Positions 1 to 64,000 of a stretch of DNA of 64,000 nucleotides are shown one piece after another. Location: assembly GCA_951406725.2 (NCBI GenBank), contig OX597817.1, forward strand, positions 130,572,001-130,636,000, written 5' to 3'. The DNA is from Octopus vulgaris (taxonomy: Eukaryota). The notes beneath the pieces were generated by a model that made no database searches, was not told the origin of the DNA, and saw only the letters and a list, made by a program, of their open reading frames with translations. Made by a program: the position numbers and the translations under genes. How positions within the stretch are numbered: the first letter of the stretch is position 1; each line of letters opens with the position of its first letter.

Positions 1-1232
<1,232 letters not shown>

Positions 1233-1389
1233 TAGATATGTTTCGACCAAAGATTGGTCCAGGCCATGTCTAACTTAATAGCACCCCCTGATAGGATTAT
1301 TTGAATCCTGTTTAAGTCAAGTTTTGTTCAAGTAGTGAGTTCTTTCATATATATACATGGTGCTTGTGCCTCTCCGAAAGAGACATAAG

Positions 1390-1850
1390 GTATATACGTA
1401 TATATATACACATATACATATGTATATATATGTATATACGTATATACATATGTATATATATATATATATGTATATACGTATATATACACATATACATATC
1501 TATATATATGTATATACGTATATATACACATATGCATATCTATATATATGTATATACACACATATGCATATCTATATATATGTATACACGTATATATACA
1601 CATATGCATATCTATATATATGTATATACGTATATATACACATATGCATATCTATATATATGTATATACGTATATATACACATATGCATATCTATATATA
1701 TGTATATACGTATATATACACATATGCATATCTATATATATGTATACACGTATATATACACATATACATATCTATATATATGTATATACGTATATATATA
1801 CACATATACATATGTATATATATGTATATACACACATATACATATGTATA

Positions 1851-1892
<42 letters not shown>
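1390..1892. repeat. TA-derived minisatellite with a ~40-bp higher-order unit
   Basis: catatgcatatctatatatatgtatatacgtatatataca recurs every 40 nt from ~1520 to 1790, then decays into (TA)n. Confidence 0.92.
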
Positions 1893-1898
<6 letters not shown>

Positions 1899-2228
1899 GA
1901 CAAACCCGGCCTTGCTCGGGATTAAAATAATTTATTATTGTTTTACTTGTTTCGGTATTATAACCCGGTTTCATTCAGGTCTACGCAGGCCTCATTTTAG
2001 AAGATGAAGAATGTTGCTCTGGAAGCCACACGTTTCAAATGAGCAAACTCAAAATTGCTATGCAAACTCGCCAGAACTTTTAACATAGGTGTGCAAATTT
2101 TCAGCTGAATCTGACCATATATGCACACATTATAAATATACATATACATTAAATATATATGCACATATATACGCATTATATACATACACACATATATATA
2201 TATATATATGCATTATGTGTACATATGT

Positions 2229-2468
2229 ATCATCATCATCATCGTTTAATGTCCGTTTTCCGCGCTAGCACGGGTTGGATGGTTCAACCGGGGTCTTGGA
2301 AGCCAGGGGCTGCACCAGGCTCCAGTCTGATCTGGCAGTGTTTCTACAGCTGGATGCCCTTCCTAACGCCAACCACTCTGCTAGTGTAGTGGGTGCTTTT
2401 TACGTGTCACCTGCACAGGTGCCAGGGGGGTCTGGCATCGGCCACGATTGGTTGGTGCTTTTAGTGTG
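2229..2468 (-). mobile_element. 5'-truncated RTE LINE copy (3' UTR and (TGA)n tail only)
   Basis: Reverse complement of the 3' UTR at ~39430-39669 (ttggcgttaggaagggcatccagc...aaacgatgatgatg). Confidence 0.9.
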
Positions 2469-2478
2469 CCACATTATA

Positions 2479-2524
<46 letters not shown>

Positions 2525-2599
2525 GATATATATTCAAATATCGATATATACAAATGCACTTTATATATATAAATATATATATAAATTATATATAGCTAT

Positions 2600-2630
<31 letters not shown>

Positions 2631-3012
2631 AATTAACATAAATATCTGATATCCTTATTGTGCAGTGGTGGTGGACAATAATAATTCACCGTTGTAAAAG
2701 CCCTCTTTTAGAGATAAATAGGAGGGAAGGGGGAAAGAGAGAGAGATGGAAGAAGAAAGGGTGGTAACTGTAAGAGAGAAACAACAAACACTTGTCAAAG
2801 TCTGGCAAAAGGCAATGAATTTTCTCTCTTTTTGCCATAGTAACCACATCTTTATAGCTTGCAAATTTTAACCATCACGGGTCTCATCCTCCCCACGCAT
2901 TTAGTATCCCTGCCAATTTTCAGCTCGATCCTAGCCTTGGTTTGGCCGCCATTAACCATCAAAGCAAAATGTGCATACAATTTTCGTCCAAGGACTGTTT
3001 TATAGATATAGA

Positions 3013-3074
<62 letters not shown>

Positions 3075-3075
<1 letters not shown>

Positions 3076-3530
3076 AAATCAGATATCAGAAAGCAGAACC
3101 AAAATCGAAGTCGATCAACATCAATGGAAATTGCAGCTGTGATACCAGTGCCGGTGACAAGTAAGCGAACCATCTGATCGTGGCCGTTGCCAGCGCTGCC
3201 CCGACTGACCTCTGTGCCGGTGGCATGTAAAAAGCACCATCTGATTGTGGCCGTTGTCAGCCTCGCCTGGCCCCAAGTATGGTGGCACGTAAAAAGCACC
3301 ATCCGTCCGTGGCCGTTTGCCAGCCCCGTCTGGCACCTGTGCGGGTGGCACGTAAAAAGCACCCACTACACTCACGGAGTGGTTGGCGTTAGGAAGGGCA
3401 TCCAGCCGTAGAAACACTGCCAGATCAGACTGGGCCTGATGCAGCCTTCTGGCTTCCCAGACCCCAGTTGAACCATCCAACCCATGCTAGCATGGAAAGC
3501 GGACGCTAAATGATGATGATAATGATGATT
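3075..3530 (+). mobile_element. 5'-truncated RTE LINE copy (3' UTR)
   Basis: Near-identical to 39245-39669, including three gtaaaaagcacc modules and a (TGA)n tail. Confidence 0.92.
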
Positions 3531-3535
3531 ATATA

Positions 3536-3578
<43 letters not shown>

Positions 3579-3741
3579 CAAATAAGAAAATGGAGAAACA
3601 CATTAGTTGGTATATCAGCTTTAGGATATTAGAATGTTGACTTATTTATTTATCAAAACTACAACCATAATAACATACATATAAGATGAGAATACAAGTA
3701 GTTATTAAAAAAACAATAATATAAATTGTTAGAATCATTAA

Positions 3742-3870
3742 AATCACTTACAGCTGTTTCAGCCTATGGAAAAAAGTAATTTTTTTGTGCCTATACATGT
3801 CAATTGTATTAAGGTTGTAGGCAGTTAAAAATGAGGTACTTATATATATCCATAGGCCTCGTCAGAGATT
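3742..3870 (-). ncRNA. Type I hammerhead ribozyme motif of Penelope-like-element type, with an extended stem II
   Basis: Minus strand reads aatct-CUGACGA-ggcctatgga...(~80 nt)...tccataggct-GAAA-cagctg-UA-agtgatt: intact core, 10-bp stem II, palindromic stem III, GUA cleavage triplet. Confidence 0.8.
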
Positions 3871-4113
3871 ATAAAGTACTTTCAAAATATAAATATATAC
3901 ATGAAATAAGATACATGTACAATTTAATATCTATATAAATATATATACATATACACAAGCAAAAATATATACACCTATACATAAATAGGTACAATTAAAC
4001 ATACATACAAGCATATAGACAATTATATATATACATATATACATACATGAACATACACATACATCCATATCCATGAGTACACATATAATATTTAATTATT
4101 ACTAATATCATCA

Positions 4114-4148
<35 letters not shown>

Positions 4149-4741
4149 AATATTAGATTCAGTTTAATCTTCACTTCACAATACATATTATAAGAAATTT
4201 CAAATATATAGTATACTATAATATAATATAAACAGATAGCTATGAAAGATGTAATCTTATTAATTTTAAAATCACAGTCAATATATTCATATAACATACA
4301 GCTAAACTAGAGTTATTACAAAATTATTCTTCTGCATACACATAAGTCCATGTGTGTGGGCAACAAATAGATGCACATGCATATATATACATATGTACAA
4401 ATATACACCAATATCTATATGAAGATTTTTTCTTTCTTTTCGTCATAACGAAAGTATACATACATGTTACAACACCAAATTTATAATATAATTTCACAGA
4501 ATATTGCTTACTAAGAGTTCATGTGTTAAGAGATAATAGATTAGCTACAAGCGTCTTGTTATTTGTTATATATTAATATTTTAGTGGTTTAAATCTATCA
4601 GGGATTGGGGAGCGATTATTTTTAATCATAAGCTAAATCTAATTGGTTAACAAATTTGAATTTCTTTGTCTCAGTCATGGTTGGTTGATTGAAGATGTTA
4701 ATAATATTTATATATACATATCTTAACATACACACCAATAC

Positions 4742-4794
<53 letters not shown>

Positions 4795-5849
4795 AATTCA
4801 CTTTCAAATTATTAAACGTAAACAATAAATTCTTATAATTAGCTATACATGTGCAAGTTAAGTGAAAGGAAGTAATACATGATTATTTATCTACATTTGA
4901 TAAAGCATACAAAAATCCAAACTTATGTTATATAGATTTTATATATACATCACATACCATAAACGTATATACGTTGAAGCATACAGATATATACATATAT
5001 ATATATACACGCATACATAAATATACACATGCACACATATATACAGATATATTCATCCGCAAAGCCACAGATAAAGTGAGAGAGCAGTGCATGCCATCAA
5101 AGTGACACTGGAGTAAAATATACAAAGCCCAGAAAACCCGTCATGACTACCTGTCTGATATGGGTACACCAGGCACATGCATCACAATCATATGTGTGCA
5201 ACATAGTGATTTCATATCAAGATAAATAGTACATGACCTTGCAGTCAGAATTTTTTCAGGTCAAGTACCCCATCCAACTCAAAAGGTCCCAAAATAAGGG
5301 TTGTTTAAGCATGTTGAACAAAACACCCATGTTTCCAAAGATGAATCATCCACACCCCAAAGTATTCCTCTCAACACATGGCTATGATGCTCCCTCACTA
5401 CTTCTGCTCACGATCAGAGATGCACTTATGATCAGCCACTGAGGGACATGCTCAACTGGTTATGGTCAAACAACTGACAAGCAAATCTGTAGTATTGAGT
5501 AGAATATTTGCTGTAGCCCATCTTTTATAGCAAAACAAAACAATGTTCATGGTAACACTTCCAATCAGTTAAGATCAGAAGCCATGAGAGCCACTGCTTG
5601 GTACTGCATCAGGGCATTTATTATTATTATTATTATTTGTTAGCACACTGGACGAAATGCTTAGCAGTATTTTGTCCATCTTCACATTCAAATTCCACTG
5701 AGGCCAACTTTGCCTTTCATCTTTTCAGGGTTGACAAAATAAGTACTGGGGTTGATGTCATCAACTTACCCCTCCCCCCAAATTGCTGGCTTTGTGCCAA
5801 AATTTGAAAGCATTATTATTATTATTTTTTTTTTATTATTGTTATTACT

Positions 5850-8100
5850 CTTTACTTTTAATCTGCATGCTTGTTACAATCACTTGCCGAGACACACCCA
5901 GTGTCCTAGAGTGAGTGAAAGATAAGAGATGTTACAGTATGACTGAAAGCCTGGGGAGGGGAAGTGGCAGGGACAGTAGTGAAATATCTTCATGTAATAC
6001 AACTCAGACATTCAAATTGGTAGGGTTTTTGTAAGGATGTGGGCAGTACTTGTCAGTACAATCTTTCGGATTTCTCTGACACATGGTTCTCCTGTGATAT
6101 TATTTAGATGTTTTTGACATCCCTTTCTTATCATACCTGGGGAACCCACAATACCAGGATGCCATATCTTTTGTATTTCAATTTCCCGGTCTTTATAGTT
6201 ATGTAATTTGTCAAATTCCTTTACAGATATATTTTTGTCAGTGGGAACACTTACATCTATTAGTCAACAAGTATTCTCTTCCCTGTCTTAAATGACTATC
6301 TATGGTCGATTAGCCTGGATTGTTCTGTCAGTGTTGACTAGAAAATCCCAGGGGATTGTGACATTTTTATCTTCAAAGACTGACTCAGGGTGATGTTCAT
6401 ACCAGTAAGCAGGAGTGTTGATTTTGTAGTTTTGCATATTTTCCAATGTAAATACTATCCTACCCTATCATGGTGATCTTTGTTTGCATTTGGCATCAGC
6501 ACAGGACATACTGAAACGAGATGGTCTATTGCTTCATCAAATGTGTCACAGAATCTGCATTTAGGGTCAGAACCATTTGGAAGAATGTTAGCCTGGTAGT
6601 TTTTGTAAGCAAGGTTTGGTCTTGTGCTGCTAAAATGAAACCTTCAGTCTCTGCTTTCAGTCCTGAGCTTCTCAGCTGCCACTGATTGATTGAAGCATTT
6701 CAGCTTCAAAGTATATACTGTCCATGGCAGAGGCTTCTGGCTCCACCACTCCTCAATTTGTTTCTGCCCGTTCGTTTTTGCAGTCTATTTGACTTGTTTT
6801 GCTTGTTTGGTGGCAGTGGTTTCAGGTTCTTCATCTAATTCAGGTTTACTACCAAGTTCCCATGCAAATTTGCAAGCTTCCTTGACAATAAAATGTGATT
6901 CTTTTTGCTGCTTTCATATTTGCACGCAAGCCATAGCATTCAATCCTCTGTACTAGATAAATACTTGTTCACTGCTATTATGGAGGTCTTACAGCACAGT
7001 TCTACCAGCATTATTCCTCTTCCCTCCATTACTACGAGATAGGTACAGATGATTAATATCTGCTTTTGAGTGGTGCATGTTCTTAGACATTATTAGTTTT
7101 CTTGTCTTCCTGTCCAGGTGTTGGAGCTCTGTGAGATTTCAGTTAATTATCTTAAAATTGTATTGGACAACTGGAAGTGCCAGGGTGTTAATGGCTTTGA
7201 TGCAGTTTTTGGAATTGAGTTCAGTTATTAGTAGGAGTCTTACTCGCCTGTAATACTCCTTTCTTATTTTTTCTTCATTGCAGCATGTTGTATACCATCT
7301 CCTTCATTTATACCCAGGTATCTATAGCTTATGGGTCAAGCTCCTTGATGGTAGTGTCTGTATCTAATTTAATGGAAGTCGTTTGCTTGAGCTTGCCTCT
7401 TACAAAAGCTGCTTTAGCACACTTATCAAGGCCAAAATACATCCTGATGTTATTGCTGAAATATTTAATAGTTGATAACAACCCTACTAGTTCTTCGTCA
7501 TTTCTAGCAAACAGCTTCAGATCATCCATATAAAACAGATGGTTTACTACAATATTATACACTTTGAACCCATACCTGGTGTTACTAAGTTCGTTTGAGA
7601 GTGAGATCAGTTCCAGGCAAAAGAGTTATGGGGAGAGGGAGTCACCTTGAAAGATGCCTTGTTTGACGTTGATGTTATTAGATTGGCTCATCCCATTACT
7701 AGGGTGTAGAAGGAGATGTGTCTTCCACTTGGCCATGCTACCTTGTAGGAATTTGGAGACTACAGGAGAGATCTTGCATATCTCAAGGGCCTTGAGTACC
7801 CAATTATGTGTGACACTATTAAATGCTTTCCTGTAGTCTATCCATGCCATACTCAGGTTCTTCTTTTTACTCAGGCAATTCTCTACAATAGTTTTATTTA
7901 TGATCTCTGCATCCATAAGAATTCCTTTTACAGCCTTTTTGAGCTTGTAGAAGGATAGAGTTCTGTTCAAGGAAAGTGTATAGTCTTTCAGTTACTATCG
8001 ATATGGGTATCTTGTAGGTAGTATTAAAACCTGTTATTGGTCAGTAGTTCTTTGGATGGATTTTTTGTGCCTTCAGTTTTTAGTAGAAGATATGTGGTTC
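5850..8100 (-). mobile_element. Degenerate R4/Dong-type non-LTR retrotransposon (RT, CCHC knuckle, restriction-like endonuclease)
   Basis: ORF pieces SMAWIDYRKAF, GIFQGDSLSP and HLFYMDDLKLFA; CRFC..IDHLVSVC and an RP..VI-like endonuclease segment at ~6150-6560; many stops and frameshifts; 3' end next to (TTA)n. Confidence 0.78.
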
Positions 8101-8116
8101 CTTCAATTATTATTAA

Positions 8117-8300
8117 GGCAGTGAGCTGGCAGAATTGTTAGCACGCTTGACAAAATGCTTAGCGGAATTTTGCCTGTTGCTACAATCTGAGTTCAAATTC
8201 CACTGAGGTCGACTTTTCTTTTCACTCTTTTGGGCTCAATAAAATTAGTACTAGTTGGACACTGGGATTATCAACCCTTGTGGCAAAAATTTGAAATAAT
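8117..8300 (+). mobile_element. tRNA-derived SINE, family A (other copies at ~5635-5815 +, 12690-12890 -, 19590-19730 +, 29143-29260 +, 32950-33155 -, 33945-34160 -)
   Basis: Shared ggcagtgagctggcagaattgttagcac...ctgagttcaaattcc (B-box-like)...tttcatccttt-ggggtcgataaaataagtac core; this copy ends in (AAT)n. Confidence 0.85.
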
Positions 8301-8316
8301 AATAATAATAATAATA

Positions 8317-8366
<50 letters not shown>

Positions 8367-11194
8367 CTGATGCTCTCATCTTTAGAATCACCTTTAATAA
8401 TAACCCAAATTATTGATTACTCCTTCAACACCACCACCTCTCATTCCATTGTTCAGTGAACTCCAAAGGATTCTGGTGATTGATTATGATTGGTGGATTT
8501 CTTGTGCTATTGTCAGTGTGTGTGAGAGAGTGCATATGCATGTCATACAGCCTTGAATACAATATATGTGTGTCTATGTTTGCATGTTAGTGTATTGGTG
8601 TTGATATGTGTTTATATACATGTATGTCTTTGTGTGCATTAGTGTACAATAGCATTGCAAACCAGTGCAGCAGTAGAATTTGAACTCTGCAGCACCCCCT
8701 AATTCCACCTTAATTACAGTGCTTCCATATATTCAACTTGCTATCATTTTGGTGAACTTTTCTGTCATGACTATTTGTAAACCACTCCAACAAAAGTCTG
8801 TTAATTTAAAAAGAAAAAGCTGAGCTAAGAGAGATAGCTCAAGTGGATCAATAACATGAATTTAGAAAAAATCACAAACAAGGTGATATACTGAATGGTA
8901 GAAGTAAAAATAAATAAAACAAATTGTTAAATTGAGAAATCTGCATTTTGGTTGGAAGAAGAAAGCAAAAATACAACAGTAAATATGAGTGCTTCTCAAA
9001 GCCGAGGGGAGATAATTCAAATAAAGAACTAGTTTCGCATATTGAATTTCATGCTTGGTGGGAAATGTGATCATTGTAAAGAAAGTTTCTGTAATTAAAC
9101 AAATGGCAGTAGGCTCTTCATCTGTGTTGCCACATGCTGTGGCACCTTCTCCAGTAGCAACATGGTGTGGTCAGCTACCATCCCAGGCTCTGCTACTTGT
9201 CAGGCTGAGAAAAAAAACTGTTAAGATATTGGTCACTCTCTGACAGGTTTTTGGTTGAGCCTGTGGTAGTTGAGACCTCTGGCGTTCTTGGCCCCACCAG
9301 ACTGTATCTCTGTTCTCTGCTATCAGGGTGGAGATGGATGTCTGCAAGTGCAAGCTCTGTGAGTCAGAATGGTTGTTACAGCATATCTCCCTCACTAACC
9401 TCCAGGACAAGCTTCCTTTTTTTCCATTCCTCTCTTTCTACCTTTCATCCATTTCCCCTATCTATCTTCCTCTTTTTCTAACTCTTTTCCTCTAACACTC
9501 TACCATTCGTTTTTTTTTTTTACCCTTTCTTTCTCTAACTCTTCACCTTTCACTAACTTTCACTTTCTTCTTAATACCCACAAGCCACTGGATGAAATAT
9601 TGTGTGAACTAGAATTAAGCCTGTAGTGTAATGAAAATCATAAGTAGTCCCAAACAAGAATTCACTGACACAAACCATAAACTTCTTGTTACAACTAGTT
9701 GCAAACTGCTTGCTACAAGTGATTTGTGACTGCTTTAACAAGCAATCACAAACTTCAAGGCACAAGTAGTTGGGAAGTATAAATTGCAAACACTCGCAAG
9801 GACTAATTACCTTTACTTAGTTAGACTTGCCTATTAGTATTATTATTTAGTCGGAGCCGTGGAAAAAGAAAATGCCTAGGAAAAATCAAGGATTGGTGTC
9901 CCTCAGGCAGTCATGTGCCCTCTTTGATACCTTCAAGTAACTCTTGGGTAGGTGGAGCTCTCTAGCCCTGTAAGGCAATTCATCTTACGAGAAGGCCACT
10001 CCAATGAAAATCATTCCTACAGCTTGCTGGTCACTGCAGCCCACTGAGTCACTGTGGTCAGACTACCAAGTCTAAAGTGTGGGATCAGATTGGACAGACT
10101 GAATCCCACTTTAAAACTACTTAGTACAGGTAGGGAGAAACATACTGCAGTGTCAAGTATCTGTTTACATAGCCACTTGAGAGCATGGCTCTCTTCATCA
10201 TGATCTTTCAACACAAAGAAACTGCCATCATCCTTATAATGTAGTGAAACTGATTTGGTTGACATTCTACTTAAACCTCTTGAGATAGATATTTGTAGGA
10301 TATAATGAAGTCTGGGGAGTAAGAATTGAGCAAATCGTTTAATTTAGTTTATATGATAAAATGGGGAGAAATATGTAGAGGTGATTTGCAGAGAATAAAG
10401 TCATTGTGTTAGCAGCAGCAGCAGTGACTGCATTAGTCAGTGAGAATAAAAGAAAGTGAAAGGAGACAACTTTTAAAATATCCAGCCCCAGAGAAAGTGC
10501 TCGACTTCAAACTGCAGAAAGATGAGGATTATCGCAAGAAGCCAGTGTGGTAATTGGAGAGAAATACTGCTAAACAACTAGTCACAACACATGAAGAAAC
10601 AGAAACAAGGCTTGAAGTAAAAAAGAATAACTGGAAGAAAAATACAATGAAATACAAGAAGAAAATGGAGCAAGGCCTTAAAGTTAAAACATTTAAGATA
10701 ACAAAAAGTTAAGAAAGACTTATTTTTGACCAGTACTACACTTGTGTGTATACAGATTGTGTGTGTGAGAGTTTGTTTCTATAATCTATTCAATGCTACT
10801 GTCTACGTGACCAGCTCAATACAAAATATCTAGAACAGCAAGAATAAGAAGAAATCTTTGTTCATTATACTCTTGTTACACTAAATGCTGTTGAAGACTT
10901 ACATAAGACTACCTGCAATACAGACTATCTGTTGGTCATCATCATTATTATCATTAGCTTTACCCTTTCCACTAGATATGGTAAATCAATGTAGTCATTA
11001 GGTACGCTGTCATTGATTTCTTGTACAAAAATGTGATGTATGTAGGATTGTGACTGCACCTGTATAAGGTTATGCGTGTGTGTGTGCATATACACACACA
11101 CACATACACACATGCATATGATGCACATACACTCTTGCCAGCATGGGAAGTGGACATAAAATTATGATAATAGTAGAATCTCAATGTTTGATAT

Positions 11195-11840
11195 TCATCA
11201 TCATCATTATCGTTTAACGTCTGTTTCTATACTGGCATGGCTTAGACTGTTTGACTGGAACTGCTAAGCTGGAGAGTTGTCTTATATTTGCTTGGTTTCT
11301 ATAGCTGGATGCCTTTCCTAATGCCAATCACCTCAGAGTGTACCAGGTGCCCTTAATGAGTCACCAGCACGGGTGCCCTTAACGAGTCACCGGCACGGGT
11401 GCCCTTAACGAGTCACTGGCACTTGACATGGAAGCCTTGAACATGTCATCAGCGTTGCCGGGGGGAGCGGTAGGGGTGGTACCACTTTTGGGTCTGCTGT
11501 ACGCAATATTCGTTTTTTTGTGGGGTCTGGGGGCAGCAAACGGAAGGGCTTCCCAGGGCAGCACACACACTCTAGCTACACAAGTACATGGATGACATTG
11601 ACATGTCATCAGCACTGGCTATGATTATGATTCAAATAAGCTTGACGTGTCTTCAAAGCACAGCAATTTGCCAAAAGTGTCAGGCACTTGTCATTGACTC
11701 CATGAGACTCAACATCCGAAGATCATACTTCACCACCTCATCCTATGTTTTCCTGGATCTACCTCTTCCACCGGTTCCCTCCACAGTTAGAGATTGAGAC
11801 TTCTTTATGCAACTGTCTTCGTCCATATGCATCACATGGC
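11195..11840 (-). mobile_element. RTE LINE 3' fragment containing a 3x26-bp tandem repeat and a 147-bp insert
   Basis: (TGA)n tail at ~11195-11212 and RTE C-terminal coding remnant (...TVEGTGGRGRSRKT) at ~11690-11840. Confidence 0.8.
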
Positions 11841-13381
11841 CAGAATTGAGCAAAGCATTTAGGGGCTGTGTAGCTCATACCATCACCGCATTACCCATGG
11901 CTAATTTACTTACCTCTCTTCTTTTCTCAGTCTCTCTATCTCACTCATACTCACACTCATTCTCTCAGTGTAATGGATAATATATATGTAACCTAATACA
12001 ATCTGTTATATGCTTGGGTCTCTGGTGAGTGAACCACCTTCCCTTGCCAGGTTAACCTAGTGAAAATGGTTGCTGCAAACTAATTAATGCAAAATGTTGG
12101 TTACAGCTTGGGGTCAATGGTTGTCTAGCAATTATATAATATACTCAAGATTGTGAATGGATATGCTTGTATAAACACAAGGAGTGATGAAGCAACTTGG
12201 ACTCATTTGTCATTTCTTGTGATGAGAGTAGCTTGTCTAGGAGAGAGCCACTCTAAAAAAAGAAAAAAAAAATAGCAGACAGGGCCAGATAGAACATAGA
12301 CCATCTATGCACACCCTCTTTTCTCTATCCTACAAAGCATGCTTCTTTCTTCATTTTTGCTTAACAATTTAACACCAGCTGTTAAAAATGCATGCAAAAA
12401 AATTTACCTAGTGAATCTAGTAATATTTGAAATGTTTTATGCTGAATTGCATAAAGGGTCATAATATTACAAAACTTTCTCATTTACACTGCTCCATCCA
12501 CCTCTGTCTTTTACCCCTCTCTTCCCTGAGTGATCCACCCGCTTTCGTTATTTCTAATGTTTTACAATGGATTAAGATATTTTGTTGAAATTGTTCAGGA
12601 TTCATGTGGTTCACTCACATTTACTGTGCCCCATGGTGTGGCTAATGCACAGCACCAGTCCTGTTGGTAGGTCAAGCCAATATAATCTTTTCTGCTGTAG
12701 GCACAAAGCCTGAAATTTTGGAGGAGGGGGATAATAGTTTACATTGATCCAGTGCTCAACAGGTACTTATTCTATTAACTCTGAAGAGATGAAAGGCGAA
12801 GTTGACCTCAGCAGCATTTGAACTTGGAATGTAAAGACAGACAAAAAGGCTGCTAAGCATTTTGTCCGGCATGCTAACGATTCTGCTTTGGTTTTTGAAT
12901 TTACACACAGTCAAATACAGTACCAAAGGTATTGATGAAAGCCATATTTTCTGCTATCCAAATATAGATGTCTGTTTGTGGATCACTCAACATATCAAGT
13001 AGGGTGTTAGTTCCTCAAACAAACAACACAGATTTATCATTACAACTGTCGGCATCAGAAATGCGCTGGTCTGTTGTAAACACAATATAGATTTATATTT
13101 TTAAGTCCCTTTATTTCTGTCGAAAAAGAAATGAGTTTGCCATCTTCTGTGTATGTGCGTGTATGCGAGAGAGAGAGAGAGAGAGAGAAGCACGAGACTG
13201 AACACTATTGATATGATTTCCTTGAGAGTAAGGCTCAACCTCTCAAGCAATCTGTAGAGGGTCAAAACTGTATACAATAGGATATTTTAGTACAGTGCAT
13301 TGCTGATTTGCTGTTTTAATATGTCAGCTACTTTTAGTCCATCATCTTGAGAATTCACACACACATTCATTCTTTTATATA

Positions 13382-13524
13382 TTTCAGCCCTAAAGCTGTG
13401 GCCGTGCTAGGGCATTGCCAGTGAAAAATAAGTGGTACCTCTCACGAGACGGATTTGAACCTTTGACTTAAAGATGACTGCAGTTATTCAGCTATAGTCC
13501 TCCGCTCTGCTAACTCAGTTATTG

Positions 13525-13526
<2 letters not shown>
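13382..13526 (-). pseudogene. Intron-containing tRNA-Tyr-derived element joined to a LINE-type 3' tail
   Basis: Minus strand: gcaataactgagttagcagagcggaggactATAg-[~16 nt]-atctttaagtcaaaggttcaaatccgtctcgtgaga, a degenerate tRNA-Tyr; then TTTTT, then ggcaatgccctagcacggccacagc...gctgaaa. Confidence 0.75.
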
Positions 13527-13569
<43 letters not shown>

Positions 13570-14471
13570 ACACACACACACGTACACACACACACACACA
13601 CACACGCACACACACACATACACATGGGTTGTTTGTAGGTCTATACATATACGTATGTATGTGTATTGGTCTCTTTATATATATAATTTGTTATTACATT
13701 TTTTCCTTCCTTCTTTCCATCTCCCATTCTCGTATTTAAACCATTAACGGTTTTTGATTAACATTAACACTTAAATGTGCCCCCACCTCATTCCATCATA
13801 ATTGGTTCATGGGAAATAATTGCTCCATCGTTCATGGGAGATAACTACTCCATGGAAAGTACTTGCTGGAGCCTCTACGTGGATATTTATTTAACCTGTC
13901 AGAAATAGTACCCAGTCCTTCAAACCAAACCCTACTTCTTAAAAAAAAAAAAGAAAGAAAATGAATGTAATCCAAGTTAGATTTTAAGATGAACTAAAAT
14001 GTATTTCGTCATTGATCTATTCAAAGAAGTGATCTGGAGCTAAATAGCAAGAACCCCTCCGCTCCGCATGGACACCCATCGGCTAGAAATAGCAGCCAAA
14101 AAGCCCTCTCAAATTTTATCATAACTTAGAGACTTGTGCCTGCGACCACTACCTAGGAGGAGCTACAATCACTAAAGTAAGGTAAATTCATGTGCCAACA
14201 AGATGAAGTTGTAAAAATGAAAAGAATTGTTGGGTTACTGCAAATGAAGTTTTCATTTTCTTTTTAATGGTTTAGTGAGTGAGAAAGGGTAGCCTTAAGT
14301 TTTTTTCAGTATATCTGATACTAGTGGGTGAAAGGAATGCAGAAACCATGACCCTCATAGATTATTCTTGGATTGGTGACGAAGTCTGATTTCTTTCCTT
14401 GCAGTAACATGGACTCTACTGTTGGCATCCAACAGCTAGCTTGATTCTAATAATAGATATTCTAATATTCA

Positions 14472-14833
14472 AATAAGAGCACTCAAAGAGCGCAAACCTC
14501 CGCCAAGGCAACACCAATGTCCTCTCAACAATTATCCAGAGATAATTTTTAAATTGAGAATATCTGTAATAAACTCGACTCCTCTCACAAACTCAAAATG
14601 AGCCCGACCACTCTCAAAAATTAAGTAAAAAACAAAATGGAAAATTAATCCAGAATCCTTGTCTGGTAACAGATCGCTCCCCAAATCTAATCAGTTCATG
14701 CCAGTCACGAGGCCAAATATCCCCGTAAGTTTCATCAGAATCCATACTGCTGTTCTTGAGATATCTTGTCCACGGACAAACAAACAAACGTAACTGAAAA
14801 CAATACCTCTGCCTTCGCTAAGGCAGCAGTAAT
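14472..14833 (+). mobile_element. Non-autonomous Helentron/HINE-like element (related relics at ~27965-28130 - and ~63585-63790 +)
   Basis: 5' acctccgccaaggc motif, internal aagtttcatcagaatcc...gagatatc and (caaa)n, 3' hairpin acctctgccttcgctaaggcagcagt; family assignment is from recalled architecture. Confidence 0.55.
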
Positions 14834-15404
14834 AATATATATCTTAATTATTCTCATAATTCTCATATTCCAATAATAGATATTCTATTATTCTAATAAT
14901 AGATATTCTACTAAATTAGTAAATTCTAATATTCCAATAATAACTATTCTATTATTCTAATAATTCTAATAATAGATATTCTATTTTAATAATTCTAATA
15001 TTCAGATAATAGATAAGTCCTACATACAGAGTTTACATCTTCCCAGTCCCAGTTTCACTCACAAGGCTGAGGTTTATCAAGTCTATGACAGCATGTGATT
15101 TGCAAGCAAACTTTTTTGACAACTACTGGAGCACGAAGCTCTCCACTTAACTGCAGATTCATGAGATGGTTGTGATCTGTAAACAGTTTTGAGTAGAAAC
15201 TGGAAAGTGATGTGTGAACATACAGATGCAATGCACGTGTCAAAATAAAACAGAAGAGAATATAAATGCAATGTCAAACAAGTAATATGATGATCTACAT
15301 GCCATGTCTGACAACACTATCATGCAGCTTTGCTGCAGTTTTCTTGTTTAGCCACACCACACAGTTATATCTGTTTGAGCAGCATGAAAGAGTACAATGT
15401 GTGT

Positions 15405-15682
15405 GGAGGCACATGGCCTAGTGGTTAGAGCAGTGGACTCACGGTCAAGGGATCGCGGGTTCAAATCTCAGACCAGGCGATGTGTGTGTTTATGAGCGAA
15501 ACACCTAAGCTCCACACGGCTCCGGCAGAAGATAATGGCGAACGTCTGCTGACTCTTTCGCCACAACTTTCTCTCACTCTTTCCTCCTGCATCTTGCAGC
15601 TCACCTGCAATGGACCGGCATCCCGTCCAGGTGGGGAACCGGGAAAACAGCCCTTATGAGCTAAGCATGGCTCGAGAAGGAA
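15405..15682 (+). mobile_element. tRNA-derived SINE, family C (similar heads at ~16085 and ~34960)
   Basis: A-box tggcctagtgg and B-box ggttcaaatc; the element is flanked by an aaagagtacaatgt direct repeat (~15388-15401 and ~15682-15695), a probable target-site duplication. Confidence 0.75.
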
Positions 15683-17412
15683 AAGAGTACAATGTAGTAA
15701 AGAAGCTGATCAAAAAGTGTATGTAGATTTGAAAGGCATCATTCATTGGTCGATATTGAGGAAGTACAAAGTCTGAAAAATTTATTTGCTTGCACTTCTG
15801 AAACCCTGGCCATGGAGTTAAGAAGTTCTTTTCATAACCCCATGGAATTGCTGCATTTCATCCAATTATGAAACATTTTCAGCAAGTGTCTTTCTACTGT
15901 AGTCTCACCTGGCACAAGCATTGTGAGTAAAATTAGGTAATAGGCAGAAACTCTGCAGATTCATCAGATTGATTGTACTTGGCTGCTGGGTGCCTTTAAT
16001 AAAAAGGTCACTTTGTTGCAAGTGTTTTGATCAAGTTTCTACACTGAGGACCTTGTTTTCTCCTTCCTCCCTGCTTTCTGTAGTGTGGCCTAGTGGTTAA
16101 GTTGTTGGGCTCACAATCATAAGTTCATGAGTTTGATCCCTGGATTGGGTTAGTTTTTTTTTTGTCTTTGAGGCAGATGCTTCACTTCATTTCATGTTGT
16201 CCCAGTCTGAAAATGCTACACCAGTAGTTGGCTGATGCAGCACCTTCTCTCTTGCTTCCCACAATCTTGGTGTGCCATTGAGTCAAAGAACAGGGGAGTC
16301 AAGAGGATGTCTATGTCTGCTCACAACTACATAGGGACCTATGTATATGCTACCAAGCCATGCTTACATGCAAGTGAGAGCTTTTATTTTTTTAATCTTT
16401 TCTTTGTTTTGGTCATTGGGTTTTCAATCAAGTAAATCGACCCCTAATACTATTTTTTTTTAAAGTCTGGTATTTATTCTATTGGTCTCTTCTGCCGAAC
16501 TACTAAGTTATGTAGATGTTATCAAACCAACACCATGAAGATATATACATACACACAACAAACATTATATGATAGGTTTCTTTCAGTTTCCATTTACCAA
16601 ATTCACTCACTTGTCTTTGGTCAGCCTGGGGCTATAGCAGAAAACACTTGCACAAGTCACAACACAGTGGGACTAAACCCAGAGTCATGTGGCTGAGAAG
16701 CAAACTTCTAACCACACAGCTACAACATTACCTGGATTTTTTTTTTTTTCATTTAGTTTGTCCCTAAATGTGGACTTATTCTATTTTAAATATCTGGTTC
16801 AAATATTCTACCTGTTTTATGTTTAAACTGGTCAGGTCTGGCCTGTCTCACTTACCCACTAAAAGTAAGCAATCACATCACTGAAATCACGAAGCTACAA
16901 GACATTACATGATTAATTCAAAACAATGTAAATAAATAAGCATTAACATTTGACAGTAATTTGAATACAAAAGAGTTAACTATTGATATTCAGTTTTTTC
17001 TAATGCTTTTTTGTTAGTTTTTTTTTGGTGGAGGTGGGGGCAAGTGGTTTCATCTTTAGTGAAAAGAGATCATTAGACTACAAAGGGTTAATAAATTAGA
17101 ACTAGAATTTGAATGTATTCTAAACAACTTTAAAAAAAAGTGCCATAGATTAAGATGTCACTTGGAAAGGAAATGACTAGGAAGTCAATATAGAAAGACA
17201 AAGGTTGAAAAAATAGAAGAAAAAGGTTTATCTAAAATCCAAGGAATAAAAAGCTGGTAAAATGAAAGAAAAGAAATATAATTCTCTTATTATTATTCAT
17301 TGCTATCATTGAAGTGCAGTGATGCTGTGGTAGGGAAGCACCTCCTTCTATAGTGTTGCCATTTCAATGTGGTACTTATTTTATTGAATTCTGTCAAGGG
17401 GGCAAATTACTT

Positions 17413-17463
<51 letters not shown>

Positions 17464-18059
17464 TAGAAACAAACAAACACAGACAAAATGTCACTTTATC
17501 TGAATTATTGTTCCCTTGGTGACAAGTTTGATGCAGTATTTATTTCAGTCTGCTACTTACTTTATCCAGCTCCATTTACCTAACTGCTAGGTTGCAGGAC
17601 ATAAAGCTACACAACTTAAACACACACACACACACGCACACACAAGGTAGTTTGTGTGTGTGTGCAAAGGAACAAATTTCTACAACTTGATTATTTAGAG
17701 AGACAAAATACATTGCAATATTTTTCGTTTTTTCACCCAGCTTTGCCTCTAAGCTTTCTCGGATTGATAAAATAAGAACTATTGGTTTTGATTAAACTAA
17801 TTACACTTTCTCCTTCTCCACTGCAAAAACAATTGTTGCTTTATGTTTATCATAATCATCTTTATAATTTTCCATCCACTTTCCATGTTGGCATGTATTG
17901 GACAAGTTATTTCTTTTCTAGATAGTTTTGAGTGTTACATCTTGCTCTTAAGTTTCATTTTTTTTTTGCCTCCATGCTTTGTATGATTGTATATACCCTA
18001 CCTGACACTTACCATATTTAAGGGTATACTGGATGTATTTTTCTTGAGAGAGGCCAATG

Positions 18060-18400
18060 CCTGTCTCGCATAAATAGCACCCATGCTGGAAGCATGTAAA
18101 AAGCACCGTTTGAATGTTTGGCCTCATAGAGGCAGTGACAAGTGACCGAGATCTGGCGTTATACCGTGCTTGAGAAGACCTGTCAAACCAAGCGAGATTG
18201 TAGACATGGCTGATACCAGTGGCATGTAAAAAGCACCCACTACACTTTTGGAGTAGTTGGTATTAGGAAGGGTATCCAGCCATAGAAACTATGCCAAATC
18301 AGATTGGAACCTGGTGCAGCTCCCTAGCTTACCAGTTTTCAGGCAAACTGCCCAACCTATACCAGCGTGGAAAACAGATATTAAATGATGATGATGATGA
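18060..18400 (+). mobile_element. RTE LINE 3' UTR copy (diverged)
   Basis: gtaaaaagcacc modules, ttggtattaggaagggtatccagcc and a (TGA)n tail. Confidence 0.8.
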
Positions 18401-18875
18401 TAACACTAGAAGTCACAATTAAAAGGTCCTCTTCACCACAAACTTGACAGAGTGTAATGAAAGCACTTTATTATAGAGAAGGGGAGAGGTGAGAGAATGA
18501 TGAATGGAAGTACATAAATGATGAGAGGAAATGATGGATGTCAATGCTAAATGGCAAGAGTGTAACAGTGTGTTGGCTACATGTAAACCTGATGTAATCC
18601 CTTATGCATATGTCTCGAGATGCCTGAGAGATCTCAGGTAATAAAATTAAGAAGAGAGTGTGGAGTGTTGTAGAAACTATGAGATGGGTTGAGTGTCATC
18701 CCTAGTTACACTAGAAGCAGCGTTCGGTGAACAGAAGAGATTCACTGCTATTATTAGTCACGCCCGCCTATTTTACCAGTAATTATTCTAAATGGCATAA
18801 ATTTGTTGGCTTCTTTGTTTCTTTTTTCTTTTATTTCTATTTTCAGTAATTTTTAAATTTAAAATCTAATTACAG

Positions 18876-19025
18876 GTGTGATTTGATAGCTGAAAATTTA
18901 CAACAAACATCATATTTGAAGAAAACCTAAAACCACATTCCTGTAAGAGATGAAGATTGCTGTACTGCTAGCAACAAGCTTCATATTTTTGTTGACAGTA
19001 CATCATGTATCTGCTCAATGGGATG
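18876..19025 (+). CDS. L1CAM/neuroglian-like gene, first coding exon (5' UTR plus signal peptide; ATG at 18950)
   Basis: tacag acceptor; in-frame TAA 6 nt before the ATG; encodes MKIAVLLATSFIFLLTVHHVSAQWD, a hydrophobic signal peptide with a VSA|Q cleavage-like site; phase-1 donor gtatgt. Confidence 0.85.
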
Positions 19026-20374
19026 GTATGTATGTGGTTTATTTAATTTTATTTTACATAGCAATTGATAAAGAATAGAAGCATTGGTTATTAGTTTTTG
19101 ATGAGTCAAACACAGCTTCCTTGCATTTACAATGATGAGAGTGACAAGGAAGAGTCTGTTTAATTCAGTCAACTCAGGTCAAACAAATACCACTCATAGT
19201 ATTTTGATCCAAATGCATTTTTAATTTATTTATTTTATTCTTTTTGTCAGTTTTCTGAAATATCAGTTTACTTATATCATTCTCTTTCTTACTTTCACCA
19301 TACTGGTGTGAAGTATATTTAGAAAGTTTTGTGCTTGAATTAGAAATAATTATACAGTAAAGAAAAGGCAACTATTTAGTTTATTTTGGCAAGTATGGGA
19401 GGCAACTCTGGACATGTTTAAGTCTTATTAAAACCACCTCAACAAAATATAGTCTTTGTTATATTTGCCCAAACTGTGACACAAGAATAACTAAGTAGCT
19501 ATGTAGAAGCAAATTTCTTAACCACACAACTATGTCTTCTGGTTTTTTTTTATATATTTATTTGTGTTACTGTCTTTGTATTCTTGGTAGAATTGGCAGA
19601 TTGTTAGACAAAGTCCCTCTTTATATTCTGAGTTCAAATCCAAGCAAGGTTAATATGTTTACCTTTGGTCCTTTTCAGAATTCATAAAATAAGTGCCAGT
19701 TAACTATTAAGTATGGTAGAGGGATCAATATAGTTTACTCTTTTACTCTTTTGTTGAGTATACTCTACTTGATCTTTGTATATAACCATATGTGTTATGT
19801 TTTAAATCGTTATTAAAGATAGAAATTGGCTGGTAGAAATCATTAATTAATGGGCCAAATGGACTGTGTTTGCTATTCAACTATGTCCTTCTATTCCCCC
19901 TTTCAGCCTTTTGATAAGGGTTGATAAAATAATTCCCAGTAATTTAACAATGGAGACAATGAAAGAGGGTCTACATAGATTGTTGAGACTGAATTAGGGT
20001 ATGTTTCAAGAAAGAATTTGCTGTTCTATTAGCAGGCCTAACTATCTTTTTTTGCTTGTGGATATTAAGTTTTGCTCTATCGTAAGTTATCTAGAAATTC
20101 ATGAAGATTTAAATATTGTTGCTGTTTAGTCGCTTGCCAGCCCTGAGTGAGTAAATGTATGGTAGATGTATGATGTTATTCAGCATCAGCTGAACTTTGG
20201 ATATCTTGAGTAGAGTTCATTTAGGTGTGAGGATGGTATGATCAAGTTGCACTGTTTCCTATTGCAACAACTTATCAACTGTTGTTTCTTCCTCTCTTTT
20301 CTTGCCACTAGTCTCGTTAGAGATGAAGAAAACTATCAAAGGCTTCCTTTTCTTAAGTCATAAAAAAAAAGAGT

Positions 20375-20795
20375 ATCATCATCATCATCGTTTAACGTCC
20401 GCTTTCCATGCTAGCATGGGTTGGACGATTTTGACTGAGGGCTGGCAAACCAAATGGCTGAACCAGGCTCCAATCTTGATTTGGCAGAGTTTCTACAAGT
20501 GGATGCCCTTCCTAACGCCAACCACTCCGAGAGTGTAGTGAGTGCTTTTTACGTGCCACTGGCACGGGGGCCAGTCTGGCGGTACTGGCAACGACCTCGC
20601 TCGAATACTTTTACACATGCCACCTGCACAGGTGCCAGTAAGGTGACTTTGGTAACGATCACGCTCGAATGGTGTCCTTTTACGTGCCACTGGTACGGAA
20701 GCCAGTTGGCTGCTCTGGCAACGATCACGCTTGGATGGTGCTCTTGGCACCCAACTAGCACGGGCACAAGTGCCAGTAAGGCGACGCTGGTAATA
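20375..20795 (-). mobile_element. RTE LINE 3' UTR copy
   Basis: Reverse complement of the RTE 3' UTR with several internal modules. Confidence 0.88.
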
Positions 20796-20978
20796 TTCTG
20801 ATATTCTTGTCAAGCATTAGTATATCTAGAACTACATTATTGAATCTGTTTTTCCTTTTATAAGACAAGGTGAAATTTGGGCAATATTTGACCGGTGTGT
20901 CTGGCAGATCAGATGACTCATAGAAGTGCACATGTTGAACCAGAGATTTCATATTTGTTAGACTAATAGAATTGTGTG

Positions 20979-21200
20979 TTAAACCATTCAGATTTCTTTG
21001 TCAAATGAAATGCTTATTTATTCACATTGTTTGAATTGATCACACATTATTTTGTAGCTTCAAAATTTCAATTGTTGTGTTTGTATATTTTTAGAATGAT
21101 ATTGTATGGTAGGTGTGAGAGGTTGGATGTGGTCAGTTTTAACATAAAACCAGTATAATATTTGGGCTGGATTTGACCAGATTAAATGCTAAAGGGTTAA
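20979..21200. mobile_element. piggyBac-like MITE (other copies at ~16785-16979, 26221-26450, 59337-59559)
   Basis: ~220-bp repeat family with ttaaccct..ag / ct..agggttaa inverted ends bounded by TTAA. Confidence 0.7.
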
Positions 21201-21942
21201 GCCAAAAAACAGAATCTTCTTTAGCTTCACCATAGACATTATAACTGTCTTGTTCAAACATACGTATTCTTGTAGCAAAGTATTAGTTGCCATAATGAAA
21301 AAAATATTGAAAAAATTGAAAGAGATGTTACTCCATTGAAAAGAAAGCATGCCTTTGTGTGAAAGACTGACTATGTGAAGTATGTATATGAAAAGTATTG
21401 CTGAGTAATAGTGAGTAGATTGAATGTGAGTAATCTGTGAAAACTGCAGAGAAATGAGGTGGACATGATCTGTTGTATATGAAATTTTATGTTGCATGAA
21501 AATCTAGTGAATTGAAAGAGAGAGAGAAGCTTGATAGTAAAGACTTCATCTGAAGTACGTTGAGGTATGGATATATGATGCAAATGGTTTGTGAATGCAA
21601 GGCAAGAAAATGCTGTGTAGAATATTAATAAAGGCTATTTGTACAGAAAGATGTCAAAAGATTTGACTGAGTTACATCACAATACTAGTGTTGATAGATC
21701 TAATGGAGGACTGAGTCAAGATTAATATACTTTACAAAGGACCTATCCAACACAGACCAGTGAACACAATTTTAGCTTTGGTCTTCTATCTGAATTTGTA
21801 TGCTGGGGAGGTGGGTGTACTGTTATCTTACCCATTACTTAAAATAACAATGAATTTGTACTTGATCTAAAGGTAAGTTGTATTTTGTATGATTTATCTC
21901 CTATATGTATTAATGACTTTGTTTAATTTTCCCCTTCAACAG

Positions 21943-21954
21943 CTTCACCCACAG
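21943..21954 (+). CDS. L1CAM/neuroglian-like gene, 12-nt micro-exon (adds A-S-P-T)
   Basis: ttttccccttcaacAG|cttcacccacag|GTatgt; phase 1 to phase 1, frame-preserving, between the signal-peptide exon and the Ig1 exon. Confidence 0.7.
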
Positions 21955-22514
21955 GTATGTTTTCAGGCATGACATACAAAGGTTTTGGATCCTTTTTTAG
22001 TTGTTTCATAGTAGCTTAACATTTTAGTGAATTTTTAAGTCATTTAAATATATAATTTCCTGCATGTACCCGTTGAATATCCTCTAATGTTAAACGTTTT
22101 CTTTGTTTATCACTATTTTATTTAAATTCTAACCTGTTTACCGGCGGTGGTGGTGGTGGTGTTGGTGTTGTTTGTCTTTGGCTTGTTTACTATAAATGAA
22201 ATGTTGTGTATATGTAAACTCATGACTATTTATTAATAATAATTGCAATAGCTTAATCTAGGAATATTTCTGGTCCTACTGTAAGATTTGCTTAACAGAT
22301 GTGATATACATGGTACAAAAGTAAAGACTCAAAGACAAGGTTAAAAAAAAAAAACAGGGTGTATTAGGTTGATGCTCAGGAAAATTGGATGAAGGCTTTA
22401 ATGCTTCAAGCATACACTCTTTTACAGAAAGGCTAAATGAGGAGAGTAAAAAAATAGAAAAAGAACAAACATCTCTCAGTTAGACAGTCGCTGATTATAT
22501 TTATATCTTTAGCC

Positions 22515-22895
22515 ATGTTTAAAAGATGTGGCATGCCTAAGCATCTCTCATTATGATTAACAGGAAATGTGATTACCTATACTTTACATACCTTACAACT
22601 GTCATGTGCTTATATATATATTGTGATATTTAAAAAGAGGAGATGTCCCTCTGTCATTCTAGTTTGTTCAACAAAGTGTGTGGCGTGTCTATGCATCTCA
22701 CATGTTTAACAGGAAATGTGATGTGCCTATAAATTTTTATTCATGTTTAAAAACTGTGACGTGCTTATACATTTGTGTTTAAAGCATGTGATATGCCTGT
22801 ATGTCTAATATGTTTAACTGGAGGCCTTGTGTGCTTATAATCTTTAGTCATGTTTAGCAGTTGATGTAAATGTACCTATACATGTCAGTCATACC
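22515..22895. repeat. Degenerate ~40-bp minisatellite
   Basis: Recurrent catgtttaa(c/a)a...tgtga(t/c)gtgc(c/t)tata units. Confidence 0.55.
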
Positions 22896-25800
22896 ATTGT
22901 AGAATTCATTCATGCTGCCATCATTTTACATATAATATATATATATAAAACCAAAGAACACAACTTCATCATAGACAGATTCTATCATATAGCCTGACTT
23001 TGATCAGTATCCTTTCAACTAAACATTTTTGAACACTTGAATATTGACAATCATTTTCTCACTGATCTGGGATTTCATTGCTTTATGCTGCCTCTACCCT
23101 CATTTTTCATCATTTTTATGTTGCTTCTGCTTTGTGCTGCTTCTACTAACATCACTGCTTCTAATTGTTGCATTAAAAAAATAATGGTACAATTTTCACT
23201 GCTACAGTTGCTGTCATCTGTCATAGTTCCTTATCGATAAAACCTGAAATCCTGGGCAGTTCTGCCCCTTTTGGAGAAACTTTGTGTCATTTCTTGTTGT
23301 TGTTAAACTCCATTGTGTGTATGGCAGGATGGGGTCGCCACTGCAGCAAGACGCACACCCTCTTCTCTCTCAGTCATACACACACCCCACATCTCTCATT
23401 GCTCTTATAATAAACAGTTACTGTTTGTTTTGTTTTTTTAATTTTCCTTTATGAAGTTCAGATGGCCTCTGGTAGTAAAAGGGTGTGAGTGATTAATACA
23501 TTTAGGTTGTTATGTGTACAACATTACTGTTTCCAGGCAGTGATTCTTTCTCTTTCTCTCTATTACTACCCTCACTCTGCCTCTCAGTTAATATCATCCT
23601 TCTCTGCCCTTAGGCTAACCCTCTCTTCTACTCCTGCTTTCTAGATTCTACAGGACATAGCACATAAGCTAGAAATTCGATGCCTCTGTTTAGATATTGC
23701 AAACTATCATAGTTCACCCATCTCAACTTTGGTTCTCTTAATTAATCCTTATTAACAGCACAAACTTATAAAACTTCCCATTTCCTGTGCCATTTAATCT
23801 AACTGGTTTCCTGCATAAACAACAGGGATTGTAAAGATGGCGGAACAGCTTTAAAATTACAAAGGGGCAAAGATTGTATGTTTTCAAAATGAAATCCTGA
23901 CTTTAATTCTTTAGAATGATTTCTAAATGAAACCATCCTTAGCTGTATAGAAATACACATTGAATGAAAACCAATGCAAAGTTCCACATTGTATTCATTC
24001 AGCAATATTGCATTTCTGTAAGTGCTGAATATTTATTTCTTTTTGACTTGATAGAAGATTTGATCGAATCTTCACCAGTACATAATGGACACTTCATATC
24101 TAGAAGAATGAGAGGCAAAAGCTGGTCCTTTGGAAACCAGATATTTCCTATCTTGGCCATACCTTCTGTTGAATAAAAAAATAAAAAAAAGCTTAATTCT
24201 GAATGTAAATCCTATCTATTAAGCTTCTCTTTGCAAGAAGTTCAATATCTAAACCAAGAATTGTATACACCACATAATCTGGAGAAGTTCTGTTGGGTAA
24301 ATGTTGTAGAATTGAATTTTTTTACAAGTGTCAATCATCATTAGAGTATGGCCATGTAGTAGCACTGCCTTCAAGGATATTAAGTCTGGTAATTCATCAA
24401 TTGCAAAAGGCCAGTTACCAAATGAACTTATGGTATTTATTCATGTATAATGTGAGATATTTTTACAAAAAACGAAAGTCAAAATTGGCAGGTAGCATTA
24501 TACTCAAGTGTAAAAAGATAAAAAGAGGATAAAATATATATTATTGCTTCTTAGGTACAAAAATAGGAGTCAAATTACTTCAGAGATTATATTATATACA
24601 AAGTTCAGTAGTAGTCTTTTCTGTCTTTATTTTCTCTTTAAAAATGACTTCCCGATTTCTCTCCCTCAACAAAGCCTTCTCCCCATCTATTTCCTTCTGT
24701 ACTCTCCACTTGCAGCTAATATTGCTCTTAAATTACTGACTGACTGACTGAATGGTTCACTCACTCACTCACTCATTCCCTCACACTTCATAAATATTAC
24801 CAGCACATTTATGACAATGTGCACATTTGATTGTTCATCATTTTAGCTGGCTTGAAAATACCTTTGCTCTCAAAGTTCCCCACCAAAGGTTTTCATTGTT
24901 TATAGCTGTCATCATTGTTGTTTCACAGCCTTGCAAACCACATTTTTTGCAATAAAGGTTATTCACAGGCAAGTAATCAGGTTGTAAAAATCAAATTTTT
25001 GTAAAATAGAACTCCATGAATATTGCTTGTTCTAGTGTTATTGCTTTAAGGTTTTTTGTGATTTTTTAAAAATCATTTTTTTCTTTTTTTCAATTCTCTT
25101 TTTGCATTTCATTGTGTTGATATGAAGCACATTCAGAAAGTTTAGTCAGTATTAACATACTTGATATAGTAAAAATTAAAATAGCTTATTAAGATTAATT
25201 GTTCAATAAGGAAAAGACAATATTAACACCATACCTAACATTATTTTAAGTATTTTAGCAAATACAGGAGGCAACTTCAGCCTGGTTTTAGTCTTATTAG
25301 ACCTCTACAGTAAAGAATAGACTTCACTGTGTTTACTACAGACAGTGGTAAAAGTTTAACTAAGTTGTATATTATACATGAGTAGCATGAAAAATTAACA
25401 TTTTAAGAAAGAAAAAAAAGTCACTGAGATTAATTACCCAGAGATGCTATCCACATGAGAAAACAATATTTAAGTTGGTGTTAATATATTTAATATAGTG
25501 AGCATTATTAATAAAGAATGGTTACTGCTGACAATGATGCTACAGTGTTGGCTTGCTGGCCTAAGATCAGACAGTTAATATTGTGTGCCTTACTGGCCCC
25601 TCATAAGTGTACCTCCCCTAACCAAAGCACTTGATGCTCAATGAATGACGCAGTTTACACATGTATATATTTTGTAGAATAAAGAGTGCAGTTCATCATT
25701 GTAAACAAGTGGAGCACTATAAATGACAAGAGTTTTATTAGCTTGCAGTGCTATGTTCATCCCATTCTCTTCTGTACAGCTTTTCTTTTTAATGCTTAGT

Positions 25801-27324
25801 CAAAGGATAAAAAACAGTACCTTTGCCTCTTTTACTGGATCACTGATAGGAGGTGTAGAGTAGGAGACCACAACTCATGGCTTGCTCACGGAAGCAGTGC
25901 AGAAAGACCACCATACAGCTGGTCCAAATGTTTACAGCTGTGTGAATTCAGTTAAAAGCATCAGTTACCAGTTAATCAGTTGTAATTACAGTGATAATGA
26001 TTTTGTCAGCTACTTTGTTCCTATGACCCTTTGCTGCCTATTACAATAATGTAACAGGAATAAGGCCCCTATCCCCAATTCATTCAGAAGATGTGATTGA
26101 GAAGTCTTAAATCATTAATTAAATTAGGAACGTTATTGTCTCAAACTGAATGTAAAGGACCAAAGAAATATTTCAAAAAAATATAAATAAAAAGGGTGAA
26201 ACAGGAACACAATTGTATCTTTAACCCTTCAAAATTCAGATTACTCTGTCAAATCCAATGCATATTTATTCATGTTGTTTTCAATTGATCATGCATTATC
26301 TTGGAAACTTGAGATTTTCAATGATGTAATTGTTTATCTCAAAAAATGACATTGTAAGGTAGATGTGAGAAACCAGGTCTGGTTGGTTTGAACATGAAAC
26401 TGGTAGAATATTTGGGCTGGATATGGCTGGTTTAAATGCTAACTGGTTAATATAACATGACTGAAAATAAAGTTGTACTTTTCATGTGTGTGTGTGTGTG
26501 TGTGTGTGTATTTACTGGAAGGACAGATAGATGTATAATCATCTTATCCAAATCTTCAGTTAATACATGTTGAATGTAAAAGTAGATGTTCTCTGATACA
26601 CTGGATTTTGGCATAACAAAATGAGTTGTGGAACTATACAATGAGGTTAGTCAGTTTCACTTTAATCCTTGGCTTATCAATATAGAAAAAAATTTAAGGA
26701 GATAAAATAAATTAAAGTTAATCTGTTTGCTTTCCAGACTTGTCTATCAGCTCAGTTATTGAGGAATAATAGGTCAAAAATTAAAAGTATGTAACCAAAA
26801 AGTGGTATGTTTGTAAATTTTCAGTATGAGACAAGCAACCAAACACTTTGTCTTATTCTAGCCATTGTTTAATGTCTCTGGACAAAGCATACAATTCTGT
26901 ATGGCATAACGTTAATTATGCCCTAGTGTGGCCTTAGCTCTTAATGGTTACAACAAACTAAGGAAGTAAAAAAACACAATTTTTTTTTTATATATAAAAA
27001 AGAAAAATCAATATCCTGTCTTGACTTCATGGATCCCTGATTAGGGCTATGACAAAACATTCAGCAGTATTTGTTTTTGGAATTTTAAATTTTAAAAAAG
27101 AAAAGTATATATTACAGAACAGAAAATCCATTGCTAGCACATAGCAAAAAATATTTTTTTGAACTATAACTTTCAGCCAAATATTTTAAAAGTATTAAGA
27201 ATATTTCTATTATGTAACTATTTTTAATATGATAGCGATGTACATAAAATACATTTTTTTTTCATACATTTCTTTTATTTATAAAGATCCTCATAACCTT
27301 TTGTTTTCCCTAATATTCTTTCAG

Positions 27325-27448
27325 AACGAGAATCACCATTTATCGAAGATACCTTTCCTGATAAAACATTCTTTGTTAACCAGAAACTTACAGAATATTG
27401 GCAAATTAATTACCCGTGTGAAGTCAGCAAGGGAATACCAAAGCCCAA
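27325..27448 (+). CDS. L1CAM/neuroglian-like gene, Ig1 N-terminal half
   Basis: ttctttcAG acceptor, GTgagt donor, phase 1 to 2; encodes ERESPFIEDTFPDKTFFVNQKLTEYWQINYPCEVSKGIPKP with the first Ig cysteine and a G.P.P motif. Confidence 0.87.
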
Positions 27449-28312
27449 GTGAGTATGAGTGTGTATGTGATATAAATCATCGTTGTCGACTTTATCTTGT
27501 ATCAAAGAATTTACCTTCTTCTTTTGCTGAATGCTTCCATTATGGTGATGATATTGCTGACTTTGTAAACCAATTCTTGCATAGAGGAGTTGAGGGCATT
27601 GACTGCATGGAAATGTTGGTGAAGGACAGTTGATTTTGTTGAGCCTTCCCCTCCTGTCATTTGATTTCTTCTTTTTCTCTTCTGATGGCTTTGAAGTTTT
27701 TGGTTCTGATGGTAATGGAAGACCACCACTCAGTACAGCCTCAGGCTTGTGTTTCAAATGATTTTGATTCAATTTCAATGGCTTTTAGTGTTGCTTTGAG
27801 TTGGTCCTTGTATCTTGTTTATCTTAAAATAAGATTGTGATTCCTCTATGAATCTTTTCCAAAAATTGCACACAACTCTAAAATTATTGCAAGATAATGC
27901 ATGTAAAAAAATATCACAGATAGAAGATCAACCTGTAGTATAAATATATATATATATATCATCATCATTATTACTCTGCACACATAAGTGGAAGCAGGGT
28001 ATTGTAATCACTTGTCTTTATCTGTGTGTTTGCAATATTACTGAAAAATGACTGAACAGATTTACACCACATTTGGCAGAAATATTCATTGGGTGAGTGA
28101 CTCAAAATAATGAACATTTGGTTTGATTTTTTTTTTTTTTAAATTAAAGGAAAAAATGAACTTAAAATTTCCTGATAAGCAAGTAGTCATATTATTTTGT
28201 TCACTTTCTTTTTCATATGAATCAACTCTCGTCTGCATGTGTATGGATCATGGTGTACCTTTGCGTGTAGATGTGTGTGTATAGATCATGGTGTACCTAT
28301 TCACATAGACAT

Positions 28313-28605
28313 ATCATCATCGTTTAATGTCCATTTTCTGTGCTGGCATGGGTTGGATGGTTTGACTGAGGGTTGGTGAGCCAGAAGGCTGCACCAGGCT
28401 CCAATCTGATCTGGCAAAGTTTCTACAGCTGGATGCCCTTTCTAACGCTAACCACTCCGAGAGTGTAATGGGTACTTTTACATTCCACTGGCACGCAAGC
28501 CAGTCAGGTGGTACTGGCATTGGCCACGTCCAAATGACGCTTTTTACATATCACCTGCACAGGAGCCAGTCCAGCAACACTGGCAACAACCACACTCAAA
28601 TGATG
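28313..28605 (-). mobile_element. RTE LINE 3' UTR copy
   Basis: Reverse complement of the RTE 3' end. Confidence 0.85.
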
Positions 28606-28608
28606 TTA

Positions 28609-28642
<34 letters not shown>

Positions 28643-29335
28643 CATACATACATATATATATATATTATTCAACCACGGTAGTGGTTGAATATATTCTTTA
28701 AGTCCACCATTTTGTCAATTGCAGCAGCTCCCAAGTTTCACCACTAGTTCAGTTCTCAACTAAATTGCAAACTGTTAACAGTTTTAAAGAGGACACCTCC
28801 TCAGCTACACTTTGGCATAAATAGTTTGGAATTTGGTTCAGTAGAAAAAAAAGTCATATCAAAATATGTTAGACTTCTAGATGGGCAGTAAGGCAGGTAT
28901 TCATCTTCTATTAACATAAATTTTAAAATTTTACAATAAAAGTATACTTTTCTTAGGCTTAAATGATAGGAAAATGCATGAGGAATTCAGAATTGTTAGT
29001 CGCATTGAACAAAAAAAATTAGTAGAAAATGAGTTAGGAGGTAAAATGTCATGAAATGAAAAATAAATAAGGAGGAAATAAGTAAGAGAGTAATGCCCCA
29101 AGCAATAAGAATATATTTCTAAAATGAATGTTTGAATTCTGAGGCAGCGAGCTGGCAGAAATGTTAGCATGCTGGGCAAAATGCTTAGCGGTATTTGCCT
29201 GTCTTTACGTTCTGAGTTCAAATTCCACCAAGGTCGACTTTACCTTTTATCTTTTTTGGATCTATTCAATTTGATGTACTTTTTCCAGGTTTATAATCTT
29301 AAGAATATTACTTTTCATGCTCACATTTTTCCATG

Positions 29336-29382
<47 letters not shown>

Positions 29383-29599
29383 TAGGTGTGTATAGTGATG
29401 GATTTGAGATGTTCATTTATTTATGACTTGATTTCTTTATTTTACCAGAGTATAAATACCTATAATGATGATACTTAAAAAAAAAAATTCAATTCAATTA
29501 AAAAACATGGGTTAGCAATGCATACTATAATTTGCAAAGAAAATTTATCTGCACGCAGGGTATGCATCACTCTTCTGATGCCCTGTTTTTTGGGGGGTT

Positions 29600-30207
29600 T
29601 TTTCCATTTAATGTCCACTTTCCATGCTAGCATAGGTTGGACAGATTGACAAAAGCTGAAGAGCTGTCTTTCTGTTTTGGCATGGTTTCAATGGCTGCAA
29701 GCCTTTCCTAACGCCAACCATTTTACAGAGTGTACTGGGTACTTTTACACAGCACCAGCACGGGTTTTTTTTTTTATGTGGAACCAGCACCTATGACCCA
29801 GCAAAATTAGGGATGCTTAGCTGAAGGGAGTTGCAGAGGATGAGCCTGTCTGCAAGAACAACCACGCTTTTACTTAGCTTGATGTTTCTTTTCAAGCACA
29901 ACAAACTGCTAGCAGTCTTTGTGAGTCCCAACAACTGATGATCCTTTCTCACCACTTCGCTCTGCGACTTCCTGAGTCTAACCTTTCCACACATTCCCTC
30001 CACAGTTAGAGCTCGGTGGTACCTCTTTATGCAACTGTCTTCATTCGTATGCATTACATGACCATACCAGCGCAGTCTTCTTTTCAGCACTCTACATCTG
30101 ATGCTACGTGTTCCTAGTTTTTCTATCAAATCACTTACATTCTGTCGAATGTGCACACTAATATAACTCATCCAGTGAAACATATTGGCTTCATTTCTTT
30201 CAAATCT
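29600..30207 (-). mobile_element. RTE LINE 3' fragment
   Basis: ORF 29791-30183 (RRLRWYGHVM..EDSCIK) matches the C-terminus of 37939-39072; 3' UTR remnant follows. Confidence 0.85.
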
Positions 30208-30780
30208 TCACACACACACACATTTACAAGCAGTTAAATATATGTCTGGTCATAGTGATCAATGGTTTTGCATCCATAAAGCGCTAGGCTGCATAGACGA
30301 ATGTATGCCCCTCTTCAAAGTGGAAACAGAAAACTGTTACGATTAGTTTATAAATGAACAAAGACTAAAACACCATTTGAGGCTTGGCTGAGTTATCTCC
30401 CTTAGATCAGTTCCGATGGCAAATTTTATAGACTTGAGTAGGTTATGGGGAAACTCCGCTATTTTAGGCTGTTTCCAGTCTGCTGAGAATTTTCTCGACT
30501 GCAGTCGGCGAGTGAGGAGTCTCATGCCTGAAGCAGGTAGCGCTTCACTCGATGTATGTTTGCAATAATTATAACGATAGGGAATATGGGAACTGGTACA
30601 TCCTCAAAATTTATTTCCTTTTATTTTACGGTATGTCATACAGCATATTTTGATGGTTATGACGACCTACGTGTGTTGCGGTTGCACAGAGTATGGGCAG
30701 TTACATATGCAATCAAGTATAATTTTCTCTGTAGCTTCATTCAGGGTCTTTCAACCAGCTTGTATTAAAGCAAAAAACTG

Positions 30781-31208
30781 GGATCTTTTCGGTTTGACCG
30801 CCAGTTTTTCTAAATAATTTCCACGTAGCTAAACACTTTTAAACTTCATATACTGGTAGAATGTGTTTAAAAAACATCTTTTTCTCTTGGCCTTATTGAG
30901 AAAATTCTATAGTTTGTAAGATATTTGTTGTTTTTTTTCTTCAATTTATGCAATTTCAACCAATCAATGACGTCTATTGAGGTGAAAACATTCTGTGCTG
31001 TATGAATGTGTCCCTCGTTTAAGAAACAGATTGGATTTATTTACATTTCTGAAGAAAAAAAGATACCCTTCCCCCACCCCTAACCCTAACTCTAACCCTA
31101 GCCCTAAAACAGATTGAAATGCAATAGATTGATACTAGGGTCATAATTATGGGTGACAATTTCATATGACACCACTAGAAAAAACTACCGTTCAAACCGA
31201 AAATATCC
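30781..31208. mobile_element. MITE with ~32-bp terminal inverted repeats and an internal (CCCTAA)n tract
   Basis: ggatcttttcggtttgaccgccagtttttcta / tagaaaaaactaccgttcaaaccgaaaatatcc; telomere-like repeats at ~31078-31107. Confidence 0.8.
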
Positions 31209-32756
31209 GCAATCTGAACTCAATTATTTGTTTATTGGTTACGATTCAGGACGAAGTGAGGTTGAGGTTAGTTTGAGTCTGAAATCTGATCTGGTTATAA
31301 AATTCTGTGGTTGACCTCAGCTTCACACCAGTTACTGGTCTAAGTCAGGATTCTATCTAATTAGGTCAAACTTTATTTTACTGTATTGGCAGGCTTTTTT
31401 GTGTATTGTAGTAGATAGATTCTTAATACGCTTAATTGTACGTATAGTTCTTGTAATATATTTTATTATAGGGTGGTTCAGTTCTCTGTTAAGGTCTTAG
31501 TTATTCAGAGATTTTTGTGAACTAAGAACCTAACATGGAACTGAACCACTCTAAAATAAAATACAAGAAAAATATTTGAAATTAAGCTTCCTGGGAGTAG
31601 AACAAAGACAGACACCAACCATCTTTCACATCAAACCAAACAATAGAAGCACCACCCAAATGAAGTAAACAAAAGGGACCTTATATACAGCAACGGATTT
31701 ATTACAAGGATATTTATTACAGAGCATAAATATCAAGGATCCCATCACAAACCACGTTTACAATAGTATAAGTTTTTTTTATTATTACGTAATTGAACTT
31801 GCAAGGAAGATAAAACTAGATGAATATGCTGGCTATATAGAAAACTAAAAACCATCAATGAACGTTATGTGGCATCCATAACAAATGGCATACCCATTTA
31901 AGCAACATTGACAGAACAGCAGGGGACTATGTAAAATGCTTAATACTAATCTAATGCCATTCTCCATCTTGACTGGCACCTGAGCAGGAATCATAAACTG
32001 ATAACACTGAAACAAAAATTTATTTCCTTCTCCTTACAGCCTGTAAAAATCATTAATGTAGCACTCTGCTGGGATCGGGGTTAAATCAAGTGCTCAATGC
32101 ACCCCAATCACAGCACATATACACTGAAATCAAAACAGAGATTCATTACCATTTTCTTTTTCTTCTCTTATATAATTGATTTCTTTTCTCTCTCTTCTTC
32201 CTATCCACAAATGCCCACTTACAAAAATCTAAATAAAAAGTAAAACACTACCTATATTCCACCCTTTCATATTGTTTCTATACATCTATCTGTATAAGTC
32301 AAAATATTCACAGCACTGCTCATAAAACCCACAGAACCTTCTGGTTGGTGTAAATTGGTAAATATCCCTTAGCTAAACATTCGATAAAGCCAGAATACTA
32401 AGGTAATTTTTGCATGAAGAAATGAACACGTATTAATATTTCCCTTTAGAATCCATGGATATTGCAAATCCTATTTGTAACATCCTTTAGATGGGGAATA
32501 TGCAACTAAAACATGAGGTGTGGAAACATACACAGCAATGCATTAAAGGATTTATTAATTTCCATCCAAAAGTTCTTATTACTATACTCATTCGGTGCTA
32601 TAGCATCACCAGACTAATAACCATCCTGGAAAATGGGAATAATAAGTAGGAGCCAGAATAAAGAGCATAGGAGCTTTTTATGTGTGCACTCACATATATT
32701 TCACATAGACAAACTAAAAGACTATCACCATCATCATCATACATCATTTTCCATGC

Positions 32757-32921
32757 TGGCACAGGTTAGACAGTTTGACAGAAGCTGACCAGCTGAAGGG
32801 CTGTTCAGGCTCCATGTCTCTTTTGGTATGGGTCCAGCCCTAGAAACCATGTCAAAACAAGCATAGAGCTTAACTAGCCCTTCAACTGGTCAGCTTCTGT
32901 CAAACTGTCTAACCTGTGCCA
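32757..32921. repeat. Inverted repeat (46-bp arms, one mismatch) formed by two opposed RTE 3' ends
   Basis: 32757-32802 is the reverse complement of 32876-32921 except at one position. Confidence 0.92.
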
Positions 32922-33474
32922 AGCACGGAAAGCAGACATTAAATGATAATCTTTCCTGCTATAGGCACAAGGCCTGAAATTTAGGGAAGGGGGATGAGTT
33001 GATTACATCGACCCCAGTGGTACTTTTTTGTTGACCCCCAAAAGGATGAAAGGCAAAATCAACCTTGGCAGACTTTGAACTCAGAACATAACGTCAGACG
33101 AATACTGCTAAACATCTCGCCTGGCATGCTAACAATCCTGCGGGCTTGCCACCTTGGACATTAAATAATAATGATGATCACACACACATACACCCACAAG
33201 CAATGTTGCTCATTTTCAGTCTTCTGTAAAAAGGAGAAATTTGTCTGTCCATGCTTGGAAATAGGTGAGGGTTGGAGACAAGCAGCATGATAAAACAGTA
33301 GTAGTAATACTGTTTCAAAAAATGATAATCATATAGAATTAAAAACATAAAGCTGAAGTAAGTAAAAAATGAGAATAATAATAAAATAAAGAAATGAATA
33401 TCCTAAGTTTTTGTTCCTCTCACTTCTCCAGTAACCATGGAGTAATAAAAAAAAAAAAACAAATAGAAAACTTT

Positions 33475-33840
33475 AGTATGCGTAGCTGTGTGGTAAGGAA
33501 GCTTGCTTCTCAACTACATGGTTCTGGGCTCAATCCCACTGTGAGGGGCCTTGGACAAGTGTCTTCTACTATAACCTCAGGCTGTTCAAAGCTTTGTGAG
33601 TGGATTTTCTAGACAGAAGCTGAAAGAAGCCTATAAGGTGTGTGTGTGTGTGTGTGTCTGTGCTTGACAATCAGTGTTGGTGTGTTTATGTCACCATAGT
33701 CTAATGGTTTGGTAAAAGAGACCAATAGAATAAGTACCAGGTTAAAAAAAATAATAAATGCTGGGGTTAATTTATTCAACTAAAAGTTATTCAGGCTGGT
33801 GCCCCAGCATGACCACAGTTTAATGATTGAAGCAAAAAAA
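33475..33840 (+). mobile_element. tRNA-derived SINE, family B (other copies at ~34330-34645 - and 16430-16720 -)
   Basis: tRNA-like head (tagctgtgtggtaagg...gggctcaatccc), internal (GT)n, gagaccaatagaataagtacc core and a 3' ggtgccccagcatg tail. Confidence 0.85.
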
Positions 33841-34682
33841 AAAAAAATTAATCAACATACACACACATATTTGTGTATAAATGTACACTAATTTTATTTG
33901 AGATATATATATATATATATATATGGAATGAAAAAAAATAAATAATCATTTCTACTGTAGGCATGAAGCCTGAAATTTTGGGAGAAGGGTCTGCTCGATT
34001 ACATCAATCCAAGTGCTTGACTGGTACATATTTTATCAACCCCAAAAGGATGAAAGGGAAAAATCAACCTTGGTGGAATTTGAACTTGGAATGTAAAGCT
34101 GGAAGAAGTGCTGTAGAGCATTTTGTCTAACATGCTAACAATTCTACCAGTTCACTGCCCTTTTAATAATAATGATAATAATGACAGAAATGAAGATAAT
34201 ATTAGGATGCATGTTAATAGTGTGCTCCAGCATGGCCACAGTCATTGGACTGAAACATATAAGAGAATAATGATGATATATGTGTGTGTGTATATAATAT
34301 ATGTATATTCTTTTATTCTTCTGAAGATGGAGCACCATCTTCAGTTGAACAAATCAACACCGGGACTTATTTTTTGTAAGCCTAGTACTTATTCTATTGG
34401 TCTCTTTTGCCGAACCACTAAGTTACGGTGATGTAAACACACCAACATCGGTTGTCAAGCAATGGACACATACACATATATTCAATGGGCTTCTTTCAGT
34501 TTCAATCTACCAGATCCACTCACAGGTTTTTGGTCAGACTGAGGTTATAGTAGAAGACACTTGCCCAATGTGCCACACAGTGGGACTGAACCCAGAACCA
34601 CGTGGTTGGTAAGCAAGCTACTTACCACACAGCCACACCTGCACCTAATGTATGTATTTTATTTATTTATTTATTTTTTCAG

Positions 34683-34867
34683 CATATACTGGAAATGGTA
34701 CTCAAATGGTGTATATAAAGGTAAAATTGATTCAAGGAGTGGAGATCGAGTATTAAATGGCACTCGTCTGGCTCTTAAAAATATCAATCCTGATGAACGC
34801 TACCGATGTGTTGCTGAGAACAAGTATGGTACTGCTTTATCGAAGAAAATACATATTCTCCAGAGTA
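34683..34867 (+). CDS. L1CAM/neuroglian-like gene, Ig1 C-terminal half
   Basis: ttttttcAG acceptor (phase 2, completing aa|c = N), GTacgt donor (phase 1); encodes IYWKWYSNG...RLALKNINPDERYRCVAENKYGTALSKKIHILQS with Ig W and YxC motifs and the L1-type N.YGTALS motif. Confidence 0.92.
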
Positions 34868-35184
34868 GTACGTACTTCTTTTGAATTTTTTCTTTTATAC
34901 TGCTTTCTTTTCTTTCTTGTATTTTTTAATCAGTACCCCACATGGTTAAAGGGTAAAGGTACATGGCACAGTGGTTAGAGCATCATGCTTTCAATCATGA
35001 GGTAGTGAGTTCGATTCCCAGACACAGCTGTGTAATGTTCTTGAGCAAGATATATTAATTCACATGGCTCCATCAGGCAAGTGTCTTCTACCATAATCTT
35101 TGATTAAGACCAGATTTATGGCTGAGAATGAATTGATGAAAGACTGTACAGAAGGTCATTTGATGAACTGTATTTAGAGCCAAC

Positions 35185-35262
<78 letters not shown>

Positions 35263-35730
35263 TGATTCTAACAGAGTAGATTTGAGTATTTCATTAAAAG
35301 TAGATATGTCTATGGAGTTCTTAGAAGTTTTGTTTCCTAACCATGTGATCTTCATTTCACTCATCTTCAATCTCCTATATGTAATATGATTTTAGTGAGT
35401 GAAATATAAAAGTAAGTTTTATTTGTTACACAGTATATATCTTGTTATGTCTCACTTTTTAAGATCAGTTCCTGTCTGCTGAGGGTGACATCCAGATTGG
35501 ATAAAATAAAGAACCAATCAGATATTAGGAGGCAGTGTGCAATTTTAATCAAACTCCTTTCCTAAAATTTCTAGTCTTAAGCTTATGTTAGAAATCATTA
35601 ATTATTTACATTTTTAATGATTAATTCTTGGCTAATTAATAAAGGATCAAGTTTACTCATGATTTATTTATCTTTATTGCAAGAAATGTTTTCAGAAATA
35701 CTTCAGCTTGTCTTTTCATTTTCTTTACAG

Positions 35731-35904
35731 AAACAACAAAATTCAACATTAACCAGAAAGTTGAAAATACAATAACCAAAAACGCTGGTGAAACTCTAGT
35801 AATAAAGTGCAAGTTTATCTCACAGGGGCAACCAGTTGGTTTATATTATTGGAAAACAAAAAATAGAATTACTGAAACTGATCGTATCTACACCAATGAT
35901 GAGG
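35731..35904 (+). CDS. L1CAM/neuroglian-like gene, Ig2 N-terminal part
   Basis: ttctttacAG acceptor, GTaagt donor, 174 nt, phase 1-1; encodes TTKFNINQKVENTITKNAGETLVIKCKFISQGQPVGLYYWKTKNRITETDRIYTNDE. Confidence 0.92.
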
Positions 35905-36240
35905 GTAAGTATTTTTTCTGGTTCATAATTTTCGGCATATTTAAGGGCAAAATAATTGTAAAGATATTATTACAAGGATATACATTGTATGTATGTGTTA
36001 TATGTATATATTTACACACACACACACACATATATATTTGAAAATTTCATGTTAAAGGTATCTGCTGCTATGGTGAGATGGGACAAAATGTTGCTTTGCA
36101 CTTCCAAACCTCAGGCAGAATGTTACACATGCAAAACGCACTTTCAACAAGGTAGGAAAAAACCATGCCTGGAGGCCTGTAGTATAGGGCTATATGTGTA
36201 TGTGTAAAATATATATATGTGTATATCTATATATATATGC

Positions 36241-36281
<41 letters not shown>

Positions 36282-39200
36282 AGGTAATATGGGTAGATAA
36301 GGTAATAGAGGTAATCAGAGTATGTGACAGAATACTTAAGATTAGATTAGTGTTTCATCATGGATTAGCAACCATTATATCATTATATCGGCCTATGCTC
36401 CTCAGCTGGGGCTACCCGATGGACAGAAAGACCGATTCTATGACACTCTGCTGCAGACTACCTCGTTGACGAACGACAGAGACCTTCTCTTTGTGGCTGG
36501 TGACTTCAATGGTCACGTTGGACGACATGCTGGGGGCTTCGATGGTGTACATGGAGGCTATGGCTATGGTTCCTGCAATGAGGAGGGAACCAGGCTGCTG
36601 GAGTTCTGCGATGCAAATAATCTTATGGTTTGCAACACTAACTTCAGGAAACCTACCAGCCACCTAGTCACCTACCGATCGGGCCAACATACCAGCCAAA
36701 TTGACTATATCCTTGCCAGGCAAAGGGAGAGCTGGCTGCTTATAAATGCCAAAACCTTCCCATGCAAGGAATGTACCCCGCAACATAGACTGGTAGTTAG
36801 TGACTTTAGGATCAGGACTAAGAGGACAACCAGAAGATGACCAACATGGAGAAGAAGGATCTGGAAGCTTAAAGATCCTGCGAATGGACAGAGATTTAGG
36901 GACATGTTACTTGAAGCTTTTGACGGAGTAGAAGGGGATAGAGTATCTCATGGGGTAGAAGGCAACTGGACGTTTCTAAGGGACAACCTGCTGAGAGCCA
37001 CTGACCAGATCTGCGGCTGGTGCAAAGTCCCCTCTCATCCCAAGGTAACGTGGTGGTGGAACAATGTTGTAGACAGGGCTATTAGAGAAAAGAGACAGGC
37101 TTGGAAGGACTGCAAGTATGGTGGTAGCAGGGAATTGTATCAGGCTGCCAAAAGGGAAGCTAAGAGACAGGTCTATCTAGCCAGAGGGGAAGCAGATAAG
37201 AAAAAAATTGCCAATGTTCTGCGCCGTGAGGACCAAATACTGGAGGTGTTTCGTGTTGCAAGACAGTGTGTGAGAGAGAATTGTGATGTGGTAGGAGAGA
37301 AGTGTGTTCGCATTGGAAGATGGTTCACTTGCGCTAAATGAGGATGCAAAGAGAGAGGTCTGGAGACGCCACTATGAAAGGTTGCTGAATAAAGAAAATG
37401 AATGGGATAAAGGGAGTCTGCCAAATGTAGACCCAACAGAGGGACCAGCTATCCGAGTTGACAGTTCCTTGGTAGTTAAGGCAATTAGAAGCATGAAGAC
37501 AGGGAAAGTCCCAGGCCCATCAGGAATCACTGCAGAGATGCTCAAAATATCTGGTAGTGTCGGCTATAGCCTAGTCACTCGTATAGTTAATCAGGTGATA
37601 CACGAAGGAGTCATACCCAATGACTGGTGTAGCAGCATAATAGTCAACTGCTACAAAGGTAAAGGTGATGCCCTAGATACAAATAATTACAGAGGTATCA
37701 AGCTGTTGGATCAGGTAATGAAGGTTATGGAGAGGGTCATAGCCCAACTAATTAGAGAGAAAGTTAGTTTAGATGAGATGCAGTTTGGGTTCTGCCAGGG
37801 AAAAGTACCACTGATGCTATATTCCTGGTAAGGCAGCTGCAGGAGAAATACCTAGCCAAAGATAAGCCCCTGTACCTGGCTTTTGTTGACATGGAGAAAG
37901 CCTTCGACAGGGTCCCTTGATCCCTTATCTGGTGGTCAATGAGGAAACTAGGGATAGATGAATGGTTAGTGAGAGCTGTGCGAGCCATGTACAGGGATGC
38001 TGCTAGTAAGGTGAGGGTTGGCAACGAGTACAGTGAAGAATTCCGGGTAGAGGTAGGGGTCCACCAAGGCTCAGTCCTCAGCCCCCTCCTATTTACCATA
38101 GTCCTCCAGGCAATAACGGAGGAATTCAAGACAGGATGCCCCTGGGAGCTCCTCTATGCTGATGACCTTGCTCTAATTGCTGAGTCTCTATCAGAACTGG
38201 AGGAGAAGTTTCAGGTGTGGAAGCAAGGATTAGAATTGAAGGGCCTTAGAGTCAATCTAGCTAAAACCAAAGTCCTAATAAGTAGGAAGGTAGACAAATC
38301 ACAGATGCCTTCAGGTAGATGGCCCTGCTTAATCTGTAGAAAAGGTGTAGGTAGAAACTCTATAAGATGCACCAAGTGTAAGCTATGGACACATAAGAGG
38401 TGCAGCAATGTCAAAGGGAGGCTAACTAGGAAGATAGTTTTTGTATGTGGCAGATGCTCAAGAGCAATAAACACTGAAAATGCTCTGAGACCAACTTCTG
38501 CCACTTTCCAGGGAGAAAAACTAGAAATAGTTGATAGTTTCCATTACCTAGGTGACCAAGTCAGTAGCGGGGGTGGGTGTGCTGAAAGTGTAAATGCTAG
38601 AGTAAGAATAGCTTGGGCAAAGTTCAGAGAGCTCTTGCCTCTGCTGGTGACAAAAGGCCTCTCGCTCAGAGTAAAAGGCAGACTGTATGACGCGTGTGTA
38701 TGGACAGCCATGCTACATGGCAGTGAAACATGGGCCATGACGGCTGAGGATATGCGTAAGCTCGCAATAAATGAAGCCAGTATGCTCCGATGGATGTGTA
38801 ATGCCAGTGTTCATACTCGACAGAGTGTAAGTACCTTGAGAGAAAAGCTGGACCTAAGAAGCATCAGATGTGGTGTGCAAGAGAGACGTTTGCGCTGGTA
38901 TGGTCATGTGGCAAGAATGGATGAAGATAGTTGTGTGAAAAAGTGCCACATCCTAGCGGTTGAGGGAACCTGTGGAAGAGGCAGACCCAGGAAAACCTGG
39001 GACGAGGTGGTGAAGCACGACTTTCGAACTTTAGGTCTCACTGAGGAGATGACTAGAGACCGAGACCTATGAAAGTATGCTGTGCGTGAGAAGACTCGGC
39101 AGGACTAGTGAGACCATTACCCGTGGCCTCTACCGGGGATGTAGCCAGTCGACTTATGCATGCTTTTCCTTCTTGGGACACAAAACTCCACTTGTGAAGA

Positions 39201-39669
39201 CCCGTTGAGGCAAGTGGAAATCGAAATCAAAATCAAAATCAAATCAAATCAGAAATCAGAACTAAAATCGAAGTCGATCAACATCAATGGAAATTGCAGC
39301 TGTGATACCAGTGCGGGTGACAAGTAAGCGAACCATCCGGCCCCAACTGGCCTCCGTGCCAGTGGCACATAAAAAGCACCATCCGTTCGTGGCCATTGCC
39401 AACCTCGCCTGGCCCCCGTGCCGGTGACACGTAAAAAGCACCATCCGATCGTGGCTGTTTGCCAGCTCCGTCTGGCACCTTTGCAGGTGAAACGTAAAAA
39501 GCACCCACTACATTCACGGAGTGGTTGGCGTTAGGAAGGGCATCCAGCCGTAGAAACACTGCCAGATCAGACTGGGCCTGATGCAGCCTTCTGGCTTCAC
39601 AGACCCCAGTTGAACCGTCCAACCCATGCTAGCATGGAAAGCGGACGCTAAATGATGATGATGATGATG
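36282..39669 (+). mobile_element. RTE-clade LINE, 5'-truncated within the endonuclease, disrupted (APE, RT, PHD finger, 3' UTR, (TGA)n tail)
   Basis: GDFNGHVG, QIDYIL, NYRGIKLL, GVHQGSVLSPLLF, LLYADDL and RLRWYGHV spread over ORFs 36194-39072 with stops and frameshifts; 600-bp 3' UTR. Confidence 0.96.
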
Positions 39670-39735
39670 TATATATGTGTATATGTATATATATATATGT
39701 GTATATATATATGTATATATATATATATATATATA

Positions 39736-41915
39736 ACTTTTTAGACACCCTGTTAAAACCACTCCTCAAACATGTCAAAAGCTATATAAGGGACGACTTA
39801 GATATGCTCAATCACCTACCGAATACTATAAACAAAAACACCATACTGGTATCCTTCGATGTAGTCAACCTCTACTCCAATATCCCCCACAACCTAGGAC
39901 TAGAGGCAATCCAATTCTGGCTAGAGAATCACGCCAACGAACTACCACACCGCATCAAAAAAGAATTTGTGATAGAAGGGGTTAAATTCATCCTGGAAAA
40001 TAACTTCTTCGCCTTCAATGACAACTTCTACCGACAAAAATCGGGGACTGCGATGGGTACACGAATGGCCCCCTCCTTTGCCAACCTAGTCATAGGATAC
40101 CTAGAGATCAGTCTGTATCGTAAGGTTCTAGAAAGATATGGCAGCCCTTTCTCCATCTACATAGAAAACAACTGGAAGAGATATCTAGATGACTGTTTCA
40201 TCCTTTGGCATAAAAATATAGAAAAACTCATAGAATTCCAGGAAATTTTAAACGGACTGGACGTAAACATCCAATTCACGATGGAATATAGCCAGCAACA
40301 ACTCCCCTTCCTCGATATCCTCATTAAGAAAGCTAATAATATAATAGAAACAGACATATACTATAAGCCTACAGACTCTAAGCAATATCTTCCATTCAAT
40401 TCATGCCACCCCAGACACACCAGGATGAATATCCCCTTCAATCTAGCAAAAAGGATATGCACTATAGTCTCTAATGCAAACACCAGAGACACACGACTAC
40501 AAGAACTAAAAGATACCCTTATCACCAGGAACTATCCACCTTCACTTATTGACAAGTGCATTCAACGTGCCCTTCAACTTAACATCAAGGAACTGAGACA
40601 TCCCAAATCAAAGAAAAACTTACAACCAAAAGCCTTACCATACATCTCCACACACAACCCTCTCAATAACGAAGCCTTCGACACCATCCTCCACAACATA
40701 CCCCTCCTAAAAAAGACCACAGAATGAACACAATCCTCCAAACACACACGATCATAAAAAGCAAAAGACAGCCTAGATCCATGAAAAGTCTCCTAACACA
40801 AGCCCGAATTCACTCTTCAACACAGAAGCCGACAGTAAAAAAATGTGGAAGACCCAATTGCGGGATATGCGACTATCTAATTGAGGGATCAGAGTTCTCC
40901 TTCAAACAGGGACAACGGTTTACAGTGAAAAGCAACTTCACATGTGCTTCGGAGAACCTAATATACTCACTAACCTGCTCCGGGTGTCAAGAGCAGTACA
41001 TAGGCCAAACAAAAAATGGTTTGCGTAAACGAATGGCCCTGCACAGATCCCAGATAAAAATTCCTCAAAACAGAAAAATAGCTTTTAGCCAACACATAGA
41101 TACTTGCGCCAACAAAAAAACACCAAACTTCAGGATTTTCCCCCTCTACCAATTTAGGGACGATACAACCTCGAGACAACGAATAAGTAAAGAAAATCTC
41201 TTTATTACAAAATACAAGCCACTTCTTAACGGGTCTACGACAAACAATTAATATACCTCAACTTTAGAATAAAAGAAATATATACACACACAAATATTAC
41301 ACTCCATAGAATCCATTACTAATCAGCCCCATCACAGCTATACTTTCACCCATTCATATTCTCCCTTCTCTGTTTTTTTCTTCTTCTTCTTCCTCTTCTT
41401 CTTCATCATCATCATTATCATCATCATCGTCGTCATCATCATCACCACCATCTTCTCCTTCTCCTTCTTCTTCATCATCATCATCATCAACATCGTCATC
41501 TTCTTCTTCTTCTACTTCTCCACCTTCCACCCCTTAACCTTGTCACTAATGTCTTTCAGTATAACGCCTACGCAAATTCCATAAACAATTCCTGAATTGA
41601 ACTGCGACTACTGTCAGCCACTGACCATTCAAAATACGACCATTAAGGCATTCCCAGATTTCCCCACCCCCTCTCCACATCAGCCTCCTTATTCTTCACC
41701 TATCCTACCAAGAACTCAAAACGACCTCGAACACACAAGTGCAAACAAGGGAGTCAGAGAAAGGCAGAATGCTACTTATATCTGAACACTACTACAGAAA
41801 TATTCTTTTAAAAAAACTTTTCTTCTAATTTTTCTAAATTTAATTATTTAATCGTTACAGTTGAAAAGGTCTCAAAATGACCGAAACCGGTACTGAAAGA
41901 TTCACTATAAAATTA
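39736..41915 (+). mobile_element. Penelope-like element (Neptune-like), 5'-truncated: RT plus GIY-YIG endonuclease, one frameshift near 40722
   Basis: SFDVVNLY, QKSGTAMGT, RYLDD, FLD..I, YYKPTD and SCHP in 39736-40727; Cys-rich linker and NLIYSLTC..CQEQYIGQT in 40724-41251; hammerhead-like motif downstream. Confidence 0.95.
41858..41895 (+). ncRNA. Degenerate minimal type I hammerhead ribozyme (Penelope pLTR type)
   Basis: cag-UUGAAAA-ggtc-tcaaaat-gacc-GAAA-ccgg-UA-ctg; stems intact, core differs from CUGANGA at 2 positions. Confidence 0.6.
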
Positions 41916-41992
41916 CAGGTGAATGCAAACACTGGCGTCAACAAAAGCCAGCGTAACTGGACGAAAGTAGAGCTGGAAGTTTTCATCAGAGG

Positions 41993-42829
41993 ATGGAGCT
42001 CGGCCGACAGATCGCAACCAACAAAAACATAGCGGCGACCCTGAAAAGCCATGGCTTTATGAGGACGTTGGCGCAAGTAGAGAGGAAGAAAAGAGAAGTC
42101 GAAAGGGCCTACACTCTCATTGCACCACACATGGCTTTGCTAAGCCAAGTCCTCAAGGTGGACAAAGACAAAGAGAGAGAGATGGAAACAGGAAACACCA
42201 ACCACAGAGTGTCAAAAAATGACACGCCCACTGCCACAGTCGAAGAAGGCAAGCAGGGCAAACAACAGATAGGCAGCGATGGGGAAACAGAAAATAACCA
42301 CCCGGATGAAAAGACCTATGCAGAAAGGAACCAGTGGACAACCGTCCAACGGAGGAAGAAAAAACAGAGAGGAACTGGGGACAAGAAAACCCAGATAACA
42401 TGCAAATTCTTCCGGAATGGAACCTGCTGGCATGGAGAAACAGGGGAAGGATGCAGGTTCGCTCATCCCAGGCCCTATGGAAATTGCATCAAACCCACTC
42501 GACCAAAATGCCTTAACCAAAACCAAAACAAATACAAGCTGCCCCAGAAATATGCAGACATAGTGCGTAATGCCCCAACAAGGAGAAGGCGCACATTTGC
42601 AGAGGAAATGCAGACGGCGGCAGCAGAACAAAGAAATTTTGTGGAAATGGCAGAGAAAATTGTGGGACAACTGGCCTGGATACATCGTCTTCAGAGCCAG
42701 GGGCACTCACAACAGCACTCAAGACCACCACAATCAAGGGACCCAGGGTGGCCACCGCTGACGCCGGCCCAGGTGCCACACCGTCAGCCTTTATTGACAC
42801 CCCGGGTGTCTCACCAGTGCTTCTGCTGA
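41993..42829 (+). CDS. LINE ORF1 protein: Myb/SANT-like N-terminus (upstream part frameshifted) and a CCCH zinc finger
   Basis: CKFFRNGTCWHGETGEGCRFAH; lies directly upstream of, and overlaps, the ORF2 frame. Confidence 0.8.
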   Translation: MELGRQIATNKNIAATLKSHGFMRTLAQVERKKREVERAYTLIAPHMALLSQVLKVDKDKEREMETGNTNHRVSKNDTPTATVEEGKQGKQQIGSDGETENNHPDEKTYAERNQWTTVQRRKKKQRGTGDKKTQITCKFFRNGTCWHGETGEGCRFAHPRPYGNCIKPTRPKCLNQNQNKYKLPQKYADIVRNAPTRRRRTFAEEMQTAAAEQRNFVEMAEKIVGQLAWIHRLQSQGHSQQHSRPPQSRDPGWPPLTPAQVPHRQPLLTPRVSHQCFC

Positions 42830-42857
42830 ATGTCAGAGGTCTGGTGAAACCCACTAA

Positions 42858-43057
42858 TCATCATCATCATCATCATCATCGTTTAACGTCCGTTCTCCAT
42901 GCTAGCATGGGTTGGACGGTTCGACCGGGGATCTGGGAAGCCAGAAGGCTGCACCAGGCTCCAGTCTTATCTGGCAATGTTTCTACAGCTGGATGCCCTT
43001 CCTAACGCCAACCACTCCGTGAGTGTAGTGGGTGCTTTTTACGTGCCACCTGCACAG
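42858..43057 (-). mobile_element. RTE 3'-end insertion inside the CR1-group ORF2 endonuclease
   Basis: Separates LLNVRGLVKPTN from MGKIPYLRDL...TETHL; matches 39478-39669 in reverse. Confidence 0.93.
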
Positions 43058-43059
43058 AA

Positions 43060-45810
43060 ATGGGTAAAATTCCTTACCTTAGGGACTTGAGCACAAGCAA
43101 CCATGCAATATGCATAGCGCTGACTGAAACGCACCTGTCAAGCAGTATAGCAGATGCAGAAATACACATACCGAAGTATACTGTTTTTCGGTCGGACAGG
43201 AAGGAAAGAACTCATGGTGGGGTTGCCCTGTACGTCCGTGAAGATGTCACACCCATAGTACTGTTGACACACTCAAACTCAGTCTGTGACACACTGATAG
43301 TACACATGAAACAACCGAAAATAGTAATATGTGTCACATATCGGCCACCAGACACCCCTAGTCATGAAGGAGTGTTTGAAGATAGCCTCAGAAGAATAGA
43401 AGAAGTCCTGGACAAACTGGACCAGGGTAACACCATTCTACTGCTGGGAGATTTTAACCTTCCGAAAGTCAAATGGCCAGATGGCCATCTCCTCCCTGGA
43501 ATGACATCACTTGAACAGAGACAGACAGAGTCCTTGTTGGCTCTCACACGCAAGTTTTTCATGGAGCAAGCAGTGCTTTGGCCAACAAGAGGTGAGAATG
43601 TCTTGGACCTCTGTTTCACAAGCAACCCGATGCTCATCCACAACATAATGGTAACACCAACAATTCTCTCAGATCACAACTTAGTAGAGGTAATGATATA
43701 TGGTATGAGAGAGTTAGTTGAGACGCAGCCATTAGAAAATACCACAGGCCTATCCAGTCTAAACTTCCATAAGGCAAACTGGAAGAAGATCAACGAAGAG
43801 ATCCGAAAACATGACTGGAGTGACTTCATCACCACACAAGACACCAACACACATTTCCAACATTTCATGACAACAATACAGAACATATGCCATAAGTTTG
43901 TCCCGGAGAAAAAAGCCAGCGGGCATAGGAACGTTATTCCCAGAGACAGGAAAATACTTATGAGGCGAAGAGCTAAGCTCTCGAAGCAACTGAATGCACG
44001 GCAGAGAAACAATGAGGGACTCCACCTGAAACTTTTTGAAACGGAAACTGCACTCAAACTTTCCTATGAGAGGGAGAGGGCAGAGAGAGAAGCCAGGGCC
44101 ATAGAGAATATTAAAACAAACCCTAAAGCCTTCTTTAAATTTGCGAAAGAAACCACCTCGGTACACTGCAAGATTGGCCCACTCTTTGATAAAAAGGGCT
44201 CTCTAACTGAGGACCCCCAAGGGATAAGTGAAATACTAAAGGAACAGTATAAAAGTGTGTTCACATCCCCTCTGGGGCACATGCAAATCACAAACCCAGA
44301 AGTTTTCTTTGATGCCACAACACTCCAAAACCAAACAACAACCATCGACCACATAGACATAACAGAGAGGGATGTAATATCTGCCATAGAAGAAATGAGA
44401 ATAAACTCAGCTGCTGGACCAGATGGATTCCCAGCAGTCCTCCTAAAAACATGCAGGCATGCCCTAGCGGGACCACTGAAGAAGCTCTTCAGTGGTTCCT
44501 TGGCTAACGGTAAACTGCCCAGGGCGCTAAAAGAAGGCACCATATGCCCTATCCACAAAGGAGGGAGTAGAGCAGAGGCCAAAAACTACAGGCCAGTCTC
44601 CCTGACGTCACACATAAGTAAGGTCATGGAACGAATCATCAGAAAAAAACTGATCACGTTCCTCGAAGAAACTAACCGTCTCACTGACACACAGCATGGC
44701 TTTCGCCCAGGAAGAAGCTGCCTTACGCAGCTGTTACAACACTACGACTGGGTACTGAAACAACTACTGGATCGCTCACAGGTAGATGTGGTATATCTCG
44801 ACTTTGCGAAGGCCTTTGACAAAGTCGACCACGGAGTGATATGTCACAAATTACTCAGACTCGGCATAACAGGAAAAGTAGGTGAGTGGATACATGACTT
44901 CCTGAAGGACAGAAGCCAGATGGTTGCAGCCAATGGAGCCCTCTCGGGAAAGACACCAATAGCAAGCGGGGTGCCACAGGGCACAGTCTTGGGACCCTTG
45001 CTGTTTTTGGTGGCGCTCTCTGACATGCCCTTGGTAGCACAAACAACATCCCTCACTAGCTATGCTGATGACACAAAGGTAGCACAGGCAATCAAAAACC
45101 CAGCTGATGCTGACCTTTTACAACAAGATCTGGATGCCATATACAAATGGGCTGAAGACAACAACATGCAATTTAATGCTGGTAAATTTCAAGCCTTACA
45201 ATATCAAGCTGTAAACACATATACATTACAACACAACTATACTGGTCCAGGAGGGATCGAAATCCCAGTATCGAAATCAATACGGGACCTGGGGATAGAC
45301 ATGAGTGACGATGCATCTTTTTCTTCACACATCGCGAAGGTGGCGACAATGTGCAGACGACTCACTGGCTGGATCCTGAGGACATTCCGGACAAGAGACT
45401 GCGAGACCATGTTGACACTATGGAGGACATTTGTCCTAAGCCGCCTGGACTACTGCTCCCAACTGTGGTCACCGCATAGTGTCAAACTAACCACAGAGCT
45501 TGAGACAATCCAAAGACATTTCACCAAGAGGATTTCCACCATGAAAGAAAAGAACTATTGGGAGAGGCTTAGGGAACTCAATTTGTACTCCTTGGAACGA
45601 AGACGAGAGAGATATGCAGTGATATACATATGGAAAATCCTGGAGGGACTAGCACCAAATTTTGGAATTGAGAGCTGTTCCAATCCCCGTACAGGACGTC
45701 ACTGTGTGGTGCCAAAGGTCCCGTCTTCCACATCCAGGGTAAGGAGCAGATACTGTAATAGCCTGGGGTTCAGGGGCCCTCAGCTGTTCAAAAACTGCCA
45801 AGAAAACTAA
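43060..45810 (+). CDS. CR1-group LINE ORF2 (APE endonuclease plus reverse transcriptase)
   Basis: 916-aa open frame with complete RT motifs; the true C-terminus appears to continue after a frameshift near 45790 (LPRKLRDL..FKKHLDKLL..IPDEP). Confidence 0.95.
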   Translation: MGKIPYLRDLSTSNHAICIALTETHLSSSIADAEIHIPKYTVFRSDRKERTHGGVALYVREDVTPIVLLTHSNSVCDTLIVHMKQPKIVICVTYRPPDTPSHEGVFEDSLRRIEEVLDKLDQGNTILLLGDFNLPKVKWPDGHLLPGMTSLEQRQTESLLALTRKFFMEQAVLWPTRGENVLDLCFTSNPMLIHNIMVTPTILSDHNLVEVMIYGMRELVETQPLENTTGLSSLNFHKANWKKINEEIRKHDWSDFITTQDTNTHFQHFMTTIQNICHKFVPEKKASGHRNVIPRDRKILMRRRAKLSKQLNARQRNNEGLHLKLFETETALKLSYERERAEREARAIENIKTNPKAFFKFAKETTSVHCKIGPLFDKKGSLTEDPQGISEILKEQYKSVFTSPLGHMQITNPEVFFDATTLQNQTTTIDHIDITERDVISAIEEMRINSAAGPDGFPAVLLKTCRHALAGPLKKLFSGSLANGKLPRALKEGTICPIHKGGSRAEAKNYRPVSLTSHISKVMERIIRKKLITFLEETNRLTDTQHGFRPGRSCLTQLLQHYDWVLKQLLDRSQVDVVYLDFAKAFDKVDHGVICHKLLRLGITGKVGEWIHDFLKDRSQMVAANGALSGKTPIASGVPQGTVLGPLLFLVALSDMPLVAQTTSLTSYADDTKVAQAIKNPADADLLQQDLDAIYKWAEDNNMQFNAGKFQALQYQAVNTYTLQHNYTGPGGIEIPVSKSIRDLGIDMSDDASFSSHIAKVATMCRRLTGWILRTFRTRDCETMLTLWRTFVLSRLDYCSQLWSPHSVKLTTELETIQRHFTKRISTMKEKNYWERLRELNLYSLERRRERYAVIYIWKILEGLAPNFGIESCSNPRTGRHCVVPKVPSSTSRVRSRYCNSLGFRGPQLFKNCQEN

Positions 45811-46047
45811 GAGATCTACATGATGCGGATGTGGACATTTTCAAAAAACATCTAGACAAGCTGCTTTCCGGGATCCCAGATGAACCCACTGCAAGGTACG
45901 AAGGTAACCTAAGGGCAGCAGCTACAAACTCTCTCTTAGATCAGTGGCCAGTCACGGCAAACTGGACTTAGAGAGGGTAGCAACAAGGGCGGTGCCCCAG
46001 CATGGCCTCAGCCGGATGGCTGAAACAAGTAAAAGAGTAAAAGAGTA

Positions 46048-46747
46048 TATATATATATGTGTATATATATATATGTGTATATATATATATATGTGTGTAT
46101 ATATATATATGTGTATATATATATATATGTGTGTATATATATATATGTGTATATATATATATGTGTATATATATATATATATATGTGTGTATATATATAT
46201 ATGTGTGTATATATATATATGTGTATATATATATATGTGTGTATATGTATATATATATGTGTGTATATATATATATATGTGTGTGTATATATATGTATAT
46301 GTGTGTATATATATATATATGTGTGTGTATATATATATATATGTATGTATGTATATATATATGTATGTATATATATATATATATATATGTGTATATATAT
46401 ATATATATATGTGTATGTGTATATATATATGTGTATATATATGTGTGTATATATATATATGTGTGCATATATATATATGTGTATATATATATATATGTGT
46501 ATATATATATATATGTGTATATATATATATGTGTATATATATATATGTGTATATATGTATATATGTGTATGTATGTATATATGTATAAGTATGTATATAT
46601 GTATATGTATATGTATGTATATATGTATATGTATGTATATATGTATATGTATGTATATATGTATATGTATGTATATATGTATATATATATGTATGTGTAT
46701 ATATGTATGTGTATATATATATGTATGTGTGTATATATATGTATGTG

Positions 46748-46778
<31 letters not shown>

Positions 46779-47680
46779 GTATATATATATATGTGTATAT
46801 ATATATATATGTATGCATATATATATATATGTATGCATATATATATATATGTATGCATATATATATATATGTATGCATATATATATATATATGTATGCAT
46901 ATATATATATGTATGCATATATATATATGTATGCATATATATATATATATATGTATGCATATATATATATGTATGCATATATATATATGTATGCATATAT
47001 ATATATATGTATGCATATATATATATATGTATGCATATATATATATATGTATGCATATATATATATATATGTATGCATATGTATATATATGTATGCATAT
47101 ATATGTATGCATATATATATATATGTATGCATATATATATATATGTATGCATATATATATATGTATGCATATATATATATATGTATGCATATATATATAT
47201 ATGTATGCATATATATATATATGTATGCATATATATATATATGTATGCATACATATATATGTATGCATACATATATATATATATATGCATACATATATAT
47301 ATATATGCATACATATATATATGTATGCATATATATATATGGATGCATATATATATATATATGCATACATATATATATGTATGCATATATATATATGGAT
47401 GCATATATATATATGTATGCATATATATATATGTGTATGCATATATATATATGTGTATGCATATATATATATATATGTATGCATATATATATATATATAT
47501 ATGTATGCATATATATATATATATATGTATGCATATATATATATATATATATGTATGCATATATATATATATATATGTATGCATATATATATATATATAT
47601 ATGTATGCATATATATATATATGTATGCATATATATATATGTATGTGTATATATGTATGTCTGTATATATATATGTATGT
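46048..47680. repeat. (TA)n/(TATG)n/(TATGCA) compound microsatellite, 1.6 kb
   Basis: Directly visible; source of the ~550-aa spurious ORFs. Confidence 0.98.
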
Positions 47681-50380
47681 ACAAGAAAAATGCAACAAGA
47701 ATGGATCGGTAGATTAGTACAATTGTTTCATACTAAAAACATTTAATTTCAAGCTGCAAATATTACAGCAAATATAATGTCAAATATTCATCAGCTAAAT
47801 CACATATAGGTTTTCCATATATTCTTAGGGAGTGTAAATATCCTTATGAAGTTATAGGAGTGGGTTCCACGAATCTGAAGTAAGATTCCAAGCAGACTAT
47901 ATATGTTTTCCAACAATACAAAAATTTTAAAATGATTATTAACATCCCAGAGAAGATAAATCTACTCATAAAAATGTGAGTATAAGTTCCAAGAGGCATG
48001 AGGAAAGATGCTGGTCATACTACGGTTAAGTTCACATCTAACTGTTGCAAACAAAATTCTATAGTAGCAAGAAAGACAGCGAGGTAGGTTTAGCTAAAGC
48101 AAAGGACATCAGGAGAAAAGAAATGGGGGTGTAAGAAGGAATAAAGATACCAACGACACAGGTCAGTCTATATCCGTGGTGACAGAAAATCTAGGTCAGT
48201 GTAGAAGGAATCTTAAATTCATAAAAGAACTGTAAGTTTGACCAACACTAGCTTTGAACTGAGAAACTCATAGAATTAATGGTGGGATTGAGAAAACAGG
48301 AAGATTAAAGGAAAGCACTAATGAGGTCATAGGTTATCGGTAGAGGGAGATACAGTAAGAAAATTAAGGTTAACACTAGAATAGAAGGTTATTTATTTAT
48401 TATTGTTTTTATTTTAACTTATGTTTATATATGGTAAGAAGGAATTTAGGTCAACATCTAGAGGTCAAATAAGTTCAATAGCAAATGGTAGGGGAATCTT
48501 ACTTATTCAAAATTCATGATGAAAATCAAATGTATCACTAAGTGAATAGTATTACATGTTAGATGTAGAATAGAATTAGGAAAGATTAGCAGTTTATATG
48601 ATTTAAGTAAGGTTAATTAAATTGACTATAAAGTCAATTAAAAATTAGCATAGTACAAATACTATTTATTTATTTATTTTAAAAGATGCAGTTAGAAAGA
48701 ACAACAGTAGGAGGACTTGAAAATTTCTATTTGAAATATTTTAAAGTTTTGATTTTTGAGTGAATGCAAGACAGACCCAACTCTATACGGTTATTTAGTA
48801 GATTTTTATTTTTCCTATGCTTTAGAATCTCGTATGTCTCTATGGAGCAGATTTGACAATCCACCCTATTATTTCTATAAGGTACTGCCTTTCTAACTAT
48901 TTCCCATTTTAGGTTATATTTAATATTATTAGTTTTGAGTTCCCAAATTTTACTGGAAAGTGTTGTGCAACCAGCTTTATGATCTAGCCGAAAAGATGAG
49001 ATATGGTTATTAATTCTCTGTTTAAAATTTATAGTACAACCCAGGTAAAAAAATTTACTATTCGAAGTTGTTACAGTACATTTATAGATTACATTGTGGA
49101 CCAAACACCGACCAGATGCCGGACATTTTGACTTAATCCTACAATTGCAACTAGGGGGATAATTTTCAGATTTAGAATTATTTAAGGACATATCTCTCAC
49201 ATTGCTGCTATTCAAGTTATTACGAGTATTATTTTCGTTATTATAGGTAATATTGTTATCTGAAGTTGGGTTACTATTTATCGATCCGTTTACACTATCA
49301 TTTAGATCTACCATAACCATATCACAATTAACTATATTATTGGTATTGCTATTATTATTGTTTGTATTTATATCCGAATACTTATTACTGCTATAGATAT
49401 AATTGTTATCCTCATTCCCGATATTTCTATTTGTATTATCCATATTATTGTCATTATTATTATCTATATTAATATTATTTATATTATTGCTGTTGATGCT
49501 GCTCTCTTTTTGATAATTATTATTTTTATTTTTATTTATGATACTATTATTACATTTATTATTGGTATTCATGTTGATATTAGTCTTATTATTCCTAGCT
49601 GACTTAATGTTTTTATTATTAATTCTAGCTATTATGGTGGACATATTTGGGAGGGTTGAGTAAGAAATCCTAACCATTCGCTTAGAAATTATTCTATGAT
49701 ATTTATGAGAGGCTGGAAAATTTTTTTATAGTATAGATTTGAATTTGCCGTATATATCCGATAAAATCACGCAGTTAAAAGGAACATTTAACCAAGTGAT
49801 ATTTTCTTTATTATATTTTCTTAAATTAGATTTAGGGTTAGATGAATTATTACTGCCCCCACGAGAGTTATTATTCGTATTACTTATATTTGTATGTTTT
49901 TTAGATTTATCTAGATTAGTTTTATCAAAGTTACTTATGTTCTGGTCAGTATTTTTATTCTTATGATTTGGTTTGCACACTGGATTCTTTGTCACCATAA
50001 ATCTATTTTTATATCGGGCATAATCTATATTCTTGTTTATGTAGTTAATGTTCTCTTCATTTTTAGGAAGGTGCAAGCTCTCCTTATCAAGAAAGGTAAT
50101 CTCCTGGTTATATCCTGCATTAGATAATGCTGTATTATAATGTTTAGAGTGATAGTTAAATATATCATTATTAGATGACAGTTTGGAAATTCTTAGGGAA
50201 ATATTTCTAACCAAAGATTTTATTATATTAGGGGGATGATTAGATAATTTATTTACGTATCTAGTGATTTCACCTTCCTTTCTAAATGGGTAATGTAGCT
50301 TAGAGTTAAGGCCTAAGGTAATATCCAGGAAATTGAATATCTTAGTGCCAGGTTCATAAGTTATGCTAAGGTTAAAATCT
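47681..50380 (-). mobile_element. Second Penelope-like element (different lineage), 5'-truncated: RT thumb, Asn-rich linker and GIY-YIG
   Basis: FNFLDITL..PFRK..YVNKLSNHPPNI in 49726-50380; ISYSTLPN, CNCR..CP..G.C, NVIYKC..FYLG and FKQRINNH in 48727-49677; hammerhead ~930 nt past the stop. Confidence 0.92.
47714..47798 (-). ncRNA. Type I hammerhead ribozyme at the 3' end of the minus-strand Penelope-like element
   Basis: Minus strand: ttag-CUGAUGA-atatttgacatt...aatgtttttagtat-GAAA-caattg-UA-ctaa; canonical core, 4-bp stem I, palindromic stem III. Confidence 0.82.
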
Positions 50381-51368
50381 TTAAGTTTGACTGGGAGCTT
50401 ACCACTTGCATGAAAGCTCTGAAAAAGAAGCTGTAGTGGTTTTGCAAGGGCTCGTTTGCACGATTTGAGAAGGATTGCTGGGAATCCATCAGGTCCAGCA
50501 GTTGAGTTTGTGTCAAACTCATCTATGGCCAGTGTGATATCATCATCTTCAATGTTGATGTACTCAATTTTTGCCTCTTTGGCCGCAGGTAAAGTGGCAA
50601 AGAATTCTTCTGGGTTGCTTACTTGCCTGTTTCCTAGAGGTGTAGTGAACACACTTTGGAACTGTTCATTCAGTGTTTCACTTATCCTCGTGGTATTTCC
50701 TGTGAGAGAGCCATCTTTTTGGAAGAGAGGTCCTATTCTCTGGTGTACTGTGGCTGTCTCTTTGGCAAACTTAAAGAAAGCTTTAGGGTTCGACTTTATA
50801 TTTTCTATTACCCAAGCTTCTTTATCTGCTCTCTCTCCTTTTCATGGGACTGATGCAGACTTTTCTCAATTTCTATTAGCATTCTCTCGAGCTGAGACTT
50901 CTCACCACTTTTGATGTGCCTGCTCAGGCGGTTCGCACTCCTTGTCCGTCGTCTCATAAGAATCTTCCTTTCTCTAGGGATCCTGTTTTTGTGTGTGCTG
51001 GCCCTGCACACTGGGACATATGTCACATATGGCTTGTATTATGGACATGAAGTGTTTATGTTTCATGTTAATGTCCGGTGTGGAGAGTCATTTAGGCCAA
51101 TCCTGTTTGAGGATCTCTTTCTCGATCAACTTCCAATTTGCTTTATGAAAGTTTAAGTTGGAGAGATGGTGGATGCTTCGTATAGGCTGTGTGTCTGTGG
51201 GAGCTTTTGGTCCATACATAGACAGCTTTATTATGTTGTGATCCGAGATCATTGTCGGCATCACTTTAACATTATGGATAATAACCATATTGTTTGTGAA
51301 GCAGAGATCCAGTATATTATCTGCCCTTGTTGGTTGCAGCACTATTTTCTCCATGAAATAGGCATTTG
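50378..51368 (-). mobile_element. Internal fragment of a CR1-group LINE (end of APE to the pre-RT linker), related to the 41915-46047 element
   Basis: PTRADNILDLCF, SDHNII, NFHKANW, RIPRERKILMRRR and AGPDGFPAILLK align with the 916-aa ORF2. Confidence 0.92.
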
Positions 51369-51400
<32 letters not shown>

Positions 51401-51401
51401 T

Positions 51402-51839
51402 CTGAACAGCAGATTCAAAATAAATTAAAACAAATCGAAGTTGCTTTTAAATTAATCGATAAACACTTTGATAAACTGAGATGTGTTTTCTCTTTGAACA
51501 TATCGCCGGCGCAACAACAACAACTTCAGCAGCATCAACAACAACAACCTCAGTGGCAACAACAACAACAGCAGCAACAACAACAGAATGAACCACTCCT
51601 TGATTCATCTACAATGGACAATTTGTTAAAGGAAATGATTGACTCCCCAGTCACCAGGGTCTCACAGCAGGAAGCACCATCCCTTCCTTTCACTGCCCTA
51701 GTAGCTCAATCATCATCACTGTCAACATCATCTCTTCTGTCTACTACTACTATTACTACAAACACTATCAAACCAAAAACATCTTTGTTTACCACTATCT
51801 CATGGAATCAATCATCATCACTGTCAACATCTCTTCTGC

Positions 51840-51871
<32 letters not shown>

Positions 51872-54800
51872 GCTGCTACTTCAAGGAATCTACCTCCTAC
51901 TATTTCCACCGGTCACAAAGGTCGACAAAACCTCAACAAACTATCATCCACACCTCTCACAACTCACACACGCACCTACACACCCACTCAAAACCCCATC
52001 ATTTGCCGTTATTCTCTCCACCATAGATTATGCACTAATAGAGACTGCAAATTCACCCATTTACCTGAGACTAAATGCACTATCCCCACAAACTACAAAA
52101 GCCACCACCATAATACATACTCTATTACAACACCACAACCACCAATATCTCAAACAAGGAATCCCCAAATCTGCCACTATTCGCAGCGAGACAGATTGTG
52201 TTTGCACAGGGATTGTCCCTTTACCCATCTCCTAGGGACTCGTCGGACAAATCATAATAAAAATAAAAACACCTACGACTCATATAGAAATAACCACTCA
52301 TATAAAAATAACCACAACCACAGTTACCTACAGTTCCCTAGACAGGAAACTTCTTCTTCCAATTTTTTAGCTATAATAAATCTAGCAAAAGAACTGGAAA
52401 AAAACATCCAAGCTATCACCCACCACACTCACACCACTGCACATGCCATTAAAAAGCAATCAAATAAACAAAACACCAAAACAATTAAAAACCATCCACT
52501 CTCGCCTCAACATTTTTGCTTAATACCCAATGCATCAGCCCTTCCGCCAATACTCAAAAATGGAAGATAAAATTCCTGGAGGACTGGGTTGATGCCCATC
52601 CAAACCACATCCCTTTCTTCGTCCTCACTGAAACCCATCTTAGTAACCTCTACTTGGAAGCCGAGGTGAAAGTTAAAAATTTCAAAGCCATTCGTGCTGA
52701 CAGAAGAAAGGGTGGGACTGCCATTTATGTTCATGATTCATTCTCAACAGAAGCTATGAACATATTTTCAAATGGATACTGTGAAGCAGTCGCTGTATTC
52801 AGTCAAACCAACAACTTAACAGTAGTTGGGCTCTACAGACCACCCCAAACGCCCCTACCATGCTTCAAGGAATGCCTCAACAACATAAAGTGTTTCATTC
52901 AGCAGTGTCAACCTGACAACATTTTAATGATGGGAGACTTCAACCTTCCCAGGGTTGACTGGTCTACAAACAGTCTTCCGCCAGGTTCTTCTGTCTCAAC
53001 CCCTGACAGGGAGGCAGTGGAATCGCTTCTTGACTTCATGATTTCTTCCTGTCCCAACTGGTGCTCGAACCAACGAGATGTCACAAAAATGTCTTAGACT
53101 TAATTTTCAGCAATCACACTGATACTATCCACAATATTGCAGTGGAGAAAACTCTACTCTCTGATCATGACATGGTTCTCTGTGATCTGAGATTTCACCG
53201 GCCAAAATGCAAAACAAATGTCATCCCTCCTGTTCATCCATTTGACACTATGGATTTCCACAATGCAAACTGGGAAGTGATCAGTAATGATCTTGCACAA
53301 GTCGATTGGTCCTTCATGCACACATACACACCCACTAACATCAAAAACATCAAAAAGTCCTGGCAGTCATTTGTAGACACCATTACGAACATATGTGCAA
53401 AACACACCCCATCAAGATCTGCAAACAAATCTAAGTGTCGAATCCCTAGAAATAGAAAATCTCTCATCAGGAAAATTAAAAGAATTAACAAAAAAATAAA
53501 CAAGCTGAAATACTGTCAACAGCAATATACCAACCTGACTGCCATCTCATAGCTAGAGATTAAAAAACATAAACTCCAAAACAACATGATGTCTATCATC
53601 AATAGTCAGAGAAGAGCTGAAGAGGCCTGGGCCATTGAGAAGATCAAACTCAATCCCAAAGTGTTCTTTTCATTTGCAAAAAAAACACTGAGTCACTGGT
53701 TCTACTGTTGGCCCTCTGATTGATGAAAATGGTACTCTTCAAGACAATTCCAAAACCATGGGAGAGATATTGCAGAAACAATATTGCTCTGTTTTCGACA
53801 ATCCTGATATGACTGATCTGGGCTGTATCAGTGATGTTATTCCCCAATACACTTTATCGGACATAACCTTTGGTGCTCCTGATGTCTTAGCAGCAATAAA
53901 GGAAATGAAGAATAATTCAGCAGTAGGTCCCGATAGGTTCCCTGCTTGTGTCTTGAAGATGTGTCAACACCAACTTGCACCCCCTCTAGCCAATCTTTGG
54001 CGGAACTCACTGGATGCTGGATATATACCAGAAGACCTTCTATCCCAGTCTGTTGTCCCAGTTTTCAAAAAAGGAAACAAATCGCTTGCCATGAATTACC
54101 GTCCAATCTCACTCACCTCTCATATCATTAAGGTATTTGAGAGAGTGCTGAGATCGCGTATGACTCACTTCCTTGAGAGTCATAATATGCTGAACTCCAA
54201 CCAGCATGGATTCTGTAATGGAAGAGATTGTTTGACGCAGCTACTGCATCATTTTGATGACATTTTGAGAGCCTTGGTAGAGTGCTCCAATACTGATGTC
54301 ATCTACCTTGATTTCAGCAAGGCCTTTGACAGGGTTGATCATAAGATCCTTTTGAGAAAGCTGTCCAATATTGGTGTCACTGGAAAGCTGCTGCAGTGGA
54401 TCAAGTGCTTCCTGTCTAACAGAACCCAACATGTAGTCGAAGGAGTCAAATCCAGCCCAGCCAAAGTCAGTAGTGGTGTCCCACAAGGCACTGTGTTGGG
54501 CCCACTTCTCTTCATCATCTATATTAATGATATTACTGACACCATCAAACACAGTAACATCAGAACCTTCGCTGATGATTCCAAGCTCCAGAAGGTCATC
54601 AATGGCGAGGATGACCGAATAAGCCTTCAGTCAGACCTACTGGCTGTTGTCCAATGGGTGGAAAAGAACAACATGTTGCTAAACGAAGACAAATTCGAAC
54701 TGATCCACTTTGGAAGGGAGGACGCTCTGAAACTCCCATAATCCCTTCCTTCTGGAGAAATTCTCATGGTGTCTAACATCATCAGAGACTTGGGAGTAAC

Positions 54801-55275
54801 AGTGGACAACAACATAAGCTGGGCTACACATATAAGCAGCAAAGTTGACATGGCCCGCAGAATGTGTTCCTGGATTCTCAGAACCTTCCAGTCGAGAGAT
54901 TCCCACACCATTATCCTTCTCTTCTCCACTTTTGCCTGACCCCACCTTGAATACTGCTGTCCACTGTGGTCTCCCTACACGAAACAAAATATTATGAGAA
55001 TTGAAGCTCCCCAAAGGTCAGTCACAAAAAAGATAGATGGCATGTCAGACCTCAACTACTGGGGTAGACTAGAGAAGCTGAAACTGTATTCACTCCAACG
55101 ACGCCATGAACGCTACATTATCTGTATGATGTGGAAAATATTCCATCAGCACTGTCCGAATGATGTTGGCATCACCTTCAAAATACATCCAAGGCTTGGA
55201 CCACGTGCCATCTGTCCACAACAAAAATCTAAATCGCATCACATAACGACAATACGGCACAATTATTTCACCTCA
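51402..55275 (+). mobile_element. Third CR1-group LINE (distinct family), disrupted and 3'-truncated
   Basis: ORF1 51494-52570 with polyQ/polyT tracts and two CCCH fingers (CRYSLHHRLCTNRDCKFTH, CHYSQRDRLCLHRDCPFTH); ORF2 pieces with LTETHL, GDFNLP, SDH, YLDFSKAFD, GVPQGTVLGP, FADD and YSLQRRHERY. Confidence 0.93.
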
Positions 55276-56213
55276 ATTGTAAAACGCTGGCATCGTGAAT
55301 TCAAACATGGTCGGAACTTTGTGGAAACAGCTCCCAAATCTGGTCGCCCCCTTCTGCCATTGATGAGGCATCTGTTCGTCAAGTTGAGGCTGCCATTTTG
55401 GAAGATCGACGCATAACTATTCGCCAAATAGCCCATGAGGTCAAGACTAGTACCGGGTCTGTGGAAACTATCATTCATGACCATTTGCATATGGAAAAGG
55501 TGTCTGCCAGATGGATTCCCAGGTTGCTCACACCTTTCCATAAGCAAGAACGCGTCGATTGCGCGAGGATGAATTTGAAGATGTGCCAAGAAGATGAGTC
55601 AAAATTTTTCAAAAGACTGATTACACAGGATGAAACCTGGGTCCATCACTTTGATTCAGAGACCAAAGCTCAGTCAATGCAGTGGAAGCACCGTGACTCA
55701 CCCTCTCCAAAGCAGGCAAGGGTGCAACCCTCCGCTGGCAAGGTCATGCTCACAGTCTTCTGGGACCAGGACGGAGTAGTGATGACAGATTTCCTGGCAA
55801 AGGGTACCACAATTACAGGAGTCTATTATGCTTCACTTTTGAGGAAATTAAGAGAAGCTATCATAATCAAGAGGCGGGGCAAGATCAGCAAAGGCATTCT
55901 CCTGCAGGACAACGCTCCGATCAACAACTCGTGTGTCGCCAGATCAGAAGCACAGGCGTGCGGCTATGAACTGCACCCTCTGATTTTCACCTCTTCCCAG
56001 CCATGAAGTTGTTTTTGAAAGGAAAGCGTTTCCCAGATGATGCAGCCTTGATTTCTGAAGAAAAACGGTCTTCAGAGCTGCATCAAACAATGGGAGAAAT
56101 ACGTAACTCTGGGTGGTTCCTATGTAGAAAAAGACTAATAACTATGTCAAGTTTCGTTGCTCTACTACTATGGGAAGTGGGTCAGGGGCATTACTTATTG
56201 AACGCCTCTCGTA
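55273..56213 (+). mobile_element. mariner transposon (irritans/Hsmar2-like), 5' end missing, 3' TIR present
   Basis: SGRP, WIPRLL, ITQDETW, KVMLTVFWD, QDNAP and DFHLF motifs; ends ggcattacttattgaacgcctctcg-TA. Confidence 0.93.
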
Positions 56214-57928
56214 TGATGCCATATTCCTGGTTCGACAACTGCAGGAGAAATACCTGGCTAAAGATAAACCCCTCTACATAGCTTTCATGGACTTGGAGAA
56301 AGCCATTGACAGGGTCGCCCGATCCCTTATCTTGTGGGCGATGCGAAAACTGGAGATTGATGAATGGTTAATAAGGGCTGTACAGGCCTTATACAGAGAG
56401 GCCATCAGCAAGGTTAGGATTGACAATGAGTATAGTGAAGAATTCCGGGTAGAAGTAGGGGTCCACCAAGGTTGTCCTCAGTCCTCTTTTATTCATCCTA
56501 GTCCTCCAGTCAATAACAGAGGAATTTAAGATGGGTTGCCCCTGGGAGCTCCTCTATGCTGATGACTGGCCCTCATAGCAGTATCACTACCGGAACTAGA
56601 AAAGAAATTGCGAGTGTGGAATCTAGGTTTAGAATCAAAAGGCCTTAAAGTCAATGTAGCAAAGACCAAAGTTCTAGTAAGTAGGAAGTCAAACACACCA
56701 CACACCCATTCAGGTAGGTGGCCCTGCTCAATCTGTAGAAAATGTGTAGGTAGAAACTCCATAAGATGTACCCAGTGTAAGCTATGGACACATAAGAGGT
56801 GCAGCACCATCAAAGGAAAATTAACCGAGAAGATAGCTTTCGTGTGCTTCAGATGCACAGGGCTAATAGACACCATTGATACTCAGAAAACAGATTCCAT
56901 TACACTCCTGGGGGAGAAACTAGAAGTAGTTGATAGTTTCTACTACCTAGGTGACCAAGTTAGTAGCGAGGGTGGATGCTCGGAGAGTGTTACCAGTAGA
57001 ATAAGAATAGCCTGGGCAAAGTTTAGAAAGCTCCTACCCCTACTGGTGACAAAGGATCTCTCGCTCAGAGTGAAAGGTAGATTGTACGATGCATGTATGC
57101 AAACTGTCATGCTTCACGGTTGTGAAACATGGGCTGTGACTGCAGAGGACATGCGTAAGCTTGAAAGAAATGAAGCTAGCATGATCTGCTAGATGTGTAA
57201 TGTCAGTGTGCATACACGACAAAGTGTAAGTGCCCTGAGAGAAATGCTGGACATAAGAAGCATTGGATGTGACGTGCAAGAGAGACGTCTGCGCTGGTAT
57301 GGTCATGTACTATAGATGGATGAGGAGAGATGTGTGAAGAAGTGCCACTCCCAAACAGTTGGGGTAGAGGTAGACATGGGATGAGGTGGTCAAGCATGAC
57401 CTTTGAACATTGGGTTTCACAGAGGCAATGACAAAAGACCGAGACCTCTGGAGATATGCTGTGACTGCGAAGACCCGACAAATAACGTGAGTTCATGGCT
57501 GTTTCCTGCACCAGCTTCACATAGAAGCCCCAGCCCACCCAAAGTGCCCTGGATTGCAGGACAGCCTGCTGGGCTTACCTTGGATCATAAGGCAATTTGC
57601 TGTGCTTGAGGAGACCTATTGAGTCAAGTACATCAACATCAAAAAAATCAAATAGAAATTGCAGTTGTGATACCTGTGCCGGTGGCATGTAGAAAGCACC
57701 ATCCGAATGTGGCCGATGCCAGAGACGCCTTGACTGGCTTCCGTGCCGGTGGCATGTAAAAAGCACTCACTACACTCACGGAGTGGTTGGCGATAGGAAG
57801 GGCATCCAACTGTAGAAACATTGCCAAATCAGACTGGAGCCTGGTGCAGCTTCCTGGCTTCCCGAACCCCGGTCGAACTGTCCAACACATGCTAGCATGG
57901 AAAACGAACATTAAACGATGATGATGAT
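56214..57928 (+). mobile_element. Second large RTE LINE copy (RT, PHD finger, 3' UTR), disrupted
   Basis: Colinear with 37812-39669; (GAT)n tail. Confidence 0.95.
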
Positions 57929-58314
57929 ATACATACATACATATTTATGTTTCTCATACCTCAGCAACAAACTGAATATCTACTGTAAATATCACTTTTC
58001 TCCTGATGAAGGATACATTCTCTGAAAATCAATTTTAAGATTCATTTTCTACTCAGATGAATGAGCCCCAGAAGTGGCCCTTGGAATATTTTCTTTCAAT
58101 ATGTAACCTAAAACTTTTTGTGATGTCTATTATTTTCTCTTCACTATATTTTCAATTCCTGTTTAAAAACGTTTTTATCTATATTCCTGTACTTCATTAT
58201 ATTGTTACTATGTTTATATATTCATATATTTATATGTCCATATGTATTTTTAATATATATTTATATACTTTTAATATATTAATATATGCTTTTTGGGGGA
58301 CAGTTTTTTATCTT

Positions 58315-58345
58315 AATTAAATCCATACACTGTATGGATTTAATT
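58315..58345. repeat. Perfect 14-bp hairpin
   Basis: aattaaatccatac-act-gtatggatttaatt. Confidence 0.8.
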
Positions 58346-61176
58346 GTAGTTCATTGTAGTTTGCCTGACTTGAACTTTTTCCATTTCAGTTATTATACTT
58401 GTCTAATGTCTCAGATTCAACTTGAGCACTTCTATGCTGTCTGTTTCGTGAGAGAAATATAACTATATATATATATATTTGTGTGTGTATATGTATGTAT
58501 ATATGCTCTTTGTAATTTGGGGATTTTTCTCCTTCATTTCTCCTTCCATTAACCTAAGGCCCTACAGTACTCTTAGGTTCTTATATCCCTCATTATTTCT
58601 CAGCAACCTACTGAATGATATCATCTTGTGATAATTTTATACCATCAGAATTTATCAGCTTCCCTTCATACTTAACACAGCATGCTTATTTATCCCAAAT
58701 TGTGTATAGATATCCTTACTCTTCGACTTACAGAGGTCAGAGTTGTTTTTTTTCTTTTTTTTTTTGTATGCAGTTTATGATCAGCCATTTATAGTAGGTG
58801 ATTTTTTTTTGTTTTCACTTTTGTTTGAGCAACATCATAGGCAGGCCTGGATTTTATCGGAATGCTTGTCAGAGGGATTAATGCAATAATGAAAAGCATG
58901 GAGGAAGCATCCCTCCTTGGAACATCACCATGCATATTTTCACATTTCTTAACAATTCATTTTGTTATATTCCCCTCAATCTCAATACCTTTTCAAAAAT
59001 CTATTTATTTTTTCATTAATCCTGATTGCCTTCAGTAGTAAAGAATGTTAGTTTGTGCTCAGCCAACAACTATTTTCTTTTTATTCATACCTTATTTAAT
59101 ATCATTCTATCAGCTTTCTGTTATATTTTCAACATAGATTTTCATTAACAGCCTTTCCAGTTCCTTTACTACTTAGCTTTTCTCTTTTGGTTCCTCTCAA
59201 AGCTGTTAAGGCTCTTTTATTAGTTCATGATTCATTTAGGCATTACTTTTCTCCTGTTTAACATCCCTTACTTCCACAAAGTAAAATTTGTTTTCATCTC
59301 AGCTGTTATTTCTCTGCTGATGATTTATTGGACTACTTTTTAGCATTTAAACTGGTCATATCCAGCCAAAATATTTCTTTATGCTTTATGTTCAACATGA
59401 CCAAATCTGGTCCCTCACCCCTGCTCTACAATGTCATTCTAAAGATAAACTACCACATCATCAAAATCTTGAAGCTACAAGGATAATTCATGATTAATTC
59501 AAAACTGTGAATAAAAATGAATTACATCTGACAAAGTAATCTGAATGCTAAAAGGTTAAATAACAGCAACAACTATTATTTTTATTATTATTACTGTTTA
59601 AGATATTGTTTTATATGAGCTGTTCCAAGTCTCACCCTGAGACTCCAAGTAATAGCAATTTACTTTGGGTATTATTTATGATTAGGAATGATATATAGGA
59701 AACTAGAATCTGAGAACTAAGATATTAAATTTGTATTATTTAAATTTTGAAAGCATTTTAAGAGAATCAGATATTTTAAAGTCAACAATGTCTTTCTTAG
59801 GATGTACGTAGTACTCATGAGAAAAATGTTTTTGTGGTTTTGATACCTTGGGGTTTTCTGGTATTTGGCCATAATGCTTTAAAAGGCACCTTTTGGTATT
59901 GTCCAATGATCACAGCTACACTTGTTCTTAGATGCCACATTTTTGAGACCTTTGTTTCAAGGCCTCTATATCTACTTCTCAAATTTGTTTTACAAGAGTT
60001 TTGCAGACATGTTTCATGAACATGACTTATTTGTTTCATCGAGTCTTGTTAACATTGAATTCTCTTTTCATGTTCTGCTTCTGATATTCTGATATTGGGT
60101 GCGTTTATTTCTGGAACTTGTATATTTGCAGACAAGTCTAACCCTTTCGTTACCAACCTGGCTAAAACTGACTCTGGCTCTGTAGTACAAATGTCTTGTT
60201 TTCATAGGTTTTGAATTATAATCTTCCACCAAACCTTAGTCATTTTTTTTATTGTTGTTGTTGATTTCACTGATGGATCATTATATGATGTTAAAGCTCT
60301 AGGTCACAACAGGTATAGTTAAGGTATTGATTGTTTCATTCTTTTTTTTTTTTTTGCAGTAAATGTGCTCTTTGAGATGGCACTAACTCTACAGTTAGGC
60401 CTCCTTATCCTTCACTACTCTGCTTGTCGCATGGCATTTGTTGCCAGTGATGTAATACAGATGCCAACTGTCCGCAACTAGTGGACTGAGGTGGCACCTT
60501 CATTTGTCAAGCACTTTTCTAAGTATTCTAGTAGTTCCAAGTAGTGTTGTTTTCTGTAAGTTCCCCACCCTGTCGTCGTAGTTGTTAATTTTGGTGCTCA
60601 TAGAACAACTTGGTATCAATGCTACTACAGACATCAATCCTGAAATTGGTGTTGACAAATGAGAGCAAATTCTTTGCATGTATGCTAATGTTGATGTTAT
60701 TGTAGTTTGTTACTTTCTTGATTAATTTGAGGAACTTCAGAGGAAATAGTTCCAGTAACATTTATTGTTAGGAGTGTTGAAGATACTGTTATTTATGAGT
60801 AAGGTAGCAATAACAGTTGCCATTTCTCTATTTCTTCTCCTGACAGAAAATATATCTGCAAGTTTCTTTTAACAAACAGTATATCTCTTTGTCCCATACA
60901 CCTTTATTCAAATCTAAATTGATGATTATAGAATTATTTTTCAAAAATATAACTTTTGGCAGATGGCTTTCTAAAGCCCATTCTACTATTTAAAAAAAAG
61001 TAGTGAGAATTATCTCTTTGGTAGTTGACTGATCATCTCTAGAAAATATTAAAAATTTTGGATGGCCAAAATTTCTAAAATTAAAGCAAATTTTTGTTGG
61101 GTGGTGAAAAAATACAGTGTGATGCTAATTAATAATAATTATATTTCCTTGTTTTCTTTTATTCTTTTCTTTTCAG

Positions 61177-61299
61177 GTAGTTTAGTATTTTCTTATGTGA
61201 TGCTAGATGATACGAATACCTATACCTGTAATAACATGAATCCAAAACAGGTCGCTACAACAGGTGGAGGATGGACAAATTTAACAGTGAACCCAAATG
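61177..61299 (+). CDS. L1CAM/neuroglian-like gene, Ig2 C-terminal part
   Basis: Long pyrimidine tract, ttttcAG acceptor, GTaatt donor, 123 nt, phase 1-1; encodes GSLVFSYVMLDDTNTYTCNNMNPKQVATTGGGWTNLTVNPN (L1-family G.L.FS.V...D..Y.C). Confidence 0.92.
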
Positions 61300-62762
61300 G
61301 TAATTTTGATCTTTGTACTTTCTTTTAGGAAAAGTGAGGTAGGGTCCTATGCCACTTTTATGAAACATGATTCATCCCTCAATATTGACTTAGTCTTTCT
61401 CTCGATTTCTTCTTCTTTTTCTCGTCCATTCTGTTGCCAGTTACACCCACTACCACTACAGTCACCACTAAAGCCACTAATATGCCATCAATCTCATCAT
61501 CATACCATTACGCTTAGCACTACATCATTGCAGCCACTATTGTACCACTACAGTACAACACACGAGCTATACAAATTTCACTATTCAATATCAGTTCCCA
61601 ATTGATTTCTAACATTACTATTGGGTAAAGCCAAATAACAATTTTCTTGAAACTTTCCATTACCTGGAAGATATAGTAGGTAAATCACACCAGTATACAA
61701 TTTCTACTAGCAACAGGATATATATAGAGCAGAGACAATAGGTGCTTTTGTTTAACACAACTCCACACTATCAAAACAGTAACCAGTTCTGAGCCTACAG
61801 TTTTGTGGTTCAAATACTGCTGAAGACGCCACAATGCATAGATAGCTAGGAATCAGTGCAACAAGATATTAGATTATCTTCAGATTGATCTAATATCCAC
61901 ATGTTTGGAGCATAGTGAACTTTGCAAAAGACACCAATGAAGGGCCATCTGGTGATATTGAACTAGGTAATAGTTTAGTTCCATGTTATGTTGATTGAAG
62001 CTCTCTTATCCTTTTATGAGTCCACTTATTCAGTATCATATCTAGTGTAGTTTAATAGATTACAGCAAGATGGGATTTTCATGCTTTTTCACAGGTGAAA
62101 TATTTTTAAAATGTTACATCATATTAATGCTACTGAATATTTTTTGTTAGTATTATCCTGATTAGTATTGAGATGCTGTGACACACTTGTGTAAACCATG
62201 CTTGCAAAGTAACAATAATGACAAAAGTACTTCAGCCATATTTCAGGATACCTGTCTAGGAGGACAGTAACTCTTAAGAACTGATATCAGGTAAAGACTC
62301 TTTGATCCTCCTTGCAATGCAGCAATCTTTGTAGTATCAGTGGCACGATAAAATGCTCCCAGTACACTTTGTAAAGTTATTGGTGAAAAGAAAAGGCATC
62401 CAGTTGTAGAAAACCTGCCAAAGTGAACTGTGCTAGCCAAGCTTGAACTCTACAAGCTGCATCACAAGCTATTTGTTTAGCAGGGTGGCAAATCCAAATA
62501 CAACTAACATAGATTTTGAGGGGCTCCTCTAGTATTGCTCATATAGGACAACCTTTCTAGTGATGGTGGCACAATAAGACACCCTCATTCCACACAGTAA
62601 GGCACAATACCAAAGTTGCCTGGTTTTCTGTTGTGTGTGAAAAATAAAGCCCATCGGTATGGAAAATTAAACATAAGATGATAATGATGATGGTGGTACC
62701 AGTTATTTTTTGTTTGTTTGTGTTCGTTTTTTTTTAATTTTATTTTTCTTTATCACTTGTAG

Positions 62763-62865
62763 CACTTCCAGTAGAAGCTCCTCTTCAAAAGTTGTACACT
62801 ACAGAAAATAATTCTATTGCCATGTTTGGTCGTGAGTTCTTAATTCAGTGTATGTATGGTGGCAT
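62763..62865 (+). CDS. L1CAM/neuroglian-like gene, Ig3 N-terminal part (gene continues beyond the window)
   Basis: cttgtAG acceptor, GTaagt donor, phase 1-2; encodes ALPVEAPLQKLYTTENNSIAMFGREFLIQCMYGG, resembling the neuroglian Ig3 start (..VAL.G....L.CIYGG). Confidence 0.9.
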
Positions 62866-63783
62866 GTAAGTACTACATCTGATGATTTTCTTGCAAAATA
62901 ATTAAAATTCAGTTGAACAGTACCTAATATTTCTTTTTTTATATATATATATATATATTTCAATAAAAAATATCTGACACAACCTACAAGCTACAATTTT
63001 TTTATATATTTCAATAAGAATGTCTGACACTTTGAAGACTAAACCAGAGTGAAAATAAATCATCCGCTATATATATGGTTGACCACAAACTGTATACAAA
63101 ACTGTCCAACCCATGCCAGCATAGAAAACGGATTTTAAATTATGATGACGATGACGTAGCTCCTGCACTGCTAACTGAATGTATCCTTTAAGCTCAGCTA
63201 AATGATTGCTCCATCTTGGAGATGGAGGTAAAGAAAATTATTGCTGCCAAATTGGAAAAAAAGCTGTCATGGACAAATAAGAGGGGTACAACAGGAATGA
63301 AAATAAAATTATTAACAAAATTCAAAATTTATACACTCTTAACACGTATAACATGACAAACATACATAAAAGTGAGTTTTAAAAAAATGCATCCAATTTC
63401 ATGCAAATCATCATTAATTCTGGGACATCCTGTATTTACTCATCCAACTAAATGGGGGAGGGAATACTGGTGGTGGGGACTGATTGCAGGTGGTGAGTGT
63501 AGCTTCCGGATGTAGTCAAACTCAAATGGCTGTGAGTCACAACAGCAGTTAGTTTTTTTGTATGAACATTTTGCATTATTTAATTCAGACAAGGATGACA
63601 TAGAAGGTAGACATTAAAAAATGCGGTTTATCTGCTCCTGGGCCCACATTAGGCAAGACATTGAAAATTTTTTTGGGCCCATGACACTCCATGGATTCTA
63701 TGTAATGCATGTGTAAAATTTCACTAAAATCGGTTGGGTGTATCTCGAGTTTTGATGACATGACAAACACAAACAGACATCTT

Positions 63784-63824
<41 letters not shown>

Positions 63825-64000
63825 CACTCTTAAACTATAGGTCACTGATGCATGTTCAAACAGATTACATTATACAACAAATGCAAATATTAAACTTTTC
63901 ATTTCTTGAGCTGAGTTAGTTCTCTGAACAATCATAACCATAGTAAGAACAACTCATCTCAAACATTTAGATTCTGGTTTGCTGAACAAAATACAACAGT

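Follow-up and report, generated by a model that had tools for sequence, protein, structure and literature searches.

A tandemly repeated 26-nt module, probably folded as a compact pseudoknot, in the 3′ UTR of octopus RTE retrotransposons

What might a retrotransposon gain from a 26-nt sequence that is repeated in tandem downstream of its stop codon? The question is raised by a 64,000-nt stretch of the 2.8-Gb genome of the animal Octopus vulgaris (contig OX597817.1, positions 130,572,001 to 130,636,000; hereafter, the window). The repeated module can be drawn as an H-type pseudoknot in which positions 1-5 (CGUGC) pair with positions 11-15 (GCACG) to form stem 1, position 6 is a single-base loop (L1), positions 7-10 (GGUG) pair with positions 23-26 (CACC) to form stem 2, and an A-rich second loop spans stem 1.

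The array at 39355-39505 is located between the stop codon (39106-39108) and the (TGA)n tail (39653-39669) of a decayed, 5′-truncated LINE copy on the plus strand. The upstream ORF (36346-39108) is truncated and frameshifted, retaining a remnant of an APE endonuclease, a reverse transcriptase domain (Pfam RVT_1), a PHD-like finger and, in translation, an RTE-type C-terminus that runs to the natural stop. We take this ORF to belong to the RTE clade from its domain order and C-terminal motifs, rather than from a tree. Its closest named relatives are proteins of Octopus vulgaris (87%) and O. bimaculoides (83%), followed by those of hydroids, lancelet and clam. Position after a single APE-RT ORF with an RTE-type C-terminus, together with the short tandem repeat at the end, bears out the assignment of the array to an RTE 3′ UTR by an earlier, sequence-only reading of the window. 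The PHD-like zinc finger (38326-38457) is inserted after the reverse transcriptase core and is common to many hydroid, lancelet, clam and metagenome relatives. In octopus RTE loci (L192-L205) the 5′ region is long and pyrimidine-rich, and inspection by eye of this region, about 1 kb upstream, revealed an intron-like GT ... pyrimidine tract-AG arrangement just before the endonuclease.

The 3′ UTR of this copy is about 545 nt long (39109-39652), and the distance from stop to tail ranges from 371 to 1138 nt among 56 ORF-joined copies. Its 5′-most module (39310-39334) is degenerate, with both stems damaged; the master sequence at this position carries AACC instead of CACC in three lineages. Two internal modules follow, one (39355-39380) with mismatches of the CpG-decay type at pairs 7-26 and 1-15, which confirms an uncompensated mismatch already noticed there, and one (39417-39442) with a 5-11 mismatch. 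A spacer hairpin (TGCCAG/CTGGCA, 39460-39477) is predicted within the 62-nt period. The terminal module (39480-39505) is the best kept between lineages and bears three damaging changes in this copy; thus, contrary to the original proposal, the full knot is intact in none of the three modules. Beyond the array lie a small hairpin with a variable 3-nt loop (39511-39523), at whose place many related elements have a predicted hairpin composed of different letters, a unit containing the core AGGAAGGGCATCC (39523-39563), and a terminal stem-loop (39616-39647) that resembles, by eye, the short 3′ UTRs of distant relatives (L245, L301, L312) and is likely to be an ordinary priming signal.

Several further copies occur in the window: a 5′-truncated sister copy (3075-3527) with modules at 3213, 3275 and 3338, the tail of a second ORF-joined copy (57675-57928) with modules at 57675 and 57742, a minus-strand sister copy (20375-20745) with a module at 20566, and, in an older copy on the minus strand, a triplication at 11346-11422. 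Other elements surround them. A remnant of a Penelope-like reverse transcriptase and GIY-YIG domain lies right behind the array-bearing tail (39633-41251), followed by an APE-RT frame of 934 codons (43006-45810), another, broken APE-RT LINE (51362-54741) and a mariner transposase remnant (55299-56006).

The repeat is real and abundant. An exact search of the genome finds 95,113 occurrences of the intact degenerate module, compared with none of the reversed pattern, and 33,116 occurrences of the terminal module together with its spacer; a fuzzy search returned 825 modules versus 2 in reversed sequence. The window itself contains 15 matches with at most 6 substitutions, among them every module reported earlier at 39355, 39417, 39480, 3213, 3275, 3338, 57675, 57742 and 20566 (minus). 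The spacing of about 62 nt given for these modules agrees with the 62-67 nt found in the window, but the proposed one to four modules per element is too few, as elements carry 1 to 10, mostly spaced 61-68 nt apart. Module sequences were collected from 2.04 Mb of octopus DNA, some of it retrieved by searches that required a match, yielding 1301 modules (440 terminal), and by-place counts refer to the 875 modules found in the window and in stretches taken by position, 60 of 160 of which were placed near known matches. Even between lineages with more than 20% difference in their tails, the terminal module is retained. A search of Rfam at E≤10 gave 7 matches, none of which came near the gathering score, and the viral contigs searched contained neither the module nor a related ORF. 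The module is also present in sequencing-run contigs of four organisms, a record of presence only, and no RNA run was among the sequencing runs listed as carrying it. Variation in the surrounding layout was observed as well: an older lineage (L010, L062, L108, L111, L135) duplicates a whole 100-nt unit consisting of module, hairpin and AGGAAGGGCATCC unit rather than the module alone, and a different short element (L015, L021, L063, L097) shares the AGGAAGGGCATCC unit and the terminal stem-loop while lacking the 26-nt module.

The module can also multiply by itself. Spacings of 24-28 nt separate 37 neighboring module pairs at 25 loci, and the bare 26-mer forms 88 exact head-to-tail junctions elsewhere in the genome, some in kilobase arrays with match spacings that are multiples of 26. 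These junctions support the view that the 26-mer is a discrete unit and indicate that its amplification occurs in DNA; tandem growth of the modules is therefore in part a DNA-level process. Apparent kilobase minisatellites of the bare 26-mer, judged from match spacing, lie at G000:C30:16523586-16525178, C26:4013317-4015682 and C5:47346671-47347639. The triplet at 11346-11422, which had been offered as a sign of a discrete module, does exist, but is no evidence for the fold: it is a private triplication of a decayed 26-mer, genome-wide its variant has no match beyond these three units, and it has two stem-1 mismatches.

Is the module under selection to fold? Because individual copies decay neutrally, modules were grouped by their flanking sequences, which produced 39 types with at least 4 members (10 terminal and 29 internal) that comprise 566 of the 1301 modules, the remaining 735 falling outside any type. 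The module finder tolerated at most 7-8 mismatches and chose loop length so as to fit CACC, and the conservation figures that follow are therefore inflated. Pair 1-15 occurs as C-G, U-G and U-A and, in one lineage, as A-U, the A1+T15 combination being observed 13 times versus 2.7 expected; pair 5-11 occurs as C-G, U-G and U-A, the T5+A11 combination being seen in at least three flank contexts and 22 modules altogether (among the 875 by-place modules, 19 versus 13.2 expected; p=0.051). CpG decay accounts for neither double change. These double-sided changes (C-G to A-U and C-G to U-A) are modest and the core pairs are invariant. Pair 2-14 fails in 2 of 10 terminal types, pair 1-15 is often open in modules with C at position 11, whose stem 1 shrinks to as few as 3 bp, and stem 1 is broken without repair in some internal masters (9 copies). 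On balance, stem 1 very probably forms, and the covariation between subfamilies for which the sequence-only reading proposed a test has modest support for this stem.

Position 6 behaves quite differently from the stem around it. In 264 terminal modules it is C in 139, T in 63, A in 48 and G in 14, and transversions affect 62 of 264 modules at this site versus 1-8 of 264 at eleven stem positions; at the corresponding place in the window (39485), contigs from the sequencing runs of four organisms show C, G and T beside A. A free position 6 speaks against a plain 6-bp hairpin in the lineages concerned. Because G10 remains available as a partner for base 6 in 36 of the 39 types, such a hairpin, with a predicted energy of −8.6 versus −6.0 kcal/mol for the 5-bp form, is excluded for some lineages only. 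The apparent extension of stem 2 to GGGUG/CACCC at 3338 had been regarded as preserved pairing. It is not covariation, since nearly all terminal modules (157 of 161) have C27, irrespective of the identity of base 6.

The case for stem 2 is built from conservation rather than from compensatory change. In the 10 terminal types all 30 of 30 cells of the GUG/CAC core are paired, as are 81 of 87 cells in the 29 internal types, and CACC stands as a conserved island, with departures in 0-3 of 29 types versus 4-9 of 29 for the loop end and 3-18 of 29 for the spacer, even as the loop preceding CACC takes 13 forms. Two register shifts point in the same direction. In older lineages a C occupies position 11 and could form a pair with G22, and G22 is present in 81 of 88 C11 modules versus 75.5% of 662; in 9 of 16 copies of one type GUG is displaced by a single base, with 6 sister copies breaking GUG/CAC. 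A genome-wide search for a lineage with compensated changes at 9/24, 8/25 or 10/23 found none. Double changes at these pairs number 26, 156 and 129, versus 95,113 intact modules, and are scattered over backgrounds; they are about as many as independent decay would give, with expected values of about 94, 29-100 and about 95 that are rough because they derive from small local counts of single changes. The AGUG/CACU variant in the minus-strand sister copy, previously read as preserved pairing, is a chance double change: A7+T26 is observed 16 times versus 13.6 expected among the 875 by-place modules. Stem 2 is broken without compensation in internal masters (GAGG in 6 copies, GGCG in 5, and AACC in 35 copies of three types), and 3 of 10 terminal types lack pair 7-26. 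Taken together, conservation, the free position 6 and the register shifts make it somewhat probable that the module folds as the modeled H-type pseudoknot, in which stem 1 is marked by non-CpG double changes and stem 2 is likely and lacks a compensated lineage in the octopus genome.

The closest competitor to this interpretation is that the module contains a conserved motif with a hairpin alone, within a slippage-prone repeat that has been amplified neutrally, the apparent stem 2 arising from the presence of two GTG and two CAC words. The absence of stem-2 compensation and the decay of internal modules in master sequences speak for this explanation, as do the 88 head-to-tail junctions, some of which belong to kilobase arrays of the bare 26-mer, and the origin of the 11346 triplet after insertion. 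The spacer of the 62-mer begins, by eye, with module-like letters. Moreover, when the 540-nt UTR was shuffled, a perfect Watson-Crick knot of the same geometry appeared by chance in 35 of 1000 sequences. It also counts against the pseudoknot reading that the whole tail folds no better than its shuffles (z −0.77). We nevertheless consider the hairpin-only alternative unlikely; the retention of the terminal module across such divergent tails, the freedom of position 6, the CACC island and both register shifts speak against it.

If the module is a structured element, it is not one on which the clade generally depends. An alignment of 30 proteins was used to find 79 metagenome loci and 20 loci from a genome collection that encode related RTEs, and the 26-nt module is present in 0 of these 99 loci (309,596 bases). 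The 3′ UTRs of the relatives are mostly about 50-150 nt long, with a stem-loop and a microsatellite at their end (65 loci with an ORF end were inspected); some of them resemble, by eye, the final 50 nt of the tail in octopus. Because these relatives move without the module, a role as the basic RT-recognition signal of the clade, one of the functions initially suggested, is excluded. The loci L300-L313 are animal- or plant-type RTE LINEs in records labeled bacterial or archaeal, probably reflecting host contamination.

Comparison with the relatives also reveals a feature that the sequence-only reading overlooked, namely that the array abuts a unit known from the 5′ UTR of related RTEs. The AGGAAGGGCATCC unit is located about 210-230 nt before the endonuclease in two relatives, L227 and both copies in L301, and its core occurs also in short worm-like elements, close to where these seem to start. 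It is absent from three other loci that include the start of the endonuclease: L304, which is apparently truncated, and L255 and L297, which are distant. Among octopus copies, 24 of 29 lack the core in the 1.5 kb that precede the endonuclease query, a search that stops short of the true 5′ end, and 5 of 29 have an upstream match, which in 4 of 5 lies beyond the end of the shared sequence. Because the unit occupies the 5′ UTR in relatives, the octopus tail is likely to consist of a 5′-UTR-type cassette that has moved to the 3′ end, joined to an ordinary terminal stem-loop, with the 26-nt array in front. The AGGAAGGGCATCC unit is possibly a second knot: its inner three pairs hold in 18 of 18 families and hardly vary, its crossing stem is paired in 62.5% of cells, and the count of double changes was reached by 28 of 500 shuffles, and as a candidate for demonstrated structure it was set aside.

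The same make-up, a 5′-UTR piece joined to a 3′ signal, characterizes bipartite short elements that depend on RTEs, in which pieces of the RTE 5′ UTR are retained (PMC5786205 and PMC7245038, available portions). The likeness extends to the distribution of the AGGAAGGGCATCC core, which is found in an octopus short element and in the worm-like short elements. In contrast to the bipartite short elements, the bipartite unit of octopus is the tail of the protein-coding LINE itself and is preceded by a 26-nt array. The AGGAAGGGCATCC core does not appear in the supplement text of PMC5786205, in which figure S4 is a picture, and the available text describes no structure for these pieces. Among sequences given there, the unrelated 5′-UTR pieces of BovB/EbuSINE2, CoeSINE4/RTE-4_PPo/HaSE2, RTE-3_PM/WALLSI and IdioSINE2/RTE-7_PM each resemble, by eye, an H-type knot that shows double-sided changes. 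A squid SINE piece from the same source shares CGTG...CACG followed by an A-run with the octopus module, by eye and as a lead only.

We favor, at a probability of roughly 0.42, the interpretation that the 26-nt unit is a repeated part of the LINE tail, likely a compact H-type pseudoknot, which likely provides the element's own protein with an additional grip beside the 5′-UTR-type cassette. An ancestral element would have acquired this cassette behind its stop codon and joined it to the usual terminal stem-loop, much as in the bipartite RTE-dependent short elements. Each module would fold through stem 1 and probably stem 2 (GUG/CAC plus 7-26 or 11-22), with the A-rich loop lying across stem 1. 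The terminal module may have been kept because ORF2p binds the structured region and retains the RNA until priming by the terminal stem-loop, which presumably starts reverse transcription here as in relatives. Upstream modules would have arisen by slippage or unequal exchange and, being partly redundant, would decay.

The proposed function as an auxiliary ORF2p-binding fold is inferred by analogy with R2Tg, whose protein binds a 3′-UTR pseudoknot (PMC12222951, in part). In each case a non-LTR retrotransposon would carry a small pseudoknot in its 3′ UTR, that of octopus being predicted. The R2Tg pseudoknot, however, is single, lies within the last 67 nt and has been shown to be needed (PMC12222951), whereas the octopus module is repeated, is located 150-340 nt before the tail and is missing from relatives. 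It is thus not a terminal element that starts target-primed reverse transcription in the manner of R2, there being a separate terminal stem-loop in octopus and relatives that lack the module.

It is more doubtful that the module is a coremin-like barrier to the 5′-3′ exonuclease Xrn1, which would leave a stable short RNA, comprising cassette and tail, from decaying LINE or host transcripts for copying in trans. In its layout the module is nearer to Watson-Crick coremin xrRNAs (xrRNA-WCC: Hit1, Hit2 and SPlV5; the BNYVV coremin) than to luteoviral frameshifters. As in the available descriptions of those RNAs (PMC10321173, PMC6546385), the outer pairs are C-G, G-C and U-A (CGU/ACG), the loop end G-G-N-G pairs with a C-led strand that follows U and an A-run, the stems adjoin with no intervening base, and a hairpin follows downstream within a 3′ UTR. 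The first hairpin, of 5 bp (3-4 in C11 lineages) and with outer pairs as in BNYVV, falls within the 3-5 bp of coremins (PMC6546385), and the tandem copies in a 3′ UTR also accord with a barrier. Unlike these coremins, which have a YGAD, YGNNAD or GGNG tetraloop with an essential first base, the octopus module has a five-base loop, N-GGUG, whose first base (L1) is free, as well as one more pair, a longer spacer and a LINE as host. In the coremins examined, the L1 base is essential and pentaloops mostly fail (PMC10520033, in part), although those with five-pair stems and longer spacers retain partial activity (PMC6546385, PMC10321173). The next hairpin is predicted to begin at a varying, usually short distance: of 166 terminal copies, 104 have the first predicted pair after the module at offset 5 and 34 at offset 0, and most internal ones have it at 3-9. 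The BWYV knot, of similar size, does not stall Xrn1 (PMC10321173), and class 3 xrRNAs are larger and need motifs for which the octopus module has no room (PMC11702639, in part).

A barrier of this type makes a prediction for the genome, since insertions copied from Xrn1-trimmed RNAs should begin at the 5′ edge of a module. An initial set suggested a hotspot of 5′ truncation, with 19 of 108 ends at −4 to +1 of the module (p=0.008), which was lost after a strict junction filter dropped element-like flanks (138 of 239) and ambiguous junctions (61 of 239, the two sets overlapping). Clean junctions at the module 5′ edge number 8 of 71 versus 6.9 expected, and 2 of 27 versus 2.6 in a held-out set, a comparison of low power; short copies have no common start. 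The exonuclease blocking suggested earlier thus receives no support from the 5′ ends of copies. Less probable still is the more far-reaching scheme in which arrays of coremin-like Xrn1-resistant knots stand before the relocated cassette, so that transcript decay would leave a short, promoter-free RNA with both signals for copying by the LINE protein, every truncated copy would become a SINE, and the module would constitute a cellular xrRNA.

An equally improbable explanation operates in DNA rather than RNA, with the modules serving as repeated transcription-factor sites from the relocated 5′-UTR cassette that form an internal promoter or enhancer. Tandem promoter monomers exist in mouse L1 and 3′ promoters in HeT-A. 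The neighboring unit is of the 5′-UTR type, module conservation is largely that of plain sequence, and such a role has been proposed by Kojima for conserved pieces of RTE 5′ UTRs (PMC5786205, in part). The double-sided changes in stem 1, however, are unexpected for a DNA site, and the short copies without a common start also argue against it. A luteovirus-type frameshift or ribosome-stalling knot can be dismissed as highly improbable, because the module is located 200-400 nt behind the stop codon, its L1 base is free and a bridging base between the stems is absent in 38 of 39 types. The resemblance to the -1 frameshift pseudoknots of luteoviruses and poleroviruses (BWYV, PLRV) that was pointed out at the outset holds for shape, namely H-type, about 26 nt, short stems and an A-rich second loop (PMC5416846, in part). 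It does not extend to the L1 cytidine, required in the luteoviral knot for a base quadruple in stem 2 (PMC10321173), to the U12 bridging base of the PLRV knot (PMC5416846), or to a tandem array in non-coding sequence.

A search of the openly accessible literature returned no description of the module or of a pseudoknot in RTE UTRs. Among papers on octopus repeats, the available text of PMC9115989 does not describe the module, 'pseudoknot' and 'UTR' do not occur in PMC13282606, and 'pseudoknot' does not occur in PMC4758252. Precedents exist for structured LINE tails and for a 3′ pseudoknot in a non-LTR element; what is new is the set of 99 related RTE loci that lack the module, mostly with short 3′ UTRs, and the presence of the AGGAAGGGCATCC unit in the 5′ UTR of relatives. 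RTE elements are being made into gene-writing tools, for which UTRs matter for efficiency (PMC13708176, in part). The octopus tail offers a 26-nt candidate fold that is easy to probe, with the role of conserved RTE UTR pieces at stake. Xrn1 resistance, if true, would add a host retrotransposon to the viral and virus-associated RNAs in which xrRNAs have been described. More generally, the tail amounts to a natural experiment in which a 5′-UTR signal has been placed at the 3′ end, so that 5′-truncated copies would keep both signals, and this retention could help to explain the abundance of these tails in octopus.
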